NCBI GenBank assembly: GCA_041937175.2
Contig: CP166615.1
Location: 4,256,001 to 4,320,000 of the forward strand
Direction: 5' to 3'
DNA: 64,000 nucleotides
From: Limnothrix sp. BL-A-16
GTDB lineage: Bacteria; Cyanobacteriota; Cyanobacteriia; CACIAM-69d
The notes below the pieces were generated by a model, which made no database searches, was not told the DNA's origin, and worked only from the letters and a program-made list of their open reading frames with translations. Made by a program: the position numbers and the translations under genes. This document shows, piece by piece, positions 1 through 64,000 of the stretch. Every line of letters starts with the position of its first letter. Position 1 is the first letter of the stretch.

Positions 1-1
1 G

Positions 2-2134
2 TAATAAATAGTCTCCCCATAGGCCCTCTCGTGGATTACTGGGATCGATATCAGTCACTCTAGGGCTAACTTTGACATCAAAAAAGTCATTGTACTTAAT
101 TTTTACGGGTGGCTCACTACTTTGCCATATTGACGGGACATACAGTTCAATTTCATCACTGTCCTGTGCCGTAGCTTTTTCAATCACTAACAGCATTGGA
201 ATTACATTGGCATCCCACTGTTTCCCAGAAAACTCTAACCAAACTATTTTGCGTAATGCAGCTTCCCGCCCTGGATAAAGCAACTTCCAAACCTTTGCCG
301 CTGCTTCTGAATTGGCGTAGCCACCGCTCACTACCATGCCCAACCAGCCGCCAGATTCCAAAGATTCCGTCAACGCACGGTAGAGAAACACTAAGCCAGT
401 ATCCGCATTCTGTCCCCAAATTTGGTGCCATAGCCCGCGCATCTCATCGTTATATTTCACCCGCTCTGCCCGAATGTAGGGAGGGTTGCCCACAATATAT
501 TTCCACTGCTTACTATCCCGCTCTGCGGAGCCAGGAGCCAAGAAACCTGCTCCTAGTAGCGGAACCAGATCGGATTCCCGCAGCAAGCTATTTAGGTTAT
601 AGATATGAATTTTAGGAATATCTGCGGGGGTGGTTGAGGGTTTGAAGCGTACCAGTGCCCACATTAATTGAAAGTGGCTGATAAATGCTGCAAATGGGTT
701 GAGATCAAATCCCCAAACGGTAGCTTGTAATTCTTGTGAAACGGCATCTGAATCAAGCCCTCTTGTTTTTGCATCTTTCAGACACCGATGGATGTATCGC
801 ACTAAAAATGAACCACTTCCACAGGAGGGATCAAGCAATGTGCCTTCACCGTTCTGCAATACGGTTTGCTCCAACAACCAATCCACGATCGATGGTGGTG
901 TATAAAATTCTCCTAACCGTTTCCGTTTAGCAGGAGGTAAGAAAGTTTGATAAATATCTCCCAGAATTTCTTCCGACAATCCAGAAAAGTCGTAAGCATT
1001 GAATCGAAGAATTAGACGCTGCAATGCTTCATCTAATGCACCGTTGGTTTCGTAAATCCAATCAAATAAATTTCGCTCAAAGGGTTCATGATACAGCCGT
1101 CCGACATCTTCTGCTACCAATTGCACTAACGCCTTAGCATCCCCTGTTAATTGATCTACAAACGCTGCCCAATCTTTGGGACCACCATTCGATAACCGCC
1201 GTTTTTTCGTCAGCTTTAAATCTTCTACCAATCGCAAAAACAGCACACGAGCAACTAGCACTGCAACTGAATCAGCTACAAAAGATTCTTGAATCCGCTG
1301 TTTAAGTTCATCCTCCCTCAATTTTTTGCCATTCTTATCGATAACTCGCCCATACTGATCTTCAAAGCGAGGTAGAAGATCCTCTAACAGGTGTCGATGA
1401 AAGTCAAACTTAAACCGCAACCGCACTAATGCCCGTCGCTGAGTGTCGCCTGTATCTACTAAATTGCGCTGAATTTCCTGTTCCTGTTGTTTAAATTCTT
1501 CATACTGTTGGATGAGTGTGGCGATTACCTGTTCTGCTGCTGTACTGAGTTCAGTAAAGCTCATTTGCAAATCTTGGCGCAAACGGTCTAATATTTCTGG
1601 TGCATCAAGTTTTAAGTAAACATAGGGTAATTGTCCATCAATGAATGTTGCCCATTGATTGCCATGTGTTGCCTGTTCATAGGAGATAAATTTAAGTTTT
1701 TCTTTTAATTCTTCAAACGTTATTTCAGACAAGTTGCATGGTTCTTCAAATCCTGAAACAGGATCCCCTGTAGGTAAGACAATCCAGAGATAACGGGCTG
1801 TTAAAAACAAGACATATCGAGTTAGTCCCTCAATGTACTTACATTTTTGATTCCAGAGCCTACGTCGTCCAGCTTCTGTATTCAGTTCTGCATCATCTTT
1901 TTTCAGATCCCCTACAACCCAGGCAATTTTCTCAGGAGTCAATAGCTTGATATCTGGATAGCCACCACCACCGCGATCTTCAGTAATAACCCGATCCTTG
2001 GGATAATCCAGTAACCCAGCTAAGAAATCACGAACATTTGGGTTGTATGACCGCTCTGGTCGATTCCAATCCAAAGCAAGCCATTTTTTTAAAGGGTTTT
2101 GTTGCTGTTTTGGTGATCTGATATTTTTAGACAC
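2..2134 (-). CDS. Type IIG-like restriction-modification enzyme (PD-(D/E)xK nuclease fused to an N6-adenine methyltransferase); 3' end runs off the window
   Basis: Translated by hand from GTG at 2134, with AAGAGG upstream: MSKNIRSPKQQQNPLKKW...YPDIKLL...VVGDLKK (nuclease-like), LGEFYTP (motif X), LLDPSCGSGSFL (motif I), GFDLNP, IVGNPPY (motif IV). The frame stays open to the window edge. Not in the ORF track. Confidence 0.88.
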   Translation of the reverse strand, partial: MSKNIRSPKQQQNPLKKWLALDWNRPERSYNPNVRDFLAGLLDYPKDRVITEDRGGGGYPDIKLLTPEKIAWVVGDLKKDDAELNTEAGRRRLWNQKCKYIEGLTRYVLFLTARYLWIVLPTGDPVSGFEEPCNLSEITFEELKEKLKFISYEQATHGNQWATFIDGQLPYVYLKLDAPEILDRLRQDLQMSFTELSTAAEQVIATLIQQYEEFKQQEQEIQRNLVDTGDTQRRALVRLRFKFDFHRHLLEDLLPRFEDQYGRVIDKNGKKLREDELKQRIQESFVADSVAVLVARVLFLRLVEDLKLTKKRRLSNGGPKDWAAFVDQLTGDAKALVQLVAEDVGRLYHEPFERNLFDWIYETNGALDEALQRLILRFNAYDFSGLSEEILGDIYQTFLPPAKRKRLGEFYTPPSIVDWLLEQTVLQNGEGTLLDPSCGSGSFLVRYIHRCLKDAKTRGLDSDAVSQELQATVWGFDLNPFAAFISHFQLMWALVRFKPSTTPADIPKIHIYNLNSLLRESDLVPLLGAGFLAPGSAERDSKQWKYIVGNPPYIRAERVKYNDEMRGLWHQIWGQNADTGLVFLYRALTESLESGGWLGMVVSGGYANSEAAAKVWKLLYPGREAALRKIVWLEFSGKQWDANVIPMLLVIEKATAQDSDEIELYVPSIWQSSEPPVKIKYNDFFDVKVSPRVTDIDPSNPREGLWGDYLL

Positions 2135-2383
2135 GGATACATAACCTCTTTACTTTTAAATGTTTCTAGAAAGGTGTCAGCAGGAGCCTTGGTTGGCACT
2201 GAATTGAAAAGTGCAGATAATTTTTAAGAAGAAACTGTTCCTTGAGGGTCAAAAGTACCTCAAAAAATCTTGAAGTCTACTCACTGATGTTGATTCACGA
2301 TCCTTGCCAGTAGCCCAAGCAGGATAACAAAGGTTGAGCAGCCTGAACCGCTTGGCCAGGCTGCACCAGTTTTCAGGAGAGGC

Positions 2384-3778
<1,395 letters not shown>

Positions 3779-4451
3779 TCAATTGCCAGAATCAGAATAA
3801 GTCTTCATGGGTCGTTTGCGCGGGTTTTGCGCGTGAGATCCCGTGAACCTGCTGGGATGCTTCTAGGCGGCTCTGGTGCTTTGATGGCAGCGAGCTTTGG
3901 GGTTTGGACTTGGGCAAATCAAGGCCGGAGCACTTGAATCCCAACCTTAAACCTCAAAAGTCGGAACTCTCAAAACTTCAGCCCCGAGGCCGGAACACTG
4001 AAACTGACCATTACCGAAACTGACCATTGTTGACCTTGGATGATTTTTTTTGCTGCATCAACCATTACGGCTTGGGCAGCCAATTGGGGTCTGAAATGGG
4101 CTTCGGTGGGACTTCCGTCAGTTAATTGAGCGGTATCGGATGATTGAGCGGTATCGGACTGATTCTGGCTCTGTCGTAACCGTAAGATCGGCCGATCGCC
4201 CCAAAACTTTAGGGATCGATCGGGAGCTGATGCTATAGATCGCCCTGATCGCCCCGATCCCCCCGATCGCCCCAGGAGCAATCTGCCCCAGGTGGATTCG
4301 CGAACGGGGGTATCGATCGGGCACGTTAGAAAGTCAGTCCGTTAGTTGGCTGAGGCGGGCTGGCTGGGGCGAATTGGCTAGGACTGATTTGCTGAGACTG
4401 GCTTCGCCAAAATCCCCTACACTGAAACTGCTACTTTGCTCGATCGCTCGA

Positions 4452-6167
4452 ATGCTGGTTAAAGCCAAGCCCCAGCCCCTAGCCCCCCGTTGGCAAAAAC
4501 CCCGATATTCCAGTTGGGAACGGCAGAAGGACGTGACGATCGCAATCGGGCGATTTGTCTCGGCCCTGTGGTGGGATCGCGTTCGCAAACAAAACAGCAG
4601 TGAGCAACGCAGTCGTCGGGCCCAGTGGTTGGCCCAAACCCTGGTGAACTTGGGGCCCGCGTTTATCAAAGTGGGACAGGCCCTGTCCACCCGCCCCGAT
4701 TTGTTGCCGGGGGAATATATCACCGCCCTCAGCCGATTGCAGGATGCCGTGCCACCCTTCAGCACGGATCTGGCGATCGCCACGATCGAAGCCGAGCTGG
4801 GCCAATCCGTTCAAGAACTCTTTGCGGAATTTGAACCGGAGCCGATCGCGGCGGCCAGTTTGGGGCAAGTCCACCGGGCCCTGTTGCCTGGGGGCGATCG
4901 GGTGGTGGTCAAAGTTCAGCGCCCGGGTCTGGAGCCGCTGTTTGATCTAGATTTCAAAGTGCTACGGCGTTTAATTCACTGGAGCGAGCTGCTCTTTCCC
5001 TGGACTCAGCAATACGATCTGGAGTCCATTTATCAAGAATTTTTTCGGATTCTCTATCAAGAAATTGACTACGTTCACGAGGCCCACAACGCCGATCACT
5101 TTCGCCAAAATTTCCAGGAATTTCAAAACGTCCGAGTTCCCAAAATCCATTGGCCCTACACCACTTCCCGCGTGTTGGTGATGGAATATTTGCCGGGAAT
5201 TAAGGTGGATGATTGCGAAGCGCTTGAATCCTGTGGCATTGACACCAAAAAACTGAATCAATTGGGTGTTTGTTGCTACTTAAAGCAGCTTTTGCAAGAT
5301 GGCTTCTTCCAAGCGGATCCCCATCCGGGCAATCTGGCAGTGACCCAAGATGGATCGCTGATCTTCTATGACTTTGGCATGTTTGTGGAAGTGAAATCCC
5401 TGGCCAAAGAACAGATGCTGCAAACCCTATTTGCGGTTCTGAAAAAAGATAGTGAATCGGTGTTGGAATCCCTAATTTCCATGGGACTGATTGAGCCGGT
5501 TTCGGATATGCGACCGGTGCGCAAATTGTTGCAATTTACCCTGGAACGGTTTGCGGAACGGCCGGTGGATGTGAATGCATTTACGGAAATGCGCCGGGAA
5601 ATTGCCACGTTGTTTGAGCAACAACCGTTCCGACTGCCGGCCCAAATGACTTACATTTTGAAGTCGATTACAACGCTGGATGGCATTGCCCGGCGACTGG
5701 ATCCGGAATATAACCTGATTGCGTTGGCCAAACCCTTTGTGAAGCAGTTTGCGGGTATTGATCCAAACCGATCGCTCGCGGAAGGCCCAGGAGCCAGCAA
5801 AACCCAAAAATGGCTGGGCCTGGCCAAGTTGGCCCTGGATACGGTGCAGGCGCAACTGAGCAAGCCGAATCCAACGGTGCTGGCAATTCAGCGACTGGAG
5901 CAACGAATTGAGCGGGGTGAGCTGGAGTTGCGGGTGCGATCGACCGAAACCGATCGGGCCCTGAAGCGTCTGAACCTGTCGATCGAATGCTTGATGTACA
6001 CCTGCTTGGCGGGCTGTTTGCTGATTAGCGGAGCGGTTTTGGTGACGGGGCCCCTGGCTCACTGGGCGGCCTTTGTGTTTGCGGGGTCGGGGGTGGCGGT
6101 GGTGTTGCTGGTGCGGGCCTTGGTGCGGCTGTCGGTGCGCAAGCGGCTCGATCGGTTCATTGAGTAG
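4452..6167 (+). CDS. ABC1/AarF/UbiB-family atypical kinase
   Basis: [47 protein letters not shown]; two C-terminal TM helices. ATG 4452 preferred over TTG 4374. Confidence 0.93.
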
Positions 6168-6169
6168 CC

Positions 6170-6733
6170 ATGGCCGATCGAGAACGGATTCTGGGTCTTG
6201 ATCCGGGACTAGCCATTTTAGGATTTGGGGCCATTAGCGTTCCCGCCGTTGGGGATCCGGCTTTTGGGGGTGATGGTTCGTTGGGTTGGCGATCGAGCGA
6301 TCCGGCGGCTATCGACCCAGTGGCGATCGAATTGATCGACTTTGGAATTATTGCCACCCCTGCCGGCCAGCCCATTGGCGATCGGTTGGTGACCCTCCAC
6401 GACGATTTGCACGCGGTCATTGACCAAATTCAGCCCGATCGGGTGGCGATCGAAAAGCTCTTTTTTTATCGGATGGGCAACACGATCGCCGTAGCCCAAG
6501 CCCGTGGGGTGGTGTTGCTGGTGTTGGCTCAACGGCAACTTCCTTGGGTAGAATTCACACCGGCCCAAATTAAGCAAGCCCTCACCGGTTACGGCAACGC
6601 CAAGAAGCCTGAAGTACAAGCCGCTGTGGCCCGGGAGTTGGATTTGGCCACCTTGCCCAAGCCGGACGATGCGGCCGACGCTTTGGCCGTGGCGATCGCC
6701 GCTTGGGGGGCAGAGGCTGCCAATCGCGGCTAG
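6170..6733 (+). CDS. ruvC: Holliday junction resolvase RuvC
   Basis: [42 protein letters not shown]. Confidence 0.95.
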
Positions 6734-6861
6734 GGGCCAATCGGCTCACGGGTAGAACTGTTTGGGTAGAACCAATCATGAGGGCCAGTTGGGTAGAGTC
6801 AATTGGCTAGAAACCAGTTGGTAGCAGGTTGTTAGAGTTGCGAAGTTGCGGGGCGAGATCG

Positions 6862-7452
6862 ATGTTGCGAATCAGTCAGGGGCTGGAAACACCACAACTG
6901 ATCACCTCGGGAAACGCTGCTCGCAAAAGCTGCCAAATTGATCGTGCGCTCCTGGAACCGGAACACCCCCAACATCAATATTGGATGGGTCAAGCCCTGC
7001 AATTGGCCGCCGCCGCCGGGGCCGCCGGGGATGTGCCCGTGGGGGCGATCGTCGTGGATGGACAAGGCCAGGCGATCGCGCAGGCCGAAAACCGCAAGCA
7101 ACGGGATGGCGATCCCACGGGTCATGCGGAACTTTTGGCGCTCCAACGGGCCGGGCGATCGCGCCAAAATTGGCATCTGAATGATTGCGTTCTTTACGTC
7201 ACCCTGGAGCCTTGCCCCATGTGTGCGGGGGCAATCATTAACGCTAGACTTGGGTTGCTTGTTTTTGGGGCGATCGATCCCAAAGCGGGAGCCATTTGCT
7301 CTGTGCTAAATTTGCCCGCCAGTGCCGCTTCTAATCACCGATTGCCGGTTATTGGAGGTGTCTTGGGCCAAAGCTGCCAGCAACAATTACAAGCCTGGTT
7401 TCAACGGAAGCGTCCCGATCAATTCTGCACCCAGCCTGCGGAAAATATCTGA
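6862..7452 (+). CDS. tadA: tRNA adenosine(34) deaminase; start uncertain
   Basis: VPVGAIVV, GHAELLAL, LYVTLEPCPMCAGAI, FGAIDPKAG. Confidence 0.92.
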   Translation: MLRISQGLETPQLITSGNAARKSCQIDRALLEPEHPQHQYWMGQALQLAAAAGAAGDVPVGAIVVDGQGQAIAQAENRKQRDGDPTGHAELLALQRAGRSRQNWHLNDCVLYVTLEPCPMCAGAIINARLGLLVFGAIDPKAGAICSVLNLPASAASNHRLPVIGGVLGQSCQQQLQAWFQRKRPDQFCTQPAENI

Positions 7453-7653
7453 ATAGTATCTTGGAGTACTTGCCAAGCGCCAATTGTTCTGGTCACAAAG
7501 AACTTTAGCCTCTTATTTTTTGTTGCTAGATCCGTCAATCTATAAACTTTTGATATGCCGGTTTTGATTTTTCAAATATTCCTAATTAAAGAGGCCTAGC
7601 TTGCATCAATTCGGGATGAATTTTCCTTCACTCATTAACTCCGAGAAACCTAA

Positions 7654-7923
7654 GAAAATGTCTGAAAAGCCAAAATTGCTACTCTGTACGCCCCAGTGAT
7701 CGACTTAAACAAGGGGCTTAGGGCCTGTCGTCAAATCGCATGAAACCTTGATTCCGCCGTTGGCAGATCGTGGGGGACAAGGGGCTTGAGCATCTTGTTA
7801 CAACGACTGGGACATGGAAAATCAATCGTTTTCGCCCGATCCTAGGAAATGACGACAGGCCCTAAGCCCCTTCCACGACTATTGGTGCTTGCTCGTGCCA
7901 AAGAATCCTTTTTAAACATCCTC
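7654..7923. mobile_element. MITE family A, copy 1 (126-bp element interrupted by a MITE B insertion)
   Basis: Ends GAAAATGTCTGAAAAG...CTTTTTAAACATCCTC, flanked by TAA/TAA. Length 270 = 126 + 142-bp insert + 2-bp duplication. Matches the copies at 11226 and 40354. Confidence 0.92.
7721..7862. mobile_element. MITE family B, copy 1 (142 bp), nested in MITE A
   Basis: TIRs GGGCCTGTCGTCA / TGACGACAGGCCC, with TA on both sides (7719-7720, 7863-7864). Homologous, in inverted orientation, to 37012-37154. Confidence 0.92.
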
Positions 7924-8335
7924 TAAGGGGCTGATCTGGAATGAACAAAACTGAAAAGGGCAGAAAGCTGCTGTTGGATGATCGTAACTACTTGTGAAGA
8001 GATTAAGTGCTTTTAAGAAAACCTTATTCTGAAAATAATAAAATTATTGTTCACTGCTGAAATGGCGAAAGTTTGATGATGGCTGCCGCAAATCCCCCAA
8101 CCTGTGATCAACTATGCATAGATGATCGATCGCCAGCCATCTCCCCAACCTCTGAGGCATCGGAACTCCAATCGTTTGCAGGCCCCCACCCGATCGCTAA
8201 CAGTGCCAGACAAAACCTGAGCACCGGCCCCGACAAGCCAAAAACTACAGGCTAAAAACTAAAAGATGCCTGGAATCCTTCTTGGAATCCTTCAAGGTAT
8301 AATTTGACTTCGCTGAGACTTGTGTTGGGGGCAAA

Positions 8336-8866
8336 ATGGCGACTATTTCTAAGAAAATTTGTTTAGTTGGCGATTTTAGTGTTGGTAAAACCAGTCTAAT
8401 TCGTAGGTTTGTTGATCGTCAATTTAGTGACCAATATTTGTCAACGGTTGGCGTTAAGATCTCCAAAAAACTAATTGATTCCACTAGCCTTAAGCTGCCA
8501 GAAGGCGACAAGTTTCAATTAATGGTCTGGGATATTGAAGGACGCACAGATTACAAACCGATCGATGTATCCTATCTCCGTGGCGCGAGTGGAATCATTA
8601 TTGTTTCTGACAGCAGCCGCATGGAAACGGTAGAAAACCTAGACCGTCACCTACAAATGTTTCAGCAAGTTAATCCTAAGGGATCCGTCGTGATTGCCTT
8701 TAATAAGGCAGATCTCATTGAACCATCGATGCTGACTAAGGTTATGGGGCTGCATAGCTTTGCCCATGAATCTCAAGTGGTGGCGACCTATGCCACTTCT
8801 GCCAAAACGGGTGATAATGTTGACAAGATGTTCCTAGAGCTATCGCAATCGATGCTCAACGGGTAA
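8336..8866 (+). CDS. Stand-alone Ras/Rab-like small GTPase
   Basis: G1 GDFSVGKTS, G2 YLSTVG, G3 WDIEG, G4 NKAD, G5 SAK; no CaaX tail. Confidence 0.93.
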   Translation: MATISKKICLVGDFSVGKTSLIRRFVDRQFSDQYLSTVGVKISKKLIDSTSLKLPEGDKFQLMVWDIEGRTDYKPIDVSYLRGASGIIIVSDSSRMETVENLDRHLQMFQQVNPKGSVVIAFNKADLIEPSMLTKVMGLHSFAHESQVVATYATSAKTGDNVDKMFLELSQSMLNG

Positions 8867-8971
8867 CCGAAGGAGAGCTAAAGTCTTCAAGGTCTTCAGG
8901 GATGCAACAGTTGGCATCCAAAGTGGGTAATTTAAAGTCAACTTTGCTGTTGCTGCGACCTCTTGAGCAGA

Positions 8972-11047
8972 ATGAAATTATCCTTGCCTCAGCATATCCA
9001 ATTGATTGTTGTGAACGAAGCCTTCCAGGTGGTTTCGGTTCAGGGCGATGTGGCCCCTCTGATCGATTCAGGATTGCTGGAGATGTTGGTGGAGTCTGCG
9101 GGTGAGGGAGCGATCGCCCCGATCGAAGTCCCAACGGATGGGGCTGTGGATCACGCCCCAGGCCACTGGGCATCCACTGCCCCAGGTCTCAGCCCTGAGC
9201 AACTGGCTGCGCAATTGCTGGGACTGGAGATTTATGAACTGTTCCCAGAACTCTTTGGAATTGATGAAATTTTGGTGGAGGTGGCAGCGGGCGATCGCCC
9301 AGAATTCAACATCAAGGGCATTGGCCGTGTCACCGCCAATGGCTCCCCAATCTATTTTGATATTCATATCACGGCGCACCCCAGCCCAACTGCTGAACAC
9401 TATTTAATTTTCTTCTTAGAAGATGTAACCGATCGCATGAGCTTGGAGCAAGTGCTGGTTCAAGCGACTAATGAAAAACATCTGTTGATTCGGAATTTGG
9501 AGGAAACCAAGCAACAGATTGATCAAATTATTTCGGCCATGAGCGAAATGCTGTTTTTGGTTTCAGAAGCAGGGTTAATTCGGATGGTGAACCCGGCCAC
9601 TCGTCACCTGTTGGGTTACGAAGCTGAGGAATTAATTGGTCAGCCCATGTCGGCGATTTTAGCGCGCCGAGATACCCCATCGGCTCCAGAGTCAGGGCAT
9701 CTGTTGGCGGCGGAGGAAGGGGAAGCGGTTTGCCAAACCAAGACCGGCGCGATTTTAGTGATTGCCTTTTCCCGATCGCGCCTCACCAACACCCTAATGG
9801 GACAGTTGGGGCGTGCAGAAATGGTTCAAGATTTTCTGTATGTGGGACGCGATGTTACGGAAGAAAAACGCCGTCAACGATATCAATCGGTTCAACATTT
9901 AATTACGCGAATTATTTCTGAGTCGAATATTGCCACCCAAGCCCTGTCGGCAGTGGTTCGAGCCTTATGCCAAGAATTTGATTGGCAATTGGGAGAATTT
10001 TGGTTAATCGATCGCACGGAAGTTGGCAGCGGAAATCCATCTGCCCATTGCATCGATCACTGGCTTTCTCCCGTACTAGAAATTAGCCATGATTGGAAGC
10101 CAGTACGTTGCCTGCGCTTGAATGAAGATCACAGCTTCCTCTCGCAGGTTTGGCAAGCAACGAAGGCTAAATGGCAACAAAATCTCCCGAATCAAGCGGT
10201 TCCGGCGGGAACGTTGGAAATTCAGAACCTCAACTTCAAAACCGGGTTTGGATTTCCGATTAAAACTGGCGATCAAGTGTTGGGAATCTTGCTGTTTTTC
10301 AAGCAAGCCTCTCAACTTGTGAGTCCTGATCTGTTGAATCTGGGCGAAAGTTTGGGCAACCAGTTGGGTCAATATGTGGAACGTCGCAAGGCTGAAGAAG
10401 CTCTGCTACTCGAGCAGGAGAAATCTGAGCGCTTGCTATTAAATATCCTGCCGGAAACGATCGCCCATTGCCTGAAGCGCAATGCCAGAACGATTGCAGA
10501 ACAGTTTGCCGCTGTCACCGTTTTGTTTGCAGATATTGTCGGTTTTACGGAAATTGCTTCAAATTTGAGTGCGATCGAGCTGGTGGAATTATTAAATGAA
10601 ATTTTCTCGGAATTTGATCAGCTCACAGAAATTCATGGCCTAGAGAAAATTAAAACCATTGGCGATTCCTACATGGTGGTCGCAGGATTGCCCACCCCTC
10701 GTGCTGACCATGCTCAGGCGATCGCGAATATGGCCCTGGATATGCAGTTAGTCATGAGTCGGTTTAACGACAAACAAAAACGCGATTTTCAAATCCGTAT
10801 CGGGATCCATAGTGGTTCCGTTGTGGCAGGTGTGATTGGCCTGAAGAAATTTATTTATGATCTTTGGGGAGATACGGTCAACACCGCCTCGCGGATGGAA
10901 TCGCACGGCATTCCAGGGAGAATTCAAACCTCAGCCGCCACCTATGCTCTGCTCAAAACTTCTTACCAATTTGAGCATCGTGGCTTAGTTCACATCAAAG
11001 GTAAAGGCGATATGGATACCTATTTTCTGTTGGGCCATATGCCCTAA
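8972..11047 (+). CDS. PAS-PAS-GAF class III adenylate cyclase
   Basis: PAS (VNPATRHLLGYEAEELIG), GAF, and cyclase domain VLFADIVGFT, EKIKTIGDSYM, RIGIHSG, YDLWGDTVNTASRMES. The Lys/Asp pair indicates ATP specificity. ATG 8972 preferred. Confidence 0.93.
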   Translation: MKLSLPQHIQLIVVNEAFQVVSVQGDVAPLIDSGLLEMLVESAGEGAIAPIEVPTDGAVDHAPGHWASTAPGLSPEQLAAQLLGLEIYELFPELFGIDEILVEVAAGDRPEFNIKGIGRVTANGSPIYFDIHITAHPSPTAEHYLIFFLEDVTDRMSLEQVLVQATNEKHLLIRNLEETKQQIDQIISAMSEMLFLVSEAGLIRMVNPATRHLLGYEAEELIGQPMSAILARRDTPSAPESGHLLAAEEGEAVCQTKTGAILVIAFSRSRLTNTLMGQLGRAEMVQDFLYVGRDVTEEKRRQRYQSVQHLITRIISESNIATQALSAVVRALCQEFDWQLGEFWLIDRTEVGSGNPSAHCIDHWLSPVLEISHDWKPVRCLRLNEDHSFLSQVWQATKAKWQQNLPNQAVPAGTLEIQNLNFKTGFGFPIKTGDQVLGILLFFKQASQLVSPDLLNLGESLGNQLGQYVERRKAEEALLLEQEKSERLLLNILPETIAHCLKRNARTIAEQFAAVTVLFADIVGFTEIASNLSAIELVELLNEIFSEFDQLTEIHGLEKIKTIGDSYMVVAGLPTPRADHAQAIANMALDMQLVMSRFNDKQKRDFQIRIGIHSGSVVAGVIGLKKFIYDLWGDTVNTASRMESHGIPGRIQTSAATYALLKTSYQFEHRGLVHIKGKGDMDTYFLLGHMP

Positions 11048-11225
11048 ATAATGATTCGTGATGGTGATTGGTGATGGGGGATCAATTGGCCGATCGACTT
11101 GATCAACTTAGCCCTAAAAACGATGGGCGCTGATGATGCAAGCTGGTAGTGTTGGCTAGCCGCTTCCACCGAATTCCTTTACAATGCAGGGCGGCCCTCA
11201 ATTGTGATTGAATCTCCCAAAGTCA

Positions 11226-11351
11226 GAGGATGTCTGAAAAGCCAAAATTGCTACTCTGTACGCCCCAGTGATCGACTTAGACAAGATGCTCAAGCCCCTT
11301 CCACGACTATTGGTGCTTGCCCGTGCCAAAGAATACTTTTTAAACATCCTC
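11226..11351. mobile_element. MITE family A, copy 2 (126 bp)
   Basis: GAGGATGTCTGAAAAG...CTTTTTAAACATCCTC; flanks TCA/TCG (imperfect 3-bp duplication). Confidence 0.9.
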
Positions 11352-11429
11352 TCGGAAAATTCCATCACCGCTACCGACGATTGCCATTAACGATTGCTTG
11401 ATTTTCAGTCCCCGATCTTTGCTGTTGTT

Positions 11430-11702
11430 ATGACCTTGCCCTCAGAAGATTCGCCCCTTTATAACCATCCTTTGCCACAAATTGAGACGTGGTTGCTATC
11501 CCAAGGTTGCACCCAAGATCGCGAAGCATTGCATTGTTGGCATATCCAAAAGGATGCTTGGCAGGCAACGTTATATCTAGAAGAAGATCGCCTGACGGTT
11601 TATTACTTGAATGCGGAGGGATCTGGAGAGTCTACCCAGCGATCATTTAAATATTCCTTGAGTCGGCGGGATATTGAAGATGCAATTTTCTCAGGGCCTT
11701 GA
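11430..11702 (+). CDS. DUF3143-family conserved cyanobacterial protein
   Basis: PLYNHPLPQIETWL...RSFKYSLSRRDIEDAIFSGP, recognised as the family pattern. Confidence 0.82.
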   Translation: MTLPSEDSPLYNHPLPQIETWLLSQGCTQDREALHCWHIQKDAWQATLYLEEDRLTVYYLNAEGSGESTQRSFKYSLSRRDIEDAIFSGP

Positions 11703-11787
11703 ATCAGAGTTTCGCGCTGGAATCTTGAACCAGAGCTTTACACTAAAGCCTTGAGTGAAACTCTTGAAAATAGCTGGCGAGCTTGAG

Positions 11788-11860
11788 GCTTAACCCATCA
11801 TGCTTAACCCATCATTATTTGGGTGTGAACTATTTGGGTGTGAACTATTTGGGTGTGAAC
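11788..11860. repeat. Short tandem repeats (14 bp x2, then 15 bp x3)
   Basis: GCTTAACCCATCAT x2 followed by TATTTGGGTGTGAAC x3, just downstream of uppS. Confidence 0.9.
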
Positions 11861-11874
11861 TTTGAGTGCGAACT

Positions 11875-12633
11875 TTATTTGGTGCGCACTTTGCCGTAGC
11901 GTCGATCGCGCTTTTGATAGCTCATGAGGGCTTGATGGAAAGCGGCGCGATCGAACTCTGGCCACAGAGTTTCGGTGACGTAAAGCTCTGCGTAGGCAAT
12001 TTGCCACAATAGAAAATTGCTGACCCGCATTTCACCGCTGGTGCGAATGATCAAGTCGGGATCGGTGAGGTCGCTGGTGTAAAGGTGTTGTTCAAAGAGC
12101 TGTTCATCAATGGATTCGATCGCCAGGTCACCACTTTTGACCTGAGCGGCGATCGCCCGGCAGGCCTGCAAAATTTCTTGCCGTCCTCCGTAGTTGGTCG
12201 CTACGGTGAAATTCAGAGCGTTGTTGTGGCTTGTGAGGTCTGAAGCATGGGCAATTTCTGCCTGCAAAGAATCGGGCAGCGCGTGGATATTGCCCACAAA
12301 CCGAATGCGCACCAACTCTTCAATCAACTCTTGAAGTTCTCGCCGCAGAACTTTCTCAAAAAGCATCATCAAAAAGTCCACTTCTTCGGCGGGGCGACCC
12401 CAATTTTCCGTCGAAAAAGCGTAGACCGTGAGGGCTTGAATTCCCCAATCTTTGCAGCAACGAATTAAGTCTTTAAGGGTATCAACTCCCCGGCGATGGC
12501 CCATGATGCGTGGGAGGCCGCGCTGCTTTGCCCAGCGGCCATTGCCATCCATAATCACAGCAACATGGCGAGGCAACAGCGCTCGATCGAGATCGGCGGG
12601 CAATTCACGCGATAGGAGTTGTTTTGCGGTCAT
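11875..12633 (-). CDS. uppS: Isoprenyl transferase (undecaprenyl diphosphate synthase)
   Basis: [45 protein letters not shown]. Confidence 0.97.
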
Positions 12634-12921
12634 ATGAATCGACGCAAGATAAAGTCTTCACCCCCTTTGCGAATGGAGAACGCAATGGGAGGTGAATTTG
12701 AGAGCAGTTGTGCAGGAAGTCTCGTTCAGATTAGCGCGTGTCAACAAAAATTGCTGGCTTGCTTCCCATGAGCATACCCGAACGATCGCAACTCGACGCT
12801 CTCCCCAGGCGGCCCCATTGGGTACGGGCGTTGGCTGGCGAATCTAGGGGGCGGCTGGGCCGTTTGAATTGAGGGCCGGCATGGGTGGTTGAGAGGCGGA
12901 GCTTGCATCGGACACTGACAT

Positions 12922-13758
12922 CTATCGCCGTTTGCGCCACAGACCCGTGAAGGATAACAACTGTCGCCGTAAGTGCCGCAGGGACGTGACTCGCTGTTCC
13001 CGATCGCTGGGCGAGGCGAGCTTGGTTTTCAGAATTTCCCGCAGGCGACTGCTGGCGATCGGGCGTTCCAGTTGGCCCCGCTCCGCCACGGAAATCGACC
13101 CGGTTTCTTCGGAAACGACGATGCAAAGACAGTTGGCCATCCGTTCTGTCACGCCCATGGCTGCCCGGTGGCGAGTTCCAAGCTGGCGAGAGGCTTGGCG
13201 ATCGGACAGGGGCAAAATGGCTCCTGCTGAAGTGACCCGATCGCCCTGAATAAAAACCGCTCCGTCGTGCAACAGGGTGGAGGTCTGGAAAATGGTTTGC
13301 AGCAGCTCTTTCGAGACTTCCGCATCCAAACGTACCCCGGGCACGGAAAAATCTCGCTCATCGATCGTGCCGCTGGTTTCCAAGACCAACAGGGCCCCGG
13401 TGCGGTTTTGGGACAGTTCCCGCACCGCATCTACCAGTTCATCGATCGTGTTGTCGGCACCTGGGGCCGTGTCGGGCGATCGAGACAACAACTCCCCCAC
13501 TTGGCCCCGGCCCAACTTTTCCAGCAAGCGCCGAAACTCCGACTGCAACATAACGGCCATGGCCACGGCCGCCCCAACCGTCAAATTGCCCAGGAAAAAA
13601 CTCAAGAGCGACAGCCCCCAACGTTGGGCCACCGCCGCCGCCAACATCAGTACGACGAACCCGCGCACCATCCACAGGGTTCGCCGTTCGCCGACGACGG
13701 CCAACAGGGCATACGTCAGGAGCAAAACTAGGCCGATATCGATCGCTTGCAGCAGCAA
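12922..13758 (-). CDS. cdaA: Diadenylate cyclase CdaA; start uncertain
   Basis: Three N-terminal TM helices; LHDGAV and LGTRHRAA motifs; VVSEETG; lysA-cdaA-uppS gene order. Confidence 0.93.
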   Translation of the reverse strand: MLLQAIDIGLVLLLTYALLAVVGERRTLWMVRGFVVLMLAAAVAQRWGLSLLSFFLGNLTVGAAVAMAVMLQSEFRRLLEKLGRGQVGELLSRSPDTAPGADNTIDELVDAVRELSQNRTGALLVLETSGTIDERDFSVPGVRLDAEVSKELLQTIFQTSTLLHDGAVFIQGDRVTSAGAILPLSDRQASRQLGTRHRAAMGVTERMANCLCIVVSEETGSISVAERGQLERPIASSRLREILKTKLASPSDREQRVTSLRHLRRQLLSFTGLWRKRR

Positions 13759-13874
13759 CAGCGGGTCTCGGACAACTCAAGAATCGGTCTACGAAATGGC
13801 GCAGGCCCCCCATGCGCAGGCCCCCAGTGGACAACCGTTGATTAACCCTGGGGGCAAAACGGGGGGCGGGAGGT

Positions 13875-15305
13875 TTAGCTCAGCTCTTGCAGCCGATCGG
13901 GCAGGCGATCGAACCGCAGCAAGTCTTCATCCGTTTCCCGTTCCAGAATCAGATCTGCCTGACCATTGCGCACCAAAACCGCCGCCGGTCGGGGCACACG
14001 GTTATAGTTCGAGGCCATGCTTGCGTTATAGGCCCCCGTGGCCAACACCACCAACACATCCCCCGTTTCCAGGGCTGGCAGTTGAGCATCGCGAATCAGC
14101 ACATCGCCCGATTCACAGTGCTTACCGGCTACGGTAACCGTTTCCGTGCAAGGGGCGCTCATCCGGTTCGCCACCACCGATCGATACAAGGATTGGTACG
14201 TGATCGGTCGGGGATTGTCGGACATGCCGCCATCCACAGAAACGTAGGTGCGGATGCTGGGAACCGTTTTTTGGCTGCCCACTCGATAGGCCGTGAGACA
14301 GGAAGACCCCACCAGCGATCGACCCGGTTCGCACAGCAACTTGGGCAGGGGCAACCCCGCTCGATCGCAGGCTGCCGTGATCCCTTGGGCGATCGTTTGC
14401 ACCCACTGCTCAATGCTCGGCGGGTCATCGGATTCCGTATAGCGAATGCCCAAACCACCGCCCACATTCAACTCCGCCACCGGCAGCCCCAACTGCTGGG
14501 CCTTCACGAACCACTGCACCAGGGTATCGGTTAAATCGCTGTGGGGTTGCAGCTCAAAGATTTGAGAGCCGATGTGGGCATGTAGCCCAATGCAGTGCAA
14601 GTGGGGCTGCTGGGCCAAAAATTCCAGTACTTCATCCACTTGGGTTGGATCAAAGCCAAACTTGCTGTCAATGTGCCCTGTGCGGATGTATTCGTGGGTG
14701 TGGCATTCAATGCCGGGCGTGATTCGCACCATCACCCGGATTGGCTCCGAAGCGGAGAAGCTAGCCAAGGTGTGCAGGTCAAGCCAGTTGTCGGTGATGA
14801 TGTTGCAGCCCGATCGCACGGCCAATTCCAGCTCAGCCCGGGATTTGTTGTTGCCGTGCAAATAAATCTTGGTGGCCGGCGTGCCCGCTCGCAGGGCCGT
14901 GAGGATTTCGCCCGCCGACACCACATCCACGCCCAAGCCTTCTGACTGGGCGATCGCGCAAACCGCCAAACAGCTCCAGGCCTTGGAGGCATAGAGCACC
15001 TGGGATTCTCCCGCATAAAACTGCTTGAATGAGTCTCGGTATTGGCGACAGGCGGCCCGCAGTCCTTCCTCATCCAGGATGTAGAGAGGCGAGCCAAACT
15101 GTTCCAGCAGCTCCACCACATCGCAACCGCCCACTTCTAAATGGTCGCGATCGTTCACGCGGGCCGTCAGGGGCATCAACAGTTGGTTGGGTGATGGCTC
15201 AGGGCCGCCTTCGGATTGGGGGTGGAGATATTGCAGGCTGGAGGTTTGGGAATCCGTCTGATCTGCGTGACTGGTTTGGGGGCGAGCAGCGGGCGTAGCA
15301 ACCAT
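13875..15305 (-). CDS. lysA: Diaminopimelate decarboxylase
   Basis: YASKA, HGNNKS, HAHIGSQI, EPGRS, GKHCESGD, TGAYN. Confidence 0.97.
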   Translation of the reverse strand: MVATPAARPQTSHADQTDSQTSSLQYLHPQSEGGPEPSPNQLLMPLTARVNDRDHLEVGGCDVVELLEQFGSPLYILDEEGLRAACRQYRDSFKQFYAGESQVLYASKAWSCLAVCAIAQSEGLGVDVVSAGEILTALRAGTPATKIYLHGNNKSRAELELAVRSGCNIITDNWLDLHTLASFSASEPIRVMVRITPGIECHTHEYIRTGHIDSKFGFDPTQVDEVLEFLAQQPHLHCIGLHAHIGSQIFELQPHSDLTDTLVQWFVKAQQLGLPVAELNVGGGLGIRYTESDDPPSIEQWVQTIAQGITAACDRAGLPLPKLLCEPGRSLVGSSCLTAYRVGSQKTVPSIRTYVSVDGGMSDNPRPITYQSLYRSVVANRMSAPCTETVTVAGKHCESGDVLIRDAQLPALETGDVLVVLATGAYNASMASNYNRVPRPAAVLVRNGQADLILERETDEDLLRFDRLPDRLQELS

Positions 15306-15780
15306 CGGTTTGTAGCAGTGCGGGTTGGGTGGTTATGGGGAATTGGCAAACGTTGGCAACCATTGGCAACCACAGAACCGGCGATCTCCATTAGATGCGC
15401 TTCCGATGATCCTCTGATGCTCCGATGGGCGATCGATCCAGAGTGACCGATCCAGGGCGATCGGGACACAACCCGATCGATCACCAACCTACCGACACCG
15501 AATCTACCGAGCTGACGAATACGAACATCAATCCAGAGCCGATGATTATGGTTGCCAACGTTGCAAAACTCGCGATCGAGACCAGAGGTAAACCAGCGGC
15601 CAACCACAGCACCTGAAGGAGCGATCGCCGTGGATCTAACCATTTCGGCCCCCTGGCCTATCCGGTTAGTTTACTATTGCGCGGCCTAGCCTGCGTGGCT
15701 CCCCAGGGTCTCAATTGATCGAGTATTGTTGAAATCAACGAGCCGATCGAACCCCCAACACAAGATCCCCACCTCTGATC

Positions 15781-15897
15781 ATGATTTCTTTGGAAACCTA
15801 TCCCGGTCTCTATCTGTTTCAGTTGCTGTTTGTGCTGTCCTTCACGGGCGTGATGATTTGGCAGGCGATCGAGTCCATCAAAACGATTGATCAATAA
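15781..15897 (+). CDS. Putative 38-aa single-TM small protein (below the ORF-track cutoff)
   Basis: MISLETYPGLYLFQLLFVLSFTGVMIWQAIESIKTIDQ*; one hydrophobic helix; TATTGT -10-like box about 50 bp upstream; no clear RBS. Confidence 0.5.
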   Translation: MISLETYPGLYLFQLLFVLSFTGVMIWQAIESIKTIDQ

Positions 15898-16011
15898 CCA
15901 GAGTCGATCGCTAGCGTCGATCACCGAAATTAATCAGTCGATCGTTAATCATCATTGATCGATTGATCAATGGTTTAGGGAGTTAGTCCAGCAGCCCTAA
16001 ACCGGCCCAAA

Positions 16012-16033
16012 ACAAGGGGTTTAAACCCCTTGC
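16012..16033. repeat. Dispersed palindrome (ACAAGGGGCTTAAGCCCCTTG family)
   Basis: ACAAGGGGTTTAAACCCCTTGC, a compensatory variant of the family consensus. Confidence 0.8.
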
Positions 16034-16168
16034 CCCGATGATTTGCTTAGAGGCCGTGGTAGATCCGGTTCGATCGATTTTGATCGAACTTGATCGAACC
16101 CGCAGATTGCGATCGCCAACGGCAGCCCGAGTTCTGACGAGGGTTCCGGAGTTTTTCAAATTGCTGAA

Positions 16169-16242
16169 TCGGGATGACAGGATTTGAACCTGCGGCATCC
16201 TGCTCCCAAAGCAGGCGCGCTACCAAGCTGCGCTACATCCCG
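16169..16242 (-). tRNA. trnP: tRNA-Pro(UGG)
   Basis: CGGGATGTAGCGCAGCTTGGTAGCGCG CCTGC-TTTGGGA-GCAGG ...GGTTCAAATCC TGTCATCCCGA; CCA not encoded. Confidence 0.96.
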
Positions 16243-16319
16243 GTGTTTTTGGCCAACGTTGATGGTCGGCGCTGGTGGCTCGAACGGGAGAAAGTTCGCC
16301 CGCAGCCACAAACATGGCC

Positions 16320-16328
16320 ATCATATCA
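16320..16328 (-). promoter_or_regulatory. Extended -10 element upstream of tRNA-Pro
   Basis: TG-A-TATGAT on the minus strand; the same TGnTATGAT form precedes tRNA-Arg. Confidence 0.5.
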
Positions 16329-16389
16329 CAAACGCTGTGAATGCTGAGGCGAGACAGACTCAGGGACTCCAACCACCGCCCGCTCAGCC

Positions 16390-16914
16390 CTAATCTGGAT
16401 ACCAAAACATGCCCTTAATCCCTTCCGGATCGGGCATGAACCCCAAACCTTTGTAGAAATCCACCACGTGGGGATCGGCAAAGAGCGTAATGTTGCTGAT
16501 GTCTTCGCGGCGTAACTGCTCGATCGTTTGGCGCATCAACGCCTTACCAAAACCTCGGCCCTGAAAATCTGGATGCACCACCACATCCCACACGGTGGCA
16601 TTGAACGCATGATCCGACGTGGCCCGCGAAAAGCCAATCAGTCGCCGCTTCGCGCCTCGCTGCTCCCACATGGACAGCACCAGGAAACTGTGTTGAATGG
16701 CTTTTTTCACCTTGCGCAGGGGCCGGCGGGCCCAGCCCACCGCATCGCAAAGCTCTTCAAGGTCGTACAGATCAATATCGCGATCGGTACTAAAGAAAAC
16801 CCGAATCTCGCCCGTTTGCGGATCTCGCTCCAGGGGTTGATAGCCGGGAACCGCCTCGACCGTTGCGGCCGGGCGATCGCCCTGTGTTCCAAATAAGCTC
16901 TTCCAAAACCCCAT
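16390..16914 (-). CDS. GNAT N-acetyltransferase (Ycf52-like)
   Basis: [50 protein letters not shown]. Confidence 0.92.
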
Positions 16915-17734
16915 GTGAGCCTACACGATCTGTCTTAACACTTGCCAGCGACAGCCAGTACCCGAGACCAATTCGTCGCAACGACGATGCATCCATGGGG
17001 CTAATCACTCAACCGGCAAGGGGCACGATCACTCTGCACCGTGCGGTGATTACCACGCCATGGTTGGTTGAGGTTGGTTTAGAAAACGCTGTGATTGCGC
17101 TCTATTGTGCCATGGGTTGCGCGAAACTTGGATCATTCCCGGCAACTGGCAACTCAAGACAGGAAAGAAGCCACAGGAACCCCGGATTCAGACCAACATT
17201 CAGGAGCCGTTGATTAACCTCAGCGATCGATTCAACGGTTTCGCCACTGCCCGGCCAGCCCAGCCATCTGCCGGTTTGGCGCTTCTGTGGTTCAAGGGAC
17301 GGGGTTGCCCACCGAGCCGCCAATTTCTATGCCAATATAGGTTTTAATGGGGACTATAAGCCAAGTTCCTTGGCCTGCCATCGATTGAGATAATCAGGCC
17401 ATCTAAAAAGTCCCGTTAAAGTCGCGTTGCGGAACCGGCGATCGTGCCGTCACCCTTGCTTGCTCTGACGCTTGCCTGCGAAGCTGGCTGGCTCTGAAGG
17501 GTGCTCCCACTCGCGATCGCCCACTGTGGTTATGGTGCGAAAGGCGGCCGGTTGGGTTGTGTCAGCCTGGGTCGCGGATGAAGCCAACTTCACCGCCACC
17601 AAACAGGATGTTTCCCAATTGCGGCATTTGTTAGCAAATTGCGGCAATTGTTAGTGAAATAGTGACGGAATGTCAAGATGGATTCAAAGCGCTATCAGCG
17701 GTAAAACACGGTGGCAGGTGCGGTTTCATCCGGT

Positions 17735-18454
17735 ATGAGTTCGGGTCTCAAGCCCTCAACGCTCGACTTGCTCAAGCGCTTCAACCGGGCCTTTCCGCAA
17801 TTTTATGAGCAGTTTGTCAGCAGTGAAATTCAACTGCAAAATCTGCGCTTGGCCTATCAACTCTACAAAACGCGCCAAGCGGTCATTGAACTGAAACCGG
17901 AAGGGGGCAAAAGCGCACTGCACTTTGCCTATCGCAATCAATCCTTTCTGCTCAGTGACATTTTTGGGGTGCTGGCGGCCTATGGCCTGACGATCCACAG
18001 CTTGAGCCTTTATGGGCAAATTCACCCGCCGATGCTGGTGTTTATCAAGTTGGTGGTGTCTCGGGGCAGCAAGGCCCTGACGGAGAAGACTTCGGAAAAT
18101 GTTTGCCGCGCCATTCGCGAAGCTCTGGCGGGCCACTTTGAGGTGGAAGAGATGCTGGCGGTGGAATTCAACCTGGACGCAGGGTTGGAGCAGGTGGAAA
18201 CGGAGTTCTATGTGGATCCGGTGTTCCATTTGCCCGCTCTGTTGATTGAGGCGGATAACCAGCCGGGGTTGTTCTACAAGGTGATGTATGCCATCTGGCA
18301 AGAGGATTTGCTGGTGGTGAATGCCAATTTGCTGGTGTGGCGGGGACGGACAAGGCTGATTTTGTATCTACTGGGCCCCAATGAGAGCTTGATTCCGGAA
18401 TATCTGGGTCAACGAATTGCGGAAGGGGTTCGTCAACGTCTGATGGGGTGCTAA
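17735..18454 (+). CDS. Conserved protein with two GlnD-type ACT-like domains
   Basis: LHFAYRNQSFLLSDIFGVLAAYGLTIHS and LLIEADNQPGLFYKVMYAIWQEDLLVVNANL fit the ACT beta-alpha-beta signature. Alternative start GTG 17711. Confidence 0.7.
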   Translation: MSSGLKPSTLDLLKRFNRAFPQFYEQFVSSEIQLQNLRLAYQLYKTRQAVIELKPEGGKSALHFAYRNQSFLLSDIFGVLAAYGLTIHSLSLYGQIHPPMLVFIKLVVSRGSKALTEKTSENVCRAIREALAGHFEVEEMLAVEFNLDAGLEQVETEFYVDPVFHLPALLIEADNQPGLFYKVMYAIWQEDLLVVNANLLVWRGRTRLILYLLGPNESLIPEYLGQRIAEGVRQRLMGC

Positions 18455-18771
18455 GTTGGAAGCCCAAGGGGAATCACCCATCCGGGTATTTCCCCCCCAA
18501 TCTCTGACGATCGCCCTTGGCCGTCTCAGAGTACCAATGGCACAATGGGGCGATTATTAGAAATTTCCTTCCTGAAGGGGAAATGGGGGCGTTAAGGCGG
18601 CGCTGGCGGTTGACTTTTCCGGTTTTTTGGGCCGGTGGGTCTGCGCAGATTGCCTTAAGGTCAGTTACTTGATCGGGTGGCGTTTTTGGCGCGATCGTGA
18701 TCGGTGATTGTTCCGCGTTTGCCCATGAAAGCGCTCCCGCGAAAGTTCTATTGAAGCTGGTCTGATATTGA

Positions 18772-19740
<969 letters not shown>

Positions 19741-19788
19741 GGAGCAATTCTTGATAGATCAGCCTCTGACCATAGGCGATCGGGATCG

Positions 19789-21186
19789 TTAGGAAACGGA
19801 TGAGCCTTTCAGGGGCTTAATTCGGCCATTGGCATCGGGCTTGACTGGCTCAAACAGTTGGTGGGCAGTGGCGAAGGAACCGTAGCGATCGGGGTTGGCC
19901 GTAATTGCCGCTTGCAGACAACTGGCGGCGCGATCGAGGGCCGTTTGGCGTTCCCAGTCACTGCAATCCGATCGCTGGGTTTGCAGCAGGTAGCAACAGG
20001 CTTGGCAAAATTGCAACTCCGGTAACGAGAGGCCACGCTCGGCCGCCTTCAAGTAACTCCTCAGGGCCGCTTCCGGTTGCCGTAGCCGGAGCTGGGCCAG
20101 GCCGCGGTTATACCAAGGGGTGGGCTTGGTGGGATCGCGCTTGATGGTTTCGTCGTAGCTTTTGATTGCCGCTTGCAGTTGCCCGATCGAGAAGAGGGCA
20201 TTGCCCCGATCGTACCAAGCATTGGGTTGTTCAGGGTTCAGGGTCAAGGAGAGGTCATAGCTGGCGATCGCCTCACGAATGCGCCCCAACTGTCGCATCA
20301 GGCGGCCGCGATAGTACCAGGTGTCCGCATCGGCCGCGTCAAAAGTAATGGCTTTTTGGTAGCTTTCGAGGGCTCCTGCCAAATCGCCTGCCCAACGCAG
20401 GGAAATTGCGCGATTATGCCAAATATTGTGGTCGCCATCCCGCAAGCCGAGGGCTTTGTCATAGCTGGCAATGGCTTCATCGTGGCGCTTGAGATTGTCT
20501 AGGACGATCCCGCGCTGATACCAGGTGGCGGCGCTGGCGGGTTCCAACTCCAGGGATCGCTCATAGCAGGTGAGCGCCTCGCTGTCTCGATTGAGCTTGC
20601 GTAAGACCACGCCGCGATTGTGCCAGGCGCGAGGACAGGTGGGATTCAGTTCGATCGACCGGCTATAGTTATGGGCGGCCGCTTCCCAATGGCCCAGCCG
20701 AAAGTGGGTTACGCCCAAATTATTCCAAAGACGATGATCCAGCGGTGCAAAGTTCAGCGCCTTTTGATAACTGGCTAAGGCTCCCTCCAATTGCCCAGCA
20801 CCATCAAGGGCCGTGCCCCGGTTATACCAGTAGTGGGGATTTTGCGGCTCCAGCACCAGCGCCCGATCGTAGTAGGTGATGGCATCCTGGAGGCAGCCGG
20901 TGCGAGCCAGGGCATTGCCGCAATCATTCCACAGGGCGCTGCAATTGGGCGCGAGGCTAATGGCTTGGCCAAACAGCTCGATCGCCTCTGTCCATTGCCC
21001 CGATCGACAAAGCCCTAGGGCCAAAGTATAGGATTCCAGGGCGGCAGGCTGGAGAGCAGTGGTGGCATCGGGGGAATTCACAGGATTGTTTCCATCCCAA
21101 AAGCGCGTTGAGGGCAGCTTGGAGCAGGGGGGAGCGTGGCCAACCCCCGTAGGCTGGCTAAGGTATTCTGTGGCCCTTGGGGGCAA
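19789..21186 (-). CDS. Multi-TPR protein; start uncertain
   Basis: Many consecutive 34-aa W-x-N-R-G...A-x-x-Y-x-x-A-L repeats. Confidence 0.9.
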   Translation of the reverse strand: MPPRATEYLSQPTGVGHAPPCSKLPSTRFWDGNNPVNSPDATTALQPAALESYTLALGLCRSGQWTEAIELFGQAISLAPNCSALWNDCGNALARTGCLQDAITYYDRALVLEPQNPHYWYNRGTALDGAGQLEGALASYQKALNFAPLDHRLWNNLGVTHFRLGHWEAAAHNYSRSIELNPTCPRAWHNRGVVLRKLNRDSEALTCYERSLELEPASAATWYQRGIVLDNLKRHDEAIASYDKALGLRDGDHNIWHNRAISLRWAGDLAGALESYQKAITFDAADADTWYYRGRLMRQLGRIREAIASYDLSLTLNPEQPNAWYDRGNALFSIGQLQAAIKSYDETIKRDPTKPTPWYNRGLAQLRLRQPEAALRSYLKAAERGLSLPELQFCQACCYLLQTQRSDCSDWERQTALDRAASCLQAAITANPDRYGSFATAHQLFEPVKPDANGRIKPLKGSSVS

Positions 21187-21396
21187 TCCAAACAGAAAAT
21201 TAGCTTCATTCTACGTGGGCATTTTACGTGGGATCTCGGAGGGGCGCTTGTTCGTGCAACGGAATTTCACAGCCATCACCCCTAGCTTGGGTTAGGTTGC
21301 CCTGGGGCTGGTGTACCCAGCAACCGAAGATTTCGGTTCGAGACGGCCGGCCGGTTCAGTCGGCTAGTTCGTCTATTGTTTCAACTGTTGATAATG

Positions 21397-22098
21397 TTCA
21401 TGTTAGGGGTTGAGCCGGTGATAACACAATTGCGTGGTGGTTTGGTCTTGTCTTGCCAGGCCCCGATCGATTCCCCCCTGCGGGATCCCCAGATCATTGC
21501 CACCATGGCCCAAGCGGCTGTGTTGCGAGGCGCGGTAGGTATCCGTTTAGACACCCCAGAACATGTGATGGCCACTCGATCGCGCTTGGGGGCCGATGTA
21601 CCGATTATTGGCCTTTGGAAGCAGGTGTTACCCGGCTCCTCCGTTTACATCACGCCACGTTTTGCCGATGCCGCCGCGATCGCCGCCGCCGGAGCCGACG
21701 TCATCGCTATTGATGCCACCCTGCGATCGCGCCCCGAAGGGGACACCGCCGCTCAACTGATCGATCGCATCCATCAGGAATTGGGCAAACCGGTAATGGC
21801 CGACATTGACACCTGGGAAGCGGCCGAAGCCGCCGCCCAAGCGGGAGCCGACTTGGTGGGTACAACGCTGTATGGCTACACGGAAGCGACCCAAGGTCAG
21901 ACCCCGCCGGGATGGGATCTGTTAACGCAAATGGTCACGCGCCTGACAGTGCCTTGCATTTGTGAAGGGGGCATTGCTTCGCCGGCCATGGCCCGGGCTG
22001 CGATCGATCGGGGAGCCTTTGCCGTCGTTGTGGGAACCGCCATCACGGGGATCGATCTGCAAGTGCAAGCCTATCAACGGGCGATCGCCCTGGAATAG
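21397..22098 (+). CDS. nanE: N-acetylmannosamine-6-phosphate 2-epimerase; start approximate
   Basis: GLVLSCQA, PIIGLWK, VYITP, VIAIDAT, MADI, VGTTLYGYT, EGGI, VVVGTAIT. Confidence 0.92.
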   Translation, partial: FMLGVEPVITQLRGGLVLSCQAPIDSPLRDPQIIATMAQAAVLRGAVGIRLDTPEHVMATRSRLGADVPIIGLWKQVLPGSSVYITPRFADAAAIAAAGADVIAIDATLRSRPEGDTAAQLIDRIHQELGKPVMADIDTWEAAEAAAQAGADLVGTTLYGYTEATQGQTPPGWDLLTQMVTRLTVPCICEGGIASPAMARAAIDRGAFAVVVGTAITGIDLQVQAYQRAIALE

Positions 22099-22200
22099 CC
22101 TGGATACCGGATAGCTCTGGTCTTGGCTTGATTATTTTGATCGCTTCGATCTCTGCCGAAAGAGATCAACGGCAATATTTTGGTTTCAGCCGCTGACGGA

Positions 22201-22251
22201 TCTTCAAGATTGCATTTCCAAGATTGCATCTTCAAGATTGCATCTTCAAGA
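22201..22251. repeat. 14-bp tandem repeat (about 3.6 copies)
   Basis: TCTTCAAGATTGCA / TTTCCAAGATTGCA / TCTTCAAGATTGCA / TCTTCAAGA. Confidence 0.85.
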
Positions 22252-22254
22252 AGA

Positions 22255-22281
22255 ATGGGGCGATCAGCTCGATCGCCCCAT
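22255..22281. terminator. Hairpin between convergent nanE and aroF
   Basis: ATGGGGCGATC-AGCTC-GATCGCCCCAT. Confidence 0.6.
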
Positions 22282-22408
22282 CACTTCACAACTTGATTTC
22301 AACCAAAGGTTGCATCACACCCGGCTCAGCGGGATTGAACCAAGTCGGGCTGGACTGGGTTGAACCCCAATCACGGCCCAGCTCGATTCATCCAATTGCA
22401 CCGGTTAA

Positions 22409-23473
22409 TTACACCAACGCAGGCACAGCCGCCGGAGTGGGCCACCGCTTCAGGGATCGACCAAATTCCGCCAACTCCACCATCAACGCATCGAACTGAT
22501 CCGGAGTCAGGGATTGGGGCCCATCCGACAAAGCCTTCTTCGGATTCGGGTGGACTTCAATCATCAGCGAATCGCAGCCCACGGCCATCGATCCCTTGGC
22601 CATCGTGGGTACGAAGTGGGCCCAGCCCGTGCCATGGCTGGGATCCACCATGATCGGCAAGTGGGTGAGGCGACGCAGCACCGGCACAGCAGCCAAATCC
22701 AGATGGTTGCGGGTGTATTGGCGATCGAACGTGCGAATTCCGCGCTCGCAGAGGATCACATTCGGGTTACCCGCCGCCATGATGTATTCTGCGGCCATCA
22801 ACCATTCCTCGATCGTGGCAGACATCCCCCGCTTCAGCAGCACCGGCTTATCTTGGGCCCCAATCTGCTTTAGCAGCGAGAAGTTCTGCATATTGCGGGC
22901 CCCCACTTGCAGCACATCCGCCACTTCGTAGATCTTCTCGATGTCGGCCGTGTCCATCACCTCCGTGATGATCCCCAGTCCGGATGCAGCCCGAGCCGCC
23001 GCCAACAGTTCAAGGGCGCTCTCGCCATGGCCCTGGAACGCATAGGGCGAAGTCCGAGGCTTGAAGGCCCCACCCCGCAAAAATTGGGCCCCGGCCGCCT
23101 TGACTCGCAGGGCCGTTTCCACAATCATTTCCTCGTTTTCCACGGAGCAAGGGCCCGCCACCACCGCGATCGGGTGGTTTTCGCCAATCGTTACCGGGCC
23201 GTTGGGGGTGGGAATCGTCACCTCGCTGGCTTCCCCGTGGCGATATTCCCGGCTGGCCCGCTTGAACGGCTGTTCCACCCGCAGCACCTGTTCAATCCAG
23301 GGACTAATTTCTTCCATCCGTTCGGGATCCATGCTGGCTGTGTCGCCCACCAGACCCAGCACCACCTTATGTTTCCCGACGATTTTTTCGGGATCCAAGC
23401 CCCAGCTCTTGAACTCGTCCGCAACGCGATCGATCTCTTCAGCGGGTGCGCCCGCACGCATCACAATGATCAT
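22409..23473 (-). CDS. aroF: 3-deoxy-7-phosphoheptulonate (DAHP) synthase, class I-beta
   Basis: AGPCSVE, LRGGAFKPRTSPY, QVGARNMQN, LCERGIRTF, VDPSHG; N-terminal regulatory domain. Confidence 0.96.
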   Translation of the reverse strand: MIIVMRAGAPAEEIDRVADEFKSWGLDPEKIVGKHKVVLGLVGDTASMDPERMEEISPWIEQVLRVEQPFKRASREYRHGEASEVTIPTPNGPVTIGENHPIAVVAGPCSVENEEMIVETALRVKAAGAQFLRGGAFKPRTSPYAFQGHGESALELLAAARAASGLGIITEVMDTADIEKIYEVADVLQVGARNMQNFSLLKQIGAQDKPVLLKRGMSATIEEWLMAAEYIMAAGNPNVILCERGIRTFDRQYTRNHLDLAAVPVLRRLTHLPIMVDPSHGTGWAHFVPTMAKGSMAVGCDSLMIEVHPNPKKALSDGPQSLTPDQFDALMVELAEFGRSLKRWPTPAAVPALV

Positions 23474-23725
23474 GATTGAAGCCTCTGTTGATGGGATTTT
23501 GAGCGTTTTAGGAGTGTAGCCAGGCTAGCTGGCAGACCAAAGCCGCGATCGAAACGCCGCCAGGCCCCCCACGCGCTTGCCCAAGCCCCGTCGTCGAACT
23601 GATAACACCACCTGCGTTCCTGACACCCTTGCCCCCGCTAACCCGTTACGGATTGGATCCCACATCCCTAAAGCGCGCGGAGCCGCCAGGTATCCTGGCA
23701 GCCCCGTTCGTCCTCTCTAGTGTAA

Positions 23726-24283
23726 TTAAGATTTTTCTTTGTTTCGGGCTGACTGGGCTGCTCGCCAACCTTCAACCATTCGGCCAAAGTTCACCCGAAA
23801 CTCCCCGATTCCCCACAAACTTCCTGGCGCTGTTTCATCCCATGACGAAGACAACACCCCATAGCTCAGACCCAACACCCCCAGCACCAAGAATCCTAAG
23901 CTGGACGAGAAAACCAGCACGTTGGGTAAATGGACTTCCGTTTGTGTGTTGACAAAGTAGGCCCCGATGAAGCTGGCGAAGCTCAAAACCGTTGGGACAC
24001 CACAAAACACCACCATCCGTTTGGCCATGCGCTTACTCACCGAATCGGGAATCGCCATTTCCGATCGCGTGTAGACCCGTTTGGGAGCGGAGTCCGGCTG
24101 GGTGGTTTTGGCGGACTTGGCTGGTGCTGGCTGGGCTTTGGTGGAAGGCGGCAGCGGGTTCAGCTTGCGCGGAGCCGGTGTCGTCGCAGGGGTTGGCTCA
24201 GATTCAGCCTTGGCCTTGCGGCGTTTTCCCGGTTCAAAGGGCAAGCGATCGCGCGGCGATGGAGAGGGAGGCTCGCCTGACAC
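23726..24283 (-). CDS. PAM68-family photosystem II assembly protein (DUF3464)
   Basis: IPDSVSKRMAKRM...GVLGLSYGVLSSSWDE...GSLWG; located downstream of rpsO. Confidence 0.9.
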   Translation of the reverse strand: MSGEPPSPSPRDRLPFEPGKRRKAKAESEPTPATTPAPRKLNPLPPSTKAQPAPAKSAKTTQPDSAPKRVYTRSEMAIPDSVSKRMAKRMVVFCGVPTVLSFASFIGAYFVNTQTEVHLPNVLVFSSSLGFLVLGVLGLSYGVLSSSWDETAPGSLWGIGEFRVNFGRMVEGWRAAQSARNKEKS

Positions 24284-24298
24284 GATAAATAGCGCTCC

Positions 24299-24568
24299 CT
24301 AACCGCGAATGCCGAGTTTCTTGATCAGCGCTTGGTAACGCTCACGATCCTGCTTCAGGATGTAAGCCAGCAGGCGCTTACGGCGACCAATGATTTGTAG
24401 CAGACCACGGCGAGAGGCGTGATCTTTCTTGTTCTTTTTCAGGTGTTCGCTGAGTTGCTCGACGCGCGCCGTCAACAACGCCACTTGCACATCCGCCGAG
24501 CCGGTATCGGTGCCGTGGGTTTGGAAGTCATTGATGACGGTTTGTTTGCGCTCTTGTTGCAGGGGCAT
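24299..24568 (-). CDS. rpsO: 30S ribosomal protein S15
   Basis: DTGSADVQVALLT, KKDHASRRGLL, LIKKLGIR. Confidence 0.98.
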   Translation of the reverse strand: MPLQQERKQTVINDFQTHGTDTGSADVQVALLTARVEQLSEHLKKNKKDHASRRGLLQIIGRRKRLLAYILKQDRERYQALIKKLGIRG

Positions 24569-24748
24569 GACGAATTTGCTTGGGTGTTGCTAAGTACAGA
24601 CAGCAGCTCTCTAGAATATCACGCCCAGACCGGAGCGCAAGGGGACGATCGCTCGATCGCGATCGCCCCCGGGTTCACAGCGGCCGGAAAGCCCAAAGCC
24701 GCCCGGAAGTTGCCTCAAAAACCGCTAGACCGTGACTAGGCAGACCCC

Positions 24749-27052
24749 CTAAAAGTCGCCCTCGGCGCTAGCTGCGGCTGTGGCCGCATGATCCAACTTG
24801 AGCACCAACACGCCCAACGGAGGCAAGCAAAGGTCGATCGAGTAGGGGCGATCGTGGAACCACCATTCCTCGGCCCATTTGCCCCCTAAATTGCCCATGT
24901 TGCTGCCGCCATATTTGCGCGAATCGCTATTGAGCACTTCGCGATAGAAGCCCAACTTAGGAACCCCCACACGGTAATGGGAATGGGGTTGCGGCGTGAA
25001 ATTACAAACCACCACCACAAAATCCTTGTAATCCTTATCCCAGCGCACAAACGAAACCACACTGTGGTTGTTGTCGCTGCAATCAATCCACTCAAACCCT
25101 TCCTGACGGCAATCTTGGGTATAAAGGCAAGGCTCGTTGCGATAAAGCTGATTCAAATCAGCCACAAACTGCTTTAGCTTCTGATGGGGTTCGTATTGCA
25201 GCAAGTGCCACTCCAAATCACCCCAAACATTCCACTCACTCCACTGGCCAAACTCCATGCTCATGAAGAGTGTTTTCTTGCCCGGGTGCGCGAACATATA
25301 AGCATAAAGACAGCGCAAGTTGGCAAATTTTTGCCACTCATCACCGGGCACTTTTCCGAGCATATTGCTCTTGCCATGGACAATTTCATCGTGGGACAGA
25401 GCCAGCATGAAATTCTCGCTAAAGGCGTACCAAATGCTGAAAGTGACGTTGTTTTGGTGGAATTGGCGGAACCAGGGATCCATCGAGAAATAGTCGAGGA
25501 TGTCGTGCATCCAGCCCATGTTCCACTTCAAATTGAAGCCTAAACCCCCCACATAGGTTGGCCAAGACACCATCGGCCAAGCGGTGGATTCTTCCGCGAT
25601 CGAGAGTACGCCGGGATAGTAGCTGAACAACAGATGGTTGGTTTGCCGCAGAAAATCCGCCGCTTCAATGTTTTCTCGGCCCCCGTATTGGTTGGGCAAC
25701 CATTCCCCATCCTTGCGGCAATAATCCAGATACAACATTGAGGCCACCGCATCTACGCGGATTCCGTCAATGTGATATTTGTCGAACCAGAAAAGGGCAT
25801 TGGCAACTAAGAAATTCCGCACTTCATTGCGGCCATAGTTGAAAATCAAAGTGCCCCATTCCTTGTGTTCGCCCTTGCGGGGATCGGCATGTTCGTAAAG
25901 GCAAGTGCCGTCAAACCCTGCCAAACCATGGCCATCTTTCGGGAAGTGACCGGGCACCCAATCTACAATTACGCCAATGCCGTTCTTGTGGCATTGATCG
26001 ACAAAATACATGAAGTCTTGGGGAGTGCCATAGCGCGAGGTGACGGCATAATAGCCAATCACTTGGTAGCCCCAAGATCCATCAAAGGGGTGCTCTGCGA
26101 CGGGCAACAATTCCACATGGGTGAAGCCCATCTCTTTGACGTAGGGAATCAGACGATCGGCCAGTTCTTTATAGGTCAAAAATCGCGTGCCGGGCTTCAG
26201 TTCCGCCACGGAAACCGGCTCGGCCGGCGTGCCGTCGTGGTGGGTTCCGGGAAAGGCAAAGTTCTCGTGCAGCCAGGAGCCGAGATGGACTTCGTAAACC
26301 GAAACCGGCTGTTCTAGGGGGACGGTGTGGCGGCGCTTGTCCATCCAATCGTTGTCGCTCCACTGGTAGTGATCCAGGTTGGCCACGATCGAGGCGGTTT
26401 TGGGGCGCACTTCCTGCTGGAATCCGTAGGGATCGCTCTTTTCGTAGATGTGTCCTTCCCAATTTTTGATCTCAAATTTGTAGGGATCCCCTTCTTTTAC
26501 GCCGGGAATGAACAGATCCCAAATGCCGCCGTCCATTTTCCGCATTTGGTGCTTGCGGCCATCCCAGTAGTTGAAATTGCCCAAAACGGAAACGTTGCGT
26601 GCGTTGGGGGCCCAAACGGCGAAGTAAACGCCGCTGACTCCTTCAATTTCCGTGAGGTGGGCCCCCAATTTTTCGTAAACGCGGTGGTGATTGCCTTCGC
26701 AGAATAGGTGAATGTCAAAATCGGTGACCAGGGGCGATCGAAAAGCGTAGGGGTCATAGAGCACCCGCTCATGCTCCCCTTCTTGGATCCGCAGTTGGTA
26801 GTTGGCAATTTCGTGACGGGTGATGGTGCACTCAAAAAAGTGCGGGTGATGCACAGAAACCATCGGCACTTCAAGACGTTCTTCGGGAAAGATCGCCCAA
26901 GCGGCGCTGGCGCTGGGCAAATAGGCCCGAATTGCCCAGGTTGTTTCACCATCTTGCTGAAGCACCAGGTGGGGGCCAAGGACTTCAAAGGGATTGTGAT
27001 GATGGTTGTGAACAATCCGATCGACTTGATCTTGGGCAATGGTAGGAATCAT
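24749..27052 (-). CDS. glgB: 1,4-alpha-glucan branching enzyme
   Basis: [47 protein letters not shown] 27052 preferred. Confidence 0.97.
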
Positions 27053-27537
27053 AGGGCGATCTTTTAAAACAACAGTCGAAAACAACAGTCGAAAAACAGC
27101 GGTGACGAACAAAAGGGCGCAGATGAAAACAGCAAACGGCCATTTAGCCTGGGGGGCCACCGAGAGCCATTTGGGGGCCGAAACTTGGGCGATCGCGCGC
27201 CCAGTGCCAGCGGCCACCATTCACCTTCAGGAGCGTCTGCGGAATGGCTGAGACCTGCACAGTAACTGGGTTAGGGTTACCAAAAGCGTTTAACAAGGGG
27301 CTATTAGCAGGGGGCTTTCAATGGTTGGTTTCCGAGGGGAATTCCTAGTTTTGTTCAGGGTTAATGCGCGAGGTTAAGGCTCAGGAGTAAGGTTCCAGGA
27401 AGCTGGTCAAAAACGCTTGATCTACAAAAATGTTGGATCAAAAGGGGCATTCATCGATCACGATGAATTTTTGTCAACCATTAGCAACAGAAGTTTGCAT
27501 AGGGTTGCACAGACCATAGCAAATGGCTGCTGTTGTC

Positions 27538-28116
27538 TCAAGGGCGATCGGGGGCCTGGTAGTCGCCAGATTTGCCGCCGGTTTTGCTGATCAGCCGCAC
27601 GGCCTCAATTTGCATTGACTTTTCTAGCGCCTTTGCCATGTCGTAAAGGGTCAAGGCGGCTACCGATGCGGCCGTGAGCGCTTCCATCTCTACGCCTGTT
27701 TCGGCTTTGGTTTTCACGCGGGCTTGGATGATGTAGCCCGGAAGGGCGCGATCGGGCGTGAGGGTGACCTGCACCTTGCTCAGGGGCAGGGGATGACAAA
27801 GGGGAATGAGGTTAGCCGTTTGCTTTGCGGCCATGATTCCGGCAATGCGGGCCGTCCCCAGCACGTCTCCTTTGGGGGCATTGCCAGACTCGATCGCCGC
27901 GAGGGTGGTGGGCAGCATTCGGACAAGCGCTTCGGCCAGGGCTTCCCGCGTGGTGGCCGTCTTGGCGGAAATGTCCACCATTCTGGCTTCACCGCTGCCG
28001 TCTAGGTGGGTGAGCGAGGGGGCGGCAACGGCTTGATTGCCCTCCACGACGGCCAAATCAACGGCAGTGGCTGGGTTTGGCCCTCGCTCCAAAAAATCTT
28101 GGTCGAGACTTGTCAT
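27538..28116 (-). CDS. moaC: Cyclic pyranopterin monophosphate synthase
   Basis: [39 protein letters not shown]. Confidence 0.96.
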
Positions 28117-28131
28117 GCTCCGGATAACCTG

Positions 28132-28140
28132 TGCTATGAT
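28132..28140 (+). promoter_or_regulatory. Extended -10 element for tRNA-Arg
   Basis: TG-C-TATGAT, 35 bp before the tRNA. Confidence 0.55.
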
Positions 28141-28175
28141 TGTTCGGCGCTAAACGGTTAACCGCCGTTGAGCTA

Positions 28176-28248
28176 GGGCGTGTAGCTCAGTGGATAGAGC
28201 ACGTGACTACGGATCACGGTGTCGGGGGTTCGAATCCCTCCTCGCCCG
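28176..28248 (+). tRNA. trnR: tRNA-Arg(ACG)
   Basis: GGGCGTGTAGCTCAGTGGATAGAGCA CGTGA-CTACGGA-TCACG ...GGTTCGAATCC CTCCTCGCCCG. Confidence 0.96.
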
Positions 28249-28580
28249 TTTCAAGAAAACAATACGCTAAAAAGCTCTGATTCTAAGAACTTTTGCAGTT
28301 TCGAGTTTCGGGGTCTCTGCGATCCTGCCTAAACCGATTGGGCCAGCCAGTCCGAGTTTCTGACGAAGCAGGCCGAGCCTCAGCGAGCCGAGCATCTGAG
28401 TTTTGGTTGGGCTATTCCTTGACCCGATCCAGGAACCAAGCCAGCGCACAGCGGCATCCCAAGCCTAATGGATCAGAGATTATTCAAAATCCCTGATCGC
28501 AAAAGACTGGATTGGATCCCATTCCCGAGCCAAGGTTAGGCGATCGGGATGCTGGAGCTATGCAAAGCGCTGAAGTTAGC

Positions 28581-29036
28581 CTAGTTGCGTTCGATCCACT
28601 TTTGGGCCCGCAACCGGAGGGCCACGGCATTCACCAACAGGTCTAAGCTCGCCTTCCGCTCATCGATCAAGAAGGGTTCCAGGGTGCTGTGGGGGCCGCC
28701 TTTTTCCGTGTAGGAAAATCCTTTGGTGGCGTTGATGTCGTCTTTGGGGAAATAAACCCGAAATTCCCGATCGCCCCAACTACCAATCACCTGAGAGCAT
28801 TGGTTGTCTTCCAGCCCTTTGATGGGAACGGTGGCATTCACAAACTGCAACGCCAAACCGGCCACACCGCGATCGCCCAGGGCCTTTTGCAGGGCCGGCA
28901 GATATTCGGTTTCAATAAATTCGCCAAAGGGCTTGTCTTCCGGTTTGGGGGCTTTTTCTTTGGCTGGGGCAGTTTTTGGGGCCGCAGCGGGGGCCGTCGC
29001 TTGTACTTCCGCTTTCACTTCCGGATTGTCAGCCAT
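28581..29036 (-). CDS. ndhV: DUF2996 / NDH-1 subunit NdhV-like protein
   Basis: Ala/Pro/Lys-rich N-terminus, EDKPFGEFI...LPAL, STLEPFLIDERK, RLRAQKW. Confidence 0.8.
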   Translation of the reverse strand: MADNPEVKAEVQATAPAAAPKTAPAKEKAPKPEDKPFGEFIETEYLPALQKALGDRGVAGLALQFVNATVPIKGLEDNQCSQVIGSWGDREFRVYFPKDDINATKGFSYTEKGGPHSTLEPFLIDERKASLDLLVNAVALRLRAQKWIERN

Positions 29037-29439
29037 GATGGTTCAGCAAATATGGTGCAGAAAATAGCGGGGCGATCGGGTTGCCTAGGTTCAACCACCA
29101 CCGCCGGGACGTGACCCACAACGGGCGATCGGCAATGTGGGGGTTCTCGCGGGTCTCGAAACCTAAGCAACTGAAATCTAAACAAGTATTGTACGGAGCG
29201 GCGGGAAGTTCCGGCTAGCTTTGGACTTTTGGGCTGATTATTAAACTGATTGGCCACTGCCTAACAGCCCAGTCGATCGGGCGCGGTCGATCAATTGTGG
29301 AACGAGCGATCGGCCAATGCCAATGAATTAAGCAGTGCCAATGAATCAAGGCCCAGCGATCGCCTGCCATTACTAAAAGTGTCTTTTGACAAGGATCAAG
29401 CATCAACAGTCGTGGGGCAACCAGCATCAACAGTCGTGG

Positions 29440-29463
29440 GACAAGGGGCTTAAGCCCCTTGTC
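29440..29463. repeat. Dispersed palindrome, perfect 24-bp copy
   Basis: GACAAGGGGCTTAAGCCCCTTGTC. Confidence 0.88.
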
Positions 29464-29622
29464 TGCCTTGATCGATGCGGTTCGCAAGGTAGCAATTTTG
29501 GTTCTTCAGATATCCCCTCAGCCCAAACCAGTTCTTGATCTGTTTTCGCCGTCCCTGATCTGTTTTCGTCGTCCTTGAATAGGTTTGCTATCGTTGGATC
29601 ACCCTTTGCTCATTCCTGAATC

Positions 29623-31845
29623 ATGGCCTCGCCCCTGGTTAAGCGGTTTTCCCTAGCCCTCAAACGCTATTTGTGGATCCTGCCCGTGGGCCCAATTTTG
29701 GGGGCCGGCGTTGGTGCGGGACTGTCGCTGCTGCCCGTGCCGCCCCCGCGCTACAGCATTTTGGGGGTTTTGTCATACCAACGGGCGGGGGTGTCGTTTT
29801 CGGAAACGGGAGCGGCAATTGTGGAGCAAGGGCAAACCCTATCGCCAGATATCTTGACCGCGCCGGACATCATCGCGCCTGTGGCTAAGGAATTTCGGAT
29901 GGATCCGGAGTTGTTGCTCAAAAGCCTGCGGGTGCGGGATCCCAACGCTGGTGATGAAAAAGACAAGAAAAAAGAAAGCGGCCCGCCAACCTTAGAAGTG
30001 CGCTTCACGGATGAGAAAGGGGAGCGAGGCGAAAAGATTACAAATTCCCTCATGAAGTTGATGGTGGAAAAAAGCCGTCAACTGAATGCTGCGCGGGTGA
30101 AGGGAATTATTGACGCGATTCGGGCCCGGCTGCCGCAGGTGATTGGAGAACTGCGGGCGGCGGAGCGCAATTTGGAACGATACGATCGGGTGGAAGGGGC
30201 GGCAATTTTGGCGGCCCAAAACGGGGCCCTGATTGAGTCGATCGCCACAATCGGGAATCAGCAGCGTCAACTGCAACTGCAACTGGAAGGGGCGACCGCC
30301 CAGGTGCGCTCCCTGGAACAGCGGTTGGGTCTGTCGGTGGATGATGCCTATGTGTCTTCGGCCCTCAGTTCCGATCCGATGCTGGCCCAATTGCGGGTGC
30401 AGCTTCAGCAGGTGGAGGCGGAACGGCTGCTCCAAAGCCAACGCCTACGCCCGGAGCATCCCCAAATGCAATTGTTGATTCAGCGGCAACAGTCCCTAGA
30501 AACCCTGTTGAATCGCCGGGCCCAAGAAGTGATTGGCGGCGGCGTGGCGGGGGCAAAACCGCTGGCGGCCACCAATCGGATTCGATCGAGCAGTAGCCTG
30601 GATCCGGCGCGGCAACAGTTAGCCAACAGTTTGGTTTCCCTGAAAACCCAGCAGGAAACCCTTCAACGCCAACTCACCCTGTCCTTGAAGGCGGAACGGG
30701 AACTGCGTCAGGAATATGCAGCCGTGCCCAACAAGCAGCTAGAGCGCGATCGCCTGGCTCAACAGGTGGCCTTGAAAAAAGCGCTCTACGATCGAATGCA
30801 GGCCAAATTAGTCGATTCGGAAGCCGCCGAAGCGGAAACCGTCAGCAGCCTGACGATCGCCCAACCGGCCGCCATTCGCTCCGAGGAAATTGCCCAAAAG
30901 CTCTCCATGCGGTTGACCCTGCCGGCCGGGTTTGCGGGCGGTTTGGTCTTGAGCGGGGCGTTGCTGTTGGTGTTGGGAATGCTCGATCGCCGTTATCAAG
31001 CCGACAGCGAAATTCGCAGCGCCCTGGCCGAGCGGGATATCAAATTGCTGGGCATTTTGCCGGAATTGTCCGCCCGTGCGCCGGGCCTGCTGCCGGTGTT
31101 GGTGGAACCCTCGCCCCCAGGAGAAGCCTATGAGCAGTTCCGCAGCAACTTACGCCGCCTGGATAGCAGCCTGAAGGTGCTGTTAATGAGCAGTGTGGAC
31201 GCGGGCGAAGGAAAATCCGTGGTGGCCTATAACTTGGCGATCGCAGCGGCGCGATCGGGCAAACGCACCCTGTTGATTGAACTAGATTTGCGCGCTCCCT
31301 CCGCCGCCAAGGCCCTGCGCGTGGCTCCGGATCCGGATGCGGTTCGTGAACCGTTCCACTACTACAGCAGTTTGAACAACTGTGCGCGGATGGTTCCCGA
31401 AGTGGAAAACCTCTACATTGCCCCCAGTCCTGGCCCCCAAAATGATTGCGCGGCGATTTTGGAATCTAGCGAAATTCGACAACTCCTGCTGGATGCCCGC
31501 AGTCGCTTTGATTACGTGATTGTGGAAGCCACGACCCTCAACAATGCCAACGATGCCCTCCTGCTGGAGTCCCAAACGGACGGGTTGATCTTGGTGGCTC
31601 GCCCTGGCCACACCGACAAGACCGCCTTTACCCAACGGCTGGATGAGTTGACCGACGAGGAAACCAGCACCATCCGCTTGATTGGTGTTGCCATTGACAG
31701 TGCCGATTCGCCCTTTGAGCTGCTGGAAGAAGAACTCCTGCTGGAAGAGGATGCTGAGGCGATCGATCCGATGGCGGCGGTGGATGAATGGTCAATCGTG
31801 CGGCCGTCTGCCAATTCCGTGGCCGCGCGATCGAAACAGCGCTAG
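29623..31845 (+). CDS. Wzc/GumC-like polysaccharide co-polymerase with a BY-kinase-like domain
   Basis: TM - long coiled coil (LRPEHP) - TM - EAYEQFRSNL, GEGKS Walker A, DGLILVAR. Confidence 0.88.
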   Translation: MASPLVKRFSLALKRYLWILPVGPILGAGVGAGLSLLPVPPPRYSILGVLSYQRAGVSFSETGAAIVEQGQTLSPDILTAPDIIAPVAKEFRMDPELLLKSLRVRDPNAGDEKDKKKESGPPTLEVRFTDEKGERGEKITNSLMKLMVEKSRQLNAARVKGIIDAIRARLPQVIGELRAAERNLERYDRVEGAAILAAQNGALIESIATIGNQQRQLQLQLEGATAQVRSLEQRLGLSVDDAYVSSALSSDPMLAQLRVQLQQVEAERLLQSQRLRPEHPQMQLLIQRQQSLETLLNRRAQEVIGGGVAGAKPLAATNRIRSSSSLDPARQQLANSLVSLKTQQETLQRQLTLSLKAERELRQEYAAVPNKQLERDRLAQQVALKKALYDRMQAKLVDSEAAEAETVSSLTIAQPAAIRSEEIAQKLSMRLTLPAGFAGGLVLSGALLLVLGMLDRRYQADSEIRSALAERDIKLLGILPELSARAPGLLPVLVEPSPPGEAYEQFRSNLRRLDSSLKVLLMSSVDAGEGKSVVAYNLAIAAARSGKRTLLIELDLRAPSAAKALRVAPDPDAVREPFHYYSSLNNCARMVPEVENLYIAPSPGPQNDCAAILESSEIRQLLLDARSRFDYVIVEATTLNNANDALLLESQTDGLILVARPGHTDKTAFTQRLDELTDEETSTIRLIGVAIDSADSPFELLEEELLLEEDAEAIDPMAAVDEWSIVRPSANSVAARSKQR

Positions 31846-31897
31846 GCACAACCGGGCGATCGTCCTGATGCACCGCCCTAAAGCGCTGCCCAAACCA

Positions 31898-31942
31898 AAG
31901 CACCCAAGAGATCCCCGTGCTGGGTTGGTCTCTTGGGTGCTT
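31898..31942. terminator. Hairpin between convergent genes
   Basis: AAGCACCCAAGAGA...TCTCTTGGGTGCTT (14-bp stem). Confidence 0.6.
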
Positions 31943-32036
31943 ATTTGAGCCTGTTTGAATCAACTACGCTTGAAGCGATTGTTCAATTCTAGAAACGTTC
32001 AATTCTGGAAAAAAACCTGAAAAACCTGCGCCAAAC

Positions 32037-32237
32037 CTAGTAAGCGAGGGTTTCCAAGGTCTCACGCAGATAGCGACGCACCAGCAAATCCGTGACCGTG
32101 GGTTGATTGGGCGTGCTGGGTTGTTGTTCTAGCCAGCGTTCAAAACCGGAGCTAGAGGCGATCGCTTGCACCAAGCTTTCCCAAACGGCGGCGCGATCGG
32201 GTAAGGAAGCAGTCGAAGACGCGAGTGAAGGGGCCAT
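32037..32237 (-). CDS. Small conserved cyanobacterial hypothetical protein (66 aa)
   Basis: Strong AGGAGG RBS; WESLVQAIASSSGFERW...VRRYLRETLETLAY recalled as a conserved pattern. Confidence 0.78.
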   Translation of the reverse strand: MAPSLASSTASLPDRAAVWESLVQAIASSSGFERWLEQQPSTPNQPTVTDLLVRRYLRETLETLAY

Positions 32238-32781
32238 GAAAACCTCCTAACGAGTGAAGCAATGCAGCAAATCCACTGCCATTGAGCAATTTTGAGAGAG
32301 CTAAACCCACCCGAAGGGCGGCGCTAAGGCTCAATTTGAGAGGGCAATTGCAATCACGCCAGGTTGAAGGTGGGCGATCGCGATATCAGAGACTAGCGAA
32401 GTTGATATCTTCCCCTGCCTGAGGTCATTGTGACCGCGCTTGGTCACAAAATCTGTCAACCATGAACCTTGCCACCGACCAATGATTGACCAGGGATTGA
32501 CCAGTGATCCGCCAGGTCATTGCCCCCTGACTCTCTTACTTGTAACGCAAGATTGCAAGGGAGACAGTGCTGGCCATCACTCCCCATCCTCCAATCAGGT
32601 CGCTGACGATGGCCCAAGGAGCCGGCCATCGGTTGTTTCAGCCCATTTCCCAGCATTTTTGAACTGATTGATTGAAAAAGTGGATGATTGCCCCTGCCGA
32701 TTGGCAGTTGTGGTTTTCAATCCGCCAATGGAGCCTTGCGGAAGAGACGGTTTGGCGCGGAAAATTTGCGACGATTTATCC

Positions 32782-33588
32782 CTACCCCACGCTGAGGCGC
32801 TGGAGCATGACCGATCGCGCCCGATCGGCCAGAGAATCGTCCAGGCGGTTCAATGCATAGGATTCTCCCGTGCGCCGGGCGATCGCCGTTTGGATCATCC
32901 AATCAGCCAAAAAGGGATTTTTCGGCAACAGGGGCCCGTGGGAATAGGTGGCGATCGCATTGCAGTGAAACGCGCCTTCGGTTTGGTCTTCGCCGTTATT
33001 ACCCAGGCCACGCACCACCCGGGCCAGCGGCTCCACCGATCCCAGCTTGGTGCGGCCCCCGTGGTTTTCAAAACCGATCAGGTAAGGCACATCCCCCAAC
33101 ATCAGCCGCAACTCCCGCGCCAGTCGTTCGGCGGTCACCTCTAACACCAGATTGCCGATGCAGCGGGGCGCGTCGGGGCCCGGATGCACGGTCACCAAAT
33201 CCAATACGCCTAACCCTTGGATGCGCTGACCTAAACCGGGTTCGTAGTAATGGCCCAGCAACTGCGGTGCGCCACAGGTAAACACGCCGGGCACGCCGGC
33301 CTCGATCGCCCCTTTCAGGGCTGCGGCCTTGGCCCCTTGCAAATCTCGCATCACAATTTCTTGCTGGCGATCCTGTGCGCCGCCGCCCACAATCAAGTCC
33401 ACTTGGGCGAACTGGCTGGGGTCTGTGTCCCGATCGAGCGGTTGAACTCGCACCGGAATGCCGCGCCATTCACAGCGCCGCTGCAAACAGGTCACATTCC
33501 CCCGATCGCCATAGGTGCTCATTAGCTTGGGATAGAGCCAGCCAATCACCAGGGGTTCAGAGAGGGTGGGCAAGGCGGAAAGACTCAC
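32782..33588 (-). CDS. gatD: GatD/CobQ-like type 1 glutamine amidotransferase
   Basis: LYPKLMSTYGDRGN, GGGAQD, TCGAPQLLG, GFENHGG, TYSHGPLLPKNP. Real start is near GTG 33588; the upstream part of the listed ORF overlaps the neighbouring gene. Confidence 0.9.
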   Translation of the reverse strand: MSLSALPTLSEPLVIGWLYPKLMSTYGDRGNVTCLQRRCEWRGIPVRVQPLDRDTDPSQFAQVDLIVGGGAQDRQQEIVMRDLQGAKAAALKGAIEAGVPGVFTCGAPQLLGHYYEPGLGQRIQGLGVLDLVTVHPGPDAPRCIGNLVLEVTAERLARELRLMLGDVPYLIGFENHGGRTKLGSVEPLARVVRGLGNNGEDQTEGAFHCNAIATYSHGPLLPKNPFLADWMIQTAIARRTGESYALNRLDDSLADRARSVMLQRLSVG

Positions 33589-33631
33589 GGGCAGAAAACC
33601 TGGGCAAGGTTGCGGAAGAATCGGAGCCAGT

Positions 33632-35275
33632 CTATCGCGATTGGCGAGAGGCTGGGTTCGATCGATCCGGTTCAACGCCCGATCGCACCCAACATTCCAG
33701 CGTCGATCGCACCCGATCAAGGGGTTCCGTCCAACTGCCGGGCTGCGACTGCCGAAACAGGCGCATGGTGGGATACCAGGGCGTATCGGGGCGATCACGT
33801 AACCAACGCCAATCGGCCGCATAGGGCAGCAGCGTCCAAACCGGCTTCCCCATGGCCCCGGCCAGGTGGCAAATGGCCGTATCAACCGTGACGAGCAAAT
33901 CGATTTGCGCCAAAAAGGCGGCGGTGTCAGCAAAATCCTTGATTTGGGGAGCGAGGTCAACAATGCCCTGGGCAGCCAGGCGATCGGCTTCGGCCTCGGA
34001 GCGATCGACCTGGAAGCTGTAGAGCTGGACACCGGGCCATTGCAGGGCGATCGCCAACGGATCCAGGGCCATACACTTGCGGGCCGCATCTTTCATGTGC
34101 GGGCCGCTTTGCCAGACAATCCCCACCGCCAAGGCTTGGGAGGTTTGGCACGGGAGCGGGCGCTGATTCACCATTGGGGCGATCGGCCGCAGGTAAGGAA
34201 TTGGGGCGGGAATTTGCTCAACGGTGGTTCTCGCCAACCGAGGCAAGCTCAACAAAGACACATGGGCACGGTAAGGAATGTGGCAATCATCGCCCGCAAA
34301 GACCTGATCAACCCCCGCCACCGTTTCCATGAGCCGCACCAGCGACTGGGGACACCAGAGCACCACCCGATCGCACCGTTGCCGGGCCCAAGCCAGATAG
34401 CGGCTAAATTGCAGCGTATCCCCCAAGCCCTGCTCCGTCAGCACCAGCAACGTGCCCCTCATGGGCTGCCCATTCCATTCGGGGCCCGCCGCTTGCACCC
34501 AAGGATTTTGATCCGAATACCGCCGCCATTCGTAGGCCCGCCAACCCTCATCCCATCGCCCCAGGGAGAGTAAGCAAAGGGCATGGTTGAGGCGCAGGTG
34601 CGGATCTTCCGGCAGATGAATCAAGGCCTGCTCCGTGATGGCCAAGGCTTCCTCAAAACGGTTGTAGCGGGCGAGAAGTTGCCCCAGTTGGGCGGCAGCA
34701 TTACCCAATTCGGGATCACAGGCGAGGGCTTGCCGAAAGCATTGTTCTGCCTGCACAGGATCAGTGTCATCCCAGGCCAGTCCTTGCCAAAAGGCGATCG
34801 CGGCCTGTTGTTTGGGAGCCAGTTGCTGAATGGTTTTCGGGAGTGGGTGTTGGCGTAACCAGGCGAGCCAAGGTTCTAGGCCTGCTTGCTCTGTCCAAAC
34901 TTCTCCAAGGGTGGGATAGGTTTCAGGGAGTTCAGGATCCTGGGCGAGGGCTGTTTTTAACGATCGCAGGGCCGTTTCCCGATCGCCCCGATCGATTGCC
35001 AGCAATCCGGCGTAGTAATGGGCGATTCCCAATTGTGGATCCAGGCGCAAAGCCAAGGCCAGGGCCCGTTCTGCCGATTGGGTGGCTTGGGTGGCTCGAT
35101 AGGTGGCGCAAAGGTTCACATACAGACCCGCCCAATGGGGATCCTGCTGAATGCCTTGCTGGTAGTGATGACGGGCGATTGACCATTGCTCAGCTCCTTG
35201 GGCCGCCAAGCCGGCCTGAAGCTGGGCGATCGCCTCGGGAGAATAGGCCAAAAGATGGCTGTGCGAGGATTGCAT
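33632..35275 (-). CDS. TPR-containing glycosyltransferase (GT9-like C-terminus)
   Basis: TPRs, then YEWR, EQGLGDTLQFSRY, VGIVWQSG, DFADTAA, VDTAICHLAGAMG, DWRW, PWYPTMRLFRQ. Confidence 0.9.
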   Translation of the reverse strand: MQSSHSHLLAYSPEAIAQLQAGLAAQGAEQWSIARHHYQQGIQQDPHWAGLYVNLCATYRATQATQSAERALALALRLDPQLGIAHYYAGLLAIDRGDRETALRSLKTALAQDPELPETYPTLGEVWTEQAGLEPWLAWLRQHPLPKTIQQLAPKQQAAIAFWQGLAWDDTDPVQAEQCFRQALACDPELGNAAAQLGQLLARYNRFEEALAITEQALIHLPEDPHLRLNHALCLLSLGRWDEGWRAYEWRRYSDQNPWVQAAGPEWNGQPMRGTLLVLTEQGLGDTLQFSRYLAWARQRCDRVVLWCPQSLVRLMETVAGVDQVFAGDDCHIPYRAHVSLLSLPRLARTTVEQIPAPIPYLRPIAPMVNQRPLPCQTSQALAVGIVWQSGPHMKDAARKCMALDPLAIALQWPGVQLYSFQVDRSEAEADRLAAQGIVDLAPQIKDFADTAAFLAQIDLLVTVDTAICHLAGAMGKPVWTLLPYAADWRWLRDRPDTPWYPTMRLFRQSQPGSWTEPLDRVRSTLECWVRSGVEPDRSNPASRQSR

Positions 35276-35335
35276 GGTTGCCAAGATTGAAAGCTTCCCA
35301 GATTCGGCGGCTCCCAGATTCAGAGTCTCCAAGCT

Positions 35336-36994
35336 TTAGAACTGACCGGACATCAGGGCCGATCGCACCTGCTGTAAGGGTTCCGACCAGTCACCAGGCT
35401 CGGTCTGCCGAAAGAGCCGCATGGTGGGATACCAGGGGGTATCGGGGCGATCGAGCAGCCAGCGCCAATCGGCCGCAAAACAGAGCAACGTCCAAACCGG
35501 CTTGCCCATTGCTCCGGCCAGATGACAGATGGCCGTGTCCACCGTGATCAGCAGGTCGAGTTGGGCCAAATAGGCCGCCGTGTCGGCAAAGTCTTTGATC
35601 TGCGGAGCCAGGTCAATGATTCCAAATTGAGCCAGGTGGGCCACATCCGCATCGGAGCGATCGACCTGCAAGCTGTAGAGTTGCACACCGGGCAAATTGA
35701 GGGCCGCCGCTAACTCCGGGAGACTGCTGGACTTTTGGCGATGGATGGCTTCTAGGCGATCGCCCGATCGAAACCCGCTGGCCCAAACAATCCCGACCCG
35801 GCGTTGATCCGGTTTCGGCAGTGGGAGCGGCGCGATCCCCTCGGTGGTGGCTGGAAACAGGTAAGGAATGGGAGCCGGGACGCGATCGACCGTGGTTTGG
35901 GTCAAGCGGGGCAGACTGGACAGGGGTAAATGGGTATTGAAGTGGAGGGTTTCGCAAACGCCATCGGTGACATATCCCGCTCCTGGAGCCGATCGCATCA
36001 CCCGTACCAGCGCTTTCGGGCAAAGCAGAATCACCGTTTGGCAGCGATCGGCAACCCACTGGAGGTAGCGGGCCCATTGCAGCGAGTCCCCAAAACCTTG
36101 GTCAGCCCAAATCAAAATCGTGCGATCGGGAATGGGGGTTCCGTCCCACTCCTGACCGGGCAAGTCCTGTTTGGTCATTTGTCCCGATCGCCACTGCCAC
36201 TCATTTTCCACAAACCCCTCCGCCCAGCGCCCCAGGGTGAGCCAACAGAGGGCCCGGTTGTGGCGCAACGTGCCATGATCCGGCCAGCGAGCACAGGCCG
36301 GCTCCAAAACCGCCAGGGCCTCCGTCAGGCGGCGCTGTTCCGCCAGGATCAGGCTGAGTTGAATGTGGGGCGGTTGGTAGGTCACCTCGTCGGCGATCGC
36401 CCGTCGTAACCAAGTTTCCGCCGTTGCCAAATCCCCATCGAAATAATGTTTGAGGCCTTGCCAATAGCCGATCGCCGCGCGATCGAAGGAGGGTAAATTG
36501 CGCCAAGTATCAGGTAGGGGGCGCGATCGCACCCAATCCATCAACTCGGGAAACTGATCCCGATTGTTTAACCGATGGGCAGCGGCTACGTAGAGGGCTG
36601 CGGACTCAGGAATGTGATCCAAAAGATGGTGGCAGGCTTGAATGGCCTGGGTTTGATCGGCCCAATCCAACAAGGCTAACCAATTGCGCACTCCGATGGC
36701 GCTGTGCGGATCCAGTCGCAGCGCTTGGGCACAGGCCTGGCGGGCGGCGGCCATCTTGCCCAATCCCTTCAGGGCTGCCGCTAGGTTGATATAAACGCCG
36801 GGAATTGCTGGATCCAACCGCAGGGCCGCCCGATAGCCGGTCAGGGCGATCGACCAGTCCGCTGCTGCCAGGGCTTGGTTTGCTTGTTGGGCCAGGGCGA
36901 TCGCCTGATCTTGGAAGCTGCCTGTCACCGCCGTGGTCTCCTGATCTTCGACGCTCTTTGATGCAATCTGTGGCGAAGCAAAATTATTTAGCAA
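35336..36994 (-). CDS. TPR-containing glycosyltransferase (GT9-like C-terminus), paralogue; start uncertain
   Basis: TPRs, DQGFGDSLQWARY, VGIVWASG, DFADTAA, VDTAICHLAGAMG, PWYPTMRLFRQ. Confidence 0.9.
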   Translation of the reverse strand: MLNNFASPQIASKSVEDQETTAVTGSFQDQAIALAQQANQALAAADWSIALTGYRAALRLDPAIPGVYINLAAALKGLGKMAAARQACAQALRLDPHSAIGVRNWLALLDWADQTQAIQACHHLLDHIPESAALYVAAAHRLNNRDQFPELMDWVRSRPLPDTWRNLPSFDRAAIGYWQGLKHYFDGDLATAETWLRRAIADEVTYQPPHIQLSLILAEQRRLTEALAVLEPACARWPDHGTLRHNRALCWLTLGRWAEGFVENEWQWRSGQMTKQDLPGQEWDGTPIPDRTILIWADQGFGDSLQWARYLQWVADRCQTVILLCPKALVRVMRSAPGAGYVTDGVCETLHFNTHLPLSSLPRLTQTTVDRVPAPIPYLFPATTEGIAPLPLPKPDQRRVGIVWASGFRSGDRLEAIHRQKSSSLPELAAALNLPGVQLYSLQVDRSDADVAHLAQFGIIDLAPQIKDFADTAAYLAQLDLLITVDTAICHLAGAMGKPVWTLLCFAADWRWLLDRPDTPWYPTMRLFRQTEPGDWSEPLQQVRSALMSGQF

Positions 36995-37011
36995 AACTAT
37001 TTAAGGAATTA

Positions 37012-37154
37012 GGGTCTGTCGTCATTTCCTGGAGTCAAGCGAAAACAGTTGATTTTCCTTGCCCCAATCGTTTTAACAAGGGGCTGAAGCCCCTTGCCCC
37101 TCACGATCTCGCCACGGTGGAATCAGGGTTTTGGGTGAAATGACGACAGGCCCC
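37012..37154. mobile_element. MITE family B, copy 2 (inverted relative to copy 1)
   Basis: TA-GGGTCTGTCGTCATTTC...GAAATGACGACAGGCCC(C)-TA; internal ACAAGGGGCTGAAGCCCCTTG. Confidence 0.88.
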
Positions 37155-37192
37155 TAAGCCCCTAAAGTGTTTAAAGCGCAGGACGTAAAGAC

Positions 37193-38554
37193 TTAGAGAA
37201 TGCCGCGACCCGTGAGAATTTCCCGAACTTCCAGCATGGCGGAATAGGTGGGCAGGACGTAGAGGGTTTCGCCGTCGGGCAGTCGATCGAGGGCGTTTTG
37301 GATGGCGGCCTTGAGGGTGGTTTCCACCGAAAGGGTGGCGGGCCCGGCGGGGCGATCGGAGTCGCTGTAGGCCAACCGCAGGGCCATGTCATAGGCCCGA
37401 TCGCCACTAACCACCAGCGTGGCCCCCGTGGCCACCAGCCCTTCCGTGTCTGCATCCCAAATCCAAGACACATCGGTTCCATCCGGCGTGCGATCGTTCA
37501 ACACCAGTAACACCGTGGGTGGAAAGGGGCGATCGCGCGTCAGCTCCACCACCGTTCGTAGGGTTTCATTGGTGCCCACCGGGTTTTTAGAGAGCAAAAT
37601 TTGCACTGATTTTCCCTGCACTGTCAGGGATTCCGCCCGGCCAAAAGCCGCTTGAAAATTGCGAATGGCCGCCTGAATGGGTGCTTCTCCAATACCCAGG
37701 GCTTGGGCGGTGGTGGCGGCGGCCATCGCGTTGTATTGGTTATAGATGCCCACCAATAGTTGGGGCCAGTCGCGGCTATTCAGCAACGGGCGCGATCGAG
37801 CAAAACCGCAACTGGGACAGTGATAATCGCCCAAATGGGATAGATAAACGCCTTCGTAGGTCAAAGAGTGACCACAGTTGGGGCAATAGATGGAATCAAC
37901 GGCGTGGGGAATTTCCGATAAGAATCGCTCCGGTTCACTGAGGCCAAAGTAGCGAACGCGGGCCAGATCTTCCCACTGGGCTTCCAACTGTTGCCCAAAG
38001 TGGCAAAGGGTGGGGTCATCGGCGCTCAACACGGCGATCGTGTGGGAGAGCGGGGCGATCGCCCGTTCCCAGCGGCGAGCAATCGTGTCCACCTCGCCGT
38101 AGCGATCGAGCTGGTCACGAAACAAATTCATGGCCAACAAGATTCGCGGCCGAATTTGCGGTAGCACCTTGGGCAGGACATTTTCATCCACTTCCAAGAT
38201 CGCAAAGTCCCGATCGAGCCGACCCAGCCAATTAGCATCCGCCAGCAAAGCCGCCGTCAGTCCATTTTCCAGGTTGGCCCCTGTGGCGTTGTGGGTCACC
38301 CGATAGCCCTGGTTTTCTAAAATGCTGCGCAGCAGCAGGGCCGTGGTGGTTTTGCCGTTCGTTCCGGCCACCAAAATCGCGCCCTGTTTCACCTGAGCTG
38401 CTAACAGAGCCAAGGCATTGGGCTGAATCTTGCGGGCAATGCTTCCGGGCAAAACACTCCCGGCCCCGCGCCGCAGCAACCGCACGGCCAGGGCGATCGC
38501 CCGAGCGGCCATCACTGCCGCTGCTAGTCGCAAATTGTCGATTGCGCCCGCCAT
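37193..38554 (-). CDS. murT: MurT-like Mur ligase (DUF1727)
   Basis: AGTNGKTTT, GANL, LEVDE, NLFRDQLDRYGE, CPNC/CPSC zinc ribbon, KNPVG, DGTDVSWIWD, PTYSAML. Confidence 0.92.
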   Translation of the reverse strand: MAGAIDNLRLAAAVMAARAIALAVRLLRRGAGSVLPGSIARKIQPNALALLAAQVKQGAILVAGTNGKTTTALLLRSILENQGYRVTHNATGANLENGLTAALLADANWLGRLDRDFAILEVDENVLPKVLPQIRPRILLAMNLFRDQLDRYGEVDTIARRWERAIAPLSHTIAVLSADDPTLCHFGQQLEAQWEDLARVRYFGLSEPERFLSEIPHAVDSIYCPNCGHSLTYEGVYLSHLGDYHCPSCGFARSRPLLNSRDWPQLLVGIYNQYNAMAAATTAQALGIGEAPIQAAIRNFQAAFGRAESLTVQGKSVQILLSKNPVGTNETLRTVVELTRDRPFPPTVLLVLNDRTPDGTDVSWIWDADTEGLVATGATLVVSGDRAYDMALRLAYSDSDRPAGPATLSVETTLKAAIQNALDRLPDGETLYVLPTYSAMLEVREILTGRGIL

Positions 38555-38685
38555 GAACCCCTGTCCGCAAAACCCCCGCTATCCTACCACCCGGCGGCTG
38601 GGCCCCTGCGCGGGAAACTGCGCACCTGAGAGGATGCCTGAACAGCCCAATTAAAGCCAAATGTATTGATACGCCGCTTGCCCCA

Positions 38686-39630
38686 CTAATTCGATTCAGA
38701 AGCTTCCGAGTCCCGAGACTCAGCTTCCCCAGTCCAAATTTGTTCGGCAGGCGGCGTTAACCACCAGGCCAAGCCACCTAAGCCGGTTTCCGCCAGCACA
38801 CTCACCAATCGATAGCTAGCCACGCTGGCCAACAGGGCCGCCGGATTGACGATCGACCCCAACAGGGCGATCGCCGCCGCCTCAAAAACCCCAACCCCGC
38901 CGGGCGCACCGGGCACGACCAACCCCAGCAACCAGGCCAAGCCAAACCCACTGGCCAACCGAGGCAAATCCAGAGGATTAATGGCACTAAAGGCCGCCAG
39001 AGCTGCCAAAAAACCTGCGCCCCGCCACAGCAAAAAGCCCGTTTCCCCCAACAACGGCCCGATCGGGTATTGGCTCAGTTGGGCCGGTTGGTGGTGGGGG
39101 TTGCTGTCGGTGGTTTGCAGTTTGCGGCGACCCAACCGTTGCAGCAGGGGATTCAAAATGCGGGGATGCACCGCTGCCAGCACCCCGATCGCCAGGGCCA
39201 ACTGCACTCCCCACCAAGCCCGATCGCTCGCCAAGACCCCCAACAACAGAGCCGCCACCGCCATCAGCAACGGCTCCAGCAACACACTGGCCGCCGCCAC
39301 AGGCCAAGCCACGCCTACCCGGCCCGCCGCTCGAATTCGGCCGTAAAAATGCCACACATTCCCCGGCAAATACTTGGCCACATTGGTCACCAGATAGGTG
39401 CGCAACACCCAGCCGAGTGGGGCCGATCGCCCAAAGGCTCGCAACAGCCAGCCCCACACCACCGCTGACCACAGATGCGCCGCCGCCGTCAGCCCCAACG
39501 ACAGGGCCAGCCAGCCCCACCCTTGGGCCGTTAACCGCAAGGTGGCAACTTCCGCCGCCCGATCGAGCAGCGTTTTCAGCAAAAAAGCAAGGACTAGCCC
39601 CAAGACCAGCCAGCGGCCAAATTTCTTCAA
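38686..39630 (-). CDS. UPF0104 / lysylphosphatidylglycerol-synthase-TM-like membrane protein
   Basis: Multi-TM; AKYLPGNVW, PGAPGGVGVFE, YRL motifs. Confidence 0.82.
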   Translation of the reverse strand: MKKFGRWLVLGLVLAFLLKTLLDRAAEVATLRLTAQGWGWLALSLGLTAAAHLWSAVVWGWLLRAFGRSAPLGWVLRTYLVTNVAKYLPGNVWHFYGRIRAAGRVGVAWPVAAASVLLEPLLMAVAALLLGVLASDRAWWGVQLALAIGVLAAVHPRILNPLLQRLGRRKLQTTDSNPHHQPAQLSQYPIGPLLGETGFLLWRGAGFLAALAAFSAINPLDLPRLASGFGLAWLLGLVVPGAPGGVGVFEAAAIALLGSIVNPAALLASVASYRLVSVLAETGLGGLAWWLTPPAEQIWTGEAESRDSEASESN

Positions 39631-39792
39631 AGGGGTTCAACCACAACTGAGATCGTCATCAACAAGATAGCCACCAAATAGTCAACCATCAGACAAGCAT
39701 TGGAGATAACAATCTGATCTCAATCCTTAAAGCATTCGATCGCGATATTCAACGAGACAATCCCTGAGGCATGGTGGGCTAGTCCATGGGGA

Positions 39793-40239
39793 TTACGCGC
39801 TGCGGGCCAGGAGTGCCGCCAACAACGGAAGACCCATCCAACCCACCAGCTCAATCCGAATTAGCCAAGAGAGCCACTGAAATTGCGTTTGACCCAGTTG
39901 GGGAACCTTGCCCTCCCGCAAGCTGCCAATCCAAGACACAAAGGAAATGGTTGGGTAAATGGACAAGGCCCCGACCAAGAGAAATAGGCCAACTTTGGTA
40001 TAGAAAATGGGGTTGCCAAGGTAATAGTCAGCACCTTTGCCAAAATAAATGACCCGCAACGCTCCGGTGAATAAAACCAAAGAGGCGGAGATGCCATAGA
40101 TCACATCAGCAATCAAAATTCGCCAAGCTTCCGCGATCGAGAGTTCTTTTTTGAGAGTCAACAGTTCCACCGCCACGGCCCCAAAGGCCAACATAAAGCT
40201 GAGGTAATGGAAATAGGCAGTAATTGCGCTGGGCCACAT
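39793..40239 (-). CDS. DUF2214-family membrane protein
   Basis: AYFHYL...DVIYG...TGALR...KGADYY.GNP.F..K...SIYPT. Confidence 0.82.
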   Translation of the reverse strand: MWPSAITAYFHYLSFMLAFGAVAVELLTLKKELSIAEAWRILIADVIYGISASLVLFTGALRVIYFGKGADYYLGNPIFYTKVGLFLLVGALSIYPTISFVSWIGSLREGKVPQLGQTQFQWLSWLIRIELVGWMGLPLLAALLARSA

Positions 40240-40353
40240 GGTGATGGGGGTGAGTTTTCAAAGGGCAGGAACAGGACAATTCCAGCAAAATAATCAAGCG
40301 CGATCGCCTCAATCAAAACAATTCCAGCAAAGCAATCAAGCGCGATCACCTAA

Positions 40354-40479
40354 GAGGATGCCTGAAAAGCCAAAATTGCTACTCTGTACGCCCCAGGGAT
40401 CGACTTAGACAAGATGCTCAAGCCCCTTCCACGACTATTGGTGCTTGCCCGTGCCAAAGAATACTTTTCAGACATCCTC
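40354..40479. mobile_element. MITE family A, copy 3 (126 bp)
   Basis: TAA-GAGGATGCCTGAAAAG...CTTTTCAGACATCCTC-TAA. Confidence 0.92.
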
Positions 40480-40659
40480 TAAGGCCAATGGCGATCCAGA
40501 TTAATCAGCAGCAATCAAGGCCGATCAAGACTAATTCGTGACTAGCTGATCAAGATTAATGCGTGACTAGATAGCGATCGAATTGGTTCTTTGCTGGGCA
40601 AGAGGTTGAACCATCGCAGCAGAATTCTAGTTGAACCGGTGCTCAACATTGAAAGGGCA

Positions 40660-41214
40660 CTATACCCACCAGGGTTTTGTGCCAGTGCGAGGGTCAGCTT
40701 CCGTCCAAGGGGTGAGAGCGATGTGGTCACCCAGAATCGTCACTTGCACCACTTTGAGAGGTAAGGGAGCTGGCCCGCGCAGCACGCTGCCATCGGCCGC
40801 ATACCGAGAGCCGTGGCAGGGACATTGGAACTCTGCATCATTGGGATTCCAGGGAAAGGTACAGCCCAGGTGCGTGCAGGAGTTGACTAGTCCGATCGGG
40901 TCGAGCTGTTGGGCTTCGTTCACCACCAAATAAGTTGGCTCCCCGGCCAACCCAGCCACCAGGGCCCGGCTCCCCGGTGGTTCTGCCAAGATTTGTGCCG
41001 CTGGAATCAGGTTACCCAGGCTGTCTTTGGCCAAAACGCCACCGTTGTCGCCCAAGCTTTCGCGAGGAGGCATCAGGAATTGGCTGGCGGGGTAGAGCAT
41101 GGAACTGGCTGTGGTAGCCACAGCAGCCCCAGTGAGGAAGTTCAGAAAACGTCGTCGGGAGGGAGAGGGCGGATCAAGCGGTAGATCAAAATTAAGCGGC
41201 AGACTGTGATCCAT
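40660..41214 (-). CDS. petC: Cytochrome b6f Rieske iron-sulfur protein (secondary copy, not linked to petA)
   Basis: Tat-like [42 protein letters not shown]. Confidence 0.92.
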
Positions 41215-41557
41215 GATGACGAGTCCGGTTGGATATACATCTCTTAATATAGCCAAATAACTATTTAGTTGTTAATCGAATTGCCAAAGCAGAATCCAAA
41301 TTGTTGGGTTGGGTTCCCAAAAATTGCGGTTGGTGGGCTGTTGCTGGACGAATCTCTGAGGGTGGATTGCCGATTGCTTGTCCAATCGAGTAAGCCGGTG
41401 AATGCAGGTGTCGAATGGGGTGGGGCTGTTCCAAAATGGGGTTTTCTGGGTGTTCCGCAGCGGTTGCGGGGCCGGAAAAACCGGAAACCGAGGCCGATCG
41501 CGCCTTGGCAACCCTCATTCGCGGCCGGTTTCGACCCCAACTTTCCCCACGTTTTAA

Positions 41558-42529
<972 letters not shown>

Positions 42530-42662
42530 GGGACGATCGGGGGGCAATTGCTGAACTGGCTGAGGGGTGCGGGTTTCGCGATCGAGCGGTGGGGTCGTCA
42601 CCCTCGACGCTGCCCGATCGCCCCTGTCAAGATGAGAGGCAATCACGCGGCAGGATAGCGCC

Positions 42663-42965
42663 ATGAACATCTCCCCCAGCGCCCTTTACGGTTGGTATCG
42701 CGACACGATTCGGAATCCGAAATATCGCCTCTGGATTGTGGCGGGCACGCTGGTGTATCTCCTCAGCCCGATCGATATTGCGCCGGACTTTCTGCCGATC
42801 GCGGGCCAATTGGATGATTTGGCGATCGTGACCTTGCTGATTGCAGAGTTGTCGCAAATCGCGATCGAGTGGTTTAAAAATCGCCCCACGGTGAAGTCCG
42901 CTCCGGCGGCCACGGTGGCTGACTCCACGGTGGATGTGAACGCCGTCAAGATGGACGGTCAATAA
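42663..42965 (+). CDS. YkvA/DUF1232-family protein
   Basis: YLLSPIDIAPDFLPIAGQLDD. Confidence 0.9.
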   Translation: MNISPSALYGWYRDTIRNPKYRLWIVAGTLVYLLSPIDIAPDFLPIAGQLDDLAIVTLLIAELSQIAIEWFKNRPTVKSAPAATVADSTVDVNAVKMDGQ

Positions 42966-43093
42966 TGAAATGATCAGTAGTGATCGGTGGCCGTAGGTTT
43001 GCTTGATTGATGTGGCTTAGTTAATGTGGCTTGGCTAATTTGCTGGGTTAATTGAGATGGTGGTGGGTTAATCAACGGCTGCATCAGGTTGCC

Positions 43094-43639
43094 TTAGTCA
43101 TCAAGCCAGAGGGCTGGATCTTGATGCAGGGCCAACAGGATCGATCGATGGGGTGTACCGATCGGGCGCATCTGTTGCAAACGGGGCGACCAACATTCCC
43201 CCGCTTCCAAGTCGGCGATCGTGCCCCAAGCCAAATCCTGCCCTTCGTTGAGTTCTAACTCCGTGAGCGGCACGGTCAGCAACCCATGGAAGAAAAAATG
43301 CTGGCGGCCGCTGTCTTGCAAGGTCGATCGAAACGGACTTAACCGGGGCGGCACAAAGCCAATTTCCTCTTGCAATTCCCGCCGCAGACCCGCTTCGGGC
43401 GCTTCGCCGGCCTCCAGGTGTCCGCCAAACAGGCCCCAGTGACCGGGATAGAGAATGTGGGGAAAATCATCCCGCAGTTGCAACAGGAATCGATCGCGCG
43501 AGGGAGGATAGAGCAACGCCAGGGCCACGGCTTCCATTCCTGATCCAGTGCCTGTTTCAGTACCTGGGGATGAACTGTCCCCGTTTGGCTCAGATCCTGA
43601 TGGGAATCTGGGGCTTGGGCTGGGGTCTGATGGACGCAT
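43094..43639 (-). CDS. NUDIX hydrolase; start may be the internal ATG
   Basis: LLQLRDD...WGLFGGHLEAGEAPEAGLRRELQEEIG (Nudix box). Confidence 0.92.
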   Translation of the reverse strand: MRPSDPSPSPRFPSGSEPNGDSSSPGTETGTGSGMEAVALALLYPPSRDRFLLQLRDDFPHILYPGHWGLFGGHLEAGEAPEAGLRRELQEEIGFVPPRLSPFRSTLQDSGRQHFFFHGLLTVPLTELELNEGQDLAWGTIADLEAGECWSPRLQQMRPIGTPHRSILLALHQDPALWLDD

Positions 43640-43646
43640 GGATAGT

Positions 43647-44078
43647 TCAAGGCTCCTCGATCGCGTAAAGTTCGCCCATCTCCTGCTGCCCCACTTGAAT
43701 CGGTTGATAGCGAAGCGAGGCCTTGAGTTTCACCACTTGCCCTAGCTCAAGCTCGGTTCGATCGCCCTGAGACAGCACCCAAATCCAGCCCGTTGGATCT
43801 TCAATTCGGTAAATGCGGCCGTCGAGCAGGGGCACCCGTTCGACGGCTTTGCCTTGGATGTAGACCGATCGCCCATTGAGCGACGAAGCCGGTTGTTGTT
43901 TTAACTCCCCGATCGCAACGGTTGGCGTGCAGCCCACCATTAACCAGGTGAACCCTAGAACTAACCCATGCCACCCCTTGTTTTTTTGTCCTTTTGGCCG
44001 TGGTGGAACGGGTGGAGCCAAACGCCGCAATATCTGAGACATGAGCTGCTGAGACATTGCCGGTATGGTGATTTTCAA
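43647..44078 (-). CDS. Hypothetical lipoprotein, OB-fold-like
   Basis: LMVGC lipobox-like site; VYIQGK...YRIEDPTGWIWV; co-oriented with the NUDIX gene, 7-bp gap. Confidence 0.65.
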   Translation of the reverse strand: MKITIPAMSQQLMSQILRRLAPPVPPRPKGQKNKGWHGLVLGFTWLMVGCTPTVAIGELKQQPASSLNGRSVYIQGKAVERVPLLDGRIYRIEDPTGWIWVLSQGDRTELELGQVVKLKASLRYQPIQVGQQEMGELYAIEEP

Positions 44079-44291
44079 TCAGATCCTGTTGCTCGTTATG
44101 GTTGCGCAAGCGGGCCCTCAGTGACCACGATTCTTAACTTTAACTTTTGCATTGGCTGCTTCATGGGTTTTCACATGGGTTGACGAAGTCGTTGAGGTGC
44201 GGAAAATCCTTTAGATTTTGACGCTGAAATGGTCAAAACGCATGATCAATTCTTTACAGTTTGAAGCGTTCTTCCTAGAATTTCTCCCCTC

Positions 44292-45158
44292 ATGACTGCG
44301 CGCCTGCTGGACGGAAAAGCCCTTGCCGAGAAAATTCAAGATCGCCTGAAGGTGGAGATTGCGGAACTCCAGCCCGATCGGGGCCGTGCGCCGGGCCTAG
44401 CCGTGTTGATGGTCGGGGACAATCCCGCCAGCGCCGCCTATGTTCGCAACAAAGAACGGGCCTGCGAGCGTTTGGGTATGGTCTCCTTTGGTCAGCATCT
44501 GCCCGCCACGGCCACCCAAGCCGAACTAACCGCCATTATTCATCAGCTCAACGCCGATCCGAACGTGGATGGCATTTTGGTGCAACTGCCTTTGCCGGAA
44601 GGGCTGGATGGCAACGCCCTGCTGTTGGAAATTGACCCCGATAAAGATGCCGATGGGTTGCACCCGGCTAATTTGGGGCGGTTGGTGCGGGGTGAGCCTG
44701 GCCTGCGCAGTTGTACCCCGGCCGGCGTGATGGAAATTTTGCGAGATGGGGGCATTGATCCGGCTGGCAAAAAAGCCGTGGTGGTCGGCCGCAGCATTTT
44801 GGTGGGCAAACCGATCGCCCTGATGCTGTTGGAAGCCAACGCCACGGTTACGATCGCCCATTCGCGCACTCCGGACTTGGCGGCCGTTTGCCGAGAAGCC
44901 GATATTTTAGTGGCGGCGGTGGGACGGCCCCTGATGATTGGCCCTGACTACATCAAGCCTGGCGCGACGGTGATTGATGTGGGGATTAATCGGATTACCG
45001 ATCAGACCGGCAAGAGCAAGCTGGTGGGAGATGTGGATTTCGATCGCCTGTTGGATGTGGCCGGCGCAATCACGCCGGTTCCGGGTGGTGTGGGGCCCAT
45101 GACGGTGACCATGCTGCTGGCCAACACCGTGGAGAGCTATCGTCGCCGCCTGGCCTAG
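44292..45158 (+). CDS. folD: Bifunctional methylenetetrahydrofolate dehydrogenase/cyclohydrolase
   Basis: [44 protein letters not shown]. Confidence 0.97.
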
Positions 45159-45674
45159 CTGTCCCGACTAATTGTCCCGATCGCGCTCAGGGAATCTTCT
45201 GCATCTGAATGCCCTGGATCGGGATGCTCTGGATCGGGGCTTTCTTCATCCAACCGGCTGGGTTGAGATTCCCTTTGTCCAGTCGGCTGGATTGAACCGG
45301 CTGAGGATCTTTAGAAATGGGTCAGAGATTCTCTCGATCGCTGCGGTGGATCCAGACGGAATAGATTGATGAGTATCAGTTCAAGGATGGTTTGCAAAGG
45401 TTCACAAAACCTCTGGAATTGGCTGGAAATTCGCTCGAAATCAGCCCTAAATTCACTCAAAATCTGACTGAATCTGATCAGAATCCGGTCTGTCCCCTCG
45501 GGGCGATCCCCTCAGGCGGTACAATGCCCCTCAAACCAACTTCTGACGGTGGTGGTTGTGGTTCAGCGGTTGTTTTGCTAGGCCAAAAGCGCACCGTAAC
45601 CAGGCCGGATTCCGCCTGTGGCGGCGATCGGGTTCGGTAAGGAAGATTTCTTGCTGTTCTGTTGTGCTTGTCCC

Positions 45675-46592
45675 ATGACCGCTAGCGCGCCTACTGCTCC
45701 CTCGACGGGCTTTGATCTCAAAGGCTATCTTCGCGAACGTCAAGCTTTGGTTGAGGCCGCCCTCGATCGATCGATCTCGGTGGTCTATCCCGAAACCGTT
45801 TATGAGTCGATGCGCTATTCCCTGATGGCGGGGGGCAAGCGGCTGCGACCGATTCTGTGTTTGGCGGCCTGTGAGCTGGTGGGCGGGGCGATCGAATCGG
45901 CCATGCCCACGGCCTGTGCCCTGGAGATGGTTCACACCATGTCACTGATTCATGACGATTTGCCGTCCATGGATAACGACGATTTTCGGCGCGGCAAACC
46001 CACGAACCACAAAGTTTATGGGGAACCGGTGGCGATTTTGGCCGGGGATGGGCTGTTGGCCTATGCCTTTGAATTTGTGGCAACTCAAACCCAAGGTGTG
46101 CCGGCCGATCGAGTGGTGCGGGCGATCGCCCTGCTAGGAAAATCCGTTGGGGCCGCCGGCCTGGTGGGTGGTCAAGTGGTAGACCTGGCCAGCGAAGGCA
46201 ACCCGAACATTTCCCTCGACACCCTGCACTTTATCCATCGCCACAAAACCGCAGCCCTGTTGGAAGCCTGTGTGACCACCGGGGCCACGATTGCCGGAGC
46301 CGATGAAGCCACCGTGGGCAAACTGGCGCAATATGCCCAGGACATTGGTTTAGCTTTCCAGATTGTGGATGACATCCTCGATGTGACTGCCACCACGGAG
46401 GAGCTGGGCAAAACCGCCGGGAAGGACACCGCCGTGGAAAAAGCCACTTTCCCGAAACTCTACGGCTTGGATCGATCGCGCGAAATGGCCAAAGAATTGA
46501 TCGATCGCGCCAAGGCCAGCTTGAACGAATTCGGCACGGCCGCTGCCCCCTTGCAAGCCCTGGCTGATTACATCGTCAGCCGCAAAAACTAG
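45675..46592 (+). CDS. crtE: Geranylgeranyl diphosphate synthase
   Basis: [42 protein letters not shown]. Confidence 0.95.
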
Positions 46593-46638
46593 CAACCACG
46601 AGGGCGATCGGCACCGGTTTTCCCGCCCGACTTGGTAG

Positions 46639-46660
46639 ACAAGGGGCTTAAGCCCCTTGC
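46639..46660. repeat. Dispersed palindrome copy
   Basis: ACAAGGGGCTTAAGCCCCTTGC. Confidence 0.85.
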
Positions 46661-46753
46661 CCCCGTCGGATTAGCCCCCTGGCTTGTCGGATTTGCTCCT
46701 CGCGATCGCTTCCTCACCCACCGTCCCCAACTCGATCGCCCCCCGCTCGACCC

Positions 46754-47212
46754 ATGGACGACTTTAGCCACATTCTCGATAACCGCATTCTCCTGGTCTC
46801 CTTGGGGTCTTGCATCCTGGCCCAGGCCATCAAGCTGGTGGTGGAACTTGCTCGCCAGCGGAAATTTGACGTGCGCACCCTGGTGACCACGGGTGGGATG
46901 CCCAGTGCCCACTCCGCCCTCGTGGCCGCCCTGGCCACGGGCATTGGCCAAACCGTGGGCTGGAGCAGCATTGAATTTGCCATGGCCACCATCTTCGCGA
47001 TCATCGTCATGTACGATGCCGCCGGGGTGCGCCGAGCCGCCGGTAAACAGGCCGCCGTCTTGAACCAAATCATTGATGAGTTTTTTGAAGGCGATCACCA
47101 ACTCAGTGAAGAACGCCTGAAGGAACTGCTGGGCCACACGCCGTTTCAGGTGATTGTGGGCTGCGCCTTGGGCATTGTCTGCTCCCTATCGTTGGTTCCC
47201 AGTATTTCCTAA
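46754..47212 (+). CDS. Divergent PAP2 family protein (DUF212)
   Basis: TGGMPSAHSA, VMYDAAGVRRAAG, LKELLGHTP. Confidence 0.93.
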   Translation: MDDFSHILDNRILLVSLGSCILAQAIKLVVELARQRKFDVRTLVTTGGMPSAHSALVAALATGIGQTVGWSSIEFAMATIFAIIVMYDAAGVRRAAGKQAAVLNQIIDEFFEGDHQLSEERLKELLGHTPFQVIVGCALGIVCSLSLVPSIS

Positions 47213-47228
47213 GTCAAGACAGATCCGG

Positions 47229-47256
47229 GTAGGGGCGTACGGCCGTACGCCCCTAC
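47229..47256. repeat. REP-like GTAG palindrome
   Basis: Perfect 28-bp palindrome GTAGGGGCGTACGGCCGTACGCCCCTAC. Confidence 0.88.
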
Positions 47257-47381
47257 CTACAAGGTTGGTTCTATGTCCCATCGGATCGATCGAGCAAGGG
47301 GCCTCGGGGCGATCGCCAAAACCCGGTACAATAGCTCGGTTAATCTCTTCACGGTGTTCTGGCAACATCGCAACGACGGGC

Positions 47382-48677
47382 ATGATCGACCGCTACACGC
47401 TGCCTGAGATGGGCAATCTCTGGACGGACGCATACAAGCTACAGACCTGGCTGCAAGTGGAAATTGCAGTCTGCGAAGCCCAAGCAGAACTGGGATACAT
47501 CCCTGCCGAAGCCGTCGAAGAGATCAAAGCGAAAGCTAACTTTGACCCCCAGCGCGTTCTGGAAATTGAAGCGGAAGTGCATCACGACATGATCGCCTTC
47601 CTGACCAATGTGAATGAGTACGTGGGCGACGCGGGTCGCTACATTCACTTGGGCTTAACCAGTTCCGACGTGTTGGACACGGCGTTGGCCCTGCAATTGG
47701 TGGCCAGCATCGATACGCTGCTGAAGCGGGTGGAATCGCTGATCCAAGCCCTGCGCTACCAAGCCCAGGAACACCGCAACACGATTTGTATTGGCCGCAG
47801 CCACGGGATCCACGCGGAGCCGATGACCTTTGGTTTCAAGCTGGCGGGCTGGCTGGCGGAAATGTTGCGCAACCGCGATCGGCTCGTGCAATTGCGCGAT
47901 CGGGTGGCTGTGGGTAAAATTTCCGGCGCAGTGGGAACCTATGCCAACATTGATCCGCGTGTGGAATCCTTGGCCTGTAAGCTGCTGAGTCTGGAACCGG
48001 ACACGGCTTCCACTCAGGTGATTTCGCGCGATCGCCATGCGGAATATGTGCAGACCTTCGCGCTGGTGGCCGCTTCCCTGGAGCGGTTCGCCGTGGAAAT
48101 CCGCAACCTGCAACGCACCGACGTGCTGGAAGTGGAGGAATTTTTCGCCAAGGGTCAAAAAGGCTCCTCGGCCATGCCCCACAAACGCAACCCGGTGCGA
48201 TCGGAGCGAATTACCGGGATGGCAAGGGTGATTCGCGGCCATGCCGTGGCGGCCCTGGAAAACGTGGCCCTCTGGCATGAGCGGGATATTTCCCACAGTT
48301 CCGTGGAGCGGACAATTCTGCCCGACTCGTCCATTTTGCTGCACTTTATGGTGGTGGAAATGACCAATTTGGTGAAAAACCTGTTGGTTTATCCCGAAAA
48401 CATGAAGCGCAACATGAACTGCTATGGCGGTGTGGTTTTCAGCCAAAAGGTGCTGTTGGCCTTGGTGAAAAAAGGCTTGACCCGCGAGGATGCCTACGCG
48501 GCTGTGCAGGGCTGTGCGCACCAAGCTTGGAACAATGAAAGTGGCGATTTCTATAAGCTTATTTGCCAAGATGCCACGGTGAAATCTCTCCTGTCCCAAG
48601 AGGAAATTGATGAGTGCTTTGATCCGCAACAGCACTTGCGCAATTTGGATGTGATTTACCAACGTTTGGGCATCTAA
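47382..48677 (+). CDS. purB: Adenylosuccinate lyase
   Basis: MIDRY, HLGLTSSD, GRSHGIHAEP, GSSAMPHKRNP, WHERDISHSS. Confidence 0.97.
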   Translation: MIDRYTLPEMGNLWTDAYKLQTWLQVEIAVCEAQAELGYIPAEAVEEIKAKANFDPQRVLEIEAEVHHDMIAFLTNVNEYVGDAGRYIHLGLTSSDVLDTALALQLVASIDTLLKRVESLIQALRYQAQEHRNTICIGRSHGIHAEPMTFGFKLAGWLAEMLRNRDRLVQLRDRVAVGKISGAVGTYANIDPRVESLACKLLSLEPDTASTQVISRDRHAEYVQTFALVAASLERFAVEIRNLQRTDVLEVEEFFAKGQKGSSAMPHKRNPVRSERITGMARVIRGHAVAALENVALWHERDISHSSVERTILPDSSILLHFMVVEMTNLVKNLLVYPENMKRNMNCYGGVVFSQKVLLALVKKGLTREDAYAAVQGCAHQAWNNESGDFYKLICQDATVKSLLSQEEIDECFDPQQHLRNLDVIYQRLGI

Positions 48678-48776
48678 ATTTCCATTTGAAAACGTTGAAC
48701 CCAATCGATCGAGACCATTGCCTACCGGCTCCGGTCTCGATTTTGGTTTGGGCAATTTTCAACGCGATCGCCCATC

Positions 48777-49493
48777 ATGGAATCGATCGCGTTGAAGTTG
48801 GGGGGCGCAATGGATCTGGAAAGTTGGTTAACCTACGGGGCCATGGGATTAGCGGCGGCAATTGCGCCGGTTTGGTGGTTTGTGGCCACCTCGGCGGGAA
48901 CCCAGTCCGCCGCGATCGTGGCGGCGGGTTTGGGCGGGGCGATCGCGCTGTTGGTGTTGCTGTGGTGGTGGATGCAGCGGCGGCGATCGGCTAGCTACGG
49001 GTCGTATTCTTTGAATTACCGTTCGAGTTCTTCTGGATCGAGCCGATCGGCCCTTCAAAACCCGATCGATTCCCGGCCCCTTAATCAGGATCAGGTGATT
49101 GATGCGGTGGGCGAGGCGGCTGAGATTGTGGTGAATGAGGCGATCGAAGAGTTGGCTGAAATTGCGAGCCAGCAAATTCAGGATTGGATTGAGGAGAAGA
49201 CCGCCGAACCGGAACCGATCGCGGCGGAGTCGGGCAATTTTGCAGATATTTTTGAGGCGGCGGAATCAGCGGCTGATCATGGCGGGGCGATCGAGCCTGA
49301 CAGCTCCAGCGACTATTACAGCAGTGATTCTAGTTGGAGTTCCAGCGACTATTCAAGTGATAGTTCGAGTGATTATTCCAGCAGTTCCAGTGATTACTCC
49401 AGTAGTGATTCCGGCTGGAGTTCTAGTGACAGTTCCAGCGACTATTCCAGCAGTGACTCCGGTAGTGATTCCGGCTGGAGTTCTAGCGATTAA
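48777..49493 (+). CDS. Hypothetical membrane protein with Ser/Asp-rich tail
   Basis: Two N-terminal TM segments, acidic middle, C-terminal SSSDY/SSDSGW repeats. Confidence 0.75.
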   Translation: MESIALKLGGAMDLESWLTYGAMGLAAAIAPVWWFVATSAGTQSAAIVAAGLGGAIALLVLLWWWMQRRRSASYGSYSLNYRSSSSGSSRSALQNPIDSRPLNQDQVIDAVGEAAEIVVNEAIEELAEIASQQIQDWIEEKTAEPEPIAAESGNFADIFEAAESAADHGGAIEPDSSSDYYSSDSSWSSSDYSSDSSSDYSSSSSDYSSSDSGWSSSDSSSDYSSSDSGSDSGWSSSD

Positions 49494-49588
49494 TGCTGAT
49501 CTAAATCGATCAACTTTCTCGAAATTTGTGATGGAAAATTGTGAAAGAAAACTGATAACAATCCAAGCCCACAAAAAATGATTTTTGG

Positions 49589-49616
49589 GTAGGGGCGCAA
49601 GGTGCTGCGCCCTCCG
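49589..49616. repeat. REP-like GTAG element (variant)
   Basis: GTAGGGGCGCAAGGTGCTGCGCCCTCCG; same ends as the REP at 63717. Confidence 0.7.
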
Positions 49617-49643
49617 CGAATGTTGATTCGTTGATGCCCGATC

Positions 49644-49680
49644 AAAAACCCCCGCGATCGCACTAGTTGATCGCAGGGGT
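49644..49680 (-). terminator. Rho-independent terminator of htpG
   Basis: Minus strand: ACCCCTGCGATC...GATCGCGGGGG TTTTT. Confidence 0.7.
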
Positions 49681-49704
49681 GATTGGTCTGACGAGAAACC
49701 GAAT

Positions 49705-51681
49705 CTATTGCTTCGTCAGTTGGGTTAGCACTTGGTTCGATCGCGACACAAAGGACTTCATCCCCTCCGCGTCAAAACCCTTTTGCGCCATCAATGCCAG
49801 GTCGTAGATGTGGTTGCAAAGCATCTTGCCCAGTTCCGAGGCAGGCGATTGGCTGCCATCGGCCAGGGCGATCGAGCCGCCGCTCACGTTCAGCAGGTTT
49901 TCCACCAACGGGTGCGACGAGTTCACCAGCAACACATGGGTATCGGGGAAGCTAGCGGCCTTGCCTTCAAACATGGCCGTCATATCTTGAATGCGGCGCA
50001 TTGCTTCCGGCAACAAAACCATAGCAGGCGGTGCCGATTCTTCCGCTTTCAGGGCTTCCACGCGCACCGTGACGCTCGGTTTGCCCAGGGCTTCTTCAAA
50101 CAGCTTCTTGATCCGATCGCTGCGGGTTTCGTTGGTGTTGGGGTCAACAATTTCCGACTCTTTCTTGGAAGAATCCAGCAGTGCTTCATCAATTTCTGAA
50201 TCCACCCGCGAGAACTTTACGTCGGAATATTCCCGCTCCAGGAAGCTGACAAAATGCGTGTCGATGAATGAGTCGAGGAATAGCACTTCTAGACCCTGGC
50301 TCTTGTGCAATTCCACATAGGTGGCCTGCGAAGCCGGATCGGTGCAATAGAACACGCGGTTTTCGTGTTTTTCCTGGTTCCGTTCTAGGTATTCCTTCAG
50401 GGTGGTGTAGTAGAACCCATTGGCATCTTTGGCTTCTTGGGTGTCGGCGGGGTTCGACCAAGCATCGCCCTCTTCCGTTTGCACTTCCACCTGCACCGCA
50501 TCGCTACCGCTGCCCAATTCCGCCGTGGTGCGATAGATCAAGATCTCTTCCACTTGCTTCTTAAACTTGTCATCGTTCAAGGAGCCAAACTTCACAAACG
50601 TGCCCAAATCTTGCCAGCAGCGGATGTATTCGGGCTTGTCGCTGCGGTAGAGATCCTTCAGTTGGTCGCCGACTTTTTTGGCGATGTAGTTGGCAATTTG
50701 GCGAACGGTGCGATCGGCTTGCAAATAGCTACGCGACACGTTCAAGGGGATGTCGGTGCTGTCGATTACACCGCGCAGGGGCAACAGGAATTTGGGGATA
50801 ACTTCTTCGCAGTTATCGCTGACAAACACCTGATTGCAGAATAGTTTGATGTCGCCCTTGGTGGGGTCAACGTCCGGCTTCAGTTTCGGGAAATAGAGAA
50901 TCCCATTGATCACAAAGGGATAGTCGGTGTTCAGATGAATCCACAACAGCGGTTCATCTTGGAAGGGGTAAAGGTAGCGATAAAACTCGAGGTAGTCGTC
51001 CTTGGTTAGGTTGCTGGGTGACTCTTTCCAAGGGGCTTTTTGGCGGTTAACTTGTTCCCCATTCAGTTCGATCGGGTAGGGCATGAAGTCGCAGAACTTC
51101 TTCACCAAACCGCGAATCCGCGCTTCTTCTAAATACTCGGCTTCTTCCTCAAGCAGGGTGAGGGTAATCGTCGTGCCGCGCTCGGTGCGATCGCTCGTGT
51201 CGATTTCAAATTCCGTGGAACCGTCGCAAGTCCAGTGAACAGCCTGCGCACCCTCCTGGTAAGACAGGGTATCGATTTCCACGGTGCTGGAGACCATGAA
51301 CGCCGAATAGAAACCCAAGCCAAAGTGACCAATGATATTCTGATCAGAATTCTTGAATTTCTCGACGAATTCTTCGGCGCTGGAGAAGGCGACTTGGTTG
51401 ATATATTTCTCGATTTCCTCAGCGGTCATGCCGATGCCGGTGTCGGTAATCGAGAGTTTCTTATTGTCTTTGTCGATTGCGATCGTGATTTTCGGTTCAC
51501 CCACATCGGCGCTGGTTTCGCCCATCATGGCGATCGCCCGCAGCTTAGAAATCGCATCCACGGCGTTGGAAATCAACTCCCGCAGAAAGATTTCATGCTC
51601 CGAGTAAAGCCACTTTTTGATAATCGGAAAAATATTTTCGGTGTGAACCGTGATATTGCCTTTCTTTAGCACGCTGCTCAT
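49705..51681 (-). CDS. htpG: Hsp90 chaperone HtpG
   Basis: EIFLRELISNAVDA, DTGIGMT, IGHFGLGFYSAF, DIPLNVSRS. Confidence 0.97.
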   Translation of the reverse strand: MSSVLKKGNITVHTENIFPIIKKWLYSEHEIFLRELISNAVDAISKLRAIAMMGETSADVGEPKITIAIDKDNKKLSITDTGIGMTAEEIEKYINQVAFSSAEEFVEKFKNSDQNIIGHFGLGFYSAFMVSSTVEIDTLSYQEGAQAVHWTCDGSTEFEIDTSDRTERGTTITLTLLEEEAEYLEEARIRGLVKKFCDFMPYPIELNGEQVNRQKAPWKESPSNLTKDDYLEFYRYLYPFQDEPLLWIHLNTDYPFVINGILYFPKLKPDVDPTKGDIKLFCNQVFVSDNCEEVIPKFLLPLRGVIDSTDIPLNVSRSYLQADRTVRQIANYIAKKVGDQLKDLYRSDKPEYIRCWQDLGTFVKFGSLNDDKFKKQVEEILIYRTTAELGSGSDAVQVEVQTEEGDAWSNPADTQEAKDANGFYYTTLKEYLERNQEKHENRVFYCTDPASQATYVELHKSQGLEVLFLDSFIDTHFVSFLEREYSDVKFSRVDSEIDEALLDSSKKESEIVDPNTNETRSDRIKKLFEEALGKPSVTVRVEALKAEESAPPAMVLLPEAMRRIQDMTAMFEGKAASFPDTHVLLVNSSHPLVENLLNVSGGSIALADGSQSPASELGKMLCNHIYDLALMAQKGFDAEGMKSFVSRSNQVLTQLTKQ

Positions 51682-51775
51682 AGGAAACGGCTGGTTGGTG
51701 TAGGGAATTGGGACGGCCCTAGGCTAGCGCGATCGCCCCGTGATCTGAAATTTCGGATTTCCCTACCCGTCCGGT

Positions 51776-52894
51776 TTAGGGGCTGGTTTGGGCGATCGCC
51801 TCGCGGATCAATTGCGCCGTCGCCGGAGCCAGCAGCACGCCGTTGCGATAGTGACCGGTGGCGAGCCAACTGTTGGCGTTCAGCGGTTCAATCACCGGAG
51901 CCGATCGCTCCACGGGGCGGGGCCGCAAACCCGACCAGGTTTCGATGATTTCCGCCTGGGCCAGGGCAGGAACCAGGCCGATCGCCCCTTGCCGCACCAA
52001 TGCCCACTCGGCCCCGTTGGCAACCACCGGCTCGGCCCCGGCGGGAAACTCCACCGTCGCCCCCACCCAATAGTCCCCGCCACCGAGGGGCACGATATGA
52101 ATATCGTTGCCGGTCAGCACGGGTTCCGGGCGATCGCTCAGGGGGCGCGGCAACCGCAACCGCTGGGCTTGACCCAACACCGGCTGCAACTTCAGGGGCT
52201 TGGCTGCTCCCGGGGCGATCGCCTGGGCTAATGCTGCCGACCCCAACCCAGCCGCCACCACCAGCCGATCGCAAGCCAGCTCCCCTGCCGTGGTGGTCAG
52301 GCTAACAACGCGATCGCCCACCGTCTGCACGTTCGTGACCTGGGCTGGGGCGATCGTGGCTCCCCGTTTCACCGCCGCTTCTCGCAGGGCGATCGTCAAG
52401 GCCAGGGGATGCACCTGCCAATCCTGGGGCGAAAACACCCCAAACGCCACCCCATCCATGGCGGCTAAATTCACCGATGGGAACCGATCGCCCACCGCTG
52501 AAGGTGACAGCAACTCTAGCGAGAATCCCTGGGATTTCCGTAGTTCTGCCAGCCCTTCCCATCCGGGGCGATCAGCTTCGTTAAAAACCAGTTTCAGGAT
52601 GCCGTTTGGATTGTGGGGAATCGGGCGATCGAGCAGAGTTTCTAGTTCTTGAATCAGGTGTGGATAGCGTTGAATACTGTTGCAACGCAGCTTCCAAGCC
52701 CGCCCCTTGGTTTTCTTGCTGATCGCGCCCATCAACACCCCCAGGGCGGCTCCTGTAGAAGTGGGGCGATCGGGGGGCAACGGCGAGGCGATCGCCTGAG
52801 GGTCAATCAGCGTAATTTGCCAGTCGGGCTGCCCGCTCAGTTCGTAGGCAATCATTGCCCCGACAATACCCCCACCCGCGATCGCAATCTTCAT
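51776..52894 (-). CDS. FAD-dependent oxidoreductase (DAO/glycine-oxidase-like)
   Basis: IAGGGIVG, WSGLRPRP, ATGHYRNGVLLAP. Confidence 0.9.
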   Translation of the reverse strand: MKIAIAGGGIVGAMIAYELSGQPDWQITLIDPQAIASPLPPDRPTSTGAALGVLMGAISKKTKGRAWKLRCNSIQRYPHLIQELETLLDRPIPHNPNGILKLVFNEADRPGWEGLAELRKSQGFSLELLSPSAVGDRFPSVNLAAMDGVAFGVFSPQDWQVHPLALTIALREAAVKRGATIAPAQVTNVQTVGDRVVSLTTTAGELACDRLVVAAGLGSAALAQAIAPGAAKPLKLQPVLGQAQRLRLPRPLSDRPEPVLTGNDIHIVPLGGGDYWVGATVEFPAGAEPVVANGAEWALVRQGAIGLVPALAQAEIIETWSGLRPRPVERSAPVIEPLNANSWLATGHYRNGVLLAPATAQLIREAIAQTSP

Positions 52895-53011
52895 GCGTCA
52901 GCCCTGACAATTCCATTACAATATTTTTATCTCAGGTCACTGCCAAATAACTGAAAATTGCTTCTCAAATTCAAATTCCTGAATTAATTCTTGGGTAAAG
53001 GCTAATTTGAA

Positions 53012-53362
53012 ATGCTAAAAATAACAGAAGCCAGACAACAAAAGTCTCAGCAGGTTTGTAGTAAAGCTCAAGTTTTGACATTGCTACAAGAGCATCAGCA
53101 GGAACTAGAGCGGCTGGGGGTAGACCGCTGCGGTGTTTTTGGTTCCTTTGCGCGAGATCGTGAAATTCATGATGCGAGTGATGTTGATATTTTGGTGACC
53201 TTTAAGCCGGAGCAAAAAACGTTTGACAACTTTATGGCGTTATCTTTCTTCTTGGAAGATCTATTCGGAAGGGCGATCGATTTAGTAACCATCGAATCGC
53301 TCAGTCCCTATATTGGCCCTCGCATCTTGGAAGAAGTTGAATATGTCTCGTTCTGCTCGTGA
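53012..53362 (+). CDS. mntA: MntA-type minimal nucleotidyltransferase antitoxin
   Basis: VFGSFAR...SDVDILV, LEDLFGRAIDLV. Confidence 0.88.
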   Translation: MLKITEARQQKSQQVCSKAQVLTLLQEHQQELERLGVDRCGVFGSFARDREIHDASDVDILVTFKPEQKTFDNFMALSFFLEDLFGRAIDLVTIESLSPYIGPRILEEVEYVSFCS

Positions 53363-53684
53363 ATACTTACAGCATATTATTGATGAAACAAGCTATCTAA
53401 TCTTAACCTCGCAAGGTCTCAGTCAAGATGAATTCACCCAAAATGAGACATTAAAGCGAGCTTATGCACGTAGCCTTGAAATTATTGGTGAAGCAGTCAA
53501 GTATTTGCCGGATGAAGTCCGTCAGCAGCATTCAGGTATTGATTGGCGAGCAATTGCGGGAATGCGCGATCGCTTGATTCACCATTACTTTGGAATTGAT
53601 TATGATATTGTTTGGGATGTCGTGATCAATAAAGTGCCTCAGTTAGACGCAGAAATTCGGGAAATTCTGAATGATATTTCCTGA
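53343..53684 (+). CDS. hepT: HepT/DUF86 HEPN RNase toxin
   Basis: LEIIGEA, MRDRLIHHYF (RX4HXY); overlaps mntA. Confidence 0.9.
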   Translation: MSRSAREYLQHIIDETSYLILTSQGLSQDEFTQNETLKRAYARSLEIIGEAVKYLPDEVRQQHSGIDWRAIAGMRDRLIHHYFGIDYDIVWDVVINKVPQLDAEIREILNDIS

Positions 53685-53742
53685 TCGACTAACTTCTAAA
53701 AACTTTTGCTGCCAATCCCTATACTTCAAAATCTAATATCCT

Positions 53743-53782
53743 AAAAAACTGCCCTTCGATCGCGCAAATTAGATCGAAGGGC
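53743..53782 (-). terminator. Rho-independent terminator of psbQ
   Basis: GCCCTTCGATC...GATCGAAGGGC followed by AGTTTTTT on the minus strand. Confidence 0.72.
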
Positions 53783-53813
53783 TGATTGACAAACTATTTA
53801 CAGAAACGGGCTA

Positions 53814-54251
53814 CTAGGGGACAACGCTCAGGAACTGATCGAAAGCCTTCACAGCAGCCAAATATTCATTGCCAGCGCGCTTGTAGTCAAACTCACCGGC
53901 AAATTCATCCATTGCCACCAGATGCTTAAACAGATCCTTGGCGGCGGCTTCGGCGGTGGCGCGATCGCTGCCCTTTAACCGGCGGCTGACGCGGCTCAAC
54001 CGTTCACGCAACTCGCCCAAGGGGCCATGAACAAAGGTTTGGATTTCGCGCCAACGCTTGTTGGCAATGTAGCCCTCGATCGTTGGTAGCTGATCGCGCA
54101 GGTCTTGTACACCGGGTACAAAAATTTCGATTTGGGCTTTTTGGGCACTGGTGTAGGTTTCTGCTTGGGCAGCGGGAGCAAAGCCCAAACCAGCAAAGGC
54201 GATCGTCGCCGCCATCACCAGGGCCAACAGGGCCGAACGGAGTCGAATCAT
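53814..54251 (-). CDS. psbQ: Photosystem II extrinsic protein PsbQ (CyanoQ)
   Basis: TYT..Q...I, W..IQTFVHGPLGELR, A...AKDLF.HL, FD.FL. Confidence 0.88.
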   Translation of the reverse strand: MIRLRSALLALVMAATIAFAGLGFAPAAQAETYTSAQKAQIEIFVPGVQDLRDQLPTIEGYIANKRWREIQTFVHGPLGELRERLSRVSRRLKGSDRATAEAAAKDLFKHLVAMDEFAGEFDYKRAGNEYLAAVKAFDQFLSVVP

Positions 54252-54359
54252 GGGGATCTCGTTAAAAAAGTGCGGGAAAAATCGAATGGTGAACCGGCTT
54301 GCGCCAATTCCGTTGGATCATTGGATTGTAACGATATGTATCGACATCCCACCCACCTG

Positions 54360-55214
54360 TCAAGTCGCCATCCGCCGCAGAAAGGGAATCAGCGCCTCTG
54401 ACACCTTTTCCGGCCAGTCCTCTTGGGCATAGTGACCCGTTTCGTCCATTTCCACAAACTCGCAGTCGGCAATGGTTTTGGCGGCAGTTTTGGCGGCTTC
54501 CACGGGCAACCAAGGATCGCTCGCGCCCCAGGCCACCAAGGTCGGTTTTTCCCAGCGGGTCAGGCCTTCGGTAATTTCCTGCACGGTCTGTTTCAGCCGC
54601 AGGTTTTGCAACACCGCCAGCAGGGCCCGCCCCGCCCCAGAACTGGTCAGGAACGGCCGGCGATACACATCCAAGTCCGCATCGTCCACTTGGTAGGGGC
54701 CACCACCTTCGAGCAGCCGATCAACCAGCAGCGGATCTTGGGTCATCATGTCGCCCACCAGCGGAATCGCCATTTGGGAAATTTTCCAGGGCAGCTTGGC
54801 TTCGGGAAAAATTGGAGCATTGATAATCGCCAGCCGCTCGACGCGATCGGGATTCCGCAAGGCGTACTGAATTCCCAGGGAGCCAAAAAATCCCTGGGCT
54901 ACGATCGAGACGCGATCGAGTTCCATGGCGGCCAAAAACTGCTCCAGCAGGCCGATCATCGCGTCGGGCGTGTAGGCAAAATCCAGCCGCTCGGGGCGAT
55001 CGGACGCACCAAAACCGGGAAAGTCCGGGGCGATCGCTCGGAAGCCCTGTTCCGCCAGCGCGGGCAGCACCTTCCGCCAGCTATAGCCAAAGGCCACCAA
55101 CCCATGGAGCAACAACACAGGCGGGCGATCGTTCGGTGATTCGGGCACAACCTCGCGATAGACCCAGGTGTAGTCACCGGCTTTCACCGTTTGTTCTGGA
55201 ATGCGTTTTGCCAT
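54360..55214 (-). CDS. Alpha/beta-fold hydrolase (haloalkane-dehalogenase-like)
   Basis: LLLHG...SWR, APDFPGFGASD, WGASDPWL, GHYAQEDWPE. Confidence 0.88.
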   Translation of the reverse strand: MAKRIPEQTVKAGDYTWVYREVVPESPNDRPPVLLLHGLVAFGYSWRKVLPALAEQGFRAIAPDFPGFGASDRPERLDFAYTPDAMIGLLEQFLAAMELDRVSIVAQGFFGSLGIQYALRNPDRVERLAIINAPIFPEAKLPWKISQMAIPLVGDMMTQDPLLVDRLLEGGGPYQVDDADLDVYRRPFLTSSGAGRALLAVLQNLRLKQTVQEITEGLTRWEKPTLVAWGASDPWLPVEAAKTAAKTIADCEFVEMDETGHYAQEDWPEKVSEALIPFLRRMAT

Positions 55215-55351
55215 CACGTCCTCACACAGCAAGTTGGGTTCCGTCTATCAAACACCAAATCTTGCAAAATCCAGCAAAGCGATAGGCGCGATCGCTCCGC
55301 TCAATGCCTGATCATACGGTTATGGATTTCTATCCAAGACTAGACTACAAA

Positions 55352-56179
55352 TTATTGAAAAATTGCTGGAAGAAATTGCTGAATGGTTCGACGAATAATT
55401 AATAGATGACGTTGATTAGTATGCAAGCTGGAAATGATCACTGATGAAGGCTTAGGTTGAGTAAGTAATTGCGTGTGAGCGATCAAATTTTTATTTAGTT
55501 GATAATAAAGAACGAGATAAAAGCAAGGCTTCTTAGTGGATAGTGGTGACTCTTGAAGCTTGATTTCAGTAACTTGACTAAAAGGTGCTTCAACAGTCTT
55601 AGAAATCTTGAATAGATATTGTTTGAAGATCGTGACTCGATCGCTGGTTTTGTCAAATGAGCAAGTAATTAGAATTGGGGTAGTCACTCCTTGAATCATT
55701 AAAAATAGTCCAGGGAGCAGAAACATTAAGCCGCTCATTGACCCTTCCAGGTAATCATCTTGAACAATACTGAGCATTTGGACTTGGGAATTTTGAATAA
55801 AATCATTGATTTGATTAGCAATAATTTCTTGCTTGTGACCAACAATAATTCGATGATTAACTAACTCTAGCTCAGGCGTTTTGGAGAAATACAAAACTAC
55901 GCCAACACCGCTGGCTTTGCGGACTGATGCTCGCATTAAAGGCTCACGAATGGTTAGGGTATTTTGACCCAAGTAACCATCAATTATTCGTTGACAGACC
56001 ATTGATTTTGGACTGGTTGCCAATCGCTGACAATTGAGCGTGGTTCGATTGCTGACGGCTAGCCCCACAATTAGCCCTACGGTAACAAAAGGAAGCCCCA
56101 ACAATCCCAAGCCCAGCCAATTCCAATCGCGATCGCGCAACTGAAGACGGCTAGGCGTTTGCTCTACAACTTCAATCAT
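55352..56179 (-). CDS. Hypothetical membrane protein
   Basis: Long AT-rich ORF with two TM segments; no family recognised. Confidence 0.65.
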   Translation of the reverse strand: MIEVVEQTPSRLQLRDRDWNWLGLGLLGLPFVTVGLIVGLAVSNRTTLNCQRLATSPKSMVCQRIIDGYLGQNTLTIREPLMRASVRKASGVGVVLYFSKTPELELVNHRIIVGHKQEIIANQINDFIQNSQVQMLSIVQDDYLEGSMSGLMFLLPGLFLMIQGVTTPILITCSFDKTSDRVTIFKQYLFKISKTVEAPFSQVTEIKLQESPLSTKKPCFYLVLYYQLNKNLIAHTQLLTQPKPSSVIISSLHTNQRHLLIIRRTIQQFLPAIFQ

Positions 56180-56324
56180 GGCAAGGAGCACTGAATTCTG
56201 AAGCGATCTTTGATTTCATTCATAAGGTTATTTTTGAATATAAACTCACAGCCTATCTATTTTCAATTGAAATAAAACAAATTTTTAAATTTGATAAAAT
56301 AAATGCCAACTGCGAGACTGCTGA

Positions 56325-57209
56325 ATGAAATTTGCCAATGCTTTGATGAAGCCTAAATCAGGTGATAAAGGTTCTGGTGCGATCGTCCTGTTTGGGTTGC
56401 CAGAGCTATGGCGGTGCTTTGTAAGTGGCTCAGAAGCCGACCAACTCTCGGCCGTGCCCATTGCCATGCGGCGGGGTCTAGGGGGTATTGCTTTCGCTGT
56501 TCTCGCTTTGAAAGCATCTAGTCTGTCGGTGCAACAAGCAGCGATCGAGCAACTCTTGGGTTGTACTGAAGTGATCGCCTTGGAAGCCCTGTGGCAGCAT
56601 TTCCAATTGCCCAATTTGAGCGATCGCGCTCACTATTATAATTTGCAATATTTACTGGCAAATCAGCAATGGCAGGCGGCTGATGATTTGACTATTACTT
56701 TGATTCGGGCGATCGCTGATCGATCTGATCTCTGGTTACGGAAAAGCGATCTTCAGAGCTTGCCGCAGAGTAGTTTGATAGCGATCGATCGTCTCTGGCG
56801 GATCTATAGCCGCGATCGCTTTGGGTTCTCGATTCAAGCTCAGTTGTGGAATACTTGCAAAGCAGAAACCTGTAAGCCCTTCAATTATTCCCGCAATGAT
56901 TTGTGTCGCTGTTTTGGGAGTGCAGTGGGCTGGAAAGTCGAAACCTATGATGGGCGGCATATACCGGAATACGACTTTGAGCGGCGAGCTAAAATTCCCT
57001 ACGATCTCAGCGCCCCGATCGGTCACTTACCCAGTACCTTTGCCCTCGGTGGGGGTGAGTCTCAAGGCGAGTACGATCCGCCTGATACTGAGTCAACGAT
57101 GGGATTTTATGGGTCAGGTCGCTACTACTACACCTGGAGCCAAGATTCGTTCTTTGGTCACGATTTCCTAAGAGAATTTTTCCTGATTGTCGAGTCTGTT
57201 AAGCCTTAG
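56325..57209 (+). CDS. GUN4-like domain protein
   Basis: LQYLLANQQWQAADDLT, IDRLW..YS..RFGFSIQ, FG..VGW, APIGHLP. Confidence 0.8.
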   Translation: MKFANALMKPKSGDKGSGAIVLFGLPELWRCFVSGSEADQLSAVPIAMRRGLGGIAFAVLALKASSLSVQQAAIEQLLGCTEVIALEALWQHFQLPNLSDRAHYYNLQYLLANQQWQAADDLTITLIRAIADRSDLWLRKSDLQSLPQSSLIAIDRLWRIYSRDRFGFSIQAQLWNTCKAETCKPFNYSRNDLCRCFGSAVGWKVETYDGRHIPEYDFERRAKIPYDLSAPIGHLPSTFALGGGESQGEYDPPDTESTMGFYGSGRYYYTWSQDSFFGHDFLREFFLIVESVKP

Positions 57210-57231
57210 CGATCGCCTTGCGGAGCAATCT

Positions 57232-57297
57232 CGCACCAGGAAAGTTATTCGGTTTATTTGCTCAGACTTTGCCACGTCACCATGCTCGATCGCCTCC
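57232..57297 (-). pseudogene. Remnant third copy of the antitoxin 5' module
   Basis: GGAGGCGATCGAGC-ATG GTG ACG TGG CAA AGT CTG AGC AAA TAA ACC GAA TAA CTT TCC TGG; two CAA>TAA stops relative to the intact copies. Confidence 0.88.
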
Positions 57298-57364
57298 TAA
57301 ATTCTGGTTTGACTATGTTATTGCGGAAGTGCTGGAGCAGGAACTGAATTGAGCATTGGCGTTG

Positions 57365-57784
57365 CTAAGTTAATAGGTTTGGCAATACAGAAAAAGTACG
57401 ATTGCCCGGTAAGCGGTAAACATAGAAATCCCGATCGAGGGTACAAATTATTGCTACCTCACGAGTTTCTGCTGCTGCCACTAATGAAGCATCAGCTAAA
57501 TCCATGGGCAAATTTCGATACTGCGCCATCAGCGATTGCATCCTCAGTTGCTCCGCAGAATCATTAACGTGGAAGGTGATTGCTCCAGCTTCAACATAGC
57601 TCCACAGATAGGCTTGAGCTGGCCATCCGCCACCACGTCGCAAGAGGTGCATTGCTTCGGTAAAGCAAGGCCAAGTCGTCACTAGTGGTGCGCGAACTTG
57701 GGTGGTACAAGTGCGGCAGGTTTGATGATAAGGATCGCTCTGATCAATGAGGGCAATTAAGAACGAAGCGTCAGCGAGTGTCAC
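57365..57784 (-). CDS. vapC: VapC-family PIN-domain toxin
   Basis: LADASFLIAL..D..H, CFTEAMHLL, MDLADASLV, ICTLDRDF. Confidence 0.9.
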   Translation of the reverse strand: MTLADASFLIALIDQSDPYHQTCRTCTTQVRAPLVTTWPCFTEAMHLLRRGGGWPAQAYLWSYVEAGAITFHVNDSAEQLRMQSLMAQYRNLPMDLADASLVAAAETREVAIICTLDRDFYVYRLPGNRTFSVLPNLLT

Positions 57785-57788
57785 TGAA

Positions 57789-58070
57789 TTACTCCCAGGG
57801 TTTGCCCGCAGTTTCACGAATTTTCATGTGTTTTTCTAGCCAAACATCAGTGGTTGACTCCTCAGAGTTTTGGAAGTTGAGGGAAATTACTCCCATTTGT
57901 CCCTCAAGTAATTCAGCGACGGTTTTGGGTTCTGTTGGCGCTACTTCAATGTCAACGGTAGACTGAGCTGATCGCCCCAGGAGTGATCGCACTAACTGCC
58001 AAATCAGGGCGAGGCGATCGCGCCAAGAGAGTTGTTCAGCTTGTTTGCTCAGACTTTGCCACGTCACCAT
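57789..58070 (-). CDS. Putative antitoxin 2 (shared 36-aa N-terminal module plus unique C-terminus)
   Basis: AGGAGG RBS; directly upstream of a PIN gene. Confidence 0.82.
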   Translation of the reverse strand: MVTWQSLSKQAEQLSWRDRLALIWQLVRSLLGRSAQSTVDIEVAPTEPKTVAELLEGQMGVISLNFQNSEESTTDVWLEKHMKIRETAGKPWE

Positions 58071-58151
58071 GCTCGATCGCCTCCTGGTCTCTAGTTTAGT
58101 AATTTCACAATAATAAGAATAAGAAATTCAGAAAGTGTCAAAGGGTAATAG

Positions 58152-58565
58152 CTAATCAAACCAATTTTCAAGAGTCAAGTTATTAAAATTCTGGAAATCC
58201 TGCAAATTCCTGGTAACTAGTACAAGTTGACAGGTTGTGGCGATCACTGCAATTTGTCCATCAGCAAATGCGGGTGTTAAACCGAGTCTTGCCAATCGCG
58301 ATCGCTCTTGGGCGTGCCAGTATGCGGCAGCTTGATCGTAGGGCAAAATTGGCAGGGTTTCGGCAATTTGTGCAAGATACGATCGCAACTGATTACGGCG
58401 GTTCGAGGGTGGCAGGCGATCGCAACCAAAGTTCAGCTCATGCCAAGTAATCGTAGAAATAGCGGATTGATGATGATCTCTTTCTACGCGATCAACAACG
58501 CCACGATTAGGGTTGGGGCGTTGTAACTCAGAAATAATATTGGTGTCGAGTAAAAAACGCAGCAT
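58152..58565 (-). CDS. vapC: VapC/FitB-family PIN-domain toxin
   Basis: FLLDTNIISEL, ITWHEL, FADGQIA, LVTRNLQDF; TGATG overlap with the upstream gene. Confidence 0.93.
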   Translation of the reverse strand: MLRFLLDTNIISELQRPNPNRGVVDRVERDHHQSAISTITWHELNFGCDRLPPSNRRNQLRSYLAQIAETLPILPYDQAAAYWHAQERSRLARLGLTPAFADGQIAVIATTCQLVLVTRNLQDFQNFNNLTLENWFD

Positions 58566-58798
58566 CACAAGGTGATATCTCGTCCTGGGTCGCGATCGCG
58601 CACGTCAGCCCAGGGATCATCATCACTCCAAGAGTCCCAATCAATGGTGCTGCGCCATTGGTGGAGGCGTTCCCAGAAGGTAGGAACAGGTTGAGCCGAT
58701 CGCCCCAGGAGCGATCGCACTAACTGCCAAATCAAAGCGAGGCGATCGCGCCAGGAAAGTTGTTCGGCTTGTTTGCTCAGGCTTTGCCACGTCACCAT
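58565..58798 (-). CDS. Putative antitoxin 1 (shared 36-aa N-terminal module plus unique C-terminus)
   Basis: GGAGG RBS before ATG 58798; acidic C-terminus ...DVRDRDPGRDITL; translationally coupled to vapC. Confidence 0.85.
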   Translation of the reverse strand: MVTWQSLSKQAEQLSWRDRLALIWQLVRSLLGRSAQPVPTFWERLHQWRSTIDWDSWSDDDPWADVRDRDPGRDITL

Positions 58799-58888
58799 GC
58801 TCGATCGCCTCCCACTTACACTCATAGAGTGCTGAGTTCTGTGATTTGATGAATCTAGGTCTCGTATTAGCCTGATGGACTTCAGTTT

Positions 58889-60679
58889 TTAAAGATCTGA
58901 AAACTCTAAGCTGATTTGATTGGCAGCAGTGGATTTTTTATTTTGCTGAGATGTGCTTGGCTTTGGAACTGCCCAAATCTTGACAAATTCTTCAGCAAGG
59001 ATCTTACTCCTTGCATTAATTTCGTCTTCTGTCCATTGTTCCAGCACATCAAAATACCGATTCAACTGCACTTTGCTTTCTCTAAGGATTTTGCGCTTTT
59101 CAAGAAAAGGCTTTTGACCCAATTCAGAGTTCCGCGCAGTCAGAGTTAGATTGCCCAACACATGGCGAAGACGAGCATGTGTCCTGGGAGCATTTTCACC
59201 CAAAGCATTTTTCCAATCACGATTAAGCTCCTGCGGTAGCACGTGCTCAATTGTCAAGTTCTCAAACGTCACTACTTCTTTACCCGAGAGTGCTAGCTCA
59301 ATTTCTTGCAAAATCAGGCGTGTTTTCCCTGACTCATGATGGTAGATAGGGAAAGTGCTCAGCTCCTGTTTAATGCTCTCATCATTGGGCCACTTAGTTG
59401 ACAAGAGAAAATTGGATATCTGGTCTTTCGACTGTGATTCATGAATTGCGCGTGCAAAAATTGATCCGTACTGACGTGATGACATACGAAAGATTGCTCG
59501 CCTCAATACATAGCTTTCAATCACCTTCAAATAGTCGCAAAAATCTTGTAATGATAACTTATTCTGGCAATCATCAAAATTTGGATCATAACGCGAATAT
59601 AGATGTAAAAGCAGAGGAATTGCTGTTTTGACTTCCAAGCTTCCAAACCGCTTAAAGGCTGTTAGTAGCTGATGATTTTTTTCCTGTAGCTTGACAATGT
59701 TAATGTAGTAGCGCATGTAGCGCTTAAGATCATTAGCGACTAAATCTAAATTTCTGCTTCCTTTCTTCTGAATATCTTGAATATATCGAACAAAGGTTGG
59801 ATAAAGCGCTTGACGCGGGAAATATTCAGTGTTTGAAATCAAATACCGATAATAAAACTCTGTCAGTTCATCGGGGAAGTCTTCTACTGCTTTCCCATTC
59901 AAAGCATGACGCAGTAGATCTTCAAAAGGAGTCCAATACTGATTGTCAAATTCTTTGTGACGTGCAAGTGGAATTTGCATAAAAATAAAATTTCTGATCA
60001 AGTCTGCCTCTGAAAGTTTTTCACCTTTAAAGTTGAGGCTTTCAAATATTTGAGTCGGGTTATCACTGTCATCAAGATCAACCTTGACCAATCTGAGTCG
60101 TTGCATGATAGTCGTGTACAAGCCCTCCAACTGATCCAGGGGAGCTTTCTGATTAAAAAGATCAGGAGAGCTTAAATGATCTCTTATTTTGTCTCGAAAG
60201 AACAAAAAGCACTTATATACAAGAGACTCTTTGTCAATTGGGTGATTTCTGTTTTCTATAACAATTCCAGAAAATGTGTTTTTGTCTTCTAGTCTTGGTA
60301 ATACTTTAGGTCGACTATGACCTGTGCTAGGTTCTATGAAAGACAGCTCCGACTCAATAGACTTGGAAAAAGCTTCCAGATTCTCTTCCTTGGCTACATC
60401 GCGTAATGCACAGAAGATCATGGTTAATGTTACGAGTCGCTGTTGTCCATCAACAACTATGTGTTGTACAACATTCCCAGAAAGTACCTGGGTAATTAAA
60501 ATCAATGGACCGATAAAGTGTGATGGACGTTGATCAGAGGATTCCGCGACCGATAAGATGTCTATCCAAAGAGTTTGCCACTTTTCTTCTGACCAGCGAT
60601 ATCCTCGTTGAAATTCAGGAATAATATATTCGACTCTACTTGAAAAGATACTTGCTACTGTTGAATCACTGGCACGCAT
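58889..60679 (-). CDS. gmrSD: GmrSD-family type IV restriction protein (DUF262 + DUF1524 HNH)
   Basis: IPEFQRGYRW, VVDGQQRL, IFESLN; TIEHVLPQ...GNLTL...N. Confidence 0.9.
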   Translation of the reverse strand: MRASDSTVASIFSSRVEYIIPEFQRGYRWSEEKWQTLWIDILSVAESSDQRPSHFIGPLILITQVLSGNVVQHIVVDGQQRLVTLTMIFCALRDVAKEENLEAFSKSIESELSFIEPSTGHSRPKVLPRLEDKNTFSGIVIENRNHPIDKESLVYKCFLFFRDKIRDHLSSPDLFNQKAPLDQLEGLYTTIMQRLRLVKVDLDDSDNPTQIFESLNFKGEKLSEADLIRNFIFMQIPLARHKEFDNQYWTPFEDLLRHALNGKAVEDFPDELTEFYYRYLISNTEYFPRQALYPTFVRYIQDIQKKGSRNLDLVANDLKRYMRYYINIVKLQEKNHQLLTAFKRFGSLEVKTAIPLLLHLYSRYDPNFDDCQNKLSLQDFCDYLKVIESYVLRRAIFRMSSRQYGSIFARAIHESQSKDQISNFLLSTKWPNDESIKQELSTFPIYHHESGKTRLILQEIELALSGKEVVTFENLTIEHVLPQELNRDWKNALGENAPRTHARLRHVLGNLTLTARNSELGQKPFLEKRKILRESKVQLNRYFDVLEQWTEDEINARSKILAEEFVKIWAVPKPSTSQQNKKSTAANQISLEFSDL

Positions 60680-61106
60680 AACTTTTGCTCTCCTTCCTAT
60701 AGCCAAAAATCAATCAACTTACTGTATTCAACCTATTGAATTTGATGGATTTTGCACACTAGCAATCGTTCAATATTGATCCCAATTTAGTGTTGGCAGA
60801 TCTGGGGGTCACTGCAAGCATAATTCAAGATGCCTTAATAAGGCTAGAGTGCAAAGTAGCTTGGTGTGATTTGTGTTGGAAAGATTACTCTGAGCGATCT
60901 TTCAGATCAATTCATTGCTGAGCGCTAACGAGCAACACTATCCAGCATACCAATGCTCCAAGTGATTGATCCCAATATGCCCTTCTAGCACCAATCGTTC
61001 ACGACGATCGCCCGCTTGCAACTGACCCCTGCGATCCTAGACTGTTAAGCACGATCGCCGATGCTCGGCATCACCGCTACAGCGCTCGCAGGAGACAGAA
61101 CACACC

Positions 61107-63698
61107 ATGCTCGAAGCTTATCGCCAACAGGTCGAAGAACGCGGTCAACTGGGCATTCCCCCCTTGCCCCTCGATGCCGCCCAAACCAGCGACCTGTGTA
61201 AGCTGCTGGAAACCCCACCCGCCGGGGAAGAAGAATTTTTGATGCACTTGCTGTGCGATCGCGTGCCCCCCGGTGTGGACGAGGCGGCCTATGTGAAAGC
61301 GGCATTCCTGACCGTGATCGCCAAAGGAACCACCACCAGCCCCCTAATCACCCCCCAAGGCGCAGTCGCCATCCTCGGGCAAATGGTCGGCGGCTACAAC
61401 GTGCAATCCCTCGTGGACTTGCTGAAAGCGAAGGACGCGGGCATTGCCCAATCCGCCGCCACCGCCCTCAGCAAAATCACCTTGGCCTTTGATGCGTTTA
61501 ACGACGTGCTGGAACTGTCGGAGCGCACCCCCTACGCCAAACAGGTGATCGATTCCTGGGCCGCCGCCGAGTGGTTCTTGGCCAAGCCGAAACTGGCCGA
61601 GGCGATCACCGTCACCGTTCTGAAAGTGCCCGGCGAAACCAATACCGACGACCTTTCGCCCGCCACCCACGCCACCACCCGCCCCGATATTCCGCTGCAC
61701 GCCTTGGCCATGCTGGAAACCAAGATGCCGGAAGCCCTGGGCCTGTTGCCGGAGCTGAAGGCCAAGGGCCACCCGATCGCCTATGTGGGTGATGTGGTCG
61801 GTACGGGGTCTTCGCGCAAATCGGCGATCAACTCCGTGCTGTGGCACATCGGCGACGACATTCCCCACATTCCCAACAAGCGGGCCGGTGGTGTGATTCT
61901 GGGCGGCAAGATTGCGCCGATTTTCTTTAACACGGCGGAAGATTCGGGGGCCCTGCCGATCGAGTGCGACGTGTCCCAACTGAATACGGGCGACGTAATC
62001 ACGATCCATCCCTACAAGGGCGAAATCACCAACGAAGCGGGCGAGGTGATCAGCACCTTCAGCCTGAAGCCCGACACGATCACCGATGAAGTGCGGGCCG
62101 GCGGTCGGATTCCGCTGCTGATTGGTCGCAGCCTGACGGACAAAACCCGCGAGAGCCTTGGACTGGAACCCAGCACCCTGTTTGTGCGCCCCGCCGCCCC
62201 CGCCGACACCGGTAAAGGTTTCACCCTGGCCCAAAAGATGGTCGGCAAGGCCTGCGGTCTGCCCGGTGTGCGCCCCGGCACGTCTTGCGAACCGCGTATG
62301 ACCACCGTGGGTTCCCAGGACACCACTGGCCCCATGACCCGCGACGAGCTGAAGGAGTTGGCTTGCCTCGGGTTCAGCGCTGACTTGGTGATGCAAAGCT
62401 TCTGCCACACGGCGGCCTATCCGAAGCCAGTGGATCTGAAAACCCATGCGGAATTGCCGGACTTCATCGCCCAGCGTGGCGGCGTGGCCCTGCGCCCCGG
62501 CGACGGGATCATTCACTCCTGGCTGAACCGGATGCTGATGCCAGACACGGTGGGCACGGGCGGCGACTCCCACACCCGTTTCCCATTGGGCATTTCCTTC
62601 CCGGCCGGTTCCGGGTTGGTGGCCTTTGCGGCGGCTTTGGGCGTGATGCCGTTGGATATGCCCGAGTCGATCCTGGTGCGGTTCAAGGGCAGCCTGCAAC
62701 CGGGTGTGACCTTGCGGGATGTGGTGAACGCGATTCCCTACGTGGCGATTCAGCAGGGCAAGCTGACCGTCGCCAAGGAGAACAAGCAGAACATCTATTC
62801 CGGCAAGATCATCGAAATGGAAGGGTTGCCGGATCTGAAGCTGGAGCAGGCCTTTGAGCTGACCGATGCGACGGCGGAGCGATCGGCTGCCGGTTGCACG
62901 ATCGCCCTGAGCGTGGAAACCGTGGCGGAATACCTGCGATCGAACGTCACCCTGCTGAAGAACATGATCGCCCGGGGCTACGAAGATGCCCGGACGATCG
63001 CCCGCCGGATCGCCCAGATGGAAGCCTGGTTGGCGAATCCGTCGCTGATGACCGCCGATGCGGATGCGGAATACGCCGACATCATCGAAGTGGATCTCGA
63101 TCAACTGGTGGAACCGTTGGTGGCCGCGCCCAACGACCCGGACAACATCAAAACCCTGTCTGATTGCGTGGGCGACCCGGTGCAAGAGGTGTTCATCGGT
63201 TCCTGCATGACCAATATCGGTCACTTCCGCGCCGCCGCCAAAGTGCTCGAAGGGGCCGGCAAAGCCAAGGCCCGCCTCTGGATCTGCCCGCCGACGCGGA
63301 TGGACGAAGAAATGCTGCGTCAGGAAGGCTACTACGAGATCTTCGAGGCGGCCGGCTGTCGGTTGGAAATGCCCGGTTGTTCGCTCTGTATGGGCAACCA
63401 AGCCCGCGTGGAAGACAACACCACCGTGTTTTCGACCTCGACCCGCAACTTCAACAACCGGATGGGCAAGGGCGCGCAGGTCTACCTCGGCTCGGCGGAG
63501 TTGGCGGCGGTCTGTGCCCTGTTGGGTCGAATTCCCAGCCGTGAGGAATACCTGGAAGTGGTGAAGGGCAAGATCGATCCGCTGGCGGGCGATTTGTACC
63601 GCTACCTCAACTTTGACCAAATCGATGGCTTTGAGGATCAAGGGCGATCGGTCTCGAAGGAAGACCAAGAGAAGGTGCTGATCGGCGCAAGTCGTTAA
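61107..63698 (+). CDS. acnB: Aconitate hydratase B
   Basis: VPPGVDEAA, GETNTDDLSPA, GTGSSRKSA, SQDTTGPMT, FIGSCMTN, PGCSLCMGNQ. Confidence 0.98.
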   Translation: MLEAYRQQVEERGQLGIPPLPLDAAQTSDLCKLLETPPAGEEEFLMHLLCDRVPPGVDEAAYVKAAFLTVIAKGTTTSPLITPQGAVAILGQMVGGYNVQSLVDLLKAKDAGIAQSAATALSKITLAFDAFNDVLELSERTPYAKQVIDSWAAAEWFLAKPKLAEAITVTVLKVPGETNTDDLSPATHATTRPDIPLHALAMLETKMPEALGLLPELKAKGHPIAYVGDVVGTGSSRKSAINSVLWHIGDDIPHIPNKRAGGVILGGKIAPIFFNTAEDSGALPIECDVSQLNTGDVITIHPYKGEITNEAGEVISTFSLKPDTITDEVRAGGRIPLLIGRSLTDKTRESLGLEPSTLFVRPAAPADTGKGFTLAQKMVGKACGLPGVRPGTSCEPRMTTVGSQDTTGPMTRDELKELACLGFSADLVMQSFCHTAAYPKPVDLKTHAELPDFIAQRGGVALRPGDGIIHSWLNRMLMPDTVGTGGDSHTRFPLGISFPAGSGLVAFAAALGVMPLDMPESILVRFKGSLQPGVTLRDVVNAIPYVAIQQGKLTVAKENKQNIYSGKIIEMEGLPDLKLEQAFELTDATAERSAAGCTIALSVETVAEYLRSNVTLLKNMIARGYEDARTIARRIAQMEAWLANPSLMTADADAEYADIIEVDLDQLVEPLVAAPNDPDNIKTLSDCVGDPVQEVFIGSCMTNIGHFRAAAKVLEGAGKAKARLWICPPTRMDEEMLRQEGYYEIFEAAGCRLEMPGCSLCMGNQARVEDNTTVFSTSTRNFNNRMGKGAQVYLGSAELAAVCALLGRIPSREEYLEVVKGKIDPLAGDLYRYLNFDQIDGFEDQGRSVSKEDQEKVLIGASR

Positions 63699-63716
63699 TT
63701 AGGCGCATCAATTCTG

Positions 63717-63825
63717 GTAGGGGCGTACCGCCGTACGCCCTCCGCCCGGGTCGATCGATGCCAACGATCGTTTTGGGCGTTCCAAGATCTGGCGTACCGG
63801 AGGGCGTACGGCGGTACGCCCCTAT
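63717..63825. repeat. Inverted REP doublet (REPIN-like)
   Basis: GTAGGGGCGTACCGCCGTACGCCCTCCG (63717-63744) and its reverse complement (63798-63825, one mismatch). Confidence 0.9.
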
Positions 63826-63875
63826 GGAGAATGGTGGTTTTTGGATTGGAAATTGTGTTGATCGGGCGTTGAAAG

Positions 63876-64000
63876 ATGGCGTACAACCCGGCGATTCATC
63901 ATAGGCGATCAATTCGATTAAAGGGATTTGATTATTCGCAGTCAGCCGTTTATTTCGTGACGCTTTGTTGTTATCAACGGGAATGTTTATTTGGAACAAT
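63876..64000 (+). CDS. REP-associated tyrosine transposase (RAYT, IS200/Y1 family), 5' part only
   Basis: Hand translation MAYNPAIHHRRSIRLKGFDYSQSAVYFVTLCCYQRECLFGT.. matches the RRSIRL.G.DYS..G.YFVT.C N-terminus; preceded by GTAG REPs. Not in the ORF track. Confidence 0.85.
   Translation, partial: MAYNPAIHHRRSIRLKGFDYSQSAVYFVTLCCYQRECLFGT

Follow-up and report, generated by a model that had tools for sequence, protein, structure and literature searches.

Two adjacent VapBC-like operons in Limnothrix whose antitoxins share a probably grafted N-terminal module

Background

Two neighbouring toxin-antitoxin operons in Limnothrix sp. BL-A-16 begin with the same 36 antitoxin codons and continue with different antitoxin tails and different toxins. 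How did one head come to stand before more than one tail? The operons lie in a window of 64,000 nucleotides, by which we mean the whole stretch of DNA analysed; the genome that contains it is called G000 here, and the relatives compared with it are G001 to G003. The explanation we prefer, with a probability of about 0.7, is that two VapBC-like operons and a dead third 5' end form a tandem array here, in which the antitoxins are chimeric and carry a genus-restricted head grafted by recombination.

Organization of the array

The minus strand carries two complete operons, each with a small antitoxin gene directly upstream of a PIN (VapC-type) toxin gene, followed by a dead third antitoxin start. 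Antitoxin A1 (58565-58798, 77 codons plus stop) consists of module copy 1, which is codons 1-36 (58691..58798, MVTWQSLSKQAEQLSWRDRLALIWQLVRSLLGRSAQ), and tail 1, which is codons 37-77 plus stop (58565..58690) and is a toxin-clade-specific, presumably neutralising part. The 14-nucleotide leader that holds the RBS of A1 (58799..58812, GGAGGCGATCGAGC) is part of the repeat in this genome. VapC1, a predicted PIN-domain toxin of 138 amino acids (58152..58568), starts within a 4-nucleotide GTGA overlap shared with the A1 stop. An AT-rich spacer (58085..58151), which has no counterpart upstream of A1, leads from cassette 1 to cassette 2. There, antitoxin A2 (57789-58070, 93 codons plus stop) combines module copy 2, comprising leader and codons 1-36 (57963..58084, 93% identity to copy 1), with tail 2, comprising codons 37-93 plus stop (57789..57962). 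The A2 stop is 4 nucleotides from the start of VapC2, a predicted PIN-domain toxin of 139 amino acids (57365..57784) that belongs to a PIN clade other than that of VapC1. The dead third module copy (57209..57297) retains the leader and ATG, and has two TAA stops and a 24-nucleotide insertion.

Upstream of the array, also on the minus strand, is a gene for a GmrSD-type restriction enzyme (58889..60706; Pfam GmrSD_N and GmrSD_C). It sits in a low-GC stretch and is specific to G000 among the genomes compared, with no DNA match in G001-G003. A GUN4-like gene (56325..57209, plus strand; Pfam GUN4) converges on the array from the other side, and an aconitase-sized ORF is also among the flanking ORFs. 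A scan of 57100-59000 returned neither promoter-like nor terminator-like sites, and the spacer is without a consensus promoter or terminator. An Rfam scan gave one sub-threshold snoRNA match (21 bits vs 56).

The shared module

A repeat search recovers the common sequence as a direct repeat of 121 nucleotides (57964-58084 and 58692-58812) with 93% identity, and also reports an 80-nucleotide family to which a third copy, at 57231-57310, belongs. Compared in register, the module is 122 nucleotides long, namely the 14-nucleotide leader and 36 codons. The leader is identical in copies 1 and 2, and indeed in all three copies of the window and in one copy of G001. It does not always belong to the repeat, since copies in other relatives match from the ATG only and have different leaders.

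Within the 108 coding nucleotides, copies 1 and 2 differ at nine positions (eight third positions and one TTG/CTG first position), and all nine differences are synonymous transitions. No perfect match between the copies is longer than 31 nucleotides. BLASTP aligns the heads of A1 and A2 with 36 of 36 residues identical and finds no similarity between the tails. Identity per 20 nucleotides is 0.90-0.95 within the module, as against 0.10-0.40 on either side. An initial annotation of this DNA had counted the same nine synonymous differences, had called the tails unrelated after codon 36, and had named gradual decay of similarity as a test of its reading. The in-register comparison, BLASTP and the windowed identities agree with it: similarity stops abruptly on both sides, within a few nucleotides. 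Its view of the antitoxins as two-part proteins of modular build accords with this seam and with the several continuations described below.

Purifying selection on the module peptide is very strong. By the Nei-Gojobori method, copies 1 and 2 differ at 9 of 26.0 synonymous sites, a third of them, and at 0 of 82.0 nonsynonymous sites (dS 0.46), and nine random transitions placed in the module were all synonymous in only 6 of 200,000 trials. Because the corresponding dS for the neighbouring GUN4-like orthologues of G000 and G002 is 0.56, the two module copies appear to be roughly as old as the genus. A dS of 0.46 in the presence of strong purifying selection therefore indicates that the copies have not been homogenised recently.

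As a protein element, the module is best described as a narrow, genus-level N-terminal helix predicted by modelling: a fold model of moderate confidence (mean pLDDT 69.5) places a single helix at residues 4-35. Neither A1 nor A2 matches any Pfam (E <= 1) or NCBIfam (E <= 10) model, none of nine head-bearing family members matches a Pfam model at E <= 10, and a profile of the head matches no PDB sequence. In these Pfam, NCBIfam and PDB-sequence searches, A1 and A2 show no recognised N-terminal DNA-binding domain of the AbrB, RHH, Phd/YefM or HTH type. A looser family head (LSxxDRxxLxWxxxxSL, 38-47% identical) occurs in other PIN-linked antitoxins of G000 and its relatives.

The initial annotation had likened the module to TIGR02574, a resemblance that we could not uphold, as neither TIGR02574 nor PF09720 (Unstab_antitox) matches A1, A2 or any of the nine family members. 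PF09720 is present on 11% of the members of an ESM Atlas neighbour cluster, with a score of 0.76 that is below the level at which the tool treats a result as more than a lead. PF10047 (DUF2281) was also rejected, with no Pfam match and a probability of 3.5% when hhalign was run against six DUF2281-like heads. The module is similar to these families in size and in a loose pattern (short helix, LS/LP, hydrophobic helix), but differs in that their profiles match neither A1 and A2 nor the nine family members. A predicted complex of two chains of residues 1-40, built from a 9-row alignment and run without controls, reached scores of 0.20 and 0.17, below the mark of 0.42, which speaks neither for nor against binding.

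Toxins and their tails

Pfam PIN (PF01850) matches VapC1 at 30.8 bits and VapC2 at 32.0 bits (cut-off 23.6), and NCBIfam models of tRNA(fMet)-specific VapC match VapC1 below their cut-offs. The two toxins, noted at the outset as very divergent, show no similarity to each other (E = 14). Each has its own orthologues in cyanobacteria, at 24 loci that are 48-56% identical for VapC1 and 24 loci that are 43-61% identical for VapC2. Judged from sequence comparison, the toxins appear to be far older than the module.

An antitoxin gene lies upstream at 23 of the 24 VapC1-orthologue loci. Among these 23 antitoxins, Pfam detects PhdYeFM in 10 (6 above cut-off), VapB_antitoxin in 3 (1 above cut-off), DUF2281 weakly in 1 (18.1 bits vs 26.5) and no meaningful family in 9. 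When the final 45 residues of these antitoxins are made into a profile, it ranks the A1 tail first among 88,765 ORFs of G000 (E 7.2e-5), the next best ORF having E 0.91. phmmer with tail 1 matches 11 of 46 antitoxins, all 11 from the VapC1 set. Tail 1 is evidently homologous to tails that stand behind Phd/YefM, VapB/RHH and other heads beside VapC1 orthologues, and tail 1 with VapC1 is by all these signs an old co-inherited unit. VapC1 and VapC2 are predicted toxins and A1 and A2 predicted neutralisers, an assignment supported indirectly for cassette 1 by the conservation of its tail with the toxin clade.

Tail 2 and VapC2 may be another such old unit, though for them the link is not significant. 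A profile of 23 VapC2-orthologue antitoxins returns A2 as its sole match, at a non-significant E of 0.19; a profile of the 14 closest sequences misses A2 and returns two unrelated ORFs (E 0.28 and 0.41); and phmmer with tail 2 matches 0 of 46 antitoxins. The databases hold six proteins with tail 2 and three with tail 1, all module-bearing. Neither tail was found behind another head among near relatives, in a word-indexed search that is insensitive for short tails. In a parallel case, an orphan module-bearing antitoxin at C1:1641807 has a tail 49% identical over 35 amino acids (E 7e-12) to the antitoxin of a PIN gene at C1:1344569-1344979, and the latter antitoxin carries a head other than the module.

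Distribution of the module and variation among relatives

The module is rare. It is present in 18 of 19 candidates from a search of 5.8 billion sequences, in only 9 of 1.84 billion protein representatives searched, and, with G000 counted, in 4 of 41 related genomes, strong matches being confined to the three genomes of its own genus. There are four copies in G000, three matches in G001 and four in G002, most of the latter being distant family members. Scans of collections with a degenerate 31-nucleotide pattern found only three genome and three metagenome loci.

Despite this narrow range, the module is joined to at least six different continuations. These include tail 1, tail 2, tail 3 (followed by a third PIN gene, L031) and the orphan type, as well as P0017, in which the module precedes a DUF29 C-terminus (31.3 bits), P0019, a composite of tail 3 and tail 1, and P0022. 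At C1:2979920-2981648 lies a second tandem array, whose ends are nearly identical and whose middle has diverged.

Two tests proposed by the initial annotation bear on these results. It had asked whether other module-tail fusions exist anywhere, and several continuations do occur, at unlinked places and in other genomes. It had also asked whether relatives have identical cassettes, and they do not: the three species-level genomes all differ in their cassettes, as do public contigs, and the breakpoints fall at module edges. G002 has the order GUN4, dead module, DUF5131, and no cassettes. G001 has DUF5131, a frameshifted module variant, an antitoxin with RelE, the module with tail 1, a decayed VapC1 start, and ABC-2. 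Isolate contigs (set X11) contain a RelE-end/A1 junction, a module/tail 3 junction, and one contig that runs across the A1 tail, VapC1 and the A2 leader. The event order and the ancestral array are reconstructions, because the comparison comprises only three species-level genomes of the genus and short contigs that break inside the repeat. In runs X1 and X4, A2-VapC2 is covered and VapC1 is partly uncovered or at half depth; these depths are not copy numbers and carry no weight here.

The third copy in the window had been described as a module remnant. A third copy does exist, but instead of being just a truncated module it is a pseudogene that carries two TAA stops and descends from a module variant with a 24-nucleotide in-frame insertion (..SWCEIAPQGDR..). 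It runs to about 57209 and ends at GGCGATCGC, abutting the stop of the GUN4-like gene. An orthologous remnant in G002 has the same 3' junction; its 5' flank is as in G001 and its 3' flank as in G000, and the break points fall exactly at the module edge. We considered the 24-nucleotide insertion as a dispersed mini-element and rejected this idea, as the remnant is its only exact copy in G000 and four other places have 3-4 mismatches.

HIP1 sites

HIP1 (GCGATCGC), the highly iterated palindrome of cyanobacteria, is present in the module. In copy 1, two sites are exact and two are near matches, and copy 2 has lost two through G>A changes. CGATCG occurs four times in the 122 nucleotides of the module, compared with once per 173 nucleotides genome-wide, and HIP1 itself occurs once per 870 nucleotides across G000. 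R-S and D-R codon pairs can spell HIP1. The initial annotation had placed HIP1 or near-HIP1 sites in the module, one of them just before the junction, and HIP1-like sites are indeed found at most resolved junctions: three of the four 3' junctions resolved in DNA lie 0-2 nucleotides from the edge of a GCGATC site, a post hoc count with n = 4. According to its title, a 1997 paper reportedly found that HIP1 promotes excision. HIP1 has also been discussed as related to recombination (PMC5861425), and a preprint proposes a Chi-like role for it in homologous recombination (10.1101/2024.09.10.611283). At this locus, the module holds such sites and most resolved junctions abut one; a causal role for them is hypothetical.

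Origin of the array

We propose that each antitoxin is a chimera, whose tail would travel with its PIN toxin and whose 36-residue helix would be a young, genus-restricted module that recombination put before several different tails. By analogy with other VapB antitoxins, the tails presumably occlude the active site of the PIN toxin. The shared helix might give the antitoxins a function in common, for instance in oligomerisation or in docking to the same partner; the initial annotation had suggested that shared heads may also allow hetero-oligomers and cross-regulation. As direct repeats rich in GCGATC, the module copies could have been past seams for occasional cassette gain, loss and fusion, by a homologous or microhomology-mediated route during the history of the genus. 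We read the locus as a product of recombinational grafting with repeat-bounded gain and loss, and not as a demonstrated cassette-exchange machine.

A more dynamic explanation is that the array is active and integrase-free, with the module as a dedicated platform, perhaps stimulated by HIP1, for current swaps within the genome and through natural transformation. We regard this as rather unlikely, although it draws on several observations. Besides the breakpoints at module edges, the density of CGATCG, the junctions near GCGATC and the roles suggested for HIP1, these concern the sequence of the module itself. The A1 module of G001 mixes the A1 and A2 states of G000 at the nine variable sites. 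The 24-nucleotide insertion state is common to different tail types (P0015 and P0004; P0016 and P0009), and in a four-gamete test on module DNA its incompatibility with site 42 is the only robust case, incompatibilities past position 62 mostly reflecting a 5-nucleotide duplication, and hence a register shift, in one copy. However, the dS of 0.46 between adjacent copies argues against recent exchange or homogenisation, and the longest perfect match is short. There is no fixed crossover site, because the 3' junctions vary from codon 27 to codon 36 (codons 27, 34 and 36, and one within the insertion), and neither the VapC1 deletion in G001 nor the P0019 fusion used the module. No deletion or circle joints, and no ongoing excision, were seen in three contig sets, although contigs drop rare variants. 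The HIP1 statistic counts for less in a module that is dense in such sites anyway. What survives of the recombination platform suggested in the initial annotation is the variation of cassette content at module-bounded sites; its current activity finds no sign, and the module copies are probably not a dedicated, currently active exchange system.

A bolder version holds that the head is a portable coding seam studded with HIP1, an integrase-free counterpart of attC, across which homologous recombination, perhaps stimulated by HIP1 and supplied by natural transformation, would carry tail-and-toxin cassettes into and out of arrays in a Limnothrix population. It would explain the identical heads by a single partner shared among resident antitoxins, which could be a protease adaptor, an operator or the antitoxins themselves. 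We consider this doubtful as well.

Concerted evolution alone, in which the heads were related from the start and gene conversion acts between neighbours with neither mobility nor grafting, is improbable. The family-level head of other PIN-linked antitoxins and the form of the second tandem array would suit it, but near-identical modules are joined to tails at unlinked loci and in other genomes, to a DUF29 fragment and in pseudogenes. The dS again speaks against recent conversion, and heads less than 50% identical do not offer the homology needed to initiate it.

Two further ideas have very little probability. The first is that one operon was duplicated in tandem long ago and that tail and toxin then diverged quickly behind a conserved head. 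It would fit the tandem layout and the like gene order and orientation, but is already contradicted by the lack of detectable PIN similarity, by the separate orthologues of each toxin across cyanobacteria, by the abrupt rather than gradual loss of similarity and by the modest synonymous divergence of the module. The second takes the module for one end of a small mobile element, reading outward, with fusions made by read-through into the insertion site. This could account for the module's own RBS and start codon and for its presence before gene fragments (P0017) and as dead copies, but the copies are few, the repeat search found no inverted-repeat partner or second end, the DNA beyond the upstream boundary, which is at -14 or the ATG, is unrelated, and the peptide is strongly constrained and its tails are translationally coupled to toxins.

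Relation to known systems

Like type II VapBC systems, the array has antitoxin-then-toxin order, overlapping or near-abutting genes and PIN toxins, and tail 1 is homologous to the tails of PhdYeFM or VapB/RHH antitoxins beside orthologous toxins. It differs in its head, a predicted single helix of 36 residues with no recognised DNA-binding domain. The searches of Pfam, NCBIfam and PDB sequences leave this N-terminal antitoxin element unmatched, and why such a helix is invariant across paralogous antitoxins is a testable question, as are the recombination route to new antitoxins and a HIP1 bias in it.

The array also resembles integron cassette arrays, for instance chromosomal ones with TA cassettes, in which small head-to-tail units are split by a repeat and unit content varies by strain. 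Here, however, the repeat is the coding sequence of an antitoxin start and not an attC-type imperfect palindrome, and junction positions are not fixed. The bounding repeat is direct, with no attC-like inverted repeats reported within or around the module, and a general ORF and Pfam listing of 55.5-64 kb shows no integrase.

A further parallel is with modular antitoxins, to which exchangeable neutralising elements are attached linearly (Ernits et al. 2023, PMC10440598), and with cases in which several toxins share one antitoxin domain, such as Panacea (PMC8832971) and MazEF shuffling (PMC3879964). The common trait is a separate antitoxin domain with an exchangeable linear neutralising element. 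In those systems, the patterns were inferred over deep phylogeny from protein families, which is how antitoxin modularity is usually inferred. In the Limnothrix array, the shared domain has about 93% DNA identity between adjacent operons of one genome, within one genus, and the junctions between one head and several toxin-specific tails can be read base by base in strains that differ in their cassettes. By-products are visible too, including an antitoxin orphaned by the loss of its toxin, a dead head, a fusion of tail 3 with tail 1 and a head-DUF29 fragment. The locus is a recent, small-scale example of antitoxin rebuilding through recombination, seen at nucleotide resolution.

Organization of the array

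The toxin-antitoxin (TA) array occupies window positions 57209-58812 on the minus strand. A leader and a 77-amino-acid antitoxin, A1 (58565-58798), precede the 138-amino-acid toxin VapC1 (58152-58568), whose start overlaps the A1 stop. An AT-rich spacer of 67 nucleotides separates VapC1 from the leader of the second antitoxin, A2 (93 amino acids, 57789-58070), which is followed by VapC2 (139 amino acids, 57365-57784) and a dead copy of an antitoxin start (57209-57297), all on the minus strand. According to Pfam, a GmrSD-type restriction gene lies upstream and a convergent GUN4-like gene downstream. Both toxins match the Pfam PIN family above cut-off, and neither A1 nor A2 matches any Pfam or NCBIfam model. 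G+C content is 37-53% across 55200-61000, compared with ~60% on either side and 55.2% for the genome overall; this low-GC region holds an unannotated 279-amino-acid ORF (55352-56191), the GUN4-like gene, the TA array and the GmrSD-type gene.

A repeat search of the window detects a direct repeat of 121 nucleotides with 93% identity, plus a third partial copy. The repeated module consists of a 14-nucleotide leader and a 36-codon antitoxin head. When the two live copies are aligned in register, the leaders show no differences and the 36 codons differ at nine sites, which are all synonymous and all transitions. On either side of the module, identity drops from 0.90-0.95 to 0.10-0.40 in one 20-nucleotide step. 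The head peptides of A1 and A2 are identical at 36 of 36 residues, their tails are unrelated, and VapC1 and VapC2 have no similarity (E = 14). The initial annotation, which described a repeat encoding identical heads joined to unrelated tails and divergent PIN toxins, is therefore accurate.

The same annotation called the third copy a module remnant. This third partial copy is a pseudogene: it contains two TAA stops, descends from a module variant with an in-frame insertion of 24 nucleotides, and terminates at GGCGATCGC, adjoining the GUN4-like gene. The insertion encodes EIAPQG[DY]RQ, has its own GGCGATCGCC and does not repeat elsewhere in the genome. Intact in database proteins (..SWREIAPQGY[RH]QRLALIW..), the variant precedes tail 2 (P0015), a tail 3-like tail (P0016) or a DUF29 fragment (P0017), and it also occurs before a RelE cassette and in the dead copy. 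Its sites are window 57209-57283 (minus) and, in other loci, L010 ~2290-2418 (minus), L032 1527-1646 (plus) and L033 1525-1672 (plus).

Age and constraint of the module

The two live copies differ at 9 of 26.0 synonymous sites and 0 of 82.0 nonsynonymous sites, giving a Nei-Gojobori dS of 0.46, which rules out their recent homogenization. For the GUN4-like gene, dS is 0.56 between this genome and the congeneric genome G002, so the module copies diverged about as long ago as the species of the genus. Nine random transitions left the module peptide unchanged in 6 of 200,000 trials, and the substitution pattern indicates that this peptide is under strong purifying selection. The module copy in an orphan antitoxin (C1:1641807, where C1 is a contig of this genome) is more distant, and its synonymous sites are saturated.

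The module is predicted to fold as one long helix (residues 4-35, mean pLDDT 69.5). Its proposed resemblance to TIGR02574 was not borne out, because every family test (Pfam, NCBIfam, PDB, hhalign and the ESM Atlas) failed. None of nine module-family heads matches Pfam at E ≤ 10, a head profile matches no PDB sequence, and hhalign gives a probability of 3.5% against six DUF2281-like heads. The Atlas yields only a sub-threshold lead (score 0.76), and 11% of the members of the cluster it points to carry PF09720. Further small ORFs, here and in related genomes, begin with a looser head that is 38-47% identical and has the pattern L..(..)LS...R..L.W.....L. They adjoin PIN genes and, in one case, a gene for a SocA/Panacea-domain protein (PF13274, E 1.9e-25); that 83-amino-acid ORF, with the module-like head MTWLELCDRTFQLSVKNRWRLLWAIVRSLL (C1:537730-538593; L084 731-1594), is directly upstream of this gene and not of a PIN gene.

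Distribution of the module and its continuations

Four module copies are found in the DNA of this genome, namely the three at the array and one at C1:1641797-1641912 (79% identity). Four of 41 related genomes, including this one, carry the module, with strong matches only in three genomes of its own genus. A search of 5.8 billion clustered proteins gave 19 candidates, of which 18 pass E ≤ 0.01; sources that carry a name are Limnothrix or Oscillatoriales. A search with phmmer against 1.84 billion representatives found nine at E ≤ 0.001 with the module at the N-terminus, except for P0014, where an N-terminal extension places it at residue 37.

What follows the module varies. Tail 1 continues it in P0001-3 and P0012, tail 2 in P0004-8 and P0015, and tail 3 in P0009 and P0016, with a third PIN gene next in the metagenome contig L031. 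P0010, P0011, P0013, P0014 and P0020 have the continuation of the orphan antitoxin, P0017 has the C-terminal part of a DUF29 protein (31.3 bits), and P0022 has another tail. P0019 (139 amino acids) is a composite of module, tail 3, a few residues resembling the start of the third PIN protein, and a portion of tail 1 that shares 83% identity with residues 38-77 of A1. It was apparently produced by an in-frame deletion that spanned two neighboring cassettes and did not use the module repeat.

Tails and their toxins

VapC1 orthologues, 48-56% identical, occur in many cyanobacteria (E ≤ 1e-10 in 155 of 401 sampled genomes), and 23 of the best 24 loci have an upstream antitoxin. The last ~40 residues of these antitoxins share the pattern FW..L..FR...I.PDEIW..[IL]RDR.pGREV.L, which is also present in the tail of A1. 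Their heads match PhdYeFM in ten cases (six above cut-off), VapB_antitoxin in three (one above cut-off) and, weakly, DUF2281 in one; nine match nothing meaningful in Pfam. A profile of the 23 tails, built without any Limnothrix sequence, ranks A1's tail first among 88,765 six-frame ORFs of this genome (E 7.2e-5; next ORF, E 0.91), and a phmmer search with tail 1 matches 11 of 46 collected antitoxins, all 11 from the VapC1 set. The tail and toxin of cassette 1 therefore form an old unit that has repeatedly received a new head, which in this genus is the module.

The orphan antitoxin provides a second example in support: between its tail and the antitoxin of a PIN gene at C1:1344569-1344979, which has a different head, identity is 49% over 35 residues (E 7e-12). 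The orphan itself (C1:1641807-1642046; L004 1511-1750) has no adjoining toxin gene and lies between a glyA-like gene and a large TPR/CHAT-like ORF. It is in the same place in the congeneric genomes G001 (L014) and G002 (L011, L028), with synteny kept in all three.

For cassette 2, a comparable old unit is not established. VapC2 orthologues are 43-61% identical, and A2 is the sole match of a tail profile from their antitoxins, at only E 0.19. A profile of the 14 closest tails of this set missed A2, and phmmer with tail 2 matched none of the 46 collected antitoxins.

Architecture in related genomes

The locus in G002 has the GUN4-like gene, a decayed module remnant and a DUF5131 gene, with no cassettes. 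The remnant's 5' flank is that of the variant copy in G001 and its 3' flank that of the remnant in our genome, with both change-overs exactly at the module edge. The order in G001 is DUF5131, a frameshifted module variant, an unrelated 101-amino-acid antitoxin with a RelE-family toxin (30.5 bits), module plus tail 1, a decayed VapC1 start (first 60-90 nucleotides, with an early stop) and an ABC-2 permease. G001 retains an orphan A1 after toxin loss. The 124-amino-acid RelE/ParE-family toxin is encoded at L010 1611-2277 (minus; G001) and L032 1663-2277 (plus); the antitoxin upstream has no Pfam match, and in G001 this cassette sits between two module copies. In the window's genome, GmrSD takes the place of DUF5131 and the RelE cassette, and no DNA match to GmrSD was found in G001, G002 or the further relative G003.

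Isolate contigs from the public sequencing run X11 represent a fourth architecture, whose order is inferred because the contigs break within the repeat. The end of the RelE gene is joined to the A1 module, matching G001 at 30 of 30 letters, a 677-nucleotide contig covers A1 tail, VapC1 and A2 leader, and the module-tail 3 junction is as in L031 (30 of 30 letters). This architecture is close to the one that would be reconstructed as ancestral: DUF5131, variant head, RelE cassette, then cassettes 1 and 2, the dead head and the GUN4-like gene.

A second tandem antitoxin-PIN-antitoxin-PIN array lies outside the window at C1:2979920-2981648 (L019, L021). Its cassettes are 90-100% identical over the first ~160 nucleotides (antitoxin head) and the last ~160 (C-terminal half of PIN), and ~50% identical in the middle (antitoxin tail and N-terminal half of PIN). 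G002 has an orthologous array in which one cassette has a different antitoxin tail. Tandem TA arrays of mosaic structure may therefore be habitual in this genome.

Junctions

Similarity ends on the 3' side after codon 36 between A1 and A2, between GGGGCGATC and A for tail 3, between GTGC and GATCGC in the RelE-cassette copies, and after GGCGATCGC in the dead copies. Three of these four junctions are 0-2 nucleotides from the edge of a GCGATC site. On the 5' side, similarity begins at -14 in four copies, whereas three others share it only from the ATG. CGATCG occurs four times in the module's 122 nucleotides, compared with once per 173 nucleotides genome-wide, and HIP1 occurs once per 870 nucleotides genome-wide. 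The 3' junctions fit earlier proposals that HIP1 favors recombination (10.1101/2024.09.10.611283; PMC5861425). They are suggestive of joining assisted by microhomology or HIP1, as a post hoc reading of four junctions in a module with no position far from such a site.

Origin of the array and comparison with known systems

Recombinational grafting is the simplest account that fits all observations. A genus-specific helical head would have replaced those of several pre-existing antitoxins, and selection would have kept it invariant since then. Being direct repeats, the copies of this head would mark the seams at which later loss, retention or fusion of cassettes took place. The initial annotation went further and proposed an active cassette platform that works without an integrase, which seems improbable to us; no deletion or circle joints are reported in three runs of contigs, which drop rare variants. 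That the module is the end of a mobile element is also unlikely, given only four copies in this genome, no second end found and a peptide under constraint. Pure gene conversion between neighbors does not explain module fusions that are unlinked or in other genomes, or the dS between copies. Old tandem duplication of one TA operon is excluded by the abrupt loss of similarity at module edges and the unrelated toxins.

Our full-text literature search, with subscription journals outside its coverage, returned no paper on adjacent TA operons with a near-identical antitoxin 5' segment and unrelated tails. Large-scale comparisons establish modular antitoxins, exchangeable "linear" neutralizing elements and partner swapping (PMC10440598, PMC3879964, PMC2701414), and the locus is a variation on this modularity. 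Its antitoxin-toxin pairs probably work like a VapBC pair, although, unlike VapBC, its antitoxins are without a "recognised DNA-binding head".
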